From a virus, in IMG/VR virus record IMGVR_UViG_3300030108_004965, positions 96,001 to 160,000 of that record: DNA of 64,000 bases, one strand, 5' to 3'. Numbering within the stretch: the first letter of the stretch is position 1; each line of letters starts with the position of its first letter. The notes under the pieces are model-generated. The model was not told where the DNA came from and did not search any database. It worked only from the letters and a program-made list of their open reading frames with translations. Positions 1 through 64,000 of the stretch are shown here, one piece after another. The position numbers and the translations under genes were made by a program.

Positions 1-36
1 ATCTTCGTTGTATCTTACTAAATCACCTACTTCCAT
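1..36 (-). CDS. SH3/KOW-like minigene, N-terminus only (runs off window)
   Basis: Repeat-encoded RBS GGAGGTG and ATG at 36; MEVGDLVRYNED... Confidence 0.7.
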   Translation of the reverse strand, partial: MEVGDLVRYNED

Positions 37-202
37 TTATCACCTCCAAGTTTTCTTTTCGTTCATAACTGCTTTTTTGATTGCTCCACTGGATCAGGCA
101 CTGTTCCACTATCCCGAATGGGGTATATCCAAGCCGTTTCCTAACGACAATACCAAACAACCACTTTGTGTGCTTGGGGCTTACTAAATCACCTACTTCC
201 AT
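23..202 (-). CDS. SH3/KOW-like miniprotein, 59 aa
   Basis: Hand translation: MEVGDLVSPKHTKWLFGIVVRKRLGYTPFGIVEQCLIQWSNQKSSYERKENLEVINGSR; below ORF-track cutoff. Confidence 0.8.
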   Translation of the reverse strand: MEVGDLVSPKHTKWLFGIVVRKRLGYTPFGIVEQCLIQWSNQKSSYERKENLEVINGSR

Positions 203-350
203 TTATCACCTCCATATCGCTTGGGTTCATAAATCCCAAATCTCCACAAGACCATTGTACCCACCAGCCACCTGTGTTGTGCTTGACAATAATACCTGTC
301 CTGTTGCACCCATACTTTGACTTCATCTTTACTAAATCACCTACTTTCAT
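189..350 (-). CDS. SH3/KOW-like miniprotein, 53 aa
   Basis: MKVGDLVKMKSKYGCNRTGIIV...WVQWSCGD...MEVINGSR; start reassigned to the ATG after GGAGGT. Confidence 0.8.
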   Translation of the reverse strand: MKVGDLVKMKSKYGCNRTGIIVKHNTGGWWVQWSCGDLGFMNPSDMEVINGSR

Positions 351-526
351 ATTACCTCCAACTGAGTTGGGAAATACATTCCGTACTTTCCTGTGTTGAG
401 CCACAAAACTCTCGTTCTTTGAAACTGGCCAGTTGGTGACATTGATCCTTCTATGACCATGCCAAACCAGTTTGATTTGTCGTGAGAGGTTTTGTGCCTA
501 AACTTTACCAAATCACCTACTTTCAT
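347..526 (-). CDS. SH3/KOW-like miniprotein, 59 aa
   Basis: MKVGDLVKFRHKTSHDKSNWFGMVIEG...RVLWLNTGKYGMYFPTQLEVI; ATGA overlap with next gene. Confidence 0.8.
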   Translation of the reverse strand: MKVGDLVKFRHKTSHDKSNWFGMVIEGSMSPTGQFQRTRVLWLNTGKYGMYFPTQLEVI

Positions 527-689
527 TTATCACCTCCACATGATAACTGCCGCCAGTTGTAATGCGGCCATCACCCCACTGAATACGGTAAATCCAATGA
601 ACAGGGTTTACTTGTTTCTTCTTGCTTATTACAATCCCAACACCTTGTTTCGGGTTGGTTGTTAGTTTTACCAAATCACCTACTTCCAT
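513..689 (-). CDS. SH3/KOW-like miniprotein, 58 aa
   Basis: MEVGDLVKLTNPKQGVGIVISKK...YRIQWGDGRITTGGSYHVEVINESR. Confidence 0.8.
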   Translation of the reverse strand: MEVGDLVKLTTNPKQGVGIVISKKKQVNPVHWIYRIQWGDGRITTGGSYHVEVINESR

Positions 690-828
690 TTATCACCTCC
701 AGTGATGTTAAAGGGCATAGGTAGATTTCATTATTGAACATAACACAGCAGTCACCATTTCTTCTTATCTCTACAAGAACACCGATGGTTGGGTCATTCG
801 CAAACAAAACTAAATCACCTATATTCAT
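676..828 (-). CDS. SH3/KOW-like miniprotein, 50 aa
   Basis: MNIGDLVLFANDPTIGVLVEIRRNGDCCVMFNNEIYLCPLTSLEVINGSR. Confidence 0.8.
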   Translation of the reverse strand: MNIGDLVLFANDPTIGVLVEIRRNGDCCVMFNNEIYLCPLTSLEVINGSR

Positions 829-829
829 A

Positions 830-1201
830 TCAATACCCCACTTGTATTTCACGCTTGACATGGATCTCACTTTCCCACCAGTCGCCACGATACTCTATGT
901 CTTCGAGTTCTTCGCCAATGCGGAGGAAGCGAAACTTTTCTCTTTTTTCAACATCTTCCTCCATAGCGTCCATAAACTTCTCAAACATTTGAATGTCTTC
1001 AAACTCATTGAAGGTGGTATACCATTTTATACTATTGCACGTAAAGAGCCAATGCCCCTCGCATTGATAGTCTTTATCGAACTCAAAGTCAGACATATCT
1101 CCAAAGATTTGAGCCATGAGTTCTTCTGTTTTGAGAAAGGTGAGGAAGTCACCTTGTAAGTCTTTGTGTATTGCTATTGCAACGTCTGATCTGTATCCCA
1201 T
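830..1201 (-). CDS. Hypothetical acidic protein, 123 aa
   Basis: RBS AGGAGGTG; promoter directly upstream. Confidence 0.8.
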   Translation of the reverse strand: MGYRSDVAIAIHKDLQGDFLTFLKTEELMAQIFGDMSDFEFDKDYQCEGHWLFTCNSIKWYTTFNEFEDIQMFEKFMDAMEEDVEKREKFRFLRIGEELEDIEYRGDWWESEIHVKREIQVGY

Positions 1202-1220
1202 TGGACACCTCCTGTTTGTT

Positions 1221-1260
1221 GGTTATACTATAAGTGTATCACGACCAGCCAAAAAAGCAA
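1221..1260 (-). promoter_or_regulatory. Putative sigma70-type promoter, class with downstream ATAGTATAACC
   Basis: TTGCTT-16-TACACT with extended -10 TG, then ATAGTATAACC. Confidence 0.6.
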
Positions 1261-1262
1261 GG

Positions 1263-1448
1263 TCATTTTTTGTCCGTTTTTATTATTCTTAATTCGACCT
1301 CGGCAATCTCGGAGATAACTCCATCGTTCCACCAAACTCTATACCATCTGTTCCCTGTGTACATGTGCGAAGAGATTACAATGCCGATCTTCTTTGTGTT
1401 GCTCCAAGTCCAGATAAACTCGACAAGTTCACCGTTCTGGATCATCAT
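1263..1448 (-). CDS. SH3/KOW-like miniprotein, 61 aa
   Basis: NGELVEF...GIVI...YRVWWNDG...ELRII pattern. Confidence 0.75.
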   Translation of the reverse strand: MMIQNGELVEFIWTWSNTKKIGIVISSHMYTGNRWYRVWWNDGVISEIAEVELRIIKTDKK

Positions 1449-1626
1449 TTAAGGCCATTAGTTCACAGTCTATAAGGTCAATCCCTTCAGTTCCATCTGC
1501 CCACAAAACATCGTAAGTTGTCTGATTGAATGTATTTAACTCTGGGCTTGTTATATCCGAAACGATCCCGATCATTCCGTGGTCTGCGTCGTATTGTATC
1601 CACATAACTAAATCACCTATTTTCAT
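1429..1626 (-). CDS. SH3/KOW-like miniprotein, 65 aa
   Basis: MKIGDLVMW...GIV...YDVLWADG. Confidence 0.8.
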   Translation of the reverse strand: MKIGDLVMWIQYDADHGMIGIVSDITSPELNTFNQTTYDVLWADGTEGIDLIDCELMALNDDPER

Positions 1627-1783
1627 TTATCACCTCCAATCCACTGGTGTACATTCCAGACCTGCTTCCGCACTGCCAGAACACCACGGCATATTCCTGA
1701 GCATGCACATGAAAACACAATATGTTCTCTACTATTCCGTACTGTTCGTGTTCTTTGTGTTTTACTAAATCACCTACTTTCAT
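1613..1783 (-). CDS. SH3/KOW-like miniprotein, 56 aa
   Basis: MKVGDLVKHKEHEQYGIVENILCFHVHAQEYAVVFWQCGSRSGMYTSGLEVINENR. Confidence 0.8.
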   Translation of the reverse strand: MKVGDLVKHKEHEQYGIVENILCFHVHAQEYAVVFWQCGSRSGMYTSGLEVINENR

Positions 1784-1934
1784 TTATCACCTCCAACCAT
1801 TGGATCTCGATCCAGTAGGTTTTACCACTAGACCAATAAACATTCGCATATCCTTTTGTAACCTCGACAATCATTCCGGTGTCTCCGGCAGAAGGATAAT
1901 CTTCACCTACTATAACTAAATCACCCCTCTCCAT
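1770..1934 (-). CDS. SH3/KOW-like miniprotein, 54 aa
   Basis: MERGDLVIVGEDYPSAGDTGMIVEVTKGYANVYWSSGKTYWIEIQWLEVINESR. Confidence 0.8.
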   Translation of the reverse strand: MERGDLVIVGEDYPSAGDTGMIVEVTKGYANVYWSSGKTYWIEIQWLEVINESR

Positions 1935-2121
1935 CGAACACCTCGTCGATGCTATCTATCTTCTTGATGAAATGCCCAGCAATGTCAGGGTGCTTTACTT
2001 TGAGCCACATGCCCACAATGTCGCACTCCCACATGTCTACAACCTCATAGTACACGGGTTCATAGTTTTGATACACTCCGTACCTTTTTGCTGTTACCTT
2101 ATCGCCTATTTTTATTCGCAT
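1921..2121 (-). CDS. SH3/KOW-like miniprotein, 66 aa
   Basis: MRIKIGDKVTAK...; RBS GGAGGT. Confidence 0.75.
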   Translation of the reverse strand: MRIKIGDKVTAKRYGVYQNYEPVYYEVVDMWECDIVGMWLKVKHPDIAGHFIKKIDSIDEVFDGEG

Positions 2122-2297
2122 AATACCTCCATGCCCCAACTGTCATACGTCCAGCCTCTACCAGATCGCCCGTTTGAGAAAAGAACAACAAAGTAAGATT
2201 TACCCTCCATCCTATATTCTTCCGTCGCAATACCCAACGCACCAACCAATTGTTTGTTGTCGCTTTTTGTGACCATCACTAAACTACCTACTTTCAT
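2112..2297 (-). CDS. SH3/KOW-like miniprotein, 61 aa
   Basis: MKVGSLVMV...LGIA...VVLFSNG...MEVLCE. Confidence 0.8.
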   Translation of the reverse strand: MKVGSLVMVTKSDNKQLVGALGIATEEYRMEGKSYFVVLFSNGRSGRGWTYDSWGMEVLCE

Positions 2298-2445
2298 TTA
2301 TCACCTCCATTCTTCTGGCTGGTGTCCAAGAATGATCCCCATCGTACCAAAGCACCTTGATGGTGAACTCATTCTGGCCAATCTCTGTTACTATTCCCAT
2401 TTGTTCACTATGGAATACATGCTTTACTAAATCACCTACTTTCAT
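2284..2445 (-). CDS. SH3/KOW-like miniprotein, 53 aa
   Basis: MKVGDLVKHVFHSEQMGIVTEIGQNEFTIKVLWYDGDHSWTPARRMEVINESR. Confidence 0.8.
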   Translation of the reverse strand: MKVGDLVKHVFHSEQMGIVTEIGQNEFTIKVLWYDGDHSWTPARRMEVINESR

Positions 2446-2624
2446 GATGCCTCCTGTTTGTCGTCTAAGGGTCTGTAAAAGACCCTCCAGTTAATGTCGC
2501 CAATCTGGCAATACCTGTCTTTGTCTAGGTTGATACAGCCGATATATCCACCAACCAATGATGGTTCTGTGACTACGTATCTGTCGCCTAGATCCTTGTG
2601 TATGTAAATGTCGCCTACTTTCAT
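2442..2624 (-). CDS. SH3/KOW-like miniprotein, 60 aa
   Basis: MKVGDIYIHKDLGDRYVV... Confidence 0.75.
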   Translation of the reverse strand: MKVGDIYIHKDLGDRYVVTEPSLVGGYIGCINLDKDRYCQIGDINWRVFYRPLDDKQEAS

Positions 2625-2782
2625 ATTACCTCCAACAGATCCTTGTGGATACGGAATGTTAGGTTCGGTTTCCTCGATCTGTTCTTCTTATGAATAAAAA
2701 CAGCACAGTGTGTCGAAGATGCACTGACAACGATACCTATTTCTTTTGTGCTTTTGGTCATTACCAAATCTCCTGATTTCAT
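2621..2782 (-). CDS. SH3/KOW-like miniprotein, 53 aa
   Basis: MKSGDLVMTKSTKEIGIVVSASSTHCAVFIHKKNRSRKPNLTFRIHKDLLEVI. Confidence 0.75.
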   Translation of the reverse strand: MKSGDLVMTKSTKEIGIVVSASSTHCAVFIHKKNRSRKPNLTFRIHKDLLEVI

Positions 2783-3120
2783 GATGCTTTCCCCTTGTGA
2801 TTAGAGTTGCCGATGTTCTCTCCAACCTTGGAGAAAGCCACGTTATTAAGACCGCCACGACGTTGGTTATTCCAGCCTCTGTTGGCTTCCCAAGTCTTGC
2901 CGTAAATCTCTGCGTCATCCTCGCTGTCGAAGCGTAGGATCTGCATAGCCGCCATCTTACCATCACCGGTAGTGAAGGCACGAACTCTGCTCTTGATTTC
3001 AAGACCAAGTTCCTCGACGCAATCGGGACACTCGTTGATCTTGCCACCTGCCCGTCGCTTTTTAGGGCATTGCAAACTAAAGTCATCACCGCAGTGAATA
3101 CATTCTCTTATGTGTCTCAT
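2779..3120 (-). CDS. Zn-ribbon protein, 113 aa
   Basis: CIHC...CPDC; RBS CGGAGGTG; promoter upstream. Confidence 0.8.
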   Translation of the reverse strand: MRHIRECIHCGDDFSLQCPKKRRAGGKINECPDCVEELGLEIKSRVRAFTTGDGKMAAMQILRFDSEDDAEIYGKTWEANRGWNNQRRGGLNNVAFSKVGENIGNSNHKGKAS

Positions 3121-3141
3121 TTGACACCTCCGTTTTGTTTG

Positions 3142-3180
3142 GGTTATACTATATCGTATCACGTTGTTAAAATAAATCAA
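3142..3180 (-). promoter_or_regulatory. Putative promoter, ATAGTATAACC class
   Basis: TTGATT-16-TACGAT with extended -10 TG, then ATAGTATAACC. Confidence 0.6.
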
Positions 3181-3401
3181 GGACAAATTATGTCCGAAAA
3201 TGCTTTGTAGAGTGCTGGTGTCCAGTCGCTCGGCTTTATCTCATAGTGAAACATTGATTTCCAAGTCTCACTACAAGTGAAGTCTCCATCGTTCCAAGCC
3301 ACTTGGAACATCTCACGATCATCATCATAATCGACAACAATCCCAATGAAAACGTCATCTGTGTCGCTTCTTACGAAGTCTCCGATCTTGAAGTTATTCA
3401 T
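3177..3401 (-). CDS. SH3/KOW-like miniprotein, 74 aa
   Basis: MNNFKIGDFVR...GIVV...QVAWNDGD. Confidence 0.75.
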   Translation of the reverse strand: MNNFKIGDFVRSDTDDVFIGIVVDYDDDREMFQVAWNDGDFTCSETWKSMFHYEIKPSDWTPALYKAFSDIICP

Positions 3402-3603
3402 AGATACCCCCAAGATGCCTAATTTCATCCGTGTAGTGTGGCTGGATGCGTTCATCATAAACTCCATTCAGCCACTCAACAAGGACTTGTCCATAGCCTT
3501 CTTCTGTTATCACCATGCCTATCGGCAATGTAACATCATTTTCCGATGGATCTGGTGTCCAATGTGCGTCATAAACTAAATCACCAATCTTGAACTCACT
3601 CAT
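3394..3603 (-). CDS. SH3/KOW-like miniprotein, 69 aa
   Basis: MSEFKIGDLVY...GMVI...LVEWLNG. Confidence 0.75.
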   Translation of the reverse strand: MSEFKIGDLVYDAHWTPDPSENDVTLPIGMVITEEGYGQVLVEWLNGVYDERIQPHYTDEIRHLGGIYE

Positions 3604-3853
3604 AATCGCCTCCATCACTGTCGATACCTCCGAAAATCTTCGGATTTCTTTCTTGAACCTGCTTCATACATCGCACTGCTTGCTCATACTGCTCTCTGTA
3701 TTCGTCATTAGGTTCTATCTGATACATAAGTTGCAACTCATGCACACGTTCTTTTATTGCAGTTAGAATAAGAATGTCAACCTGCTCATGTATTGTTGGT
3801 TCTCTTCCTAAGATGGTTTCTAACTCTTGGTTCATTTTTTTAATCGCACTCAT
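3596..3853 (-). CDS. Hypothetical helical protein
   Basis: ORF coupled to neighbours; RBS AAGGAG. Confidence 0.7.
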   Translation of the reverse strand: MSAIKKMNQELETILGREPTIHEQVDILILTAIKERVHELQLMYQIEPNDEYREQYEQAVRCMKQVQERNPKIFGGIDSDGGDYE

Positions 3854-4085
3854 GGCTATCTCCTTTGATTTCCTTGCAATACTTGATAAGACCTTTGTCC
3901 ATCAAGACAGTTTCGTTCTTGATTATATCGTGAAAGCGGTAGTTGTTTATCACAATACCATCGCTCCTTTTTATTGTTTCTTCTCCTATAAATAGAAGCA
4001 TATCCCAGCCACGATCCCATGAGTTGTTATCATAGTTCCATTGGTTCGTTCGCCAACGGCATTTGTATAATAATCCTGCTGTCAT
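3840..4085 (-). CDS. Hypothetical protein
   Basis: RBS AGGAGG; strong promoter upstream. Confidence 0.75.
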   Translation of the reverse strand: MTAGLLYKCRWRTNQWNYDNNSWDRGWDMLLFIGEETIKRSDGIVINNYRFHDIIKNETVLMDKGLIKYCKEIKGDSHECD

Positions 4086-4103
4086 TTTGTCCTCCTGACT
4101 TTG

Positions 4104-4143
4104 GGTTATACTATATTGTATCCCGTTGTGGTTCAGTTGTCAA
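4104..4143 (-). promoter_or_regulatory. Sigma70-type promoter, ATAGTATAACC class
   Basis: TTGACA-17-TACAAT, then ATAGTATAACC. Confidence 0.75.
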
Positions 4144-4226
4144 ATCTTTTCTGTTTCTTTTCCGGACATTTTTTGACCGCCTCACATGTGATAATAAAAG
4201 GATCGCATACATGCGGAATGAGATTG

Positions 4227-4511
4227 CATAGTTATGTTAAATAAATTTTTTTTTGGGGAAATACATAACATAGTTATGTAAAGTTTTTAGATGATAAAAG
4301 TTGTCAAAAAGTTGTCAAATCTTTGTTGCAAAAGGGTCAAAAACGTGTTATATTAGATAATACGGAGGCTTTTGTGTCAAGTGTTTTTTTACAAGGCTCA
4401 CATAGTTATGTTAAGTTTTTATGAGTTATGTAAAGTTTTTTAGACAAAAGCCATAGTTATGTAAAGTTTTTTGGATTTGTTTTACAGATCCCATAGTTAT
4501 GTAAAGTTTTT
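4227..4511. repeat. Six ~20-bp direct repeats CATAGTTATGT(A/T)AAGTTTTT in an AT-rich non-coding gap
   Basis: Copies at 4227 (partial), 4269, 4401, 4423 (variant), 4452 and 4492; palindrome TACATAAC-ATA-GTTATGTA at 4262-4280. Confidence 0.9.
4326..4354 (+). promoter_or_regulatory. Plus-strand sigma70-type promoter inside the repeat block
   Basis: TTGCAA-17-TATATT, same -10 as the minus-strand early promoters. Confidence 0.55.
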
Positions 4512-4828
4512 CAATCCTCATCATCAGAACTATCTTCCTCCCAAAATGAGGGGAAATATGCAAAGTGCCTGTACATTTCTGCGTAATAGGAATAGTCCGT
4601 TTCAAACAATTCACTTTTGAATTCGTAGTCTGGTGCAAAGCCTTTACATGCTACGGATGTTATTTCATTGTTATATACAATTCCATAAACTCCGCTCTCT
4701 AAACAAACACTATAATAAAATCCACGATTTTTATTGGAGCAAATAACAAATTCATCCGTGAGTATGATGCACGTTGATGTTGTTGTGCCATCAGAAATCA
4801 AAACAAGATCACCTTTTTCTACCTTCAC
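4511..4828 (-). CDS. Hypothetical protein, SH3-like N-terminus
   Basis: KGDLVLI...; acidic tail. Confidence 0.7.
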   Translation of the reverse strand: MKVEKGDLVLISDGTTTSTCIILTDEFVICSNKNRGFYYSVCLESGVYGIVYNNEITSVACKGFAPDYEFKSELFETDYSYYAEMYRHFAYFPSFWEEDSSDDED

Positions 4829-5028
4829 TTGCTAGACCATTCGGCTAATTCATGATCCCAAAATGCCAACAAAGACATCGTGAGATCAAAAGCCTGCTGT
4901 TTGTCACTTTCTGATAGGTGTTCAAAATATTGTATCTTCAAACACTGATCGCATAGGCTATCCATGATTTGATCAAGGGTGGCGTAAGGAGGGGAGGAGG
5001 GTAGGGTAGTAGTAGGGTAGTAGGTCAT
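4825..5028 (-). CDS. Hypothetical protein
   Basis: 4-nt overlaps with both neighbours. Confidence 0.6.
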   Translation of the reverse strand: MTYYPTTTLPSSPPYATLDQIMDSLCDQCLKIQYFEHLSESDKQQAFDLTMSLLAFWDHELAEWSSK

Positions 5029-5258
5029 GATTTGTCTTCTAAAATTTCAATTTGGCCATTTTCTACAAGCCTCTTGAAGGTGTCACCACCCATAACAACC
5101 ACATTACCATCATCATAAAAAATTTCGTAATTCGTTTTCCAATTGAACAAAGGTTGCTCTGTCCAAGTACCGGATTTAATCTCGCGATAGATAATTCCAA
5201 CACGCTTTCCGTCTTGTATAAGAGTCCCTAGTTTTACTATGTCAGAGTTTTTTTGCAT
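5025..5258 (-). CDS. Hypothetical SH3-like protein
   Basis: KLGTLI...GII...YEIFYDDG pattern. Confidence 0.65.
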   Translation of the reverse strand: MQKNSDIVKLGTLIQDGKRVGIIYREIKSGTWTEQPLFNWKTNYEIFYDDGNVVVMGGDTFKRLVENGQIEILEDKS

Positions 5259-5958
5259 CCCTCAAGACTACCCTTAAAGTTTCTTGATCCAAAGTTTTAA
5301 TGTTGGATGCAAGTGTTATATGTTCAATCAAAGATGGTAGACCAAAAGGTGCGCCGACTCTAATAGCCGAGAGGACCCCCAGTACCCTACCAGATTCATC
5401 AAACAAAACTGATCCTGAAGAACCCGGCCATGCAAATGTGTTAACCATTAGCGTATCATTGTGTGTGCCCGTTAATAACCCTTCGGAGATGTGCCACCCT
5501 TCTTTGGCTGGGTGCCCACAGTGGTAGACTTTCTCGCCCATCTGGTTGGTAATGTCTCTACGAAATGGTATTGCTTTTGTGTAATTTAATTTTTCTTTAG
5601 GAACAAGTATCGCTATATCTGTATTGTAGTCTGCCAAAATAACTACGGCTTCTGTCATTGCAAAGCCTCTTTCTATAATCGAAACCTCAGTGGCTCCATG
5701 AACAACGTGTGCTGCTGTCATGATGAACCTGTGCTTTCCTAGTTTAAAATAGTTGCCAGACCCTGTGCCGGCTGGTATGTCCCCTTCGAAACTTTGAATA
5801 GCAACTGATGACAGGTATGAAACTTTAAGTCCTCGTGGGGCAAATGGATCTAGTTCAGCAGTATAGCTATCATCATACTCCGGTGACAAATCAATGTCTA
5901 AATGAGCGTTGGCAGGTGGTGTACAAGCCAACATTATAAATAAAATAGTTTTAATCAT
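5242..5958 (-). CDS. Trypsin-like (S1) serine protease with signal peptide
   Basis: TAAHV (His), DIAIL (Asp), GSSGS (Ser); hydrophobic N-terminus. Confidence 0.9.
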   Translation of the reverse strand: MIKTILFIMLACTPPANAHLDIDLSPEYDDSYTAELDPFAPRGLKVSYLSSVAIQSFEGDIPAGTGSGNYFKLGKHRFIMTAAHVVHGATEVSIIERGFAMTEAVVILADYNTDIAILVPKEKLNYTKAIPFRRDITNQMGEKVYHCGHPAKEGWHISEGLLTGTHNDTLMVNTFAWPGSSGSVLFDESGRVLGVLSAIRVGAPFGLPSLIEHITLASNIKTLDQETLRVVLRDAKKL

Positions 5959-6001
5959 TTTCTATTCCCCCCTATAAGTAACTAGGAATAAAAAACAAAA
6001 A

Positions 6002-6015
6002 AACCCCGTAGGGTT
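6002..6015 (-). terminator. Putative intrinsic terminator
   Basis: AACCC-CGTA-GGGTT followed by a minus-strand U-run. Confidence 0.5.
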
Positions 6016-6030
6016 GGGAAGGATAAAGAA

Positions 6031-6600
6031 TTACTTAACCGGGTGTATCGACGCAAACAGTATTGTGACAGCCTGCTTGATGTCTTTGTCTAAAATACTT
6101 GGCTTTAAATTCGTACATTTATCTGGGAACTTTTCTGTTATTTGTGTTGGTGGACGGCCAACTTGATTAATACTAGTTTCTTTTACTTGCTCTTTGCATT
6201 TCTCTAAAGAGTAAGACGATTTCGAAGCGCTTGCTATTAGTTGAGTGTTCTCGTCATACAGTTTCACAACAATTGTTGCAAAGTTCTCGGTTGTAAAGAT
6301 GTCAGTCACCATGACCCAGTGATAATTTTCAGACCCACACCTAAGTGGCCTACTGTAGTCGCAAGTAGTATCTAGAGCGTATTCTATTGTGTGCTTATCG
6401 TAGACCCTTAAATCTTGAGCACGATTGCTGCGCACAACCCAATGTGAATTTACATTTGCTGATGATACTAGGACGCTATTGATATAACTTTGATATCCGT
6501 TTAGTAGTGGATCGTGTATTGTTGGGGGAGCAACAAACACTTTTTCTGTTTCTTTTATTGGCTCTGCTGCGAGCATTAATGAAGTTACTAACCAATACAT
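6031..6600 (-). CDS. Hypothetical exported protein
   Basis: 189-aa ORF with signal-like N-terminus. Confidence 0.7.
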   Translation of the reverse strand: MYWLVTSLMLAAEPIKETEKVFVAPPTIHDPLLNGYQSYINSVLVSSANVNSHWVVRSNRAQDLRVYDKHTIEYALDTTCDYSRPLRCGSENYHWVMVTDIFTTENFATIVVKLYDENTQLIASASKSSYSLEKCKEQVKETSINQVGRPPTQITEKFPDKCTNLKPSILDKDIKQAVTILFASIHPVK

Positions 6601-6602
6601 TT

Positions 6603-6950
6603 TTATTTCCTCCCATGATCATCTTGGATACGCACCACATCATGTATCTCACTAGTAGATACCTCAATGATCTTTACATCAGTTCCTTGGGAAGCGCAAA
6701 ATCTGTGTACAGTTAGTGGAGAGATGTGGTAAGTGTCTCCGGGATTTAAGATAAGTCTGGTTTCTTCTCTTCTAGATCCTTCTTCCAAGACCAATTCCAT
6801 AATACCCTCTAAAACCATAATTGTTTCCTCTTTCACTTTGTGAAATTGTAGAGACAACCTTTTTCCTTTTTTGATATGTAAGATTTTTCCAACATACTTT
6901 TCTGTTAGTGCCCAAATGTTTTCGTGGCCCCAAGGTTTATTAACAATCAT
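6603..6950 (-). CDS. Cupin-domain protein (mannose-6-phosphate isomerase type II-like)
   Basis: KPWGHE...LSLQFH..KEET...G...TVHRF. Confidence 0.85.
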   Translation of the reverse strand: MIVNKPWGHENIWALTEKYVGKILHIKKGKRLSLQFHKVKEETIMVLEGIMELVLEEGSRREETRLILNPGDTYHISPLTVHRFCASQGTDVKIIEVSTSEIHDVVRIQDDHGRK

Positions 6951-7399
6951 TTTATCTCCTTCATATATAATCTAAGCGCAGTTTCAACTCTCTCCGCGTA
7001 TTCTTCAAGATTTATTTCTATTCCATTTTTGAGCGCATAATCATAACCTAAGTGCCAAGCAAGGGCTTCCTCAAATAATTGTATACGCCTGTGTTCTTTT
7101 AGTCTGTTGCTCTCGTGAAAAATAACGTGGCCTATCTCGTGAGCCAAAGATACAAGTTTTTCAAATTCATCTTGGTCATCTCCGATGTCTATTATACCTT
7201 CGCACTCTAACTCTTCTATTTCATCCTCCGGTGTAGGAACCCAATAGGAGTTTGATCCGGGGGCACACTCAACACTGATATTGAAATCATACTCTGCTCT
7301 CTCCATCAGTAGAGCAAATTTCTGTTTCAATATCTTTTTTGGTGAAGTACTTGATAAGATCCGTATAACCTCCAATGAATTTTTCTTCGCCTTTTTCAT
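6947..7399 (-). CDS. HEXXH metallopeptidase-like protein (ImmA/IrrE-like)
   Basis: SLAHEIGH...EEALAW. Confidence 0.65.
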   Translation of the reverse strand: MKKAKKNSLEVIRILSSTSPKKILKQKFALLMERAEYDFNISVECAPGSNSYWVPTPEDEIEELECEGIIDIGDDQDEFEKLVSLAHEIGHVIFHESNRLKEHRRIQLFEEALAWHLGYDYALKNGIEINLEEYAERVETALRLYMKEIK

Positions 7400-7577
7400 T
7401 TATTTCAATAATCATAGGCACCGTATCATGTTTGTAAATAGATTTATAATACATTAACATCTGACTGCTGTGGTCCACGGAGCAGTATTCAAACGGCAAT
7501 GATCTTTCTATCATTTCCATTTTTGCCCGTAAACAAAACGGACATTCGTTCCAGCAAATAATTTTATAATATTTCAT
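7287..7577 (-). CDS. Glutaredoxin
   Basis: CPFC, TVPMI, FIGGYTDL. Confidence 0.9.
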   Translation of the reverse strand: MKYYKIICWNECPFCLRAKMEMIERSLPFEYCSVDHSSQMLMYYKSIYKHDTVPMIIEINEKGEEKFIGGYTDLIKYFTKKDIETEICSTDGESRV

Positions 7578-7578
7578 T

Positions 7579-7857
7579 TCATCCTCTTAAAATTTGTCGC
7601 TTCTTAACTTTACCATTAACTTCTGATGGTGTGCCCACCACTGTCAGTATTCTTGTTTGATTCCCTTCAGACAAGACTATCCTACTGAACTTTACTCCTT
7701 CTACGAGACCCAAGTTCGTTACTTCGTTGACAAGATTTTGGTTTGCGTTTATGTCTTCCGATACAGAGATAATGTGTGCTGAGTTTATATAAATTTCATT
7801 TAAAAATGCAGTGCCTCCGCGCATACCTCTCTTTACTTCAACTAGTTTAATCAGCAC
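7579..7857 (-). CDS. Hypothetical protein, FlbD-like pattern
   Basis: MLIKL...IYINSAHIISVSE... Confidence 0.6.
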   Translation of the reverse strand: MLIKLVEVKRGMRGGTAFLNEIYINSAHIISVSEDINANQNLVNEVTNLGLVEGVKFSRIVLSEGNQTRILTVVGTPSEVNGKVKKRQILRG

Positions 7858-8095
7858 AAGCCACCTCCTGTATGTTGTGTCTTATATTTTTCGTAGGCAC
7901 AGTCCAATTGTCTCCGCCCATCATTACCAAGCATTGGTTGTTTTCTTTGAACTCTAAAAAGATAGCGACATTAGGCGCAGTTGTTTGGTAAAAATTAGAA
8001 AACAGATCATCTTTGCCGGGAATCCTAGGTCTGTTCATCAGTGTCCCCGCTGGGATCCATAGTAGGTCGCCCTTCTGGTACATTTTTCTCTCCAT
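7847..8095 (-). CDS. SH3-like hypothetical protein
   Basis: KGDLLWIP... Confidence 0.65.
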   Translation of the reverse strand: MERKMYQKGDLLWIPAGTLMNRPRIPGKDDLFSNFYQTTAPNVAIFLEFKENNQCLVMMGGDNWTVPTKNIRHNIQEVACAD

Positions 8096-8351
8096 TATAA
8101 TAATTGTTCAAGCCAATCAATATGGCTTCGACATCGCCCATAATTAGATCTGCTATGTTCAATTTTTTACGCACTTTATCAAACATTTCTAAAATTAGGT
8201 CGTAGTTGTCGTTTGCCTCTTCGATGTTCTCGAGTGCTTTCTTCAATACATCACAGGCTTGTTTTAGTTCGAATTGGGCATTGTATCCCAAAGTTTCGGC
8301 TTGTTCAGGAACCTCTTCGATTTCCATCCCATAAGATATTCTTACTCTCAT
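8025..8351 (-). CDS. Hypothetical coiled-coil protein
   Basis: RBS GGAGGT. Confidence 0.75.
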   Translation of the reverse strand: MRVRISYGMEIEEVPEQAETLGYNAQFELKQACDVLKKALENIEEANDNYDLILEMFDKVRKKLNIADLIMGDVEAILIGLNNYYNGEKNVPEGRPTMDPSGDTDEQT

Positions 8352-8361
8352 TTTACCTCCA

Positions 8362-8622
8362 TTAAAATAAATTTGAGTATAATGCTTGGACTATCAGTCC
8401 GGTTATAGCAAGACCAAATGACCATATAAATTTCGACATGCCTGCTTGCCATTGCTCTAGGTCACGAACGCGAGCATACAAACCCTGCTCTGGATTGTAG
8501 ATTGCTTCTTTGATCTTTTTTACATCATCAAACATCTCTGCTTGTCTGTCAGCCATACGTTGAATTTGATGTGCAAGATCAACTATTGCATCTTTTAAGT
8601 CTTGGTGATCGTTCTCGCTCAT
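8362..8622 (-). CDS. Coiled-coil plus C-terminal TM protein (holin/XhlA-like architecture)
   Basis: ARVRDLEQWQ followed by hydrophobic FIWSFGLAITGLIVQAL. Confidence 0.55.
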   Translation of the reverse strand: MSENDHQDLKDAIVDLAHQIQRMADRQAEMFDDVKKIKEAIYNPEQGLYARVRDLEQWQAGMSKFIWSFGLAITGLIVQALYSNLF

Positions 8623-8651
8623 AATCGTAAACCCTCTGATACTAAGTAGTA

Positions 8652-10220
8652 TCAACAAGCCACAATAGCATGGGACGTTGTCAATAAAGTTCCCGCAGCA
8701 CTCGTAGCATTACGCAAAGCGCACTTGGTAACTTTACAAGGATCAATGATTCCTTTCTCGTAGGTACTAGTCAGTTCCCTATTCAAAAAATCATAGCCAA
8801 TATCTCCCTCGCATGACTTTACGTTTTTAACTATAATGTCTGCAGACTCTCCAGCATTTGTTGCCATTTGTCTCAAAGGTACCTCGCATGCCTTTAGCAC
8901 CACTTGTGCACCCAGAGATTGTTCTTCATTGTCTGTCTCAACAAACAAGCCGGTGGTGGCTCTGAGTAAGGCTACTCCACCGCCCGGTACTATACCCTCT
9001 TCCTGCGCAGACCTAACAGCCTCTAGAGCATCATCAATACGGTGGCGCTTCTCAATCATTTCTACTTCAGTTTGAGCACCCACTTTGATCACCGCTACAC
9101 CCGATGCCAGTCTGGTTATTCTTTCCTGAAGTCTTTCGCACTCAGAAAGATTGTCTGTTTGTTTTATCAGTGCCTTTACGGTCTCGATTGTATCATCAAT
9201 CTTTTGATTATTTCCCTTGCCTCCGACAACTGTTGTCCAAGTCTTGGTTATATTAATGTTTTTGCATTGCCCAAAGTGATTGAGGGTAACATCTTTTAAG
9301 GTCAGAGAGTTCTCTCTTGTAATGAATGTTGCTCCTGTGCTGACGCACAAGTCCTTCATTATGTTTCTTCTCTCCTCTCCATACTTTGGTGCTTTGATAG
9401 CACACACCTTCATTGTACCACGGACTGCATTGGCAATGAAAGCAGCAAGGGCTTGACCTTCAATGTCGTTTGATATCAAAACCAATGGACGATTGTCTCT
9501 TGCGGCAAGTTCGAGTACTTTCATTACCTGTTCAATGTGTTCAACCTTTTCATCTGTCACAAGAATAAGCGGATTGTCATAGTTCACCATTGCGTTTCTT
9601 TGGTCTGTGATAAAGGTGTTGCTAGCATACCCAGAATCGAATCTAAAGCCTTCAATAAGGTCTAGTGATGTATTCATACTCCGAGCCTCTTCAACGAGCA
9701 CAGAACCATCTTTACCGGCTTTGTCAATAGCGGTTGCAATAAGTTTACCAATTGATTTATCATTGTTGGCAGAGATGGTTGCAATGTGTCTTATGTCCTC
9801 GACAGTTTGAATGGGTCTCGACATTTCTGTGAGTTTCTCTGTGATAACTTCGACTGCTTTATCCATGCCACGTTTTAATTCAACAGGAGATACACCTGCT
9901 GTCATATACTTTTGTGCTTCTTTTAAGATCGCACGAGACAATACTGTTGCGGTGGTTGTTCCATCACCAGCAGAGTTCACTGTTTCTTCTGCTGCTTGCT
10001 TGATCACTTGTGCTCCAAGGTTTTGGAACGGGTCTTCAAGTTCAATGAACTTTGCAATTGTCACACCATCTTTGGTGATGACAGGTAGATTCTCTTCTTT
10101 ATGGTATAGTGCTACATTCCGCCCTCGAGGACCGAGAGTGGTTGCAACATTATCCGCAAGAATGTCAACTCCCTCCAGAATCTTTTGGTTGAGAGTTTGT
10201 CCTTGGTCATAATGTTTCAT
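8652..10220 (-). CDS. groEL: Chaperonin GroEL
   Basis: TLGPRGRNV, ITKDGVTIAK, AGDGTTTAT, EEGIVPGGG, GIIDP; no GGM tail. Confidence 0.98.
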   Translation of the reverse strand: MKHYDQGQTLNQKILEGVDILADNVATTLGPRGRNVALYHKEENLPVITKDGVTIAKFIELEDPFQNLGAQVIKQAAEETVNSAGDGTTTATVLSRAILKEAQKYMTAGVSPVELKRGMDKAVEVITEKLTEMSRPIQTVEDIRHIATISANNDKSIGKLIATAIDKAGKDGSVLVEEARSMNTSLDLIEGFRFDSGYASNTFITDQRNAMVNYDNPLILVTDEKVEHIEQVMKVLELAARDNRPLVLISNDIEGQALAAFIANAVRGTMKVCAIKAPKYGEERRNIMKDLCVSTGATFITRENSLTLKDVTLNHFGQCKNINITKTWTTVVGGKGNNQKIDDTIETVKALIKQTDNLSECERLQERITRLASGVAVIKVGAQTEVEMIEKRHRIDDALEAVRSAQEEGIVPGGGVALLRATTGLFVETDNEEQSLGAQVVLKACEVPLRQMATNAGESADIIVKNVKSCEGDIGYDFLNRELTSTYEKGIIDPCKVTKCALRNATSAAGTLLTTSHAIVAC

Positions 10221-10241
10221 TGTTCCTCCATTGTTTTATAT

Positions 10242-10270
10242 AATATAACCTTATATTGATTGTTTGTCAA
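10242..10270 (-). promoter_or_regulatory. Sigma70-type early promoter (groEL)
   Basis: TTGACA-17-TATATT. Confidence 0.8.
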
Positions 10271-10271
10271 G

Positions 10272-11834
10272 TTATTTTAATAACTTTTCTTCAATAATTG
10301 ATTCGATCAATTGATCAAGGGATAAATTGGATTCTTTGATTGTTTGACCGTAGTTTGTTGCTAGTAATTTCAGGTCTTTTGAGTATTTTTCTGATTTGCG
10401 CAGCGCGTCTTCACCTTTGGTAATTGTTGGTTCGGTCGAATAATCTTGTGTTGCGGTTTTCAACTGTCTTAAATCATCTAATAATGTTTTAAATTTTTTA
10501 AAAGTGTCCTCAACAACTGTATCAATTCCTTTGGCTGCTTCGCTAGCAAATTCGGTTAGGGTCTTTTTATTTGTTTGTGGCATAATAAAAGTTCCAATTT
10601 TATTCCAATCACCAGTTCTTTTACTAATAATTAATTGGCCATCGCCATCTATCAAGTCTTTGTTTTTTGTAAGATCATATTTGTTACCCTCAATAGAAAC
10701 TTCTGTCGGGCCTGTTTTTTCAACTATGACTCTATAGATGTCTAGGTTATATAATGCTTCAATGTCAGAAGTTTTTGTGCCCTGTTTATCGGTCTTGTAT
10801 GCTATTACATATTCAACAGGAAAGCCTTCTGTGAAGTTTTTCCACGATTGCGAAATTTTACTGCCATCCTGATAATATTTTGCACTACCTTTGGTTCCGT
10901 CCGCTTTTAAGAAGTCAGCCTCACCCATTCCACCAGCGATACCAGTTATTTTTCCTCCCGCTTGTCCTCCGGAAATATAAGCCAAAAAAGTTTCAAAATA
11001 ATATGCACCAGCACCGTGATCAATATTTTTTGCAAAATTGTTAAACATGTCTAAAATACCAATGTTTACAATAAAATTTTGCGATAACTTCATTAAATCC
11101 GTCTTGCTTCCAGCCGTATACCTGCCTTTCAAAGCATTTTTGACCTGCTTGGCGCCTTTAGAATTTGCAATTAAAAGTGAAAAATCAGTCAGTGTCTTAA
11201 GTCGAGTCGACAAATCAGTTCCAGTTGAGTTCATCGCAAAAAATCTATCGAAATAATTTTTTTGCTCCGCTGTCATTTCCGCTCGATCTCCAAGACCAGT
11301 CTGTATGTTCGGTGATGTTATCGATGGATCATCAACAACTTTTTGCGTGATTGCTTTTGGAGCCATTAACTTTTGGAAATCACTTAAAATCTTTTTATAA
11401 TCATTAGGAAAATAATTAGCAAAATTAGGAACCCTCTTTAATAAACCCCAGTTTTTAAGTTGAAAAAATTCCTTTTTAAATTTTTTTTTGTTGGTGCTTG
11501 AGATCTCACCCCAGACTGTTGGACCTAAGAAAATCTGCATCAACGCTACGTTATTTTTACTACTTGGTGACAACATTTTTTGCCCTTTCTTCACCTTTTT
11601 TTGCCTAATCAATTCCGAGTCGTCTTTAATGTCAGAATATGTGAAACTTTTAGTATCTGAATAGTCAAATACATCCGAATTCGACTGTTTTCTAAAGATG
11701 TCTTTTGTTTTCTTCGTGATGTATACACTATCAGAACCCAGTGCTTTCCTTAAGTCATCGACCTTTGTTCCTATTGGGATGTTTAATACTTCACTCAACA
11801 TCTGCTCGATCAACTTGTCCAATTCTTTGCTCAT
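10272..11834 (-). CDS. Hypothetical 520-aa protein, possibly virion-internal
   Basis: LIEQMLSE and LIESIIEE helices at the two ends. Confidence 0.75.
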   Translation of the reverse strand: MSKELDKLIEQMLSEVLNIPIGTKVDDLRKALGSDSVYITKKTKDIFRKQSNSDVFDYSDTKSFTYSDIKDDSELIRQKKVKKGQKMLSPSSKNNVALMQIFLGPTVWGEISSTNKKKFKKEFFQLKNWGLLKRVPNFANYFPNDYKKILSDFQKLMAPKAITQKVVDDPSITSPNIQTGLGDRAEMTAEQKNYFDRFFAMNSTGTDLSTRLKTLTDFSLLIANSKGAKQVKNALKGRYTAGSKTDLMKLSQNFIVNIGILDMFNNFAKNIDHGAGAYYFETFLAYISGGQAGGKITGIAGGMGEADFLKADGTKGSAKYYQDGSKISQSWKNFTEGFPVEYVIAYKTDKQGTKTSDIEALYNLDIYRVIVEKTGPTEVSIEGNKYDLTKNKDLIDGDGQLIISKRTGDWNKIGTFIMPQTNKKTLTEFASEAAKGIDTVVEDTFKKFKTLLDDLRQLKTATQDYSTEPTITKGEDALRKSEKYSKDLKLLATNYGQTIKESNLSLDQLIESIIEEKLLK

Positions 11835-12724
11835 TATAATTCCTCTAGTAATTTTTTAATGTCTAAACCAGCGCAATCAATCTTTCGCTTGGTCAAATGA
11901 TAATGGCTTATAAAGCCTTCAAAGCGCCCTTCAGAGGCTTTCTTGCTCACCTTGGTGTTCGTATTGCCTGCACGATCTAAAGGTGCCTGAAGGGGTATCC
12001 CCGTGCATTTATGAACGGCTTTCATGAGCGCCTTTAGGGCTTCGATTTGCACAGGATAGAAGCCGAGATGTTCTGGTAGTTTCTTGCCATGAACGTGTGC
12101 ATCTGTGATGATTGGGCGTGGACCGAAGTCTCGCTTCTCATACCAAGATTGATACTTTGTGTAATAGGCATTGCTTATCTCAACACCAACGGATCGGTCG
12201 TTCCAAACTTTACCTCCGGCATGCCAAGCAATGTCGTTCATATCCATAAACTGATAGATTGTACCATCGTTGTCGATTGAAAAGTGGACAGAGATTCCAC
12301 GCTTGGTGAGAACTCTATAGCAGGATTCTGCTGATAGACATACATCCCAATGACACACAAAGAACTTTGGATCTCTTTTGTACTTAGACTTTTTCCATCC
12401 GCTTCTTAATTTTAGACCTCCGCCTTCAAAAAACAACTTGACCTTTGGCCAGTCGATTGGAAAATACTCCGAGTTGTATATAATAAATGATTCCGTATTG
12501 TCCTTATGTCCCATAGGGGCATGCTCGTCCCAGTTGGCAATTCGTTGTGTATAGATTCTACGATATGTTGCAGGTCCGCAAAGACCGTCTGCTGTTATTT
12601 TATGTTCTTTTTGAAACTTTTCAATGGCAGCGACAAGTTTTTCACCATGCTTGTTGCAACCAAACCATTCCGGAGTCCATCCTAGTTTTGCGGCAGAGCC
12701 TTCATTATAAAAAATCTTATCCAT
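11834..12724 (-). CDS. Endolysin: peptidoglycan-binding domain plus N-acetylmuramoyl-L-alanine amidase
   Basis: AIEKFQKEHKITADGLCGPAT; HWD...SVHFSIDNDGTIYQ...AWHAG...SVGVEI...SHY..T..KIDC. Confidence 0.92.
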   Translation of the reverse strand: MDKIFYNEGSAAKLGWTPEWFGCNKHGEKLVAAIEKFQKEHKITADGLCGPATYRRIYTQRIANWDEHAPMGHKDNTESFIIYNSEYFPIDWPKVKLFFEGGGLKLRSGWKKSKYKRDPKFFVCHWDVCLSAESCYRVLTKRGISVHFSIDNDGTIYQFMDMNDIAWHAGGKVWNDRSVGVEISNAYYTKYQSWYEKRDFGPRPIITDAHVHGKKLPEHLGFYPVQIEALKALMKAVHKCTGIPLQAPLDRAGNTNTKVSKKASEGRFEGFISHYHLTKRKIDCAGLDIKKLLEEL

Positions 12725-13360
12725 CTATAGCACCTCGTCTGCCATGCCTCTTTCAATAGCCTCATCCGCTGATAAATAAACGTTTGAGTTCTTATTAATT
12801 AGTGTTTGAATCTGTCTTTTTGTCATCGAAGACTCCTCAGACAAACACTGCAAGTATATGTCTTGAAGATGATGCATGTTTTCCACCTCATTTTTCATAT
12901 GCTTAAGGTCTCCCATGTAACCAGCATTGACTGAGTGCAACATGATTTGGCAGTGTTTTCCGAGTTTTCTTTTGCCTTTGGTACCGGCTGCTAAAATTAG
13001 AGTTCCGGCGGACATTACCTTGCCAATGCCAATTGTTTCAATGTCACAAAACTGTTTGCACCAGTTCATAACATCATATACCCCAAACATTTCATGAGCC
13101 GATCCGCCAAAGGTTGAAACATAAATTTTTATATCCTCGGCTCTCTCTGCTTCTGGTTCTTTCTCTTGAGCAAGCACCAAAAGTGCTGAAATTAAGTCTG
13201 CTGTTTTCTCTTCGTTGACCTCTCCAACAAACATAATGCTTCTCTGTTCTGGGCCTTTGCTTAGAGACCCTAGGAGATCTACAACCGTTTGTGTTTCTTG
13301 TTCTCCGACCTCTTCAATTGATGACTCAGATTTTTTTGTTTTCTTTTTTCCAAAATACAT
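12725..13360 (-). CDS. clpP: ClpP-like protease subunit
   Basis: YVSTFGGS, GKVMSAG (Ser), IMLH (His), YLSADEA..G.AD. Confidence 0.9.
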   Translation of the reverse strand: MYFGKKKTKKSESSIEEVGEQETQTVVDLLGSLSKGPEQRSIMFVGEVNEEKTADLISALLVLAQEKEPEAERAEDIKIYVSTFGGSAHEMFGVYDVMNWCKQFCDIETIGIGKVMSAGTLILAAGTKGKRKLGKHCQIMLHSVNAGYMGDLKHMKNEVENMHHLQDIYLQCLSEESSMTKRQIQTLINKNSNVYLSADEAIERGMADEVL

Positions 13361-13380
13361 TTTATCTCCATAATAAAAAA

Positions 13381-13398
13381 GAGGGGACGAAACCCCTC
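13381..13398 (-). terminator. Intrinsic terminator
   Basis: GAGGGG-ACGAAA-CCCCTC with minus-strand U-run. Confidence 0.7.
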
Positions 13399-13434
13399 TA
13401 ATTAGATTTGTATAACAAGAATTAATCCTGTTTT

Positions 13435-14016
13435 TTATTTTCGTTGGCTACGAGTATGGCGCTTGTTTCCAAGAGCCTTGTTCATCTTGGCCTCAGCCTT
13501 TTTTGCTTCCAAAAGTCTTTTAGCTACGCGCTTTGCAACTTCTTGCACAATTTCTTTTCTACCGGGACGGTAGTTAATACCTTTGAGAGCCTCAGCAATC
13601 ATTTCTTCTTCCATTGGATCATCGTCCATTGGATCATCACCCATTGGTGCATCGTCCATTGGCTCTTCTTCTGCTCCGGCTGCGGAAGTAATTTGAGATA
13701 GAATGCTTACGGCTTGTTCTAGAACGTCTACATCTTCTCGAGAAAGATCAACATCAGCGGCGCCATCAGCATCCATTTCAATTGCTTCTTCGTCTTCTGC
13801 TGGTAGGTCTCCGCCTTCCATCTCAGCACCCATAGCAACTTCTTCTTCGGCTTCTTCTTGCATTACCTCTTCGTCGTCACGCTTATGGTCCATGCCATAG
13901 CCTTCTTCAACAGTTTCTTCTTCTTCATTTTTGGCATACATTTCATTGATTGGTGAAAGGTTTGCCAATTTTGCAAATCGGCGTACTTGCGCCTCGCTCA
14001 ATATTTTTTTAGCCAT
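13435..14016 (-). CDS. Acidic prohead core/internal head-like protein
   Basis: ILSEAQVRRFAKLANL N-terminus, Glu/Asp-rich body, basic C-terminus. Confidence 0.65.
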   Translation of the reverse strand: MAKKILSEAQVRRFAKLANLSPINEMYAKNEEEETVEEGYGMDHKRDDEEVMQEEAEEEVAMGAEMEGGDLPAEDEEAIEMDADGAADVDLSREDVDVLEQAVSILSQITSAAGAEEEPMDDAPMGDDPMDDDPMEEEMIAEALKGINYRPGRKEIVQEVAKRVAKRLLEAKKAEAKMNKALGNKRHTRSQRK

Positions 14017-14083
14017 AGTATTTCTCCTTAAAGCCTTTTTTCATTATAAATAGGATTAAAAATAATAAAAGAACACAATGAAA

Positions 14084-14431
14084 TCAAATTTCTGGGTGCT
14101 CTTTTGCTATAATATCAAAAATGTCATCTATCTCATCTTCAACAAAGCCAAAATCTTTTAATAATTCCTCAGACTTTTCTTGATCTTTTTTGATTTTTTC
14201 GCGTTGGATCTTTGACTGCTTTCCTTCAGCTTCCTTGTAATGATTGATAAACATTTCCATAACAGGATCCTTTTCAACAACCGCCTGCACACAGGCTCTG
14301 AGAAATTCTGATTGTGTCATGCTGTGATATTGCATACGTATTTTAAAATCTGCATGCAGAGTGTCTTTTGCATAAAATGTGAATTTCTTAGTGTCCTTGG
14401 CGTACTTATTTGGCATCTTTATCTTTGACAT
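14084..14431 (-). CDS. Hypothetical protein, possible ribbon-helix-helix
   Basis: KFTFY...LHADFKIR...MTQSEFLRACV. Confidence 0.6.
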   Translation of the reverse strand: MSKIKMPNKYAKDTKKFTFYAKDTLHADFKIRMQYHSMTQSEFLRACVQAVVEKDPVMEMFINHYKEAEGKQSKIQREKIKKDQEKSEELLKDFGFVEDEIDDIFDIIAKEHPEI

Positions 14432-14681
14432 CCTGTATGATTTTTTGTGCTGTATTCCAACAATCTGGACAATACAGTCTTACTATCTTTTCTTCCTCTT
14501 TAACAACTACATTCCAAGTTTTAACCATCTGTTTATCTTTGTTATCGTAGGGAGCAAGACAAGCAGAACATTGATCCGGTAGAAGATCAAACAAGCCTAC
14601 TATTTTATCTATTTCTTTGTTAGGTTTGTGACCTTTTTTTTTCTTAGATTTTTGCGCTGCTCGTCTTTGTGCCCTATTCAT
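14406..14681 (-). CDS. Zn-finger hypothetical protein
   Basis: CSAC...CPDC. Confidence 0.75.
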   Translation of the reverse strand: MNRAQRRAAQKSKKKKGHKPNKEIDKIVGLFDLLPDQCSACLAPYDNKDKQMVKTWNVVVKEEEKIVRLYCPDCWNTAQKIIQDVKDKDAK

Positions 14682-14983
14682 TATTTCTCCTTTCTTAAGT
14701 TATCATAAATGTCGATCAGTGCATCAATGTCAACATCATTTTTAAGCAGACGATAAGCCCGAACAGTTAGGCTGATGTCTTCTTTTGTTAACCAACCGCT
14801 GTCAATGTAGTCAGCCTTCAGTTCACGCTTTTGTTCTTTGAATGGCTCCATCGCATCTTCTAGTGCCTTCATTGACTTGATGTAGTCAGCCATGTGCTGC
14901 TCTTTTGTTTTAAAGCAAGCCTCTTCGTAGTCCTCAACAATTTCAGTTGGGTTATTAGTATATACTTCAAATTTAGTCATCAT
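14681..14983 (-). CDS. GapR/DsbA-like (DUF2312-like) DNA-binding protein
   Basis: YIKSMKALEDAMEPFKEQKRELK...VRAYRLLK. Confidence 0.55.
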   Translation of the reverse strand: MMTKFEVYTNNPTEIVEDYEEACFKTKEQHMADYIKSMKALEDAMEPFKEQKRELKADYIDSGWLTKEDISLTVRAYRLLKNDVDIDALIDIYDNLRKEK

Positions 14984-15200
14984 CTTGTTCCTCCACTATT
15001 TCTTCAATTTGATTATGATTATATTGTACTCCCAGATAATCCATTAATGAACCGGGATCTTGAAACTCTACTGTTTCCAAAATATCTTCTTCTATAAAGA
15101 TTTCCATGTTACCAACTTCATTTCTGCTGATTCCATAAATTTGTGATGGATTTATCCACCAGTCTTCTCCATCTACTGTTTTAATTAATACAAAAGTCAT
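14973..15200 (-). CDS. Hypothetical protein, FlbD-like pattern
   Basis: VLIKTVDGEDWWINPSQI. Confidence 0.6.
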   Translation of the reverse strand: MTFVLIKTVDGEDWWINPSQIYGISRNEVGNMEIFIEEDILETVEFQDPGSLMDYLGVQYNHNQIEEIVEEQDDD

Positions 15201-15201
15201 G

Positions 15202-15411
15202 TTAACCTCCTATTAATGAATGACTTGATGCTCTTTGTATGTAATCAAGAGCATGATCAATTGTTGTAAATTGTGTTCTAATGGTCGGGCCACCAGATAA
15301 AGAGATTATTACATCTTTGCTTCCACTGGAGCAGTACCATATTTGTGCTATTTGATTAGGGTTCACTAAAACTACCTCGCCACTGTTAGCAGTTATTTGT
15401 ATCATTCTCAT
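15202..15411 (-). CDS. FlbD/SwrD-like small protein
   Basis: MIQITANSGEVVLVNPNQIAQI...IISLSGG. Confidence 0.6.
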   Translation of the reverse strand: MRMIQITANSGEVVLVNPNQIAQIWYCSSGSKDVIISLSGGPTIRTQFTTIDHALDYIQRASSHSLIGG

Positions 15412-15520
15412 TATATCCTCCTATTTTTGATTTAATGTATAATCCCACAAAAGGGATTGATGATGCCGCAGCAAAAAGAATGTTCCATTCGCCATGACAG
15501 TTTAAAAAATGTTGCATCAT
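15386..15520 (-). CDS. Small putative membrane protein, 44 aa
   Basis: Hand translation MMQHFLNCHGEWNILFAAASSIPFVGLYIKSKIGG...; ATGA-coupled to the methyltransferase. Confidence 0.5.
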   Translation of the reverse strand: MMQHFLNCHGEWNILFAAASSIPFVGLYIKSKIGGYNENDTNNC

Positions 15521-16527
15521 ACCTCCAACTTAAAATTTTTTAACCCAAACCACTTATTTAACTCATAATTTATCTCTTGAATCGACAAGGCTTGCACATA
15601 AGCAACGTTATTATAGTATTTTGAAAAATCTATCTTTCTTAGCGCATCCTTGACATCTTCTCTATCGATTTTTAAATACATTGTTGTGGTTTTAGCCTCG
15701 ACAGAGGGTTCTGTAATCTCGCGGCATTTGCCACAAGAGTGTCCAAAAACAATTATTTCAAAATTAGCACCTTTAACAAAATCTGGTCTGTTGACTTTCA
15801 CCTTTTCATAACAGTCTGTTTCAAATGGTACATATTTACCATCTATGAACTCAAACAGTTCTTTCTTAATTTTCTTATGTGATATAACCTTTTTCTGCTT
15901 TGGTGTAATTTTTTTAATAAGTTTGTGGTCCGGTATCTTAATCGTCTTACGTTTCTTTTTCTTTCGCTGCCAGATTTGAAATACAGTATTTAATACATCC
16001 GCTTCTTTGCTTGTTCCATCTGGAAGATAAAAACAATTTTTGGGCATTTCTATATCAGAAATCAAATGATAGTGGCGGTCTAATGAATTGTGCACTGTCC
16101 ATTTTCTCCAAGACTTTGGCACAAGATAACAAATATACTCACAGTGAGTTGTAGCATGTTCAAAAAACTGTTTTGCCAAAGAACTCGCCCTCCCAAAGGG
16201 AGGGTTCGTTATGGAGATAAGATCATTATGATCAGAAAAATTAGTTTTAAGATAGTTACCTTTTTTTACCAAAGGGTGTTTGGGCTCAATGTCATATGAG
16301 ATTATGTTACTGGTTGGTACACCAATCCGTTGGAAGCCTTTTATGAACTCACCAGTGCCTCCACAGGGCTCCAATAAAGTCTTGCCTTTTAAATCAATGT
16401 GCTTTTGTACTTCTGCTAGGCAAAGATCAACTACGTCTACATTTGTATAGTATTGTTCTTTCCCTGTCGTTCTAGTGTTCGCATAAGATTGTTTATTTTT
16501 GTGTCCTGCCTTAACATTGTTGCTCAT
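15517..16527 (-). CDS. N6-adenine/N4-cytosine DNA methyltransferase
   Basis: QYYT, LLEPCGGTGEF (motif I), TNPPFG (motif IV). Confidence 0.9.
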   Translation of the reverse strand: MSNNVKAGHKNKQSYANTRTTGKEQYYTNVDVVDLCLAEVQKHIDLKGKTLLEPCGGTGEFIKGFQRIGVPTSNIISYDIEPKHPLVKKGNYLKTNFSDHNDLISITNPPFGRASSLAKQFFEHATTHCEYICYLVPKSWRKWTVHNSLDRHYHLISDIEMPKNCFYLPDGTSKEADVLNTVFQIWQRKKKKRKTIKIPDHKLIKKITPKQKKVISHKKIKKELFEFIDGKYVPFETDCYEKVKVNRPDFVKGANFEIIVFGHSCGKCREITEPSVEAKTTTMYLKIDREDVKDALRKIDFSKYYNNVAYVQALSIQEINYELNKWFGLKNFKLEV

Positions 16528-17185
16528 TTATAGCCTCCAATTTCTTACATAAGTTTGATGTATCCACTTCCAGATACGGCCAGTTTATTTTTTTCTTTTG
16601 TTCTTTTCCGTTGCCATCTGTCCACTTGTGATCATAACTCTTGGTGTGCGGACCACATTCAGAAATTAGATTGTCTGTTAAAACAGAAGTCTCTACGAAG
16701 ATTATACGAATGTCTTCTAGGTTTGCTATGGATTTCATACCACAAGTTTCAGTTAACATATAATAATCATCGTGATAAGAGGATTCAAAAACAATCTTCT
16801 TCATTGCCTCGAGGGTTTGATCACTTTGCTTAAGGGCTGTTATGCCTCCATTACTAGCAAAAAACTTAGAAGCGCCTGTTCTAATTGGCTTTAGATTATT
16901 GAACTCACTGGTGGTGAAACCTTTTAGTTCGAGCGTCTTTTTGCCCCAATAAAGATCAGGCTCAGAGTTACCTTGTCCTCCAACTGTTATTTGTCCACTA
17001 GAAAGGATGGCTATAATTTTTTGAAACCAATAGTGGTTCACTCTTCCGTTAGTTATAATAGTATCAACATACTTTTGCATTATCTGCAAGCCACGAACAA
17101 ACTCGTTGTATTGTTGTATTGCTTCCTTTGAAGCATGCTTCTTTAGTTGTCCGATTGTAAAGATTTTGTTAACAAAGTTTTTCAT
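16511..17185 (-). CDS. Putative PD-(D/E)XK restriction-type endonuclease
   Basis: EPDLYWGKKTLELKGF; overlaps the MTase start. Confidence 0.55.
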   Translation of the reverse strand: MKNFVNKIFTIGQLKKHASKEAIQQYNEFVRGLQIMQKYVDTIITNGRVNHYWFQKIIAILSSGQITVGGQGNSEPDLYWGKKTLELKGFTTSEFNNLKPIRTGASKFFASNGGITALKQSDQTLEAMKKIVFESSYHDDYYMLTETCGMKSIANLEDIRIIFVETSVLTDNLISECGPHTKSYDHKWTDGNGKEQKKKINWPYLEVDTSNLCKKLEAINEQQC

Positions 17186-17217
17186 ATTGTCCTCCTATGA
17201 TTCTTTATTATGTTTAT

Positions 17218-17246
17218 AATATAACTGGTTTTTGATCAGTTGTCAA
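17218..17246 (-). promoter_or_regulatory. Sigma70-type early promoter
   Basis: TTGACA-17-TATATT. Confidence 0.8.
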
Positions 17247-17252
17247 GTTTTT

Positions 17253-20200
17253 TTATCCAATCATCATCCATTTTTTGTCAACAGCACCGTAGGTTGAGAA
17301 TCCCCAAGTTTCATTATACTTTGGATATTTCAAAACGTATGGTTTATTAAGAAAAATCAGATCCTTTTGAGGATTAACTCCCCAGCACCTAAGTCTAGTG
17401 ACTTCTGAATTTGAATCAATGACATCAATTGTATAAAACCACTTTCCATTCTTAGATTTTTTAGAACTAAGTTTAATTGGAATACACCAAGCCATCCCCA
17501 AGTCAGGATCAAATTCCGATAGTGGTGGAATCATGTATTGATCTATTATTTTATTGGATCTTTCAGTCATTACCATGTTGATAGGATAAATGCCTGTGAG
17601 AGTTTGTGTGTTCTGGATTATCTCTGCGGTTGAAAAGGAACCCTCTGGTCTGTAAGACTCAATGTTTTCGTTTAGTTTCTTCTTGTTCTTAGGTTTGTCA
17701 ACCACGACGGCAGACCAAAAATGTTTGTCACCAGTAAACCTACTATCAATGAGATCATCCATCGCAGAGGCTCTACAAAGGGCATCCAAGGACTTCTTGT
17801 TGAGTTTCCTTGCTACTACCCCACCATCAAAAAGAAGTTGCTCTACGGACGCAAATGGGCGCTTCTCGATGATTTCATCAATGGCTGCGTCGCCAAGACC
17901 CTTGATCGTTGTCAACGGTGCAATAAGCGTTTCATCATCTTGTGGAGTCCAACGTCTTCCGGAAGTATTGATATTCAATGGCTTGATTGTGTAGCCCCAA
18001 GATTTTGCGATGTTGATTGCCGCTTCTTTGCGAGACTCCGGCTCTTTGTCCAAGAATGCACAAGCCCACTCAGCGTTATAGTATGTAGCCAGCCAAGCAG
18101 TCTGGTAAGAAATCATAGAGTAAGCGACGGCGTGAGACTTATTGAAACCATAGCCAGAGAAGTATTCAAACTTCTGCCACATGTCTTCTGCTGATCTTTT
18201 GCTCATTCCTTTCTCAATACAGCCTTCAACAAACTTATGAAGAATCTCTTCTTTCTTTGCTTGCTTTGAGGCATCAAGACCTTTCTTAGTTAACAGTTTG
18301 CGTAGTAAATTAGCATCATCAAGGCTAATGCCTTTACCAAGGCGGTTCGCAAGAAGAGCGATCTGCTCCTGAAATATAAGGAATCCTCTTGTTTCTCTTG
18401 TAAGTTCTTCGACGATTTCATTTTCATACTTTATTGATAACGGGTCTTTGACGGCTTGTACGTAGGCTTTGTCAACACCAGCAGACAAAGGGCCGGGGCG
18501 ATAAATACTCGTAATAGCAGAGATGTCGATGATTGACTTTGGCTGCGCTCTTTTGGAAAGGTTTTGTGCTCCCTTCTCTGTGAATTGGAATATACCCATC
18601 CACTTTCCCGCTTGGAAAATGTTCTTATAAACTTCTTTATCATTTAAATTAATTACATCCGGATGAAGATTTTCATCATAATACTTTTTAACGTCCTCGA
18701 AGGTCGGGGACTCAACACCATGGTGTCGTTGGAGAATACGCTCAATGCATTCCTCCATCATTCTAAGGGTTGCTAAGCCTAAAATGTCAAACTTAATAAA
18801 GCCCATAGGCTCAAGTTGTCTTACGTTCTGTCCTTCAGACCAAGGAGTCTGTCTCACACCCTTAGAGGCAATAAGGGGCATATACTTGTCTAGGTCTGCA
18901 CCAATCACCACACCACCGGCATGACGAGAAGTAGAGCGTACTTGTCCCATTAAACCTTCGACATGAGACTTGACCTTTGGGTGTTCAATAAAAAACTTTT
19001 GCAGAGTCTCAGAGAACTCACACACTTCTTCAAAGGTCGGAGTATAAACCCCAGCACGAATACCGTGCTTCTTCTTAGCAAGCGGAGTTGCTTCCTTAAG
19101 CATGGTATTTGTGACCTTGTTCACATCTGCAAATGGTATGTCATAGAACTTTGAAATGTCTTTGATTAATGATTTCAATTGTAAAGTATTGAAATTAGAG
19201 ATAGGAACTACAGTGTTAGAGCCCCATTCATCAATAAGTATTTCTTTAAGCACCATAGGATCAGAAACATCGTAATCAATGTCAGGATAATCCGTGGCGT
19301 CCGCTCTGAGGAAACGAGAAAAAAGGAGACCATACTTAATAGGATCCACTTGTGTAATACCCAGTGCATAAGCCACCAGCGATCCTGCTGCTGATCCTCT
19401 TCCGGGTCCTGCGAGTTGTACTTCATTTGTTTTATCCGTAATTGACTTCATAGTCAAGAAATATTTTGAGAATCCTCTGTCTGATATAACTTCCAATTCA
19501 TGCTTTAGTCTATCGGCGTACTCCACCCAAGTGGCTGACCCTCGTTTAACAGAACGCGATGCCAGAATTTTAAATAAGCCCTCGAAGGATAGTTGAGCCA
19601 AGTATTCTGCAGGGTGATGGCCAGCAGGTACGACAAAATCAGGCAAGCGTACAGTGTTATCAGGGAGAAAATCATCAATCCTTTCAAAAGCAATACGGAC
19701 CGTTTCCAGCATCGATTGGCGAACGATTTCGTCATCGTAAGGAACATCGGTATGTATGATGTTTGTATATCGTTTATAATCGGCCCACATCTGTTCGCCG
19801 TTCTTTGGATAAAGCTCATAACCAATCTCGTCCACGTTATCAGGTAGTTCATCAGACATCCATTCCGGTTTACCCTTGCCGAGCCAACCTATTTTCTTAT
19901 ATAGTTCTCGATCGTTCCAAGCATCAGGCGTTGGATAATGAGAGTCACATGTTGATATCAAAGGAATGCCAAACTCTTTGTGCATCTGAATGACATAGCG
20001 ATTCAGTTCGTGTTGTTCCGGAATGGCATTCCATTGCAGTTCTCCATACCATCTATCACCAAAGATGTCTAGCATCTTTACTGTCATGTCTCGCATGGCT
20101 TGCTTGACAGCCCTAGGGCCTTCTTCACGATGCTCCCAGTAACAACCGGCATAGATACCACCAAGACAAGCAGAAGCGGCAATGATACCCTCATTGTGCT

Positions 20201-20708
20201 TCTCTAATAGATCAAAATCAATACGAGGCTTACGATAGAAGTTATCGCCGTGATAAGATTCTGAAACCAACTTGAAAATGTTATTCAAGCCAGTCTGGTT
20301 CATTGCAAGTAGAACAATGTGTCTCTTGCGGTTTAGTTCTGATTTAGATGCAGACTTGGATTCCGCTTCGTTCTCGACGGTTGTTCCGGAGCGAGCGTCG
20401 TCAATGTTTTTAGACTTATCTTTGTCTGCTCTGTGTTCTTCAAGTTTAAGTTTCCATTCCGCAACGGACTCGATAAAATATGCTTCAACACCAAAGATGG
20501 GCTTGAAGTCTTTACCTTCTTTCTTCATTCGCTTGGCGTGAAGAACTTGGTAAGCCAGACCATTCATGTTCCCGTGGTCTGTTAATGCAAGGGCTCTGCT
20601 TCCATTGTTATAAGCAAAGTCCATATGGTCTTGTGGATATCCAAATCCATCGAAAGGGGATCCAACCCCAGAATGAGCGTGTAGCCCAACAAAGTCAATC
20701 TTATTCAT
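17253..20708 (-). CDS. dnaE: DNA polymerase III alpha subunit (family C)
   Basis: PHP domain (LHAHS, LTDHG, DSHY), GRGSAAGS, PDIDYD, KFDILGL, YGFNKSHA. Confidence 0.97.
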   Translation of the reverse strand: MNKIDFVGLHAHSGVGSPFDGFGYPQDHMDFAYNNGSRALALTDHGNMNGLAYQVLHAKRMKKEGKDFKPIFGVEAYFIESVAEWKLKLEEHRADKDKSKNIDDARSGTTVENEAESKSASKSELNRKRHIVLLAMNQTGLNNIFKLVSESYHGDNFYRKPRIDFDLLEKHNEGIIAASACLGGIYAGCYWEHREEGPRAVKQAMRDMTVKMLDIFGDRWYGELQWNAIPEQHELNRYVIQMHKEFGIPLISTCDSHYPTPDAWNDRELYKKIGWLGKGKPEWMSDELPDNVDEIGYELYPKNGEQMWADYKRYTNIIHTDVPYDDEIVRQSMLETVRIAFERIDDFLPDNTVRLPDFVVPAGHHPAEYLAQLSFEGLFKILASRSVKRGSATWVEYADRLKHELEVISDRGFSKYFLTMKSITDKTNEVQLAGPGRGSAAGSLVAYALGITQVDPIKYGLLFSRFLRADATDYPDIDYDVSDPMVLKEILIDEWGSNTVVPISNFNTLQLKSLIKDISKFYDIPFADVNKVTNTMLKEATPLAKKKHGIRAGVYTPTFEEVCEFSETLQKFFIEHPKVKSHVEGLMGQVRSTSRHAGGVVIGADLDKYMPLIASKGVRQTPWSEGQNVRQLEPMGFIKFDILGLATLRMMEECIERILQRHHGVESPTFEDVKKYYDENLHPDVINLNDKEVYKNIFQAGKWMGIFQFTEKGAQNLSKRAQPKSIIDISAITSIYRPGPLSAGVDKAYVQAVKDPLSIKYENEIVEELTRETRGFLIFQEQIALLANRLGKGISLDDANLLRKLLTKKGLDASKQAKKEEILHKFVEGCIEKGMSKRSAEDMWQKFEYFSGYGFNKSHAVAYSMISYQTAWLATYYNAEWACAFLDKEPESRKEAAINIAKSWGYTIKPLNINTSGRRWTPQDDETLIAPLTTIKGLGDAAIDEIIEKRPFASVEQLLFDGGVVARKLNKKSLDALCRASAMDDLIDSRFTGDKHFWSAVVVDKPKNKKKLNENIESYRPEGSFSTAEIIQNTQTLTGIYPINMVMTERSNKIIDQYMIPPLSEFDPDLGMAWCIPIKLSSKKSKNGKWFYTIDVIDSNSEVTRLRCWGVNPQKDLIFLNKPYVLKYPKYNETWGFSTYGAVDKKWMMIG

Positions 20709-20737
20709 GTTGTCCTCCATGATTGTATTATGTTTAT

Positions 20738-20766
20738 AATATAACGTGTTGTTGTTTAGTTGTCAA
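20738..20766 (-). promoter_or_regulatory. Sigma70-type early promoter (dnaE)
   Basis: TTGACA-17-TATATT. Confidence 0.8.
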
Positions 20767-20767
20767 G

Positions 20768-21109
20768 TTATTTCATCAAGAATTGTGTAAGTATCAGAAC
20801 CAGACACAAACAAAATGAAATAATATTTTTTGCAGTCAAGAACTCTTCCCCTAGGAAATACCATGTAAGGGGAATAAATATAAGGTAGCCAATACCAAAA
20901 GTTAAGAACCTAATGACCCAAAGAGATTCGACTTCCTGATACATCATTCGTGTAGCAACTGCAAACCCAACAGAAACAATAGGGCCGAGACAAACCGCCA
21001 AGAGAATGTAGTTCTCTTCAAGTTTACCTCCGATCACACCAGCGTTGCTCTGGAACCAAGCGGCAAACTGACAAACTGCGAAAATGATAGTGGCTAATAA
21101 GAACCTCAA
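20768..21109 (-). CDS. Small multi-pass membrane protein (SMR/EamA-like)
   Basis: About four hydrophobic segments in 113 aa. Confidence 0.65.
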   Translation of the reverse strand: MRFLLATIIFAVCQFAAWFQSNAGVIGGKLEENYILLAVCLGPIVSVGFAVATRMMYQEVESLWVIRFLTFGIGYLIFIPLTWYFLGEEFLTAKNIISFCLCLVLILTQFLMK

Positions 21110-21119
21110 TGCTTCATCC

Positions 21120-22061
21120 TCATTTGGCGGCTAGTTGAAAATCATCTGACATCAACTCTCTCATTTTAAATAGTCCCAACTCTTTGTGTTTGCACTCTAG
21201 CATCACATCCATTTCAAGACCAAAGGTATTGATCGGAGTCCAGTATGAATCTGAGTGGGCATGGGCTCTGATCTTTGGGTCATTCTGCTCTACGGAGCGT
21301 GACTGACTGTAGTGAACCACGGGGCGAACATCGCCCCATGTGGAGAGAGCCAATTCAACGGCATCCAGTTGAGACAAGCCACCAGTACAAAATGTATGAT
21401 GATGGTAGTCATGTACAATGGGGATGCCTATCTTTTTGAATATACCATCGTACAACTCTTGGGTTGAATATAGCGACTCTTTGTCGTCATTCTCTACAGT
21501 CAGTCGAGACCGTACAGCGTCTGATAATCTAGCGAAGTTCCGGCAAAAATTGCCAAGGGCCATAGGTTTATCATTGTAAGCGCCTCCAACATGAATGTTG
21601 ATTTTGGCTTTTGGTGTGCGTGGTTGGCACAACAAGTCCATTAGTTTACCGTGAATCTCAAGATCACGGATGGTGTTTAGCACCACTTGCTCGTTAGGCG
21701 AGCAAAGTTTGTTGAACGGACCGGGATGCGTTGTAAGACGCATACCATGTTCCTCTGCAAATAGTCCGCAGTCAAATAAAATTTCTTCAATCTCATTGAA
21801 GTCAGGGAGATCTTCAAGTTTGTAATCGGAAGCCCACGGAAAGATGTCGGAGGACATACGAAAAAACGTGATGTCATTTTGTAAGTTCCACTCTAGAATT
21901 TGTCGCAGATCTTTCACATTCTGTAGAGCAAGTTCTGAAGCGTAGGGCAAACCTTTTGCTTGGAAGGTTCGCTTGATCATAGAGCGGTTTGTTGTGATCT
22001 TGGGCTTTTGTGCGCCAAGGGTCATGTTTATACAGGCATAGCCTAGTCGATAGTTAGTCAT
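21120..22061 (-). CDS. uvsE: UV damage endonuclease
   Basis: LGYACIN, FFRMSSD, RLTTHPG, NIHVGGAY, LTVENDDK, DYHHH, AHSD, MLECKHKE. Confidence 0.95.
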   Translation of the reverse strand: MTNYRLGYACINMTLGAQKPKITTNRSMIKRTFQAKGLPYASELALQNVKDLRQILEWNLQNDITFFRMSSDIFPWASDYKLEDLPDFNEIEEILFDCGLFAEEHGMRLTTHPGPFNKLCSPNEQVVLNTIRDLEIHGKLMDLLCQPRTPKAKINIHVGGAYNDKPMALGNFCRNFARLSDAVRSRLTVENDDKESLYSTQELYDGIFKKIGIPIVHDYHHHTFCTGGLSQLDAVELALSTWGDVRPVVHYSQSRSVEQNDPKIRAHAHSDSYWTPINTFGLEMDVMLECKHKELGLFKMRELMSDDFQLAAK

Positions 22062-22093
22062 TGTGTCCTCCAATGTCTTTGTATTATGTTTAT

Positions 22094-22122
22094 AATATAA
22101 CGTGTTTTTATGCTACTGTCAA
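22094..22122 (-). promoter_or_regulatory. Sigma70-type early promoter (uvsE)
   Basis: TTGACA-17-TATATT. Confidence 0.8.
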
Positions 22123-22464
22123 GTTTTTATTTCTTCTATCAAAAACCAACGCATTTCGAAATAATTTTTCTTTCTCTAACTCTTTGATTTCTAAAACTTT
22201 TCTTAAAATTACTTTACAATTATTTTTACGCGGCTGATTGTGAGTTCTCTCTTGGCTGTGGTCCCAATCTGGTTCCTTACCAAAAGCATCAACAATTACC
22301 CACCACCAATCTGATCCATAATTTTTAGATGTGTCAAAGTTAGGATAACAAAAAGAGATGACCTCTAGCATGTTCTCTTTGCTCCAAAATGTTGGTGTAT
22401 CTTTCAGGTACAATTCTTTGTGAATTTGTGCTTTTATTTCTGGTAGTAATTTATCTTTTTTCAT
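22108..22464 (-). CDS. Hypothetical protein, 118 aa
   Basis: Start reassigned to the ATG after GGAGG and its own promoter. Confidence 0.7.
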   Translation of the reverse strand: MKKDKLLPEIKAQIHKELYLKDTPTFWSKENMLEVISFCYPNFDTSKNYGSDWWWVIVDAFGKEPDWDHSQERTHNQPRKNNCKVILRKVLEIKELEKEKLFRNALVFDRRNKNLTVA

Positions 22465-22485
22465 TTTGCCTCCAATGTTATTTAT

Positions 22486-22514
22486 AATATAACTGATTGG
22501 AAGACTGTTGTCAA
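22486..22514 (-). promoter_or_regulatory. Sigma70-type early promoter
   Basis: TTGACA-17-TATATT. Confidence 0.8.
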
Positions 22515-22531
22515 GTTTTTTGGTGAAGTTT

Positions 22532-23911
22532 TTATTCTTCTGCCCAATCTTTACACGCTTGACCCTTAGGAGTATTTGCTTTTGCCCCTTTGCATCCGTG
22601 CCTAGCCTTAAATGATTTCTTTCTCTTAGTGTTACCAGACTTCCCCGTAACGCGTACTCCGGCTTGTCCCCAGTGGATTCTTTTATAACCACCACTGTCG
22701 CTTTTTACACACTTCATCCATTTCTTTCCTTTACGAGTAGACGATGCCTTCTTTGTGACCTTGGTGCATTTTGAATTTTTCTTTTCTTCCAGTTCCGCCT
22801 CGGCAAGTTCGTTATTCATTTCCTCGATAACTTCCTCGATAATTTTATTTAACGATTCTTTCTTTGGATCTGTGTTCACGTTTTTGGCTTTACCTTTACG
22901 ATTTGGGTTTGGGTCTTTCTTTCTTTTTCTTTTAGCAGCGTTATCTCTTTCTTTCTTTGACATTGATGCTGCTTTTTCTGGTGATGCACATTTTGGTTTG
23001 GTCTTTTGTCCGGGTTGCTTAGCACATGGTTTTCCATCGTATTTACCGCCAATTTGCTCCCAACCTTTTTGTCCATCACCATCTTTGTCATCAAACCAAT
23101 CACGAAGACCTTCTTCGTCTAGTTGACCTTCCTCAGCCTTGACACAATTCCGATAGGTTCTGCCGAACATCTTTTTTGTTTTTTGTGTGTCATGGGTTTT
23201 ATATCCTTTTTGGCAGCGTTCTTCAAGTTCTATGTTTTTCTTTTCTTCTTGAATTCCGTATGTCTTACAGGGATCTTGGCCGCAGCCGCAGTTTTTTTTT
23301 CCTTCTTTTTTGAGAGCCTTATCGATTGATTTTGCTTGTTTACCATGTGCCTTGACAGCACCTTTTAGTTGCTTAGAAACATCCTCCAACTCTTCTTTTT
23401 CATCATCAGTGATTTCTGCTTCGTCAAGAGATTCATTTTTTTTCTTTGATTTGTTTCCCCAATTCTTTGCCCCAACTTTCCGACACTTAACAAGGGCACC
23501 AGAAGCATATGCGGATGGCCAAACATCATAACGAGCCTTTACCTTGTGATAGCAAGCGTCTTTTTTGCCATTTTCATCAAGCATTTCTTCTTCTAGAACT
23601 TCTTCAATAAGTTCATACAGCATTCTTTTCTTTTCACTTAGATCAGCGTCTTCTGGTGTTCCTTGTAATACTGCTCTGATGTCCATTGCAATATCTTCTG
23701 TATCTGCTTTATCGATGGGCTCTGTGGAGTGTCTTTCTCCATTCTTAGAGAACTCAATCCTTCCTGTGTCCTCGTTGTACATAAGAGCATTGGAGTAGTC
23801 TTTTCTGACTAGTCTCTTGATTTCTCGGAACTTAGGCTTAAACTTATGCCAGTATCTTTTTCTCTCTTCTAGAACTTCTTCAATAATCTTTCGTAATGTC
23901 TCATTTCTCAT
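22532..23911 (-). CDS. Modular protein of basic Cys-containing domains separated by acidic linkers
   Basis: DACYHKVKARY.VWPSAYASG; RCQKGY...NCV; KPKC; KRKKSFKARHGC modules. Confidence 0.8.
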   Translation of the reverse strand: MRNETLRKIIEEVLEERKRYWHKFKPKFREIKRLVRKDYSNALMYNEDTGRIEFSKNGERHSTEPIDKADTEDIAMDIRAVLQGTPEDADLSEKKRMLYELIEEVLEEEMLDENGKKDACYHKVKARYDVWPSAYASGALVKCRKVGAKNWGNKSKKKNESLDEAEITDDEKEELEDVSKQLKGAVKAHGKQAKSIDKALKKEGKKNCGCGQDPCKTYGIQEEKKNIELEERCQKGYKTHDTQKTKKMFGRTYRNCVKAEEGQLDEEGLRDWFDDKDGDGQKGWEQIGGKYDGKPCAKQPGQKTKPKCASPEKAASMSKKERDNAAKRKRKKDPNPNRKGKAKNVNTDPKKESLNKIIEEVIEEMNNELAEAELEEKKNSKCTKVTKKASSTRKGKKWMKCVKSDSGGYKRIHWGQAGVRVTGKSGNTKRKKSFKARHGCKGAKANTPKGQACKDWAEE

Positions 23912-23939
23912 AAATCAAACCCTTATTTATCTAGTTTAA

Positions 23940-25022
23940 TTAGTCATAAGGAAACAATCGTCCCTCTGCTTTATCGAAAAATTCTTCGTCTAATTCACAT
24001 CCAATGAACCCACGGCCCAAATTTTTGGCGGCGAGCAGCGTTGCTGCTGAACCGGCGAATGTGTCTAATACCACATCTGCGGGATTACTATGTTTTTTGA
24101 TCAAGGCTTCCATGAACGCCAAGGGTTTTTGTGTAGGGTGAAACCTTCCTCTCTCGTGACAGATAGGGAAACGATACACTCCATTATCGTATTCCGAATT
24201 AAACGTGGGCTTACTGACTTTTACGCCGAGGAGAGCGACCTCTCTAGCGTTTGACAAGTAATTACGTTTTGAATTAAGCGGAACCGGGTTTGTTTTGACC
24301 CATTCAATAAAGCGAATCTGTTTGAATCCTGCTTCTTCCATTATACGCTTCACATCTGTAATTTTCCAAAGATCACAAAAGATAATAGCGGTTCCGTGCT
24401 TCTTTAATACGCGATAATATTCAAAAACAGAATCTCGCAAATCTTCCAAAGAAAAATTTTCGGATTTATCCCATTCACCATGTTCCGTAGATACAGCAAA
24501 ACGCTTCTCTCCGTTCACAACACTTTTGAAGCCTGATTTTTTACTAATAATATAAGGTGGATCGGTCAGAACCAGATCCACGGATCCTTTTTCCATCTTC
24601 GCCATTAACGATAGGGAGTCTGTCCACTCAAAGTCTTGGATTTCTCCTCGAAGCATCTTTAGGATCTCCTTGTGCTCTTGTTCCGAGAAAAAATCAGTGC
24701 CGTCTGTGAAGCAATCTGGTTGTTCGAATCCCACCTTTCGCATCTCTTCCATCCATTCAAATCCATGTGCTTCCACTTCCATTCCATATTCTTCATAAAC
24801 CACATGATGACACATTTCATGCAATAATACCCCAAGCATTTGTCTCTCGGAGAGTCCTTGGTTGTTTGCTAGCAAAATGGCATTACAACCCATTTCATCA
24901 TGACGATAGCTTCCTAACAAATCATCATCCATTTCTTTAATAAAAACCGGTACCGATCTGTACTCATTGTCCCAGTATTTTTTCATAAAATAACCAAAAG
25001 CGTAATTCCATATATAATTCAT
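23940..25022 (-). CDS. SprT-like metalloprotease fused to a beta-class DNA methyltransferase
   Basis: LLHEMCHH...AHG.EW; TDPPY; HPTQKP; VLDTFAGS; FIGCELD. Confidence 0.88.
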   Translation of the reverse strand: MNYIWNYAFGYFMKKYWDNEYRSVPVFIKEMDDDLLGSYRHDEMGCNAILLANNQGLSERQMLGVLLHEMCHHVVYEEYGMEVEAHGFEWMEEMRKVGFEQPDCFTDGTDFFSEQEHKEILKMLRGEIQDFEWTDSLSLMAKMEKGSVDLVLTDPPYIISKKSGFKSVVNGEKRFAVSTEHGEWDKSENFSLEDLRDSVFEYYRVLKKHGTAIIFCDLWKITDVKRIMEEAGFKQIRFIEWVKTNPVPLNSKRNYLSNAREVALLGVKVSKPTFNSEYDNGVYRFPICHERGRFHPTQKPLAFMEALIKKHSNPADVVLDTFAGSAATLLAAKNLGRGFIGCELDEEFFDKAEGRLFPYD

Positions 25023-25246
25023 TTGTCCTCCATTACGTATATAAGTTTTTCAACTTCTGCGAACCAAACAGGCAACATCCCGCCATCTGCGAGTTGAATA
25101 CTTAAATCAAAAAAATTTTCTTCATCGTTTGATTCATAGATTTCTATAACTATTCCGATCTCCTGTTGAATGGCAGTGACACCGTCGTACTGCACATTTT
25201 GTAAAAACACAACAAGATCTCCGATTTCATAGTTACAAAAATCCAA
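25019..25246 (-). CDS. SH3-like hypothetical protein
   Basis: YEIGDLVVF...GIVIE. Confidence 0.7.
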   Translation of the reverse strand: MDFCNYEIGDLVVFLQNVQYDGVTAIQQEIGIVIEIYESNDEENFFDLSIQLADGGMLPVWFAEVEKLIYVMEDK

Positions 25247-25324
25247 CTAATAATTCCCCCAATTACAATCACAGGGATCGCACTCACATACGGGGCAAGC
25301 CTCACTCTGGCTCTGATTCTGCAT
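25247..25324 (-). CDS. Cys-rich micropeptide, 25 aa
   Basis: Hand translation MQNQSQSEACPVCECDPCDCNWGNY; fills the gap between clpS and the next gene. Confidence 0.5.
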   Translation of the reverse strand: MQNQSQSEACPVCECDPCDCNWGNY

Positions 25325-25604
25325 GGAGCGGATATCCTGCACCTCTCGCATACATTTTTGTTGTTTCGACTTTTGTTTCTGCGATTTGTTTTGAATAGAT
25401 TCCTGCAATTCCTTTCCCCTTCTTGTGGACGTTCATCATTATTGATTTTGCCTCTTGTTCGCCCTTATTAAATACCTCCATAAGAATCAAAGTAACCAAA
25501 TTCATTGGAGTGTAGTCATCATTATAGAATACAACCTTATATTTTCTAGGTCTGTCTATTTTTTGCCGGTCTTTCACCAGTAAGTCTTTTTGTTTTTTTG
25601 TCAT
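25302..25604 (-). CDS. clpS: ATP-dependent Clp protease adaptor ClpS
   Basis: YKVVFYNDDYTPM...VF...EA..IM..VH..G.GI.G.Y...AETKV. Confidence 0.95.
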   Translation of the reverse strand: MTKKQKDLLVKDRQKIDRPRKYKVVFYNDDYTPMNLVTLILMEVFNKGEQEAKSIMMNVHKKGKGIAGIYSKQIAETKVETTKMYARGAGYPLHAESEPE

Positions 25605-25767
25605 GTGTCCTCCCATGCTTTACTTTAAACTTAATTTTTTTTTCTTCGAAACAGCAGTCCTCTACCTTTTTGTTAGACAAGATACAAATTTGCTTTTCAA
25701 AATACTTTATCATTCGCCTGTATGATGCTATAGATTCATCTATAATCTTAGTTTCGTGATCAGTCAT
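25546..25767 (-). CDS. Hypothetical protein
   Basis: ATGA overlap with the upstream gene. Confidence 0.5.
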   Translation of the reverse strand: MTDHETKIIDESIASYRRMIKYFEKQICILSNKKVEDCCFEEKKIKFKVKHGRTHDKKTKRLTGERPAKNRQT

Positions 25768-26660
25768 TCTATGTGACCCGTTCCAACGACTTCCCATTCC
25801 ATGTGAGTCTCTATGTAAGTATTTTCTTCCTCCCAAAGAACATTTTCAATCTTATGTCTTGTAAGATGTACGGCAACAAGAGCCCAAGTAGGATAAGATG
25901 ACAGGTACTGTCCCGGAATCGTCATCATCCCCGTGTCTCCACTAGAGCAAGCAACATAGCCTAGCAAAGAAGCGCCATCGGGTGAATAAACTGCCAACAT
26001 TATAGTAAATGTACTGTTAGATCCATAAGGTGCCCACCAAAACGTAGCACCCGTTCTGTAAATTGGCGCAGCGAAAGCATATGAAATGTCAACATACCTA
26101 AGTTCAAACGGCTCTATAGAATCAAAACCATGAAACGATGTAAACTGGGCGAAATCATAATCATCTTCTCTTGAAATAGTATGCACAGTATCTCTTATAT
26201 AAATAGAGTCAGTGAACCAAGTACCAACATAATTACCATCCATGGTTTTATAAGCGTTAAGAGTAGTATTCCCTGTTCTTGCTTTTATCTCTGCTCCCAT
26301 ATCATATAATTGGACAAGGGGCACGATCTGTGTTACATTTTGTGTGCATTGTCCTTGGGGAGGAATGTGTCTTGTATAAGTATCAAAAATCTTTTCGTGG
26401 AACCTTGCATCAAATCGAACTGTTATTTCATTTGTCTCGCCCATACAAGCCAAACAAGCCACTTGTCTCAAGTGGTAGTGTACATACCCTCCAATGCCTT
26501 CAGGAGGCTCTGTAGAGGGCTCTGAGGCTGGCTCTGTTGATGGTTCGACAGGCGGTGGTGCAGTGTCTGCTACAGTAGAAGAATCTACAATAATGTCCGG
26601 TCTTTTTGATATTGATACCTCTGTGCAGGACAGCATCAATAGTGGTAATAAATATTTCAT
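25764..26660 (-). CDS. Putative lipoprotein
   Basis: MKYLLPLLMLSC signal and Cys; EPSTEPASEPSTEP linker; RBS GGAGG. Confidence 0.75.
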   Translation of the reverse strand: MKYLLPLLMLSCTEVSISKRPDIIVDSSTVADTAPPPVEPSTEPASEPSTEPPEGIGGYVHYHLRQVACLACMGETNEITVRFDARFHEKIFDTYTRHIPPQGQCTQNVTQIVPLVQLYDMGAEIKARTGNTTLNAYKTMDGNYVGTWFTDSIYIRDTVHTISREDDYDFAQFTSFHGFDSIEPFELRYVDISYAFAAPIYRTGATFWWAPYGSNSTFTIMLAVYSPDGASLLGYVACSSGDTGMMTIPGQYLSSYPTWALVAVHLTRHKIENVLWEEENTYIETHMEWEVVGTGHIE

Positions 26661-26674
26661 TTTTTCCTCCAAAG

Positions 26675-36550: not shown

Positions 36551-36573
36551 ACTGTCCTCCGTATTATGTTAAT

Positions 36574-36602
36574 AATATAACCTGTCTGTTGTCTTTTGTC
36601 AA
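36574..36602 (-). promoter_or_regulatory. Sigma70-type early promoter
   Basis: TTGACA-17-TATATT. Confidence 0.8.
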
Positions 36603-36618
36603 ATAAATAAAGAAAAAA

Positions 36619-36644
36619 CCCCCACACTCAAAAGAGCATGGGGG
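36619..36644 (-). terminator. Intrinsic terminator after recA
   Basis: CCCCCA..CTC-AAAA-GAG..TGGGGG with U-run. Confidence 0.7.
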
Positions 36645-36667
36645 CGAGGTTGGTTGCTTTACGTCGT

Positions 36668-37789
36668 TTATTTTTCTTTGTCGACATCAAAGTTCTTACC
36701 TTCGGTATCGAACTTCTTAATTATCTCTTCATCCATAATCTCAAAGACCAGAGATTTAAACTTTTGATCTTTTAGTTTATCTAACCAAGAGGATGATCGG
36801 AACTTATGTTCCTTACCTTTAGCGTCGGTAAGGTAGTACCAGCCGCCCCCTACCCGAAAACGGTCTGATTGAGATAAACGCAAGGCTTCGAGCCACGATT
36901 CTTCATCTTGAATTCGCGCCTCTCCACCCCACAGGATTTTGAACCCACAAGTTCTTCCTTCCGTTCCAAAGCGAGATTTTTCAACCTTAACCTTGACCTC
37001 AGACCCAATCCGGAGACCAGAGTCGTCAGTAACGTATCCTGCTTTAGCCTTTCGCTTTGTTAACCAAATACGTTGGGAGCAGAAATACTCAATCGCTTTA
37101 CCGCCCGGAGCAATAAACGGGGTTGTCATTGCTTCGGCCACATTGCTTGTGATGTTGGTCTTGAGTTGGTTGATCAAGATTAACGTGCACTGCTGATTAG
37201 CAAGTGGGATTGTTAGTTTCGGAAAAGCCTTAGCAAAAATGCGAGGCTTGACTGCCATGGTAGATTGAGGATTGAAGTCAGATTCAATCTCTTTTTCAGA
37301 AGAGGTAGCAGCAATGCTATCCCAAATGAATAGAAACTGAGTCTCGGGATATTCTCCCATCAAATCCTCAATTGTCTCGAGAACCTTTTCCACAGAAAGA
37401 GCCTGAATGTAGAGTAGCGAGTCTACATCGACTCCCGCAGTCGTAAGAAACTGTGGGTCGATAGCACTTTCAGCATCGAAGTAAACCACAGTGTGGCCCA
37501 TCTTCTGTGCATTGGCGGCTATCTGAACTGCCATAAACGATTTTCCGGCTGAGGACAGTCCAGCAATCTCGGTGATTTTCCCAACAGGGATACCACCATA
37601 CCTTCCTCTACACGTTATAGAGTCCAGCCATCTGGATCCTGTAGGGATCCAAGTCTTTACTTCCGTAGGATTATCCTGACGGAGATCGTGCGCAATATCA
37701 ATTCCAACTTGTTTATTAACAAATTTTTTCATTGCACTGATATCAATTTTTCCGGGTTTTGTTTTTTTCATTTTAATTACTTTTCCCAA
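36668..37789 (-). CDS. recA: RecA/UvsX recombinase
   Basis: IPTGS, GKITEIAGLSSAGKS, FDAE, WDSIAA, INQLK, PGGKA, VEKSR; TTG start after AGGAG. Confidence 0.95.
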   Translation of the reverse strand: MGKVIKMKKTKPGKIDISAMKKFVNKQVGIDIAHDLRQDNPTEVKTWIPTGSRWLDSITCRGRYGGIPVGKITEIAGLSSAGKSFMAVQIAANAQKMGHTVVYFDAESAIDPQFLTTAGVDVDSLLYIQALSVEKVLETIEDLMGEYPETQFLFIWDSIAATSSEKEIESDFNPQSTMAVKPRIFAKAFPKLTIPLANQQCTLILINQLKTNITSNVAEAMTTPFIAPGGKAIEYFCSQRIWLTKRKAKAGYVTDDSGLRIGSEVKVKVEKSRFGTEGRTCGFKILWGGEARIQDEESWLEALRLSQSDRFRVGGGWYYLTDAKGKEHKFRSSSWLDKLKDQKFKSLVFEIMDEEIIKKFDTEGKNFDVDKEK

Positions 37790-37847
37790 TTTGTTCTCCT
37801 GTAAATAGTGAGGCATCTTTAAACCCATGCCTCCCTGCGGTGTAAAT

Positions 37848-38996
37848 TTATTTTGCCGCGTTCTGTACGGGGAACTGGATTCCGTATACAGAAGGCTGTG
37901 TAACAATCTCATTCCAAATTGTCGACTGTCGTCTCTTTCTGTAGTCACCATTCCAGTTCAAACGCATTTGTTCAAAATAATAATTAGCCTTAACAGTGGG
38001 ACCAGATTTTTCATCTTGAACTTGTTTGTTGCGTGAGTCCTGTTCTAGTTTTGAGTCTAGTTTTGAAACTTCAGATACAAACTTAGATTCATCAGTGATG
38101 ATCATTTTGTTATTAACAATCGACTCGCAGACCAATGTAAAACACAAGTGTTTTTTACTTGGAACGTTATGGACACTGTTAATTGATGTCATCAAATCTA
38201 AAATTTTTGAAGTTTTTAGACTAGAGAAACCACAATATGCTTCAGACCAGCTTAAATTAACTCCATCTTTATAGAGACGATTAAGGGCACCATCACCAAC
38301 ATCAGCTTTTGGGTCAGTACAGTGTACATAAAGCTTAGAAATGAACTGCTCTGGTTTCATTAAAGATAGAGATCTCTTTCCAAATAGAGACTCAAACAGA
38401 GGCACATGTTTTTTGGCCTCACTCCTAGTCCATTCAGACATCTCAGTTTGTAGAGCATTTCTTTTATGCTGGGCTGTTAAGGATTCGCCCTCATTAAGAC
38501 CCAAGAAGATTCGAGACAAATCTTGCTTCTTAACATCTTCAAACACAGTCATACAGATTTGACTATTAAGAAATTTAGTTTGCACAGATTCGGGCAAATC
38601 TTTAAAAAGTTTGTTTCTTACAGAAACTTGATTGCCATCCAAGTCTATAGTAACACCGGTAAATGCAGAGCCCTCTTCATTATTTAGAAAATCACTAATG
38701 CATTTTGTTCTGTGCTTTCCATCTAGACTTATGTACCTAAATTTTCTACCAATCATTTTGGCAAAGTATTCTTCACTAACTACATCGCCTTCGTTTTCTG
38801 CATAAGTACGGCAACTGTTAACGTCTGCTAAGACAATAGGGGTTGCTGCGAATTCAAAGAAAATATCTTGAATAAAACCATTCTTGTTGTTTTTATTCCA
38901 ACAACCGTGAGGTCTCTCGAACGACTCTTCTGTTGTGATAGTTTTGATTATAGACCGGTTATAATCACGAACGGTCTTCGTTTTTTGATCAAACAT
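37848..38996 (-). CDS. DUF262/ParB-like domain protein
   Basis: SLDGKHRT...DF...; IF..LN.G..LT. Confidence 0.7.
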   Translation of the reverse strand: MFDQKTKTVRDYNRSIIKTITTEESFERPHGCWNKNNKNGFIQDIFFEFAATPIVLADVNSCRTYAENEGDVVSEEYFAKMIGRKFRYISLDGKHRTKCISDFLNNEEGSAFTGVTIDLDGNQVSVRNKLFKDLPESVQTKFLNSQICMTVFEDVKKQDLSRIFLGLNEGESLTAQHKRNALQTEMSEWTRSEAKKHVPLFESLFGKRSLSLMKPEQFISKLYVHCTDPKADVGDGALNRLYKDGVNLSWSEAYCGFSSLKTSKILDLMTSINSVHNVPSKKHLCFTLVCESIVNNKMIITDESKFVSEVSKLDSKLEQDSRNKQVQDEKSGPTVKANYYFEQMRLNWNGDYRKRRQSTIWNEIVTQPSVYGIQFPVQNAAK

Positions 38997-39082
38997 TGTT
39001 GATCTCCTTGTTAAGTTGTGGATTCGGCCCACATTCCGTTGATGGGTACTTGCGATAAGCACCGATCAAAAAAATTTAAAAA

Positions 39083-39116
39083 ATGCCGTCACTTTTTTCA
39101 CTAGGGTGGACGGCAT
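39083..39116 (-). terminator. Intrinsic terminator after ssb
   Basis: ATGCCGTC/GACGGCAT stem with U-run. Confidence 0.7.
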
Positions 39117-39135
39117 ACCCTTTCAACTTGGAGGA

Positions 39136-39903
39136 CTAATCGTTGTTCATGAATTTATCAAAGGCCTCGTCGATTCCCGATGACTTCTTAGAGTATTTTG
39201 TAGTTTCACTCGAATGGTTTTCGGAAGATGATTCGGAGGACAAGAAATCATCCAAAAGTGCCTGTACTTCTTCAGTAGATTTGCGATCAAATAGACCGCC
39301 AATGTCAGGGATAGAATCTAACAATTCTCCGCAATCAGCAATTGCTTCATCGCAAAGCACACTCGGTCGTCGACGAGGTTTTAGGGTAGTCTTAGGGAAA
39401 GACCCCGGAGTTCCGGGTACATCATAGTTCAGAACAATATCTGTTCCAGTTTCAGGATCCGTCACGTCACCATAGTCAGGGTCGAGGACATAACCCAGCA
39501 AGGTTTCATACGCGGTCTTTCCATAAGACCAAACTTTTACTCCCTCGGTTTCCTTGCCTCGAACGATGATTGGTGAATAGTAACGCTTACGAACAAATAG
39601 TTTCTTTGCTTCACTCTTAAGAGTTGCGTCATCGTTTTCTATACCTTGTTTCCATAGTTTGGATGCAAAATTACAAATCGGGCAATCCTCTCCATGGTTT
39701 CGTTTAGGGCACATAATCCCGGGATTTTTTCCTACATTATAATGGAAGTGAAACTCCTTGAACGGATCTCCATCTTCTGTAGGTAGAATACGAATGGTTT
39801 GGTCTCCTTGTGTTGGTCTCCACTTCGTATTGTTTGTTTGTGGTTTGTTGCCATTTTTAGATGCGTTTAGTTTGGCGCGCATCGCTTCAATATCAATAGC
39901 CAT
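39136..39903 (-). CDS. gp32-like single-stranded DNA-binding protein
   Basis: IRILP, HFHY, CP.....CPIC, RYYSPI, KVWSYGK, G.DI.L; acidic tail. Confidence 0.9.
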   Translation of the reverse strand: MAIDIEAMRAKLNASKNGNKPQTNNTKWRPTQGDQTIRILPTEDGDPFKEFHFHYNVGKNPGIMCPKRNHGEDCPICNFASKLWKQGIENDDATLKSEAKKLFVRKRYYSPIIVRGKETEGVKVWSYGKTAYETLLGYVLDPDYGDVTDPETGTDIVLNYDVPGTPGSFPKTTLKPRRRPSVLCDEAIADCGELLDSIPDIGGLFDRKSTEEVQALLDDFLSSESSSENHSSETTKYSKKSSGIDEAFDKFMNND

Positions 39904-39997
39904 AATTAGTTCTCCTTACAGTTGCTATTTTAAGGTGAGCAGGGTTTCGACCTTACTCCCAGTTTGTTTTTTGTTGTGAAACTTAACTCACAGTATT

Positions 39998-40026
39998 AAT
40001 ATAACATGTTTATTAAACCTTGTCAA
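39998..40026 (-). promoter_or_regulatory. Sigma70-type promoter (ssb)
   Basis: TTGACA-17-TATATT. Confidence 0.8.
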
Positions 40027-40081
40027 GTATAAAAGTGAACATTTTTTTAAGGAAAATGAACAAAAACCTTCGTTACAAATC

Positions 40082-40336
40082 TTATACAGAGATTGTAACC
40101 ATACGGGTCACGGAAGATAACTTGCCGTTCGTAGTGTTGTAATTGAAGGTACGATACTGTTTGAGGTCTACATCATATACTGTTTCGTAGCCATCTTTAA
40201 GTTTTCGTGTCTTCTTGAAACGACTTGTGATTGAAGCCGGAAAATCAGAAAGTCTAATGAATTGCATTTGACGTTGAAATCCTGATTTGTTTCTAAAGGT
40301 ACCAGTGTATACTGGGAATTGTTGAGTGATGTTCAT
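40082..40336 (-). CDS. Hypothetical protein, WYL-like/SH3 pattern
   Basis: TF.NKSG..R.M...VYDVD...YRTF. Confidence 0.7.
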   Translation of the reverse strand: MNITQQFPVYTGTFRNKSGFQRQMQFIRLSDFPASITSRFKKTRKLKDGYETVYDVDLKQYRTFNYNTTNGKLSSVTRMVTISV

Positions 40337-40369
40337 AATTCCTCCTATTTTGATTTATTGAACATTAAT

Positions 40370-40398
40370 AATGTAACACGTTTGAGACAGTGTGTCAA
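40370..40398 (-). promoter_or_regulatory. Sigma70-type promoter
   Basis: TTGACA-17-TACATT. Confidence 0.7.
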
Positions 40399-40406
40399 AA
40401 ATTTTT

Positions 40407-40484
40407 TTAAAGTTTGTCATGTACATACATCCAAAGCCAAGTGAATGCAAATACAAAGACGATTGTTGCAAATATGAGTTCCAT
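40407..40484 (-). CDS. 25-aa single-TM micropeptide
   Basis: MELIFATIVFVFAFTWLWMYVHDKL; TAATG coupling. Confidence 0.55.
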   Translation of the reverse strand: MELIFATIVFVFAFTWLWMYVHDKL

Positions 40485-40570
40485 TACTCTGTCTCCGTAA
40501 TGGCTGTATCTGCTGAATCGGTTTCTTTTTCGCCACAACCGAATAAAAGTGTCGTAATAAACAAAATCAT
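40484..40570 (-). CDS. 28-aa putative micro-lipoprotein
   Basis: MILFITTLLFGC|GEKETDSADTAITETE; RBS AGGAG; ATGA overlap with the tubulin-like gene. Confidence 0.6.
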   Translation of the reverse strand: MILFITTLLFGCGEKETDSADTAITETE

Positions 40571-41379
40571 TTAATCTCCTGAATAAAGTGTGTATAGTGT
40601 TTTGTGTAATAATAACTTTCTGATTCTTCTGTGGACCAGATAGCAAATGAAGTTTCTCTTCCAAGATCTTTGCTTTCTTTTGCCATTGCTCTTACATTAG
40701 GCAGAATAGAAATGTCGTTAGCAAGTTCTTCTTCATTTATGTTAATAATATAACTTGTTTCAGTAATGTTGTCAAGTGGAAAGAGTAACTTTTCTTCATT
40801 TTTTTCTAATAAACCATAGCCGAGTGTTGTTATCCTGCTGATTTCTTTAGGAATATGCATAGAGCCAAATTCTGACTTGACATTATTACAATAATTAAAG
40901 GTGTGAATTGCTGTGTAGATGTAGTGATTTACTTTTTTATAGTAATCATAAATTGTTCCGTGACCTACAAGGCTTACAAGCATTTTATTATCAACCAAGA
41001 TCATTTCTTTTATCTTACCAGACCTTGTATACTCCTGTAGGACGTTAAAGTGAACTTTGTGTCTCAATTGTTCCTTCTTGGATGAAAATTCCAAATCCGG
41101 ACACACATATAAAACAGTCATTTCAACGTGCAATAAACCCTCTAGAACGCGTAGCGTGGCACCAGAGATCTTACCACTACCACAAACAATTAAAATGCCT
41201 TCAGAGGCAGATTTGATGGCTTTCTTGCGTGGTCTATAATTGATTGCATCATACTCTTCAACTGACTGTTGTTTTTTTATACCCTTCCCTTCATCTAATA
41301 ACTCAACATGATATTGACTGTGTTGTTTGAAAAGAGTTGCGATGTTACACCCAGCCTCTCCAAGTCCTATGATTAGCAT
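40567..41379 (-). CDS. Tubulin/FtsZ-superfamily protein (PhuZ/TubZ-like)
   Basis: IIGLGEAGCNIA nucleotide loop, CGSGKISGA (degenerate signature), ILVDN. Confidence 0.75.
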   Translation of the reverse strand: MLIIGLGEAGCNIATLFKQHSQYHVELLDEGKGIKKQQSVEEYDAINYRPRKKAIKSASEGILIVCGSGKISGATLRVLEGLLHVEMTVLYVCPDLEFSSKKEQLRHKVHFNVLQEYTRSGKIKEMILVDNKMLVSLVGHGTIYDYYKKVNHYIYTAIHTFNYCNNVKSEFGSMHIPKEISRITTLGYGLLEKNEEKLLFPLDNITETSYIININEEELANDISILPNVRAMAKESKDLGRETSFAIWSTEESESYYYTKHYTHFIQEIK

Positions 41380-41585
41380 TTTTCCTCCAATTTTTCTATT
41401 TCGTCCTCAAACAAATAGTATATTCTACCGTTGATGGCAACGCCGTAAACATTCATCCTATCAAAGTACGCATTAGTTTCTGAGACGACACCAATTTCGC
41501 CCTCTTTAAGTTGTCCCATGATAGCCCTGATGTTTTCTACTTTTTTTAAAGTAACAACCAAGTCACCGTTTTTCAAGGGTGCCAT
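41373..41585 (-). CDS. SH3-like hypothetical protein
   Basis: LKNGDLVV...GVV...YGV.ING...EIEKL. Confidence 0.7.
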   Translation of the reverse strand: MAPLKNGDLVVTLKKVENIRAIMGQLKEGEIGVVSETNAYFDRMNVYGVAINGRIYYLFEDEIEKLEEKC

Positions 41586-42769
41586 GTGAATTCTCTCATG
41601 TCTCCAAGGTTATGTCCGATGTGACAAGAAGATGGGAACTTGCCCAACTTTGTATCCTCAAAGATCTCTTTCAATTGCGGAATAAGGCAACGATCATCCC
41701 GATGAAGGTCAATAATACAGCAATCGTGTATAGTAAAGGCGACATAACTTTTTCTATCCCTTAAGAATACATTGATCTTACTGACCCGTTCCAAACAATT
41801 ATCACTGGAATGAGACTGGAGAACATAATTGAGGGCGTGGAAGGGGCCGCAGGCGGCTTGTCGTCCGAATTTGGTGTGTATTTTTTCTTCTCGGTAGTAT
41901 TGTCCCAGAATGGCTTGTTTGTCATAGGGAGAGGATTCGAGTGCTTGGGAGTTGGGGTTGTAGAGCCATGCGAAGAATTTTTGCTTTGCTTCGTCACGAC
42001 TAATTTCTTGCTTAAATATTTTCTGTTGATGCCATTCATGTATATCTCCTTGTGGCTGGTTCTCTCCTGAGAGAGATAATAGTGTTCTGATTTCGGCTGC
42101 GTTGAAATCCAGTTCCAAAAAGCAGTCCCACTTTGGTTCTACTATAGGTTTCAATTCTTTTTTCAAGTTCATAATTGGAAAACTGCCCGTTCTAGTAGTG
42201 AGGCGACCGGTCTTGCTGCCGAATAAATTATAATTCACAGTTGGGTGTGGATTGTCTTGCATCCATTTCAAAAGATTTCTTGCCTTTATATCGGTTTTTG
42301 CTAAATTATATAGTTTGTGCATGTTAATATTCACTCGGTTTTTCGCTATGTCCTGTATGGTTAGGTAAGCCTCATGCATAAAAGAATAGTTTCTAGGTTC
42401 TTCAAAATTTTCAAAAACCCATTCGCAGATTTCGTTTTTGACCTGAAAATAATGTTGCAAGTGTTTCTGAGGTACAAGATCATAGAAACATACGTCTTCG
42501 AAATTTATTTTTGCTTTATTGAATGATTTAAAATGTGCTTTTATTTTGTTCTCATAACATAAGAATCTATTTTTCAAGTGCTCTGGGCAAACATCTCTAA
42601 TACTCTGACCACCAGACCAAATGTAACCGTAATGTATAAACTCGTCCCTAAGATGATCAGAATAATTCCAAGTGCTGTCGAGATTTTTAAAATTCTCTTC
42701 ATAAATAAATTCTCCATTTGCAAAAAAGCCAACACAATCTCTCTTGTCGTCTAGGATTTGAAATACCAT
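41573..42769 (-). CDS. Short family-A DNA polymerase (polymerase domain only)
   Basis: KTGRLT, LELDFNAAEIR (motif A), R.EAK..F..LY (motif B), ALNYVLQS, IHD (motif C). Confidence 0.85.
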   Translation of the reverse strand: MVFQILDDKRDCVGFFANGEFIYEENFKNLDSTWNYSDHLRDEFIHYGYIWSGGQSIRDVCPEHLKNRFLCYENKIKAHFKSFNKAKINFEDVCFYDLVPQKHLQHYFQVKNEICEWVFENFEEPRNYSFMHEAYLTIQDIAKNRVNINMHKLYNLAKTDIKARNLLKWMQDNPHPTVNYNLFGSKTGRLTTRTGSFPIMNLKKELKPIVEPKWDCFLELDFNAAEIRTLLSLSGENQPQGDIHEWHQQKIFKQEISRDEAKQKFFAWLYNPNSQALESSPYDKQAILGQYYREEKIHTKFGRQAACGPFHALNYVLQSHSSDNCLERVSKINVFLRDRKSYVAFTIHDCCIIDLHRDDRCLIPQLKEIFEDTKLGKFPSSCHIGHNLGDMREFTWHP

Positions 42770-42798
42770 TTGTCCTCCAGTGTTTCATAATCTTATAT

Positions 42799-42827
42799 AA
42801 GATAACATTAATAGGTTCTTTTGTCAA
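42799..42827 (-). promoter_or_regulatory. Sigma70-type promoter
   Basis: TTGACA-17-TATCTT. Confidence 0.7.
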
Positions 42828-44049
42828 GTTTTTTTCTTAACCTTTTTTTATGATGAGTTAGTGTTCCTTTTTTGCTCATGAACTTTTTACTAAATTGATT
42901 GTCAATTTGTTCAAGCATTCTATTTTCAGAAATTTTTCTTACAACTAAAGCGCTTTCACAAATTTTATTTAATTCATATTTTGTATAAGGATTTCTTTCT
43001 TCTATGTTTCTTATATAAATATATAATTTAATAATATCATTATTATATATATCTAAATTATTTACTGGTCTTCTGAATACAATATTGGATTGTGTTTTAT
43101 TATGTTTTCCACAAACATAAACTGTATTGTGAATCCTATTACTATTGACAAACGAATTATAATAAGATCTCAAATGTTTTCTCAACTCATCCAAGTCAAA
43201 AAACAAAGACTTTTCAAATTGTGTGCTGAAGACCAAATCTAAACTACCTAAGTCAGGGTACCTTTCTCTATATTTTCTAATAGGCATGCCTATTTCTGGG
43301 TCTTCAAAAAGAGCATAAAGATTAGAAACTAAAACACCCGGATTTCTTTTACTAACTGAGAATCCATACTGTCTTGCTAAATTTAGATAAAATTGAAAAG
43401 CCGGATTATCAAGCATGACATCCTGTGTTAACTCGTCATTATGGAACGGTAACCCTGCTATGTCTATAGTCAATCCTGTTGTAAATATGTTGCTTCTATT
43501 TGATCTTTGAAAACCAGAGAACGTAACTGGGGAGCTTGGTCCTTTGTGCTCTACAAAATCGATAAAATGTCTCATAAAATCTTCAAAATTTATAACATCT
43601 TGTGTCCTATCCTCTAAAAAAGTTTCATAATACTCTGTCATCAATCCGGAAATGTAGTCAGAATATTCACTGAAAGGGTCAGAGTATCCTTTGTTAATGA
43701 CAATTTCAGATAATACACTATCTCCGGAGGGTATAAGTTGCATCTGTGTTGCTCTAAAAAAATGCTGTTGAAAATCATTAAACTGATCTGCTACAAAATT
43801 CATAGCACTGACTGTGGAGTTCTTGTTGTTGGAGTCCCGAACAACAAAAATAAAATCAGTCCTTGGAATCACTGCATTATGTTGCCTATCTATTCTGCCA
43901 TAAAGAGTTCTTTCTGCAAAATTAAAATCCAGTACATTTTGGGGACCGAGTCCGTTGTTTTGGGGAAAAGCATATAGGCTGTATTGTGACCTTTCGTACA
44001 TCAAAGACCCTGCGGATTTTATTTCATTATTTCCTTTAAACTCAGCCAT
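42808..44049 (-). CDS. Hypothetical protein, 413 aa
   Basis: Long ORF coupled to the baseplate cluster. Confidence 0.8.
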   Translation of the reverse strand: MAEFKGNNEIKSAGSLMYERSQYSLYAFPQNNGLGPQNVLDFNFAERTLYGRIDRQHNAVIPRTDFIFVVRDSNNKNSTVSAMNFVADQFNDFQQHFFRATQMQLIPSGDSVLSEIVINKGYSDPFSEYSDYISGLMTEYYETFLEDRTQDVINFEDFMRHFIDFVEHKGPSSPVTFSGFQRSNRSNIFTTGLTIDIAGLPFHNDELTQDVMLDNPAFQFYLNLARQYGFSVSKRNPGVLVSNLYALFEDPEIGMPIRKYRERYPDLGSLDLVFSTQFEKSLFFDLDELRKHLRSYYNSFVNSNRIHNTVYVCGKHNKTQSNIVFRRPVNNLDIYNNDIIKLYIYIRNIEERNPYTKYELNKICESALVVRKISENRMLEQIDNQFSKKFMSKKGTLTHHKKRLRKKLDKRTY

Positions 44050-47000
44050 TATTCATCCTCACTGTTCGGTTTATTTAACTCGTATGGCGTATGGGTGGAC
44101 TCAGATTTTTGAAGCAAGTCAAATAATTCCGTTGTATCCATATATGTTTGTCGTGTGTCCTTTCCTTTGGTTTGGAGTGTAACTTCGTACTTTGGTGTTC
44201 CCTTGGAATTTGCTTTCTCGCTACCCCAATCTCCAACATTTTCATAAGTAAGAATATTCTCATCGATAACATTTCCATCAACTACCAACCCTTCATCAGT
44301 CACTTCAACAGAGACTTCTAATAGATTCTTTTGATTTTCTAGATATTCTCTTGCATCTTGCCATAATTTTGCATTTTCAGAAGAATAAACGACATTTCCA
44401 CCTTCTACATAGGTCTCAGACCTAGTCTCGGCCTCTGATCGTGCCGCTTCTTGTTCTCGCGCTTCTTGTTCTTCTTCTTCAGTTAGATCTAATTCATCTA
44501 TCTCTGGGATATCTTCTACTGGAGCATCCTTCAGGCTGAGATTATCAACCGGATCTCCATCCGTTAACGTTGTGTCAATACGAGTTTCGCCTACGTCACT
44601 GATGCTGAACCCAGAAGAGTCACCCGACTCTAGTCTAGCTAGGTCGGCTTGCATTTCAATAACAGCGTTAGTGCAGAAACCGGCATCTTTATTGTCAGCA
44701 TGTGATGCCAGCGGATCAAGTTTATCTGGATCGAACCTACTTAGTCCGTCATCAGCTTGACCATTGCTATCCGGGGATCCCCTGCCGTCTCCGGAGTAAT
44801 ACCATTGAGCCCTAATTGTTGTTGAAAATTTCCCCGGAGTTATAGAACTATTTACACCAACAATAGTATGATATCCGCCAAATCCAAGTTTATTAGCAAT
44901 ACTATTGGCTTTATTTGGAGCACCCATAACAGTACCTCCAATACCGTATGGATTGATGTATAGTTCCATACCCGGATAGAAAATAGTATTACCAAACATT
45001 TCCACGTTTGCAATGTAAACATTAGATAACTGCAATAGTCCGTCAATGCCGTTCTGAAACATTCTGGCTTCTCTCACATATTCGATGTCTGTTTTCTCAA
45101 ATGAAATAGATTTAACTATACCTCTATTTGAGCCGACGTGAACATGGAATCTTCCATCGTCTATGTCGTCTGCGTAGTTTCCGGTACCAGTAAATGATAG
45201 GTTACTACCTACAACATTCAAAAACATGTAGTTATAAAAATTATCAATCTTAGAGACACCAGAAGCATCACCTTTGAGAGGTAAAATCTCATCTTTTTTG
45301 TTGCCCCCATCAACAAAAACAAAAAGATTTACTTTGTCATCTTTTTTATCATAACCCACCGTATTCAACAATGGGTTTTCTCCGGATTTTGAATATGCAG
45401 TGATCTGGCCTGTGTGAAATCTCAAATTTTTTATTAAAGAAATGTTACTACAACTTTCTAGTAAAGATTTTTGTATTAAATTGTTAGAAAGGTTTCTTAT
45501 GAAATTCAAAATAGGAAAAGTTTTCCTAGTCGATCCTTTCGTAAGAACATTATCAGTAAACCATGTCGTAAAATAATCTAAAGAAATAGGTAATTCTGCC
45601 ACATTTATCCCATGAACTTTTCTACCAAAAGCATCTAAATCAAAACTACCTAAGATAATAGACATATTTTGTGCACCGGCTGTTGGAGTGGTGCCGTTAG
45701 TTCTCGTAAACATGGTGTCCATGATTGTGTATAGTAAATCACCAAAATAAAAAAATTGTATAACGCAATCCTCAGCATCTGTGTGGTCAATTTCTTCACT
45801 ATCAGAAATCCCAACTGAGGAGTAAAAATCTATAATTTCTGTTGTATCTTCGTCACAAGTTTCTATAGTGGTAGTCCTAGTCAGTCTACATTTTTTAAAA
45901 AACCCATTCTTCCGGAAGTGCTTGGCATCTTGTTCATTGACTTTTATGTTATATAATTTTTTTCTTCGTATTATCCTTCGAATAATAGATTGAAGAGACT
46001 TTTTTCTTAAAATCTGTTCTTCCGCATCCATCAGTGCCTTAAATTCTTGTATTCTGCCTACGCTACATCTGCCGCTGTCAATAAGATCTTGTAAGTTTTT
46101 TGTGTTTTGTCTTTTTTTTCTTAGTAACTGCGGGGTCAATAAAGCATCAAACCTAGGAGACTTTAAAGCACTCTCAATGTAGGCTCTGTATGAAATTTTT
46201 ATTTCTACACTACCGTCTACATTTACAGTTATGTCATGATCAACCATGTTAAGATAAAATGACTTGTTTGTATTTTGTATAGCAATTATTAAATTTTCTA
46301 TCTCTTTTTCTCCGAAATTACTACCAGCCATTTCATACAAATTATCAGGAACATGATAGCCCACTTCGGCCCTAATTCTATAGAAAGAAGGGTCATACTG
46401 GCTCGGGAGGATAACCGGTATATTTGGTCTCTTACCAGCAACCGGTTGAATTATCAAATCAACAAACCTATAGGTGTTACCATCACTTGATATTCTTTCT
46501 TTCACAAAATCTGAGAACGACTGGAAAAACAAAGTTAGGTCTGCTGTTATGTCATTTCTTGATTCCGCCGGGTTTGTTCCGTTGAAATTAAAAGAAAAAC
46601 TTTTCATTCCAACCCCATCACCTTTATCAAAGTTGCTTAGTAAAAAACTTTTTGGACTATCGAATTCTGAATGTGTGTAATTTTTTACCCTATCAATGTC
46701 TGTGCTCTGAGGAAAAATAAATTCTGTCTCTGACAGTTTGAGATTTTGTTCTTCAATTTTATAAAACTTTACTTTTGGAGTGAGATAACTCATTATTGAT
46801 GGAGGTATCTGAAAAAACATAGCACTGTGTTTAGACGAAACCAAACCGTTCAAAATCTTTGATTGATCTTTTGCGCTTTTTGCCATAAAAAAGCGTCCAT
46901 TAAAAGGTGGTCTTTTCGTTTTTTTAACTTCATTTTCCAATCTAAATTGAAATTCTCCCTTTAATCTTTCGATATTTCTCATTAAAGCACACTGCTTGAA

Positions 47001-48671
47001 AAACCTCTGTCTTTCATCGATTCCTTGCCCAAGTTCTTTTTCAGAGAGTTCTCCTTCTATTTGTGGATCTTTATTGTTTTTCAATGCGTCGTTTGCTGCT
47101 TTCTCTATTTCATCTTCTGAAGGTGCCTTTTCTCCATCTTTATCTGGACAGCTAGGATCGTCGCGCCGGAGTGTCATCGATTTCCAAAGCGCAACCCTGA
47201 AGGCATTTTCTAAGTTTTGCAGAATAATTGGGTACATCTCAATTGCTGCATCCTCTACTATATTATAAAATTCATCCAGTAAAGTCTCTGTTTTAACTTC
47301 CTTATCAAATGTTTTAACTGACTGGACCAGAAATTTACTATAAAAAATACAAACAATCGTTGCTAAAGAATTAGGTTGTTCTAACGCTTGTAGTTTTGGA
47401 GCCAGCACCTCTTTTATACCAGTATCTTTAAAAAGCTCAGAAAACAAGCCCTCGAAATTTTCCCTTTCAATGTTTATAATGTAAGCATTTGTATTATTGA
47501 GACTATTATTCTCAGTCATTTTCAGAGAAGCAACTGAGCCTAAATCTTGAAAAAAATTTCTTACTTGATCTTCTCCATCTCTTTGCGGTAATCTCATCTT
47601 AGGTATAACTAAAGATCTGCCTCTGCTTGACATTGCACCATCATTATAATTGCGTACGCAATAAGGAAATCCTTGATTTTTGTTATAATTGACGAGTGTC
47701 GAATGGGCATTTTTCAAACTTTTAACTGATTCTGAATTGCCAATATTGTGAATCCCTGCGTTAGCGGCCGTTTTGGCAAATTCACGATTTCCAACTTTAT
47801 CTTCGTCGTCGCCTGATGATCCCCTAAATGGCTCGGGTACCCACAGGTTTTCAACATTTTGGTGCGTTACATCGTCTGCAAATTTTTTCAATGTAGCAGT
47901 GATTTCTGCATCGAATTTCTTTATATCTAGTGCCAATGCTCGCAGTGCAGACCATAATGCAAACTCTCCAAGAACTTTATTAAGGATCTCATCATTTGCT
48001 TTTACTAGTAATTTTTGAAAAAGACTGTTGCTGATTACTTCGGGAAATTTTTCTATAACCTTCCATTCTTGATCTGTTATTTGCTTGAGATCATCAGCAG
48101 AATCTGACTCAGGGTCCTTAACGATTGCTTTTGCTAATTTGTATCTAATTTGAAAAGCCATACGATACAGAAAAGCCTCCTGTAGGGTGTACTCCTCTAC
48201 AGCAGTCCCTCCAATTTGCTTTAGCTTTATCCAAAAGTCAAACAAGTTATTTTCCAGTTCCGCAGCCCTCAAATAAACTTCAATTGCTTCATCGTTTAAA
48301 AGATCAATAGGGTCTTGGCTCGCGATTTCTTCTGGAGTATTATCAATTGATAAATTTTCTTGTGCTTGTCGATCAAACAAAACGTTGTTACGTACAATTG
48401 CTCCTATGAGGTTTTGGAACACCCTATCGTCGGCCTGACCCGGTGTGGTAACTTCTGTTCCTTGAACGGCGGTAAAATAATTTGTTACATATGGGCTGTA
48501 TTCTCCATCATCTTCGTTTCTGAAATATTCCCAAAATTCTTCTTTGGATAAATCCACAACTTGATCTCGTCTTAGTCTGGTCCAATAAGAGCCAGACCTT
48601 TGTCTTGGATCGTGTATTAAAAATCCCTCCCCAATAACGAATGTTCGTTTGATTTGACCCCAGATAGACAT
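44049..48671 (-). CDS. Large baseplate hub-like tail protein, 1540 aa
   Basis: C-terminal GIVKSISF...MFGNTIFYPGMELYI...GYHTIVGV...FST.I resembles hub/GpD-type proteins; gene position. Confidence 0.6.
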   Translation of the reverse strand: MSIWGQIKRTFVIGEGFLIHDPRQRSGSYWTRLRRDQVVDLSKEEFWEYFRNEDDGEYSPYVTNYFTAVQGTEVTTPGQADDRVFQNLIGAIVRNNVLFDRQAQENLSIDNTPEEIASQDPIDLLNDEAIEVYLRAAELENNLFDFWIKLKQIGGTAVEEYTLQEAFLYRMAFQIRYKLAKAIVKDPESDSADDLKQITDQEWKVIEKFPEVISNSLFQKLLVKANDEILNKVLGEFALWSALRALALDIKKFDAEITATLKKFADDVTHQNVENLWVPEPFRGSSGDDEDKVGNREFAKTAANAGIHNIGNSESVKSLKNAHSTLVNYNKNQGFPYCVRNYNDGAMSSRGRSLVIPKMRLPQRDGEDQVRNFFQDLGSVASLKMTENNSLNNTNAYIINIERENFEGLFSELFKDTGIKEVLAPKLQALEQPNSLATIVCIFYSKFLVQSVKTFDKEVKTETLLDEFYNIVEDAAIEMYPIILQNLENAFRVALWKSMTLRRDDPSCPDKDGEKAPSEDEIEKAANDALKNNKDPQIEGELSEKELGQGIDERQRFFKQCALMRNIERLKGEFQFRLENEVKKTKRPPFNGRFFMAKSAKDQSKILNGLVSSKHSAMFFQIPPSIMSYLTPKVKFYKIEEQNLKLSETEFIFPQSTDIDRVKNYTHSEFDSPKSFLLSNFDKGDGVGMKSFSFNFNGTNPAESRNDITADLTLFFQSFSDFVKERISSDGNTYRFVDLIIQPVAGKRPNIPVILPSQYDPSFYRIRAEVGYHVPDNLYEMAGSNFGEKEIENLIIAIQNTNKSFYLNMVDHDITVNVDGSVEIKISYRAYIESALKSPRFDALLTPQLLRKKRQNTKNLQDLIDSGRCSVGRIQEFKALMDAEEQILRKKSLQSIIRRIIRRKKLYNIKVNEQDAKHFRKNGFFKKCRLTRTTTIETCDEDTTEIIDFYSSVGISDSEEIDHTDAEDCVIQFFYFGDLLYTIMDTMFTRTNGTTPTAGAQNMSIILGSFDLDAFGRKVHGINVAELPISLDYFTTWFTDNVLTKGSTRKTFPILNFIRNLSNNLIQKSLLESCSNISLIKNLRFHTGQITAYSKSGENPLLNTVGYDKKDDKVNLFVFVDGGNKKDEILPLKGDASGVSKIDNFYNYMFLNVVGSNLSFTGTGNYADDIDDGRFHVHVGSNRGIVKSISFEKTDIEYVREARMFQNGIDGLLQLSNVYIANVEMFGNTIFYPGMELYINPYGIGGTVMGAPNKANSIANKLGFGGYHTIVGVNSSITPGKFSTTIRAQWYYSGDGRGSPDSNGQADDGLSRFDPDKLDPLASHADNKDAGFCTNAVIEMQADLARLESGDSSGFSISDVGETRIDTTLTDGDPVDNLSLKDAPVEDIPEIDELDLTEEEEQEAREQEAARSEAETRSETYVEGGNVVYSSENAKLWQDAREYLENQKNLLEVSVEVTDEGLVVDGNVIDENILTYENVGDWGSEKANSKGTPKYEVTLQTKGKDTRQTYMDTTELFDLLQKSESTHTPYELNKPNSEDE

Positions 48672-49003
48672 TAAAGCAGCGCCCCCAGAACTACATCTAG
48701 GTTGATTGGGATTTTTATTACATCCCCCGGAGTCAAGTGAGACTCAGTAGGTTTTCTATTAAATTGGGCAACGACCCACCATAATCGTGGATTGCCAAAA
48801 TGTTTCGACGCTATTCTCCAAAATCTATCTCCTTGTTTCCAAGTATAGTCAACTGTTTGTATTCTTAGCAATTCTTCTTCATCTGGGAACTTCAATACAG
48901 GAGTTGTATATTGGATGATTTTCTTTACTCCACGATCATCTAGTAAATTTTTATACATTTCTTCGTCATTAAATGCTTTTTTTCTATCATTAAATCTAGA
49001 CAT
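48671..49003 (-). CDS. LysM-domain baseplate protein
   Basis: YTWKQGDRFWRIASKHFGNPRLWWVVAQFN...PGDVIKIP. Confidence 0.85.
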   Translation of the reverse strand: MSRFNDRKKAFNDEEMYKNLLDDRGVKKIIQYTTPVLKFPDEEELLRIQTVDYTWKQGDRFWRIASKHFGNPRLWWVVAQFNRKPTESHLTPGDVIKIPINLDVVLGALL

Positions 49004-49006
49004 TTT

Positions 49007-49669
49007 TTATCCTCCGAATGGGAATTTTTTTATTTTGTCAAAGCCGCCAACAGAGCCACTAGTCCATCCTAAATCATGCTCATGAACAACTGTAAAATCA
49101 ACATTAAGGACTATTACTTTTGGAAATAATTTATTTCCTATTTCAAATGTTCCCATGTCAATCGTAGGGGTCCAATTGAGACTGCCAACCCAACCTAAAA
49201 GACCATCCTGTGTTCCAGAAGCGTCGTTTATAAGATTAGCGTATTTTAGTCTAATTAACGGTGGCTTTGATAAGGTTAGGGCATTTGATGTGTAAAGAAT
49301 TTGGTCGCTTGTTTTTTTGTCTTTTGTGTCTATTGTTTCATCTGGTAATTTTGACGAGTAAAATGGGTATAAAAGTTGCGCTAGTGATGATGCTCTTTGT
49401 AAATTTGTTCTTGCCTCGAGTGCATTTGATGATGGTATGGTCCAAGACAGGCTGATCGTTCTTTGTGTGCCTTGAAATGTTCCAATAGGATCATTGCGAC
49501 CATAAACATTTTCTGTATTCCAAGTCGATGTGAAATTTTGACTAAATGACTCGATGAAAGCAAGGAACTCTATGCTTTTCCCAATATGCACACCTGTAAA
49601 CCTAAGAACGTGCGCCTCCCCAGCGGCTGTTTTTGCTGTATTGGCTGTAAAACTAGTTGGAAATGACAT
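49007..49669 (-). CDS. Tail tube initiator / baseplate protein
   Basis: SFSQNFTSTW..ENVYGRNDPI..FQGTQRTISLSW...PPLIRL. Confidence 0.7.
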   Translation of the reverse strand: MSFPTSFTANTAKTAAGEAHVLRFTGVHIGKSIEFLAFIESFSQNFTSTWNTENVYGRNDPIGTFQGTQRTISLSWTIPSSNALEARTNLQRASSLAQLLYPFYSSKLPDETIDTKDKKTSDQILYTSNALTLSKPPLIRLKYANLINDASGTQDGLLGWVGSLNWTPTIDMGTFEIGNKLFPKVIVLNVDFTVVHEHDLGWTSGSVGGFDKIKKFPFGG

Positions 49670-49682
49670 TTATTTATCCTCT

Positions 49683-51806
49683 TTATCCGTTGGCAACTTT
49701 TGCTATGTGAGCGTTAAATTTAGTTCCATCATTTAGCACCAACTGTAGATTGTCCGGAAACAAACCTTCTAAGTTGTTTGTAATGTTTATTTTTTGTGCT
49801 GTAACAAAAGCATTCTGCATTGCAGATTTCGCTTTACCTGCGGAGATTAATGCTAAGTTTGCTAAATCAGCAGACACCGCAGGGGTAACTTGTGATTTAT
49901 ATTTGATTATGCCTTCGGCCTCTTTTTCTGCCTGAGAAGGCTCAGGTCCTGCTTCAAAAAGACTTCCAATACCACTAAACGCTTTATAAGCTAAATATAG
50001 TCCGCCTAAAATTAAAGCTAACTTGGCTAAAGGCACAGCGGCAGCAACAGCAGCGGCTCCCATCCCTGTTAAGCCCCCGATCATTCCTACACCACCAGCG
50101 ACCCCAGCCCCACCAACAACACCCATGATAGTTGTAATAGCGCTTATAACAGGAATAAGTAATTTTGCTACAACCACTAGTCCTGCTATTTTTGCAATTA
50201 TTTCAACAAATCTTCTTTTCTGTTCTGGAGAAAATTGCTTGAGAAAATCCAATGCAGCACTGGCCATATCGTGCAGCATTTCTAGCACTGGTTGAAATTC
50301 TACGATAAATTCTGCTGCAATTGCTTTCAACTTGTTTGTTATGGTCTGGGTGCCTCTGAGTGCTTCTGTTAATTTTTCTTGGGCGGCGGCATTCTCATCC
50401 ATTTCGGCTTGAGCCTCCTGATATTGCCCAAGGCTCATCCCAAAGATTCTTTGTGCCTCGTTTAAATCATCAATACCGGCAGCAGCGGCAATCGCTTTTT
50501 GTTGGAAACGGTCCATGTCCTTAAATGCAACACCTTGTGCCTGAACAGATGAGATAAGCGTCTCTATACGCTCGTCCTCAGTCATCATAAGCATTTGAGT
50601 AGTAGACAGTTGAGTCCCCAAGAGTGCATTTAGTTTACCAACTGTTTCGGCTGAACTTTGGAAGGTATCAAATTTACCAGCGATAGATAATAGTTTTGAA
50701 GTTTCCACCCCAGCAGTCTTTGCGGCACCTGCCAAGTTCTTAAATACAGTAACTGCTCTTGGTCCATACACCGCAAGAGTCCCCATTGATTGAGTAAAAT
50801 CTTTTGTTATTTTCTCCGAACTTATTCCCAATTCTGTACCCAGCATTGCCAACTGATTTGTGGTTTTCAAACTTTCCTCAGCAGTCAACCCAAGGTTCAA
50901 GTTCATGAATTGGAAAATCTCTGCAGCGCTTTGGGCTGATACTCCAATTTTTTCTAGTTCTGCTGTGTTCGCGATCATTTTCTTTTGCATATCGCTCGAG
51001 ACATTTACAAAGTTTGTCGTAGCCCCAAACAAAGTTTGTGCTGCTTTTCCAGCATCTTCCATAGAAACGCCAAAACCAAGCGCTTCTTGACCAGCATCTT
51101 GAATTTGATCTGCAAATGCTCTTCCTGCTCCAGTAGCAGATGCAAAAGCAGCCTGTGCTTTATCGGCTTCCAGTGCTGTCTTGATTGTTCCTTCGGCAAT
51201 CTTGGCGATTACGCTAAGCATTAAATTCAATACACTAAATGATTGGCGGAAGTTTTCAACAAATGCTAATTTGGCTGCATCACCGCCTGATTTTAATTCT
51301 TCGTTGACTTTTATCAAAGTGCCTATGAAAGAATTTCCTAAAGTATTACTTATGCCCAAAGCACCAGTCAAATCATTCAATAATTTTTTTTGATTTTTTC
51401 CGTATTTTTTTTGTCCTTCGCTGATTTGGTAATCAGTCTGTAACTGTTTGAGTTTTTCCTCTCCAATACTTTTAGTAATGACATCTATATCTGAAAGAGA
51501 ACTTGCCTCACCTTGTAGTAGAAGATCTATTTCTTTTAGTAATTCCGTTCTTCTTTTTTCCTGATCTTCTATGCCTGAGAGAGCATCAGAGTTTTCAAGG
51601 GCCTGCAGCATTTCTATTTTTGCAAGATCAAGATTGGCTTCTCTTTGTTCTTTGACATCACCTAGAATCTTAGAATATTCACGAATTGCTCTCAACTGTT
51701 CTTCGGTATCATCTTTTCGTTCTTTTGATAACTCCGCGAGTCTCTCTCTTAACTTTACTTCTTTTTCTAGCTCTTCGTTGGTCTTTTCTTTACCTTCATC
51801 AGACAT
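49683..51806 (-). CDS. Tape measure protein
   Basis: Ala/Gly-rich helical 707 aa with a hydrophobic segment, downstream of the tail chaperones. Confidence 0.8.
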   Translation of the reverse strand: MSDEGKEKTNEELEKEVKLRERLAELSKERKDDTEEQLRAIREYSKILGDVKEQREANLDLAKIEMLQALENSDALSGIEDQEKRRTELLKEIDLLLQGEASSLSDIDVITKSIGEEKLKQLQTDYQISEGQKKYGKNQKKLLNDLTGALGISNTLGNSFIGTLIKVNEELKSGGDAAKLAFVENFRQSFSVLNLMLSVIAKIAEGTIKTALEADKAQAAFASATGAGRAFADQIQDAGQEALGFGVSMEDAGKAAQTLFGATTNFVNVSSDMQKKMIANTAELEKIGVSAQSAAEIFQFMNLNLGLTAEESLKTTNQLAMLGTELGISSEKITKDFTQSMGTLAVYGPRAVTVFKNLAGAAKTAGVETSKLLSIAGKFDTFQSSAETVGKLNALLGTQLSTTQMLMMTEDERIETLISSVQAQGVAFKDMDRFQQKAIAAAAGIDDLNEAQRIFGMSLGQYQEAQAEMDENAAAQEKLTEALRGTQTITNKLKAIAAEFIVEFQPVLEMLHDMASAALDFLKQFSPEQKRRFVEIIAKIAGLVVVAKLLIPVISAITTIMGVVGGAGVAGGVGMIGGLTGMGAAAVAAAVPLAKLALILGGLYLAYKAFSGIGSLFEAGPEPSQAEKEAEGIIKYKSQVTPAVSADLANLALISAGKAKSAMQNAFVTAQKINITNNLEGLFPDNLQLVLNDGTKFNAHIAKVANG

Positions 51807-51810
51807 CTAA

Positions 51811-52176
51811 TTAATCCTTAAATGGCCATGGAAGACCTGTTTGTTTAACAAAGGCAGAGGAGGCCGTATTGGCCCTTTCCTTGGCTTCTTTTGTCTTGGG
51901 GCTATCTTTACCCTCATCGACATAAGAACGTAAGTATTCGGCCTCAGACTTAAGCGCATTTGCATAAGACTTTACATCCTCAAATTCTCCTTTGATTGAG
52001 AACTTAATTTCCTGTCCGTTCTCTTCATTCAAGTTTGCAACAACATTTGCATCTTTGCCGTAAATGTATTTTAAGAGTTTTTTGTTCCAAAAACCCCACA
52101 TCTTTAGCCAAGATTCATTGAGCACTTTACTTGTCAAGTCTATGGTAATCATTACAGGAATCCTCGTCTTTTCCAT
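51811..52176 (-). CDS. Hypothetical protein
   Basis: 121-aa ORF in the tail cluster. Confidence 0.7.
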   Translation of the reverse strand: MEKTRIPVMITIDLTSKVLNESWLKMWGFWNKKLLKYIYGKDANVVANLNEENGQEIKFSIKGEFEDVKSYANALKSEAEYLRSYVDEGKDSPKTKEAKERANTASSAFVKQTGLPWPFKD

Positions 52177-52214
52177 AAATAGTTGTGAAACAGAAATGAC
52201 AATGAGAACACGAA

Positions 52215-52401
52215 TTACCTTCTTGCTTTTTTCATTTCCTTTGCTTCATCTTCATATTGTTTTTGAAGCCTTTCAACGAACCAGTTCCTCAAACCTATAG
52301 GTAAATTATATGCTTCTATGAAACTCCAACCACCAAAATGTTTTAAAAGAAAGAATTGCTCATATACGGCTTCCATGTATTTAGAAGTCAGGCCAAAAAA
52401 A
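52215..52401 (-). CDS. gp51-like tail/baseplate assembly chaperone segment (possible frameshift extension; own ATG at 52376)
   Basis: YEQFFLLKHFGGWSFIEAYNLP...R.WF..L. Confidence 0.7.
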
Positions 52402-53211
52402 GTCAGTTCCAAAAGGAACGTCGACCTCCTGTTCTGCACTACAAGATTTGCAGGTTAATTTCGATCTTATTTCTATGTTAGGGGTTATGTTCCTTAACAA
52501 TAGTTTCAGGTGCCTAGAGTCCATGACAGGCATATTATCAACGTATTGGTTAATTATGTCTTGTTCTGTGTGGCCTTCGATAGAAAGTATCATTCTTTTG
52601 TACTGTTCTGTCATCAAATTATCTGAATCTTCTTCTGCTAGGAATTGTTTTGAAATGATTGTTTCATCTAAACCATTCATAAAACGAAATTCAACTTTGA
52701 ATTTAGAAAATGGCATTTCGGTAACAAGTCCACCATTCTCTGTTTGAATTAAGTTTAGTTCTTCTGGTATTTCTTGCCCTGTATAAGTTGGGCTCATAAG
52801 ATCAAACTGTACATAATTAGTGGCTTGACACTCTTTGCATTTAACGTGCCCATCATATAGGCTCCCAAAACCATTAGCCCTTAGAGAGATCAAAATAGCG
52901 TTTTTGTCTCCAACCAAAAGAGTTTGTGGATCAAATGATTTATCTATTATCACGTTTTCTAGTAAACGATCAATAGCGACTCCTTTCTTTAGCAGAGTCT
53001 GCGAAGTCAAAATGTCTTCATCTTTTGCTGTCATGTATCTTATCTCAATGGTGTCTTTTCCACTTAAAGGGTGCTCCTTAGGGTACCACTTTCCTTGAGA
53101 TGGAAGCTCAACAAATTCAGTCGGCGCGACAAAATTCAAAGGATTGAATTGCGTTGGGGCCTCTGTGTGTTCAGGCTTGTGACCGCCAAGCCTATCTTTA
53201 TTTCTACTCAA
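52381..53211 (-). CDS. gp26-like baseplate hub/tail assembly chaperone
   Basis: VELPSQGKWYP, MTAKDEDIL, GDK.AIL..LR..G.G, CKEC, CKSC. Confidence 0.8.
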   Translation of the reverse strand: MSRNKDRLGGHKPEHTEAPTQFNPLNFVAPTEFVELPSQGKWYPKEHPLSGKDTIEIRYMTAKDEDILTSQTLLKKGVAIDRLLENVIIDKSFDPQTLLVGDKNAILISLRANGFGSLYDGHVKCKECQATNYVQFDLMSPTYTGQEIPEELNLIQTENGGLVTEMPFSKFKVEFRFMNGLDETIISKQFLAEEDSDNLMTEQYKRMILSIEGHTEQDIINQYVDNMPVMDSRHLKLLLRNITPNIEIRSKLTCKSCSAEQEVDVPFGTDFFWPDF

Positions 53212-53220
53212 ATTTCACCT

Positions 53221-53775
53221 CTAATTATTATTTGCATCTGGATTGAATACGTCTGCGGCTTGACCGAAAAAGCCTGTTTCTTGTTTTTGGAACGTTGCAT
53301 AATCAAAACCGACAGTTATTTGGATTTCAACTAATTCATCATCTGAGTAACTCAGAGATCCAAAATTGACTGATTTGAAAAAAGCATTATTTAATGTCCA
53401 CGTTTCAATTGTTTCACCTTTCGCATTAAGTTGAAGAATCAAAATTTTATAAAAGGTTTTTCCGGGCTTTTCTATCTTTTTTATTGCATTTTTCGATCCC
53501 GGGACATTCCACCCCATTTTTGATAAATTGTCATACAAACCATTTGTCTTGCCTCCTGTATCAACAGCGGTTATGGTTATGTCATTCCAAGTAACAATAC
53601 CCGGATATTTTAGTTTTTGATTTCCGATTTGATACTCACCAACATTCATTTCATAAGTTGGCTTATCAATTGTTTTAGCGTGTATCCAAAATGATTTTTC
53701 AATACTGCCCGGAGTTTGAATTTGAAATCTAAACTTTCTCGTTGGCTCTAGTTTTGGTAAATTCCAAAAAGTCAT
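53221..53775 (-). CDS. Tail tube protein, gp19-like, copy 2
   Basis: EP.RKFRF, KP.Y, YPG..TW.DI, W.L.N.F.KSV.FG.L.Y. Confidence 0.85.
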   Translation of the reverse strand: MTFWNLPKLEPTRKFRFQIQTPGSIEKSFWIHAKTIDKPTYEMNVGEYQIGNQKLKYPGIVTWNDITITAVDTGGKTNGLYDNLSKMGWNVPGSKNAIKKIEKPGKTFYKILILQLNAKGETIETWTLNNAFFKSVNFGSLSYSDDELVEIQITVGFDYATFQKQETGFFGQAADVFNPDANNN

Positions 53776-53788
53776 CGGTCACCTGTTG

Positions 53789-54346
53789 TTAACTGGTAGT
53801 AGTAAATTGTTCACCGTCCTCAGTAGATGCCCCAGTGTTATCACACTCTGCCCAATCATAACGGAAAGTCAAATCAATAGTTCTAAGGTCGTCATTGTCG
53901 TAACTCAGATCAGAGAAAGAGACAGACTTGAGGAAGGAATTTTTCAAAGTCCAAACCTCAATAGCATCACCATTTGCATTCAAAATTGAAACAACAACGT
54001 TTTTAACCGCACTTGTGGAACTTGCTTTTGACATCGTTTCTTTTTGATTCACGCTAGTTTTTACATTATAGCCAGCACTTTCAATTAATTTGTTGGTTAA
54101 GGCAACTGCATTAGGAGAGACTGGGTCTATGAGGGTCATGTTTACATCTGCCCAAGTAAGTCTTCCCGGAAAATAATATTTATTATCCAAGTAATCGTGC
54201 ACCACTTCACTGATTTCATATGAGGGTGGCTTAAAGGTTTTAGCCCACCAAATGACAGAGTCTCCTTCAAGCCCTGTTATTTCAACTTGAAATCTATAAT
54301 TTCTTTTAGGCTCTACGCTTGTTTCGTTCCAAAATGCCATTACCAA
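53789..54346 (-). CDS. Tail tube protein, gp19-like, copy 1
   Basis: EPKRNYRF, FPGRLTW.DV, VWTLKNSF...F.DLSY..DD...IDLTFRYDWA. Confidence 0.9.
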   Translation of the reverse strand: MVMAFWNETSVEPKRNYRFQVEITGLEGDSVIWWAKTFKPPSYEISEVVHDYLDNKYYFPGRLTWADVNMTLIDPVSPNAVALTNKLIESAGYNVKTSVNQKETMSKASSTSAVKNVVVSILNANGDAIEVWTLKNSFLKSVSFSDLSYDNDDLRTIDLTFRYDWAECDNTGASTEDGEQFTTTS

Positions 54347-54372
54347 TGTTCTCCTATAAATTAATTAGTGGC

Positions 54373-57216
54373 TTATTCAAATTCAACACCAGTTTTAGTG
54401 ATGATGAAGTCAATTGCGATAAACTCAATTGCTCTAGCAGGCTTGATAAAGATTTTTGCATACAATATGTTTCTATCTATCAAATCTGGTGTTGTAGTAG
54501 TTGTGTCTAATACTAGTTTGTACTCTGTGATACCTAGTTCTGTTTTTACTTCTGACAAAACAGCATCGGCTCGGGCTTTAAATCTGTTCCAAGTAGCCTC
54601 AACATTTTGATCAAACAAAATAGTATCAGCAATGTCTCCGATATGTCTCTTCAAGTAAATAAGCAGTCGACGAACATTGATTCTATCAAGTGCGGAAGCG
54701 GCCTGTTGTAGTGTTCTTTGTCCGAAGATCACAGTGTCACCCGTTGCTGGGAATCTTGCTATAGGATTGACGTGCGCCTCGTATAATTGATCGCGTTCTG
54801 CTTTTGTCAGGTGCTCAACCGTTCCGACAACAATCGGACCTAGAGACCCACCAAGTCTATTGAGACCACCACGGTTAAATCCAGCAGGAGCAAACCACGG
54901 TTGAGACATAGCCTCTGATTTTGCAATGGCTCCAATAGCAGCAACAGATGGCGGCGCGATTATGATTGTATCATTTCCATTTAATGTATCTCTGATTCTA
55001 ACATTAGGATAATATGTGGCCGCATACGAGTTGTCAACCAATTCAGTTTCTAATTTGTTGATCATCGTTAGAATATTAGAGTTTAATGCTGAATCCTCTC
55101 TATCGTAACCGGGCCTGTAAATACCGCTAAAATCAATAATAGCAAGGTTGTCACCTCGGTTGGCTGAATTTAACATTAGTTTGGTATTTAGGTTATCATT
55201 TATGATTCCGGGCATTGAAACCAATTCATATCTAATGTTATCTCTGTCCTCAATCATGTCTAGCGCTTCATTAACCGTAAACTGCGGATACCTGTTGGCT
55301 CCTTTATCTAATCTTGCGTTACTAAATGGGTTAGCGTATCTAATGTCAAGCCCTTCGCTTCCTCCAAAAAACGGAGCAGCAAATTGTCTGATTCCTTTGC
55401 TTGTAAACAACCCGTCACTACCAGTTAGTCCAAATTTAGCAGAATAACTCATTTTATCGGAGTTAAACCGGAAAGATCCAGAAGCAAAATAGAACCTATT
55501 TGTTTCGGTAGCAGACCCAGATCTTATATCATCTAGTGTGAATACGAAAGAAGCATTTTTTAAAGCATCAGTCGCAGCAAGATGAGGATTAATTGCAACT
55601 CTTTTTCTCAAATGTTCGTTTAAACTATAAGAGTGCGAATTAGTTCCTTTTCTATTGTGTCTTAACCCAAATACATCAGTTGCTAAATAATTTTGTTCAT
55701 GAGGGCCGTTGCTATTAAACACTGTGGTTAAAATCAGAGGATATTTGAAAGTATAATCTACTGCACCAGTTGCGTTTAGAAACTTTGTATTATCCGCAGG
55801 AAAAGGAATTTCACTCTCACCAGTGAGCCATTTAAACATATTCACACTACTGTCCCCATTGACATGGATAGGATCAAGAGTTTTTGGTCCCACAAAACCA
55901 ACTGGTAAATCCATTCCTGATGGCAAAATCTCTGGGTTTACTGTGACCCTGACATAGCTTGACATGTTTGGATAAAGACCACTTAAATCGAACTTGTCTG
56001 TTGTAGAATTCCATTGTTCGTTAACATCTCCAATTCTTTTTACAATATAATCGTCATCCGTCGGGTCCATTGTAAGGCCAGAATAAACTTCAACCGCTAC
56101 ATCGTTAGCACCGCCCCTCTTCATTATGCTTAATGTAAAAGAAGATCTACCGCTTGGAGGCGTTCCTAGTTTACAGTCAGAAATTTTGACATAATAATTG
56201 TTCTGCAGTTCGACCCCCTCACTTAGTGCGGTGAGGTAAAAAAGCTTCTTTTGGTCGGCTGCTCCTTGTCTTGGTCCGATAAACCATCCAGTTCTTGCTG
56301 CTGTCATTTCTTCCCTGTGATCTGCGAAAGAATCCGTTGCATTTCCAGTTAATGCTAAAATGACTCCTTGGACTTTTCCTGCTGAAGAAGAAAACATTGC
56401 CGAAACATTTACATCGAAGGTTTCTCCTAAGAAATATGGTACGGCTTTACTAACACTACCTTGGTAATTTTTAGTCCCCTTATACATTGTCGGGTCTGTA
56501 TTTAGCACATTTCTAATATAATTTGACTTGGTAGGATCAAAACTAACACTGTGAGTAACATTTAATGTAGAATTACCCGACGATGTAAAAGCCAAATCAA
56601 AAGTCCAATTGTCACCAGAACTATCTACAACAGCAGAGGTTGCTCCTTTAGTAGTAGAATTGTGAGCAGTTCCAACCAACAGAGGGGTTGTACCAGAGCA
56701 ATAAAAAATAGCACCTAGAGTTCCTGTTACTCCAATGTGACCTACAGCGTCGATGTGTGCATGACCATCATCGTCCAGAGATGCCGAAGGAAATAACCAA
56801 AGAGCCATGGCAGTTGTATTGTGCACTAGATCATTGTTAGGTTCACCATCACCGATAGTCCATCCAGCCTTATTTACCTCAGCATCATCCGCTGGGCCGT
56901 TTTTACCTAGTAATCTGATGAACTTGACAGGTCCAGTCCCTGCAGCAAGGTATGCTTGGGCTGCGTATGCAGCATAGTTTGGAGCACCAGTGTTTCCAAA
57001 TCTCCATGGGTCAGATTGTCTGACACCATCCATAGGATTTCCAAAAATTTCAACAAAATCATTTAGGTTTGTAACCTTAACCGGTCTCATTGCCGGTCCT
57101 GATCTAGCCCTACCAATTAAGAGTAATCCATCTTTTTCCGGCGTCGGTTCGAGAACTGATTCATCGATCTCGCGTAGTTGAATCCCGGGAGAAACAAAGT
57201 CAAATTTTCTAGCCAT
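54373..57216 (-). CDS. Tail sheath protein, gp18-like
   Basis: FVSPG.Q.REID, PWFAPAG.NRG, NPI..FP, GQRTL, LDRINVRRL, KP.RAIEFI. Confidence 0.96.
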   Translation of the reverse strand: MARKFDFVSPGIQLREIDESVLEPTPEKDGLLLIGRARSGPAMRPVKVTNLNDFVEIFGNPMDGVRQSDPWRFGNTGAPNYAAYAAQAYLAAGTGPVKFIRLLGKNGPADDAEVNKAGWTIGDGEPNNDLVHNTTAMALWLFPSASLDDDGHAHIDAVGHIGVTGTLGAIFYCSGTTPLLVGTAHNSTTKGATSAVVDSSGDNWTFDLAFTSSGNSTLNVTHSVSFDPTKSNYIRNVLNTDPTMYKGTKNYQGSVSKAVPYFLGETFDVNVSAMFSSSAGKVQGVILALTGNATDSFADHREEMTAARTGWFIGPRQGAADQKKLFYLTALSEGVELQNNYYVKISDCKLGTPPSGRSSFTLSIMKRGGANDVAVEVYSGLTMDPTDDDYIVKRIGDVNEQWNSTTDKFDLSGLYPNMSSYVRVTVNPEILPSGMDLPVGFVGPKTLDPIHVNGDSSVNMFKWLTGESEIPFPADNTKFLNATGAVDYTFKYPLILTTVFNSNGPHEQNYLATDVFGLRHNRKGTNSHSYSLNEHLRKRVAINPHLAATDALKNASFVFTLDDIRSGSATETNRFYFASGSFRFNSDKMSYSAKFGLTGSDGLFTSKGIRQFAAPFFGGSEGLDIRYANPFSNARLDKGANRYPQFTVNEALDMIEDRDNIRYELVSMPGIINDNLNTKLMLNSANRGDNLAIIDFSGIYRPGYDREDSALNSNILTMINKLETELVDNSYAATYYPNVRIRDTLNGNDTIIIAPPSVAAIGAIAKSEAMSQPWFAPAGFNRGGLNRLGGSLGPIVVGTVEHLTKAERDQLYEAHVNPIARFPATGDTVIFGQRTLQQAASALDRINVRRLLIYLKRHIGDIADTILFDQNVEATWNRFKARADAVLSEVKTELGITEYKLVLDTTTTTPDLIDRNILYAKIFIKPARAIEFIAIDFIITKTGVEFE

Positions 57217-57275
57217 TAATTATACTCCTTAAATACGTTATTATTCCTAGTAAATAGTTTAGTAATTTGTGAAAG

Positions 57276-58133
57276 TCAAAATTCTCGAAATTTACCATCA
57301 TCGCCAGAAATGTTAGAAGACCAAGGCCTTTTATCACCGACGATAACTCTCTCTCTTGAAATTTTTACTTCAACCGCATTTTGTGTTTTTGTTATCTGAG
57401 GTCTGTCGCGGTTATTTCCATCTCCAACGAGATATCCAAGGACTTTAAATTGTATTTTAGCAGTGAACATTCTCTCGTCGGAACCCAGTGAGTTGAGATT
57501 GTTTCCAAGACCATAATCATCTTGAATAAAAAGTTCATATTGGTGACCTTCGCTAACGATAGGGAATACATTCTTCTGATCAATAACGAACGGAGGTATG
57601 ATGTCGTTCATTTGTTGTTGATATTCTGTTCTTATATTGATCTCGAACATGCAGGTAACATAAGTTGGCTTTGGTATTGTTATTGTTTCATAGACAATTT
57701 TTTTATTTACTTTACTTGTCTTTCTTGTTTCATCGCCTTTTGTTTCACGATTTGTATCAGCATTTGCAAAATTTCTTGTTTTGTCTTGCTTTATTACTCT
57801 GGTGATTGCTACTGTTCCGCCTTGATACCCTTTTTCTGTTGGGTAATATGACTGATAGGAGCCTTTAAATTCATCACGGGTAACGCCTGTCCTTGTAACT
57901 GTTATTAAAGGTAACTTAAGTTTGCCAACTTTGTCTCTTAATTCTTTGTTATTTTTTACCTGATAAGGTCTCTCGGTTCCAAGCCACAATACAGGAACTT
58001 TAGACCACCCAGTATTTGTACTTGTGTGTGCATCAACAATTTGATTAACGAAATTGTAGACTGCGTTGTCTATTGTCTCTAATGTGGAAGGATCAAATGT
58101 CATTGCTTTTTCATTCGCCATTGAATAGTCCAT
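57276..58133 (-). CDS. Tail completion protein, gp15-like
   Basis: VPV.W...ER...LP.I, P.YV...F.I.I; gene position. Confidence 0.7.
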   Translation of the reverse strand: MDYSMANEKAMTFDPSTLETIDNAVYNFVNQIVDAHTSTNTGWSKVPVLWLGTERPYQVKNNKELRDKVGKLKLPLITVTRTGVTRDEFKGSYQSYYPTEKGYQGGTVAITRVIKQDKTRNFANADTNRETKGDETRKTSKVNKKIVYETITIPKPTYVTCMFEINIRTEYQQQMNDIIPPFVIDQKNVFPIVSEGHQYELFIQDDYGLGNNLNSLGSDERMFTAKIQFKVLGYLVGDGNNRDRPQITKTQNAVEVKISRERVIVGDKRPWSSNISGDDGKFREF

Positions 58134-58596
58134 CCCTTGCTCTTATGCATTCTGCTTGTATCTCGAATCGAGATTCTGGTTGTCCGAAGAGTAATTTTGG
58201 CTCAATTACCTTCACAATTTCATAATAAATTTCCCCAAACCTTACAAAATCTCCCTCTCTTACAAAAAGGTTTTGATCTTCGGTCAACCGTCTTTTGTGA
58301 AAATTGATCTTTATCTTTGTCGCCTTATCTAAGGCAAAATTATCCATATCCGAGGTCTCAACTCCTTGATATTCTACCAAAGCAAAGACTCTAATTGGGT
58401 GTAAAAAGTTTTTTTCTATTGCCTCGCCATATAAAGGGTGATAGTTTGTGTGTTCGATGTCGATTGGGAAATATAAAACTTGTTGCCCGACAACGCGTTC
58501 GATAATTTCATCATTAACCTGCTTGACAAGGTTCTTTTCTTTCTCCCCTAAGAATAAAGGCGGCGGTGGTTGAGTTGGTCTTGTCCATTTTGACAT
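58111..58596 (-). CDS. Neck / head-completion protein, gp14-like
   Basis: LYGEA.EK.F..PI.V.ALV, VREGDFV; gene position. Confidence 0.7.
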   Translation of the reverse strand: MSKWTRPTQPPPPLFLGEKEKNLVKQVNDEIIERVVGQQVLYFPIDIEHTNYHPLYGEAIEKNFLHPIRVFALVEYQGVETSDMDNFALDKATKIKINFHKRRLTEDQNLFVREGDFVRFGEIYYEIVKVIEPKLLFGQPESRFEIQAECIRARDGLFNGE

Positions 58597-58600
58597 TTAT

Positions 58601-59863
58601 TTACCCCACGAAAATTTTCATTGGTGTTTTGGCGACGATAGCATCCGTATTGTCGACAAAAGCCTTGTCGGTTTCTGCCAATTTAGCGTAAAGCATTTCG
58701 TCTAACTGTTTATTTAATTCTTCTCTCAAGGCTGTTTGTTCATTTGCTGCTTGAGTTAACAACTCTGCTGCATTTAACGATACATTATCTCCCGGAATAG
58801 GCACAGAATTGCCAAATTTACCTCGAATCTGCCCTAGAGTTTCTTTTGATAAGGCTAAAGAAAATCTACGTATCCATTGTTGTCCCATAGAGTTGATGCT
58901 TTCAAAAGGAAGGTTCGAGAAGGGTAAATTATTGACGTTATTGATACCGTTTACACCAGAATCATAAGATCCTGTGGCATATGCATCGTTTTCTTCAACA
59001 GTAAATCTAAACCAGAAATTCTCAGGCGATGCTATCGATGGGATCGGAAATAATCTCAAAGTATTATCAAAGATTTCATACGAATAATGGGATGTTCTTG
59101 TGTATAAGTGATCTTCGTATGTCACTGCTTGGATTTTGTTTTGCCAAACGGGTATTACTTGAAAACTTGAGTCGTCCGCATATTGACCGTAAGTTGTCAT
59201 ATCGCCGGTCACATTTAGGCCACCATAATATCCATAAAATCGCCACATAGCCAAAGGTGTTGTATAAAAAACTTGTCTAATTTTAATTCTAGGTGTTGTT
59301 GTTCTATTCGGGTCTGCCAAACTAGCATAATCAACACCTCCATCCGCTGCTGACGAGCTAACTATCGCTTGTAAGTCATAATCTTGTTGGTCTGCTACGC
59401 TGGCAAAGGAAGCAGAGTAAATTTGTTCCGTTCCTCCGATTCCGACTTCCGTAGAGAACTTATCTCCAACTCTAAATGCATAATCAAATAAGAATTTAGG
59501 GTATTTCGTTGACTTACTTTCGGTACCAGCGATCTCACCTTTATAATCAAAAGAGCCTGTTTCACCTCCGAGAGCAGAACCAAGAGAGTTTCTTGCTTGG
59601 TGTAAATTTACAATGTAAGAGTATTCTAATACGGCTTCTTCGTAATGATTATAAACATTTTCTGCTTTTAATTCAATATCTAAGACATCACCACCCAATC
59701 TTTTGAACGTATATGCAACTTGTGCGGCTGCACCAGTTATAAAAGCAACGCTTCCTGTGTAGAAACCAATTGCCAACGAGTCCTTAACAAGATCAGTCGA
59801 CCCAGTTGAGGTTAGGACAATCGCCGATGTTGTCGATGATGGGGTTAAACTTGGAAAAGCCAT
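58601..59863 (-). CDS. Neck protein, gp13-like
   Basis: RLGG.VLDIEL, WIRRF.LAL.KE.LGQIRGKF, IPG..V.LN..EL. Confidence 0.88.
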   Translation of the reverse strand: MAFPSLTPSSTTSAIVLTSTGSTDLVKDSLAIGFYTGSVAFITGAAAQVAYTFKRLGGDVLDIELKAENVYNHYEEAVLEYSYIVNLHQARNSLGSALGGETGSFDYKGEIAGTESKSTKYPKFLFDYAFRVGDKFSTEVGIGGTEQIYSASFASVADQQDYDLQAIVSSSAADGGVDYASLADPNRTTTPRIKIRQVFYTTPLAMWRFYGYYGGLNVTGDMTTYGQYADDSSFQVIPVWQNKIQAVTYEDHLYTRTSHYSYEIFDNTLRLFPIPSIASPENFWFRFTVEENDAYATGSYDSGVNGINNVNNLPFSNLPFESINSMGQQWIRRFSLALSKETLGQIRGKFGNSVPIPGDNVSLNAAELLTQAANEQTALREELNKQLDEMLYAKLAETDKAFVDNTDAIVAKTPMKIFVG

Positions 59864-59995
59864 ACATTATTCCTCCGCTATTTGTAAGTAGTTTCTAAAC
59901 GTAGAAACCTCCGACATTCTAAATGCCGGAGGCTTACAGTTCAATAAATCATTGGAGGAGTTAATCATTATATAACTAGTTCCAATAAAACAAAA

Positions 59996-60010
59996 CCCCC
60001 AAATAGGGGG
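59996..60010 (-). terminator. Intrinsic terminator
   Basis: CCCCC-AAATA-GGGGG with U-run. Confidence 0.65.
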
Positions 60011-60032
60011 CTTGTATTAATAAAATGAAATA

Positions 60033-60149
60033 TTATTTCTTTTTACTGGTTGGTTTTTTAGTAGAAGCTTTTTTAGCGGGTGCTTTTTTGACCTCAGACT
60101 TTTCAGCAGGAGCTTCTTTCTTTTCAACTGTTTTTGTCGTAAAACGCAT
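60033..60149 (-). CDS. 38-aa Lys/Ala/Pro-rich histone-like peptide
   Basis: MRFTTKTVEKKEAPAEKSEVKKAPAKKASTKKPTSKKK; RBS AAGGA. Confidence 0.65.
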   Translation of the reverse strand: MRFTTKTVEKKEAPAEKSEVKKAPAKKASTKKPTSKKK

Positions 60150-60217
60150 AATTTTTTTCCTTATTTATCTTGAATAATGTGCAGGGGGAAATGTTCCCCC
60201 CGACACTATACTAAACA

Positions 60218-60790
60218 TTAACCAGCAGAAATATCGGCTGATTTCATACCAATAAAGCGAACAACTAATTGTCCAGCATTAATAGTTGTACTGGCGCCAT
60301 CTGTATTGCACAAAAAGATATACTTTCCATCTGGTGATGTAGCAGGCGCCACTACTGCGGCTCCAACTCTTTTAGCATTACAAGCAAAATCATGATTTAA
60401 ATCAACAGGGTTGGTTGGTGCAACATTAATAGCAGCCTCAACATCACCTTGTTTAAGACTACATTGAGTGATAGTAGTTAACGCTTCCATAATGTATGTT
60501 TCTGTCGATTGCAGAACACCATGTACATCATCTTCCCACTTGAGCAAATGCGCTGATGCTGTGGACGAATGAGTTCCAATTGGACGATCAACAGTTGCAG
60601 ATCTGATATCTGTTGTACTAACCCCGAGATCCAAAACGATCTCAGTGATAATAAAAACCCCATCTTTAATAATTCTGTGGCTTATAATGGCTGGTGAAAT
60701 GCTCGCACCTGCTTGGTACGAAGTATCAGTACCGGTAGATCCTCTTCTGAGGAGAGCATTTAATCTTTGAGCCCCTATTCTTCTTCCCAT
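60218..60790 (-). CDS. Hypothetical, probably structural protein
   Basis: Follows the MCP; RBS AAGGAG. Confidence 0.75.
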   Translation of the reverse strand: MGRRIGAQRLNALLRRGSTGTDTSYQAGASISPAIISHRIIKDGVFIITEIVLDLGVSTTDIRSATVDRPIGTHSSTASAHLLKWEDDVHGVLQSTETYIMEALTTITQCSLKQGDVEAAINVAPTNPVDLNHDFACNAKRVGAAVVAPATSPDGKYIFLCNTDGASTTINAGQLVVRFIGMKSADISAG

Positions 60791-60944
60791 AATATTTTCT
60801 CCTTATAAATTATATTATTGCAATAACTTGATTTTAATCAATGATTTATACCAGCGGCCTCGGTATAGATCTTTCTAGGAGCAGCCGCCCCGCCCCAAGG
60901 AGAATAAATCCAAGTTATAATAAATAGTTCAAAACAAAAGAAAA

Positions 60945-60966
60945 CCCCCACTCCGAAAAGTGGGGG
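60945..60966 (-). terminator. Intrinsic terminator after the major capsid gene
   Basis: CCCCCACT/AGTGGGGG stem with U-run. Confidence 0.8.
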
Positions 60967-60994
60967 CTATCATTTAATTTACCTCAAGGGTGAA

Positions 60995-62821
60995 TTAGGA
61001 AGAACCTTCCTCACCAGCAAGTCCACGAACGATAACAAGACCGTACATATCCGGACGAACCATCTTCTTCGCATAGCGAGTCATTACGCCTTTACGAGGA
61101 ACAAAGTCTTCTGGTCCGAAGATTGTAGGTGTAGTCTGTAGCGGTACGTATGGAGCATAGACATATCCACTTTCGAGGAATGAAGAGCCTTTACGACCTA
61201 CTAGGACCACGTTACGTGGGAAGTATGGGTCAACCAAGACGTCAAACTTACGGCTCAAAGAACCTACGTTAACGGCCCCGATGTCGCCTTTGTCAGCGTC
61301 AGCAGTAACATTAGCACGGAAGCCTGCGGTGAATTCAAGAATGTTAGCAACTTCTGGAGAAACAACTACGAAGTTTGCTCCACCACGAAGAGTCTTTCTG
61401 TGGATTTGAGCAGAAACGTCGTTGATAGTTTCAACGAGAGTCTCGTACCATTCAGAAACAGTTCCGGTGAAATCAGGAGCAGCAGAAGCAGCGCCGAGTT
61501 CAAGACCAGTTTCACGGTTCACAAATAGACCCGGAGAACGAGACCAGTAATAAGTAGCAGCATGAGCACCGTTTACAAGATCAGCAAGAATCTCACGATC
61601 GATCTCAAGAGCAATTTGCTCAGAAAGGATAGAAGTCAACTCTACCTCAGCATCCAAATTGTGGTAAGCGTTCAAGTCTTGACCCAATTCTGGAGTCCAC
61701 TTGGCTTTCAATTTCTTGGTTTGTGCTGTGATAGCGCTTGAGTCAACTTTGATATCAATCTCTGGAATTTTTTCGATTCCTTCCATTGCGTATTCGTATC
61801 CCTGAAGACCACCTGCAGGTGCAGTACCAGCAGTAACATCATCTTTAACTGGGAAAATCAAAGAGTCAATTGCCAAACCAGCAGCGCTAAATGCCCCAGA
61901 TTGACCTGCTGTGATGTTTGAACCTACAACAACATAACGAATGGCTGCGATTTCATTTGTCAACGATGATCCAGTATCTTTAGCTTGAGTCAAGCGACGG
62001 ATCTGGCCTGTCAAAGTATTAAAGGCACCATCAGCGTCCTGAAGACCACCTGTACCGGTTAGGTTTTTGATGTCAAAAGCCGCGAGATTATCAAGATCAG
62101 GAGACCCTAACGAAGCACTGTGGCTGGCCTGTGCGATATCAAGAACTCCAACCATAAGAGTTGAATCAGTCACAGACAAGAGGTCTGGGTCGAATTTGAT
62201 AAGTTTTTTGTTTGCTGCGGATACGTTGCCATCCAAGGTAAACGTAGAAACCAAGGTTGCCTCAGCTTCTGTTTGACCAATTATTGTTGAATTACTTCCG
62301 CTTGGAGAAGCATAAGCATAACCAACCATTCCACGAGGACCAGATAGGTCGGCTTTAGTAGTAGTGTCAATAAGATCTACACCTTCTTCAATTCCAGAAC
62401 CCTTTTTATTAGTACCATAGATAGAAGCATCAGCGTCGTTTCCAAAGCGAGGATCAAGACCACCACCAGAACTTTTTGCATCAGGTGAATACACAAAGTC
62501 AAGGAAGAAGATCAGCCCACTAGGGAGTGACATTGGTTGAACACTAACAAGATCGTTAGCGATAAGTCCGGCGAATACACGACGAACAATTGGAAATGCA
62601 ACGGCAGCGAAACCTTCAACATCTCCAGCAGTCATTGAAGAACTCTCACGAAGAAGTTCTTTTGCTTGGTTTTCCAACAATCGAGCCATGTTGTGCTTAT
62701 GATTGTCGCTTTGAAGGCCTTCGAGCAAACCAGTAGCCGACCACTTGTCAAGAAGAGCTTGTCCTTCTTGGGCCATATTACGGCTTACAATACCTTCGGT
62801 TAATTTTTGTACAATAGACAT
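60995..62821 (-). CDS. Major capsid protein, T4 gp23-like
   Basis: VRRVF..LIA.DLV.VQPM..PSGLIF, TKKLKAKWTPELGQDL.AYH.LDAE.EL..ILS..I.LEID, YAPYVPL, F.P..G..TRY. Confidence 0.97.
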   Translation of the reverse strand: MSIVQKLTEGIVSRNMAQEGQALLDKWSATGLLEGLQSDNHKHNMARLLENQAKELLRESSSMTAGDVEGFAAVAFPIVRRVFAGLIANDLVSVQPMSLPSGLIFFLDFVYSPDAKSSGGGLDPRFGNDADASIYGTNKKGSGIEEGVDLIDTTTKADLSGPRGMVGYAYASPSGSNSTIIGQTEAEATLVSTFTLDGNVSAANKKLIKFDPDLLSVTDSTLMVGVLDIAQASHSASLGSPDLDNLAAFDIKNLTGTGGLQDADGAFNTLTGQIRRLTQAKDTGSSLTNEIAAIRYVVVGSNITAGQSGAFSAAGLAIDSLIFPVKDDVTAGTAPAGGLQGYEYAMEGIEKIPEIDIKVDSSAITAQTKKLKAKWTPELGQDLNAYHNLDAEVELTSILSEQIALEIDREILADLVNGAHAATYYWSRSPGLFVNRETGLELGAASAAPDFTGTVSEWYETLVETINDVSAQIHRKTLRGGANFVVVSPEVANILEFTAGFRANVTADADKGDIGAVNVGSLSRKFDVLVDPYFPRNVVLVGRKGSSFLESGYVYAPYVPLQTTPTIFGPEDFVPRKGVMTRYAKKMVRPDMYGLVIVRGLAGEEGSS

Positions 62822-62841
62822 TATTTTAACCTCCTTATATG

Positions 62842-64000
62842 TTATTTAATGCCTGCAAGTTTCTGCATTTTCTTTATAAAAGAATCATCAGAATTCTTGC
62901 GTTCGTTTAAGTTTTGTCCCCGGTTAAGCATACCAGACAAGTTCGATCTACGATTAACGGTTTCGCTCAGTGATTGTGGACCCTTTTTGTTGTCGGATCC
63001 CACTGTCGTCCTTAATGTTTCATGAAGTTGCTTGGCCTCTTTGGGAGACTCCGCGTTTGCGATGGCTTCGACAATTTTTGACTTTTGTCGCTCATTCAAG
63101 GAGGCATCATTTAAAGTGCGGTTTTGGTAGAGAAGTTTTGCGTTTGAAAGCAAAGTCTCTTCTAACTTATCGTTTAATTTGTAAACGATTGACTCAAGTT
63201 TTTCGTTTTGAGTCATAAGTAATTCGATTGTTTCTTGAAGTTTGGAAGTTTCATCTTCTTCCTCTTCTTCATCTTCTTCGTCATGAGCGTCATGTGCTTC
63301 TTGTTTTAGTTCTTCGTATTCCAAAGTGGCTTCATTTGTTTGAAATGTACCATCCTTTTGGTGGCTCATGTCGACCGTGATCTTTTCTTCGATCACATCA
63401 GTTTCATATTCTTCTAATAAATCTAGTAATTCTTGTAGTGGCTGTTCGGCGTCTTCTTGTTCTTCGTCCTCTTCTCCTCCGAGATCAAGACCGCCAAGAA
63501 GATCTTCTTCTGCTTCGACCTCTGGTGCGATGTCGTCACCAATTGAAAACATATCATCTTCTGGCATTGGGGTATCATCCTTTGCCATTTGATCTTCAAG
63601 TTCTCCAAGATCGATTGTGATGTCGCCTTCAATGTCATCAATCCTCAAGTCTAAGGTAACTGGTTCATCTTCCGAAACTCCGGGGTCTGATGCTAGTGGA
63701 GCAACAATATTGGTCAAGTCACCTTCACCACCAGCGTCCGTTGCCATGTCGGCTTCTTCTTCGTTTAAAAGATCATCAGCGGAAGCATGTTCTAAGTCTG
63801 CTTCTTTGACCATAAAAGGCTTGCCTCCTGCCTCAGAAACGGTAACATTACCGTCGTCATCTGCTTCATGAACAATAGACACGATCCGACCTTCATATTT
63901 CATCGTGGTGGGCGTGTCCTCCAACATTGTTTTGACGGCCTCTTTAATTTGAGGTGCATATTTTTCAATCAGCGACTGTTCCGCATTTTTCAACGCAGCC
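62842..64000 (-). CDS. Prohead core/scaffold protein, gp22-like (5' end outside window)
   Basis: Very acidic; LLSNAKLLYQN; C-terminal KMQKLAGIK; frame open to the window edge. Confidence 0.8.
   Translation of the reverse strand, partial: AALKNAEQSLIEKYAPQIKEAVKTMLEDTPTTMKYEGRIVSIVHEADDDGNVTVSEAGGKPFMVKEADLEHASADDLLNEEEADMATDAGGEGDLTNIVAPLASDPGVSEDEPVTLDLRIDDIEGDITIDLGELEDQMAKDDTPMPEDDMFSIGDDIAPEVEAEEDLLGGLDLGGEEDEEQEDAEQPLQELLDLLEEYETDVIEEKITVDMSHQKDGTFQTNEATLEYEELKQEAHDAHDEEDEEEEEDETSKLQETIELLMTQNEKLESIVYKLNDKLEETLLSNAKLLYQNRTLNDASLNERQKSKIVEAIANAESPKEAKQLHETLRTTVGSDNKKGPQSLSETVNRRSNLSGMLNRGQNLNERKNSDDSFIKKMQKLAGIK

What the first reader, a model, noticed from the sequence alone, without database searches (positions are those of the whole stretch)
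1..3603. Cassette-like array of ~17 hypervariable SH3/KOW-type minigenes joined by a triple-function 32-bp repeat
Seen: about 17 tandem 50-75 aa ORFs share the skeleton M-K-x-G-D-L-V ... G-I-V ... V-x-W-x-D-G ... L-E-V-I but have unrelated interiors. The junction TGGAGGTGATAAATGAAAGTAGGTGATTTAGT recurs nearly intact at least 7 times, with about 4 variants. It reads (L/M)EVINESR-stop in the upstream frame, contains the Shine-Dalgarno GGAGGTG, and reads MKVGDLV in the downstream frame (14-nt overlap). A variant TTGGAGGTAATATGA gives an ATGA overlap. Unit spacing within runs is 139-179 bp. Inference: DNA identity is confined to the junctions, so crossovers in the repeat could insert, delete or reorder whole genes while preserving reading frame, RBS and translational coupling. 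That would be a self-formatting, integrase-free gene-cassette system diversifying a small beta-barrel scaffold, for example as early anti-defence or host-protein decoys. Seven of the genes fall below the 60-aa ORF cutoff.
Basis: partly seen in the sequence, partly recalled or inferred. Interest (0 to 1): 0.88.

Follow-up and report, generated by a model that had tools for sequence, protein, structure and literature searches.

The report
Shuffled mini-barrel gene array in phage
An uncultured 192-kb marine phage carries 38 diverged copies of one tiny barrel-shaped protein gene, chained by a short overlapping stop/ribosome-site/start junction, and related phages have gained, lost and reordered whole copies at that junction; what the proteins do is still unknown.

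Summary
On the minus strand of window 1-3603 lie 15 profile-supported 50-74 aa paralogs. A 16th straddles the window start, and one orphan ORF sits in the same junction format. The 32-nt junction recurs 7 times with at most 2 mismatches (0 expected). The array is part of a 38-member family spread over about 35 kb of a 191.7-kb phage genome.

A model of one member, built from a 101-sequence alignment, is an SH3/Tudor/KOW-type five-strand barrel (pLDDT 92). No Pfam family is matched.

Orthologous copies are under purifying selection (dN/dS about 0.03-0.36), so these are real genes.

Synonymous sites are free inside the genes but fixed at both ends. The last-strand codons L-E-V-I spell the Shine-Dalgarno GGAGGTGAT of the next gene, and the upstream stop lies inside the next gene's first codons. 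Three overlap formats occur: -14, -10 and -4.

Five relatives keep the flanking anchor genes in order but differ in cassette number and order. Of 70 homology-block ends, 40 fall in the junction against 11 expected.

So the junction is a recombination hot spot. It is most likely conserved for translation, not as a dedicated cassette machine. It is a coding-sequence analogue of PeSL shuffling in T4-like phages. This scan found the same pattern earlier in other phage genomes. The function of the proteins is untested.

The parts
1..36 (-). 3' part... of family member that starts at window 36 and ends beyond the window start (genome 95887-96036, 49 aa, MEVGDLV...EMEVING)
23..202 (-). family member, 59 aa, tail LEVINGSR, -14 overlap with next gene
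   Evidence: ortholog group 18 in G001 and G002
189..350 (-). family member, 53 aa, tail MEVINGSR, -14 overlap
347..526 (-). family member, 59 aa, tail QLEVI, ATGA (-4) overlap
513..689 (-). family member, 58 aa, tail VEVINESR, -14 overlap
676..828 (-). family member, 50 aa (ortholog group 14); sits at another place in G001 and G002
830..1201 (-). unrelated 123-aa gene (anchor 13) that interrupts the array; 78-84% identical in relatives
1263..1445 (-). family member, 60 aa, tail IKTDKK, followed by a 61-nt gap
1429..1626 (-). family member, 65 aa
1613..1783 (-). family member, 56 aa, tail LEVINENR (ortholog group 10; dN/dS 0.03-0.09)
1770..1934 (-). family member, 54 aa, tail LEVINESR
1921..2121 (-). 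orphan 66-aa ORF (MRIKIGDKV...) in the same junction formats (-10 upstream, -14 downstream); membership not shown
2112..2297 (-). family member, 61 aa, tail MEVLCE
2284..2445 (-). family member, 53 aa; the one modelled (pLDDT 92.4, five strands)
2442..2624 (-). family member, 60 aa, tail DDKQEAS, ATGA overlap (ortholog group 6)
2621..2782 (-). family member, 53 aa, tail LLEVI, ATGA overlap; 93% identical in G001
2779..3120 (-). unrelated 113-aa CxxC...CxxC protein (anchor 4) that interrupts the array
3177..3401 (-). family member, 74 aa (MNNFKIGDFV...)
3394..3603 (-). family member, 69 aa (MSEFKIGDLV...); absent from G001, L011 and L017
1764..1795 (-). exact copy of the 32-nt junction; other copies at 17-48, 183-214, 507-538, 670-701, 1607-1638, 2278-2309
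4115..4143 (-). sigma-70-like promoter (TTGACA-17-TACAAT) upstream of the operon; a second one lies at 4291-4318
   Evidence: consensus match only
36668..37951 (-). RecA/UvsX-like recombinase gene of the phage (possible agent of the junction crossovers)
   Evidence: PF00154, 136 bits

Best explanation
The stretch is one end of a 38-member family of small (about 50-75 aa) SH3/Tudor/KOW-type beta-barrel proteins. It lies in a variable, probably early-transcribed region of an uncultured marine phage with a distant T4-type capsid.

The genes are packed into translationally coupled runs. The codons of the last barrel strand (L-E-V-I, TTG GAG GTG ATA) spell the Shine-Dalgarno GGAGGTGAT of the next gene. 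Its ATG follows 4-6 nt after the GGAGG core. The upstream stop either overlaps the ATG (ATGA) or lies inside the next gene's conserved codons: TAG in ATA-GGT, or TGA in GGT-GAT. The short tails ...NESR, ...NGSR and ...CK are by-products of this overlap.

Because the same 30-35 nt is repeated dozens of times in one orientation, it acts as a hot spot for homologous recombination, probably by the phage's own RecA/UvsX-like enzyme. That recombination deletes, duplicates, inserts and reorders whole genes without breaking frame or RBS.

The junction is most likely conserved for translation and for the barrel's terminal strands. Shuffling is a consequence, not the selected purpose.

Each copy is a working gene with its own conserved sequence. 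The copies differ mainly in loop length, loop sequence and charge, which suggests many different binding partners in the host or phage.

Shown here: the anatomy, the codon-level constraint, the fold of one member, purifying selection, and cassette gain, loss and reordering with block ends at the junction.

Inferred: translational coupling, early expression, the recombination enzyme, and any binding function.
For: Anatomy: 7 near-exact junctions; three overlap formats in G000 and in three other phage lineages.

Family: 38 members in the genome. The alignment profile finds 3714 representative clusters at E<=1e-3, mostly 50-65 aa proteins matched from residue 1. A degenerate junction pattern is found in 21 IMG/VR loci from 19 contigs, and all 19 newly fetched loci hold 2-27 family members on the same strand. 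The pattern is absent from 185,579 prokaryote species genomes.

Fold: AF2 pLDDT 92.4, five strands. VIA Z 8.4-6.5 to KOW, Tudor, MIB/HERC2, HspQ, YorP and SH3. Foldseek TM 0.75-0.84.

Codon test on 80 members of four phages:
- Interior conserved Gly, Val and Ile use mixed codons.
- The C-terminal codons are fixed: GAG 60/63, GTG 37/51, ATA 43/50.
- The N-terminal codons are fixed: GTA 35/44, GGT 57/80, TTR 69/76.

Real genes: dN/dS of ortholog interiors is 0.03-0.36, like the anchor genes.

Shuffling:
- Cassette maps of six relatives keep anchors 0, 1, 4, 13, 20, 24 in order, but cassette sets and orders differ.
- 40 of 70 homology-block ends lie within -20..+28 nt of a family ATG, against 11.2 expected and a maximum of 22 in 5000 randomisations.
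- An ortholog pair with 85% nt identity is bounded exactly by the ATG and GGAGGT.
- L017 and L019, from one sample and 98.7% identical, differ by one 168-nt cassette.
- The C-terminal tail changes with the downstream neighbour.

A recombinase gene is present. There is no integrase and no RT.
Against:
- Block ends at gene boundaries would also be seen if random illegitimate events were simply filtered by selection for intact genes.
- Some N-terminal synonymous fixation is not explained by the SD, by the embedded stop, or by the AT bias of start regions. An example is Val-3 GTA at 35/44, against 42% in the first 8 codons of other genes. It leaves room for selection on the DNA itself.
- Block ends are not independent events, and the paralogs share ancestry, so the P values are indicative only.
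- The function of the proteins is unknown.
Confidence: 0.7

Rival explanations
1. Dedicated cassette system. The junction is maintained by selection because it promotes recombination. This would make the array a self-formatting, integrase-free combinatorial library of binders, possibly exchanged between co-infecting phages through excised circles.
For: Synonymous fixation of N-terminal codons 3-7 (GTA GGT GAT TTR GTA) exceeds what the protein, the SD or start-region AT bias predict. It holds even for members with no upstream family gene. Cassette content and order are highly fluid while the anchors stay put. A single-cassette indel occurs between near-identical co-occurring variants. PeSL mini-circles are a precedent (PMC2839356).
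Against: There is no within-genome homogenisation of the junction (0.674 vs 0.657 identity, P 0.12). The overlap format follows neither neighbour, so there is no defined cassette end. The junction has no structured element. The C-terminal half is exactly the anti-SD complement. Circles and recombination rates were not observed.
Confidence: 0.15
2. Translation-only junction with no role for homology. The repeat is conserved only as SD, start context and barrel termini. Rearrangements arise by illegitimate recombination anywhere, and only those falling at gene boundaries survive.
For: The junction consensus is identical across distant lineages. The genes overlap, so only junction break points leave both neighbours intact. 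Patchy mosaic differences outside junctions also occur between L017 and L019.
Against: The L017/L019 indel is flanked by two similar junction copies, with the joint inside the shared ATGA/GCAT stretch. Block ends cluster within about 25 nt of the ATG rather than merely between genes. The phage encodes a RecA/UvsX-like enzyme, and 30-nt direct repeats are known substrates of homologous recombination (general knowledge).
Confidence: 0.13
3. Diversity-generating or other targeted hypermutation creates the variable interiors.
For: The interiors of the paralogs are extremely diverged. A 15-nt loop indel plus clustered changes occur in one cassette between variants that are 98.7% identical.
Against: There is no reverse transcriptase in the genome. 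Orthologs are under purifying selection. Clustered differences also occur in a non-family anchor gene, as expected from mosaic recombination.
Confidence: 0.02

Closest known systems
PeSL (promoter-early stem-loop) mediated modular shuffling in hyperplastic regions of T4-type phages (Arbiol et al. 2010, PMC2839356; Comeau et al. 2014, PMC4122927)
   Same: A short conserved sequence, repeated between small non-essential genes of a variable region, serves as the crossover point. Whole-gene insertion, deletion and replacement between related phages follow, and each gene keeps its expression signals.
   Different: A PeSL is an intergenic element of about 100 bp holding a sigma-70 promoter and a terminator hairpin, and it flanks unrelated ORFans. 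Here the repeat is 30-35 nt of overlapping coding sequence (C-terminus, SD, N-terminus). It has no promoter hexamers and no stable structure. The genes it joins are all paralogs. Circles were not looked for.
Integron gene cassettes (IntI integrase and attC sites)
   Same: A one-orientation array of small promoterless genes whose number and order vary, read from an upstream promoter.
   Different: There is no tyrosine integrase. There is no folded attC-like element and no fixed cassette boundary. The cassettes are paralogs, and the exchange is most likely general homologous recombination.
T4 early proteins GoF, MotB.1 and Frd.2, the 'LSm-like fold' family (Kim et al. 2025, PMC12152347)
   Same: Small early phage proteins of unknown role built on a small bent beta-barrel, recognisable only by structure prediction.
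   Different: There are three dissimilar genes per T4 genome, not dozens of paralogs. Per the paper's abstract, the LSm-like motif is only the N-terminal part of those proteins. Per general knowledge of the Sm fold, it starts with a helix, which the model here lacks. tblastn of one member found no match in 50,697 phage records.
KOW (NusG/Spt5, uL24), Tudor/Agenet and MIB/HERC2 domains, i.e. SH3-like small barrels
   Same: A five-strand barrel of about 50 residues. Best structural matches have Z 8.4-7 and rmsd 1.1-2.2 over 48-53 residues. Weak profile matches exist (uL24 KOW E 0.005; Tudor, KOWx and MIB_HERC2 in 8-9 of 101 members). The profile also picks up tandem Tudor_5/Tudor_3 repeat proteins.
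   Different: No member reaches any Pfam gathering score. The proteins are stand-alone single domains, found so far only in phage and metagenome sequences. No functional residues of those families can be pointed to.
Translationally coupled overlapping genes (ATGA and longer overlaps with the SD inside the upstream gene), a textbook feature of phage and bacterial operons
   Same: The SD lies in the upstream coding sequence and start and stop overlap. This is expected to couple translation along the run.
   Different: The same SD-bearing codons are a conserved structural strand of every copy. In two formats the stop lies 7 or 11 nt downstream of the next ATG, inside conserved codons of the next gene.

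Membership tests
SH3-like small beta-barrel fold (KOW/Tudor/SH3 superfold) | Five antiparallel strands forming a small closed barrel of about 50-60 residues | tested here: met
   AF2 with a 101-sequence alignment gives pLDDT 92.4 and strands 6-9, 16-22, 28-33, 38-42, 46-48. Z is 8.4-6.5 to KOW, Tudor, SH3, HspQ and YorP chains over 45-53 residues. Only one member was modelled with confidence.
KOW motif (Pfam PF00467) | Score over the Pfam gathering threshold | tested here: not met
   1 of 101 members matches, at E 0.0047. None matches among the 10 window proteins scanned.
Tudor-type Pfam families (PF21743, PF18359, PF18115) | Score over the Pfam gathering threshold | tested here: not met
   The best is PF21743 in 9 of 101 members, best E 1.3e-4. 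The one scored window member reaches 21.4 bits against a cut-off of 27.2. The family profile does hit tandem Tudor_5/Tudor_3 repeat proteins, so a distant relation is likely.
PeSL regulatory cassette | Sigma-70-type promoter inside the repeat | tested here: not met
   The promoter scan of 1-5000 finds no minus-strand site in any junction. The only strong ones are upstream, at 4115-4143 and 4291-4318.
PeSL regulatory cassette | Stem-loop terminator inside the repeat | tested here: not met
   Eight junctions folded with 81-nt context give z from -1.83 to +0.93 and share no structure.
PeSL regulatory cassette | Repeat marks the ends of indels and replacements between related phages | tested here: met
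Integron | IntI-type tyrosine recombinase | tested here: not met
   PF00589 finds nothing in the 191.7-kb genome. The control rings in 14 of 14 genomes.
Integron | attC-like imperfect inverted repeat at one fixed end of each cassette | tested here: not met
   The junction has no structure. The overlap format follows neither the upstream nor the downstream body (16/27 and 10/18 same).
Diversity-generating retroelement | Reverse transcriptase | tested here: not met
   PF00078 finds nothing.
T4 LSm-like early protein family (GoF/MotB.1/Frd.2) | N-terminal helix followed by the bent five-strand Sm barrel, and detectable kinship to GoF | tested here: inconclusive
   The model has no helix before strand 1. 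tblastn of one member found nothing in the phage collection. No direct structural comparison with GoF models was possible.

The most novel reading that the evidence does not exclude
The junction is an evolved recombination module. Its N-terminal 15-20 nt (GTA GGT GAT TTR GTA) would be kept at synonymous sites because it lets a marine phage clade swap, amplify and discard members of a pre-diversified library of small binding barrels. This could include exchange between co-infecting phages through excised circles. It would be an integrase-free counterpart of the integron for counter-defence or host-takeover genes.
Probability: 0.15. Interest if true: 0.8.

Novelty: new variant of a known kind. 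Interest (0 to 1): 0.55.

Why it matters
Small phage genes of unknown function are the bulk of viral 'dark matter'. This family alone fills about 3.6% of this genome and has thousands of diverged relatives in ocean metagenomes, yet it has no database name. The locus gives a clean natural example of how one short sequence can serve protein structure, ribosome binding and gene overlap together. As a side effect, it can let a phage reshuffle a gene repertoire without any dedicated enzyme. If the proteins prove to be host- or defence-binding modules, the arrays would be a ready catalogue of natural binders built on a 50-residue scaffold.

Tried and rejected
- Pfam and PHROGs scans of ten window proteins gave nothing over threshold.
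- blastn of 1-3700 and tblastn of one member against 50,697 phage records gave no match.
- The protein atlas returned only unnamed clusters. The nearest named ones (DsrB, R67 DHFR, SH3-C_UBE2O) score below 0.9.
- Foldseek against the PDB gave no match at E<=0.001; all top rows are SH3-like barrels.
- The search for related loci with the alignments failed because no stretch was conserved enough.
So there are no expression data and no read-level search for rearrangement joints.
- RNA structure at the junction is not supported.
- Concerted evolution of the junction within genomes is not supported for the -14 and -4 formats (P 0.12 and 0.44). It is weakly suggested for the -10 format (n=11, P 0.011).
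- Integron-like polarity of cassettes is not supported.
- A DGR is ruled out by the absence of an RT.
- The junction pattern has no match in prokaryote genomes, so there is no prophage or host clue.
- The single-sequence fold of the orphan ORF 1921-2121 was too poor to use.
- I considered programmed +1 frameshifting at AGG-TGA, which would fuse neighbouring barrels into tandem-Tudor proteins. I did not pursue it: the strong SD lies about 10 nt upstream of the site rather than the 3 nt known for prfB (general knowledge), and no test is available here.

Full report
**What is there**

The window is bases 96001-160000 of a single 191,696-bp virus record, rated complete by CheckV. Nearly all long ORFs are on the minus strand. 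The capsid protein is a distant T4-type gp23; its best isolate match is Microcystis phage Mel-JY01 at 35%. The polymerase is DnaE-like. Close relatives come from IMG/VR and from Tara Oceans assemblies held at ENA, so this is an uncultured marine phage.

**The observation**

The 32-nt junction occurs 7 times with 0-2 mismatches, against none in shuffles. A profile built from the copies and iterated on all stop-to-stop frames of the genome finds 38 members, all on the minus strand. They lie between genome 65.1 and 99.7 kb, plus one at 121.0 kb. Fifteen lie wholly in window 1-3603 and one straddles the window start. One orphan ORF (1921-2121) is embedded in the same junction formats, but it has no profile match and only a poor model. 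Two unrelated genes interrupt the run: 830-1201 and 2779-3120.

Three junction formats exist:
- A -14 overlap, ..TGGAGGTGATAAATGRAAGTAGGTGA, giving tails EVINESR or EVINGSR.
- A -10 overlap, GGAGGTAATATGCAAATAG, giving tail EVICK, with the next gene starting MQIG.
- A -4 overlap, GGAGGTAATATGA, giving tail LEVI.

In every format the GGAGG core is made of the L-E-V codons. In the two long overlaps the upstream stop is made of conserved codons of the next gene. The same three formats occur in three other phage lineages.

**The proteins**

No Pfam or PHROG family is matched above threshold. With a 101-sequence alignment, AlphaFold2 gives a confident five-strand barrel (pLDDT 92.4). The last strand is the M/L-E-V motif, and the tail after it has low confidence.

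Structural neighbours are KOW, Tudor, MIB/HERC2, HspQ, YorP, R67 DHFR and SH3 domains at Z 8.4-6.5. No one family stands out. The profile finds 3714 representative clusters at E<=1e-3, mostly 50-65 aa proteins matched from residue 1. It also finds some long proteins made of tandem Tudor_5/Tudor_3 repeats. The pI of the 38 copies runs from 4.1 to 10.1.

**Are they genes?**

I grouped cassettes of G000 and five relatives into ortholog groups at 55% identity or more. I then left out the first 8 and last 6 codons. The interiors give dN/dS of 0.03-0.36, with two pairs near 1. This is the same range as the unrelated anchor genes. So each copy is kept by selection. The diversity is between old paralogs, not ongoing hypermutation. 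There is also no reverse transcriptase.

**Is the junction more conserved than the protein requires?**

Yes. In 80 canonical members from four phages, the conserved interior Gly, Ile and Val columns use mixed codons close to genome usage. The ends are fixed:
- C-terminal codons: TTG 37/55, GAG 60/63, GTG 37/51, ATA 43/50.
- N-terminal codons: GTA 35/44, GGT 57/80, GAT 67/77, TTR 69/76, GTA 44/75.

The C-terminal set spells GGAGGTGAT, the complement of the 16S rRNA 3' end (established knowledge), and so needs no further explanation. The N-terminal set is only partly explained. GGT-GAx supplies the TGA stop in the -14 format, and start regions of other genes in this phage are AT-biased. But those genes use GTA for Val only 42% of the time.

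The junction shows no consistent RNA structure. Junctions are not more alike within a genome than between genomes for the -14 format (0.674 vs 0.657, P 0.12). The shared consensus therefore looks like a common functional constraint rather than local gene conversion.

**Do relatives differ at the junction?**

Yes. G001 is IMGVR_UViG_3300030099_006944, 187 kb, with core genes 70-93% identical. It is collinear with G000, except that long blastn blocks stop at junctions (window 3412..2611, 1638..809, 223..-970), and the gene sets between them differ.

Cassette maps of the loci compared keep anchors 0, 1, 4, 13, 20, 24, 25, 26 in order. The cassettes between them differ in number and order.

Between anchors 4 and 13:

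| Genome | Cassettes |
|---|---|
| G000 | 5 6 7 8 9 10 11 12 |
| G001 | 5 14 28 29 11 30 |
| L011 | 19 6 10 29 63 9 11 12 |
| L017 | 81 82 6 29 83 10 11 12 |

Between anchors 13 and 20:

| Genome | Cassettes |
|---|---|
| G000 | 14 15 16 17 18 19 |
| G001 | 19 18 31 |
| L011 | 14 64 |
| L017 | 14 15 17 |

Further points:
- Of 70 homology-block ends inside the arrays, 40 lie within -20..+28 nt of a family ATG. The expectation is 11.2, and the maximum in 5000 randomisations was 22.
- An ortholog pair (genome 89908-90069 versus L002 11357-11524) is about 85% identical from the ATG to GGAGGT and unrelated outside. It has tail LEVICK in one phage and LEVINGSR in the other.
- More generally, the tail of a given cassette changes with its downstream neighbour.
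- L017 and L019, from one sample and 98.7% identical over 4.6 kb, differ by one 168-nt cassette. The joint lies in the ATGA shared by two similar junction copies.
- The overlap format follows neither the upstream nor the downstream gene body. So crossovers occur on both sides of the spacer, and there is no fixed cassette end.
- The genome encodes a RecA/UvsX-like protein and no tyrosine integrase.

**How widespread is it?**

A degenerate form of the -14 junction occurs in 21 IMG/VR loci from 19 contigs of 15-190 kb. All 19 newly fetched loci hold 2-27 family members on the same strand as the junction. The pattern is absent from one genome each of 185,579 prokaryote species. This scan has already reported comparable arrays in other phage genomes. 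One of those also had a triple-function junction that acts as a swap point. My results on this DNA agree with that reading and were obtained independently of it.

**Reading**

The best-supported account is a large, old paralog family of single-domain barrels in a variable region, probably read from the sigma-70-like promoters at window 4143 and 4318 (consensus matches only). It is packed into translationally coupled runs by a junction that serves as strand codons, SD and overlap all at once.

The repetition of that junction makes it a recombination hot spot. This explains the fluid cassette content. In effect it is a variant of PeSL-mediated modular shuffling (PMC2839356, PMC4122927), but with a coding/RBS repeat instead of a promoter-terminator repeat, and with paralogs instead of unrelated ORFans.

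Whether any part of the conservation is for recombination remains open; the unexplained N-terminal synonymous fixation is the only hint. Nothing here tells what the proteins bind. The spread of charge and loop length across copies that are each conserved suggests many different partners.

Noticed in passing
window 26675-27006 (-): The phage encodes a tmRNA (Rfam RF00023, 92.8 bits; ARAGORN tag ANNNLYFEEALAA). The same region holds a ClpP-like protease (12725-13360), a Cpn60/GroEL-like chaperonin (8652-10220), a trypsin-like peptidase (5242-5958) and an M78 peptidase (6947-7399). Together they form a proteostasis set next to the barrel arrays.
   Followed up: partly
window 4242-4507 (-) and genome 80054-80119 (-): The 16-nt motif ACTTTACATAACTATG is repeated 5 times in the 425-nt non-coding stretch upstream of the operon and 3 times at one other place in the genome, and nowhere else. 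It could be an operator, iteron or phage-specific promoter cluster.
   Followed up: partly
whole genome, minus strand (e.g. window 10270, 17246, 20766, 22122, 22514, 27048): A very uniform promoter-like motif, TTGACA-N15-GTTATATT, occurs about 20 times on the coding strand (30 minus-strand matches to the loose pattern against 6 on the plus strand). The sites upstream of the array (window 4143, genome 83758 and 79942) are a distinct GATACAAT variant.
   Followed up: partly
L017:7474-7638 versus L019:369-548: Two variants that are 98.7% identical differ in one cassette by a 15-nt indel plus clustered changes in the strand1-strand2 loop. Further clustered differences lie in anchor gene 20 and in cassette 23, while 2.3 kb between them is identical. 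This looks like mosaic recombination within one population.
   Followed up: partly
L014:3603-3860 versus L011:12172-12375: Contigs that are 99.9-100% identical differ by a 155-nt insertion with a 55-nt duplicated flank inside cassette 21. This is either a partial internal duplication or an assembly artefact.
   Followed up: no
junction, e.g. window 1764-1795 (-): The junction contains two SD-like heptamers 17 nt apart: GAGGTGAT in the L-E-V-I codons and TAGGTGAT in the V-G-D codons of the next gene. The second has no obvious role.
   Followed up: no
P0121-P0127: The top hits of the family profile are long proteins (322-3762 aa) with 5-12 tandem matches. Four of the seven scanned carry Tudor_5, Tudor_3 or Agenet repeats, and three carry weaker SH3_15, KOW or DUF1918 matches. 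The same kind of barrel therefore also exists as a fused repeat array elsewhere.
   Followed up: partly
L009:9041-11458 (-) = genome 85041-87458: A MoxR-like AAA ATPase and a DUF2201 metallopeptidase/VWA protein pair lies among the upstream barrel arrays.
   Followed up: no
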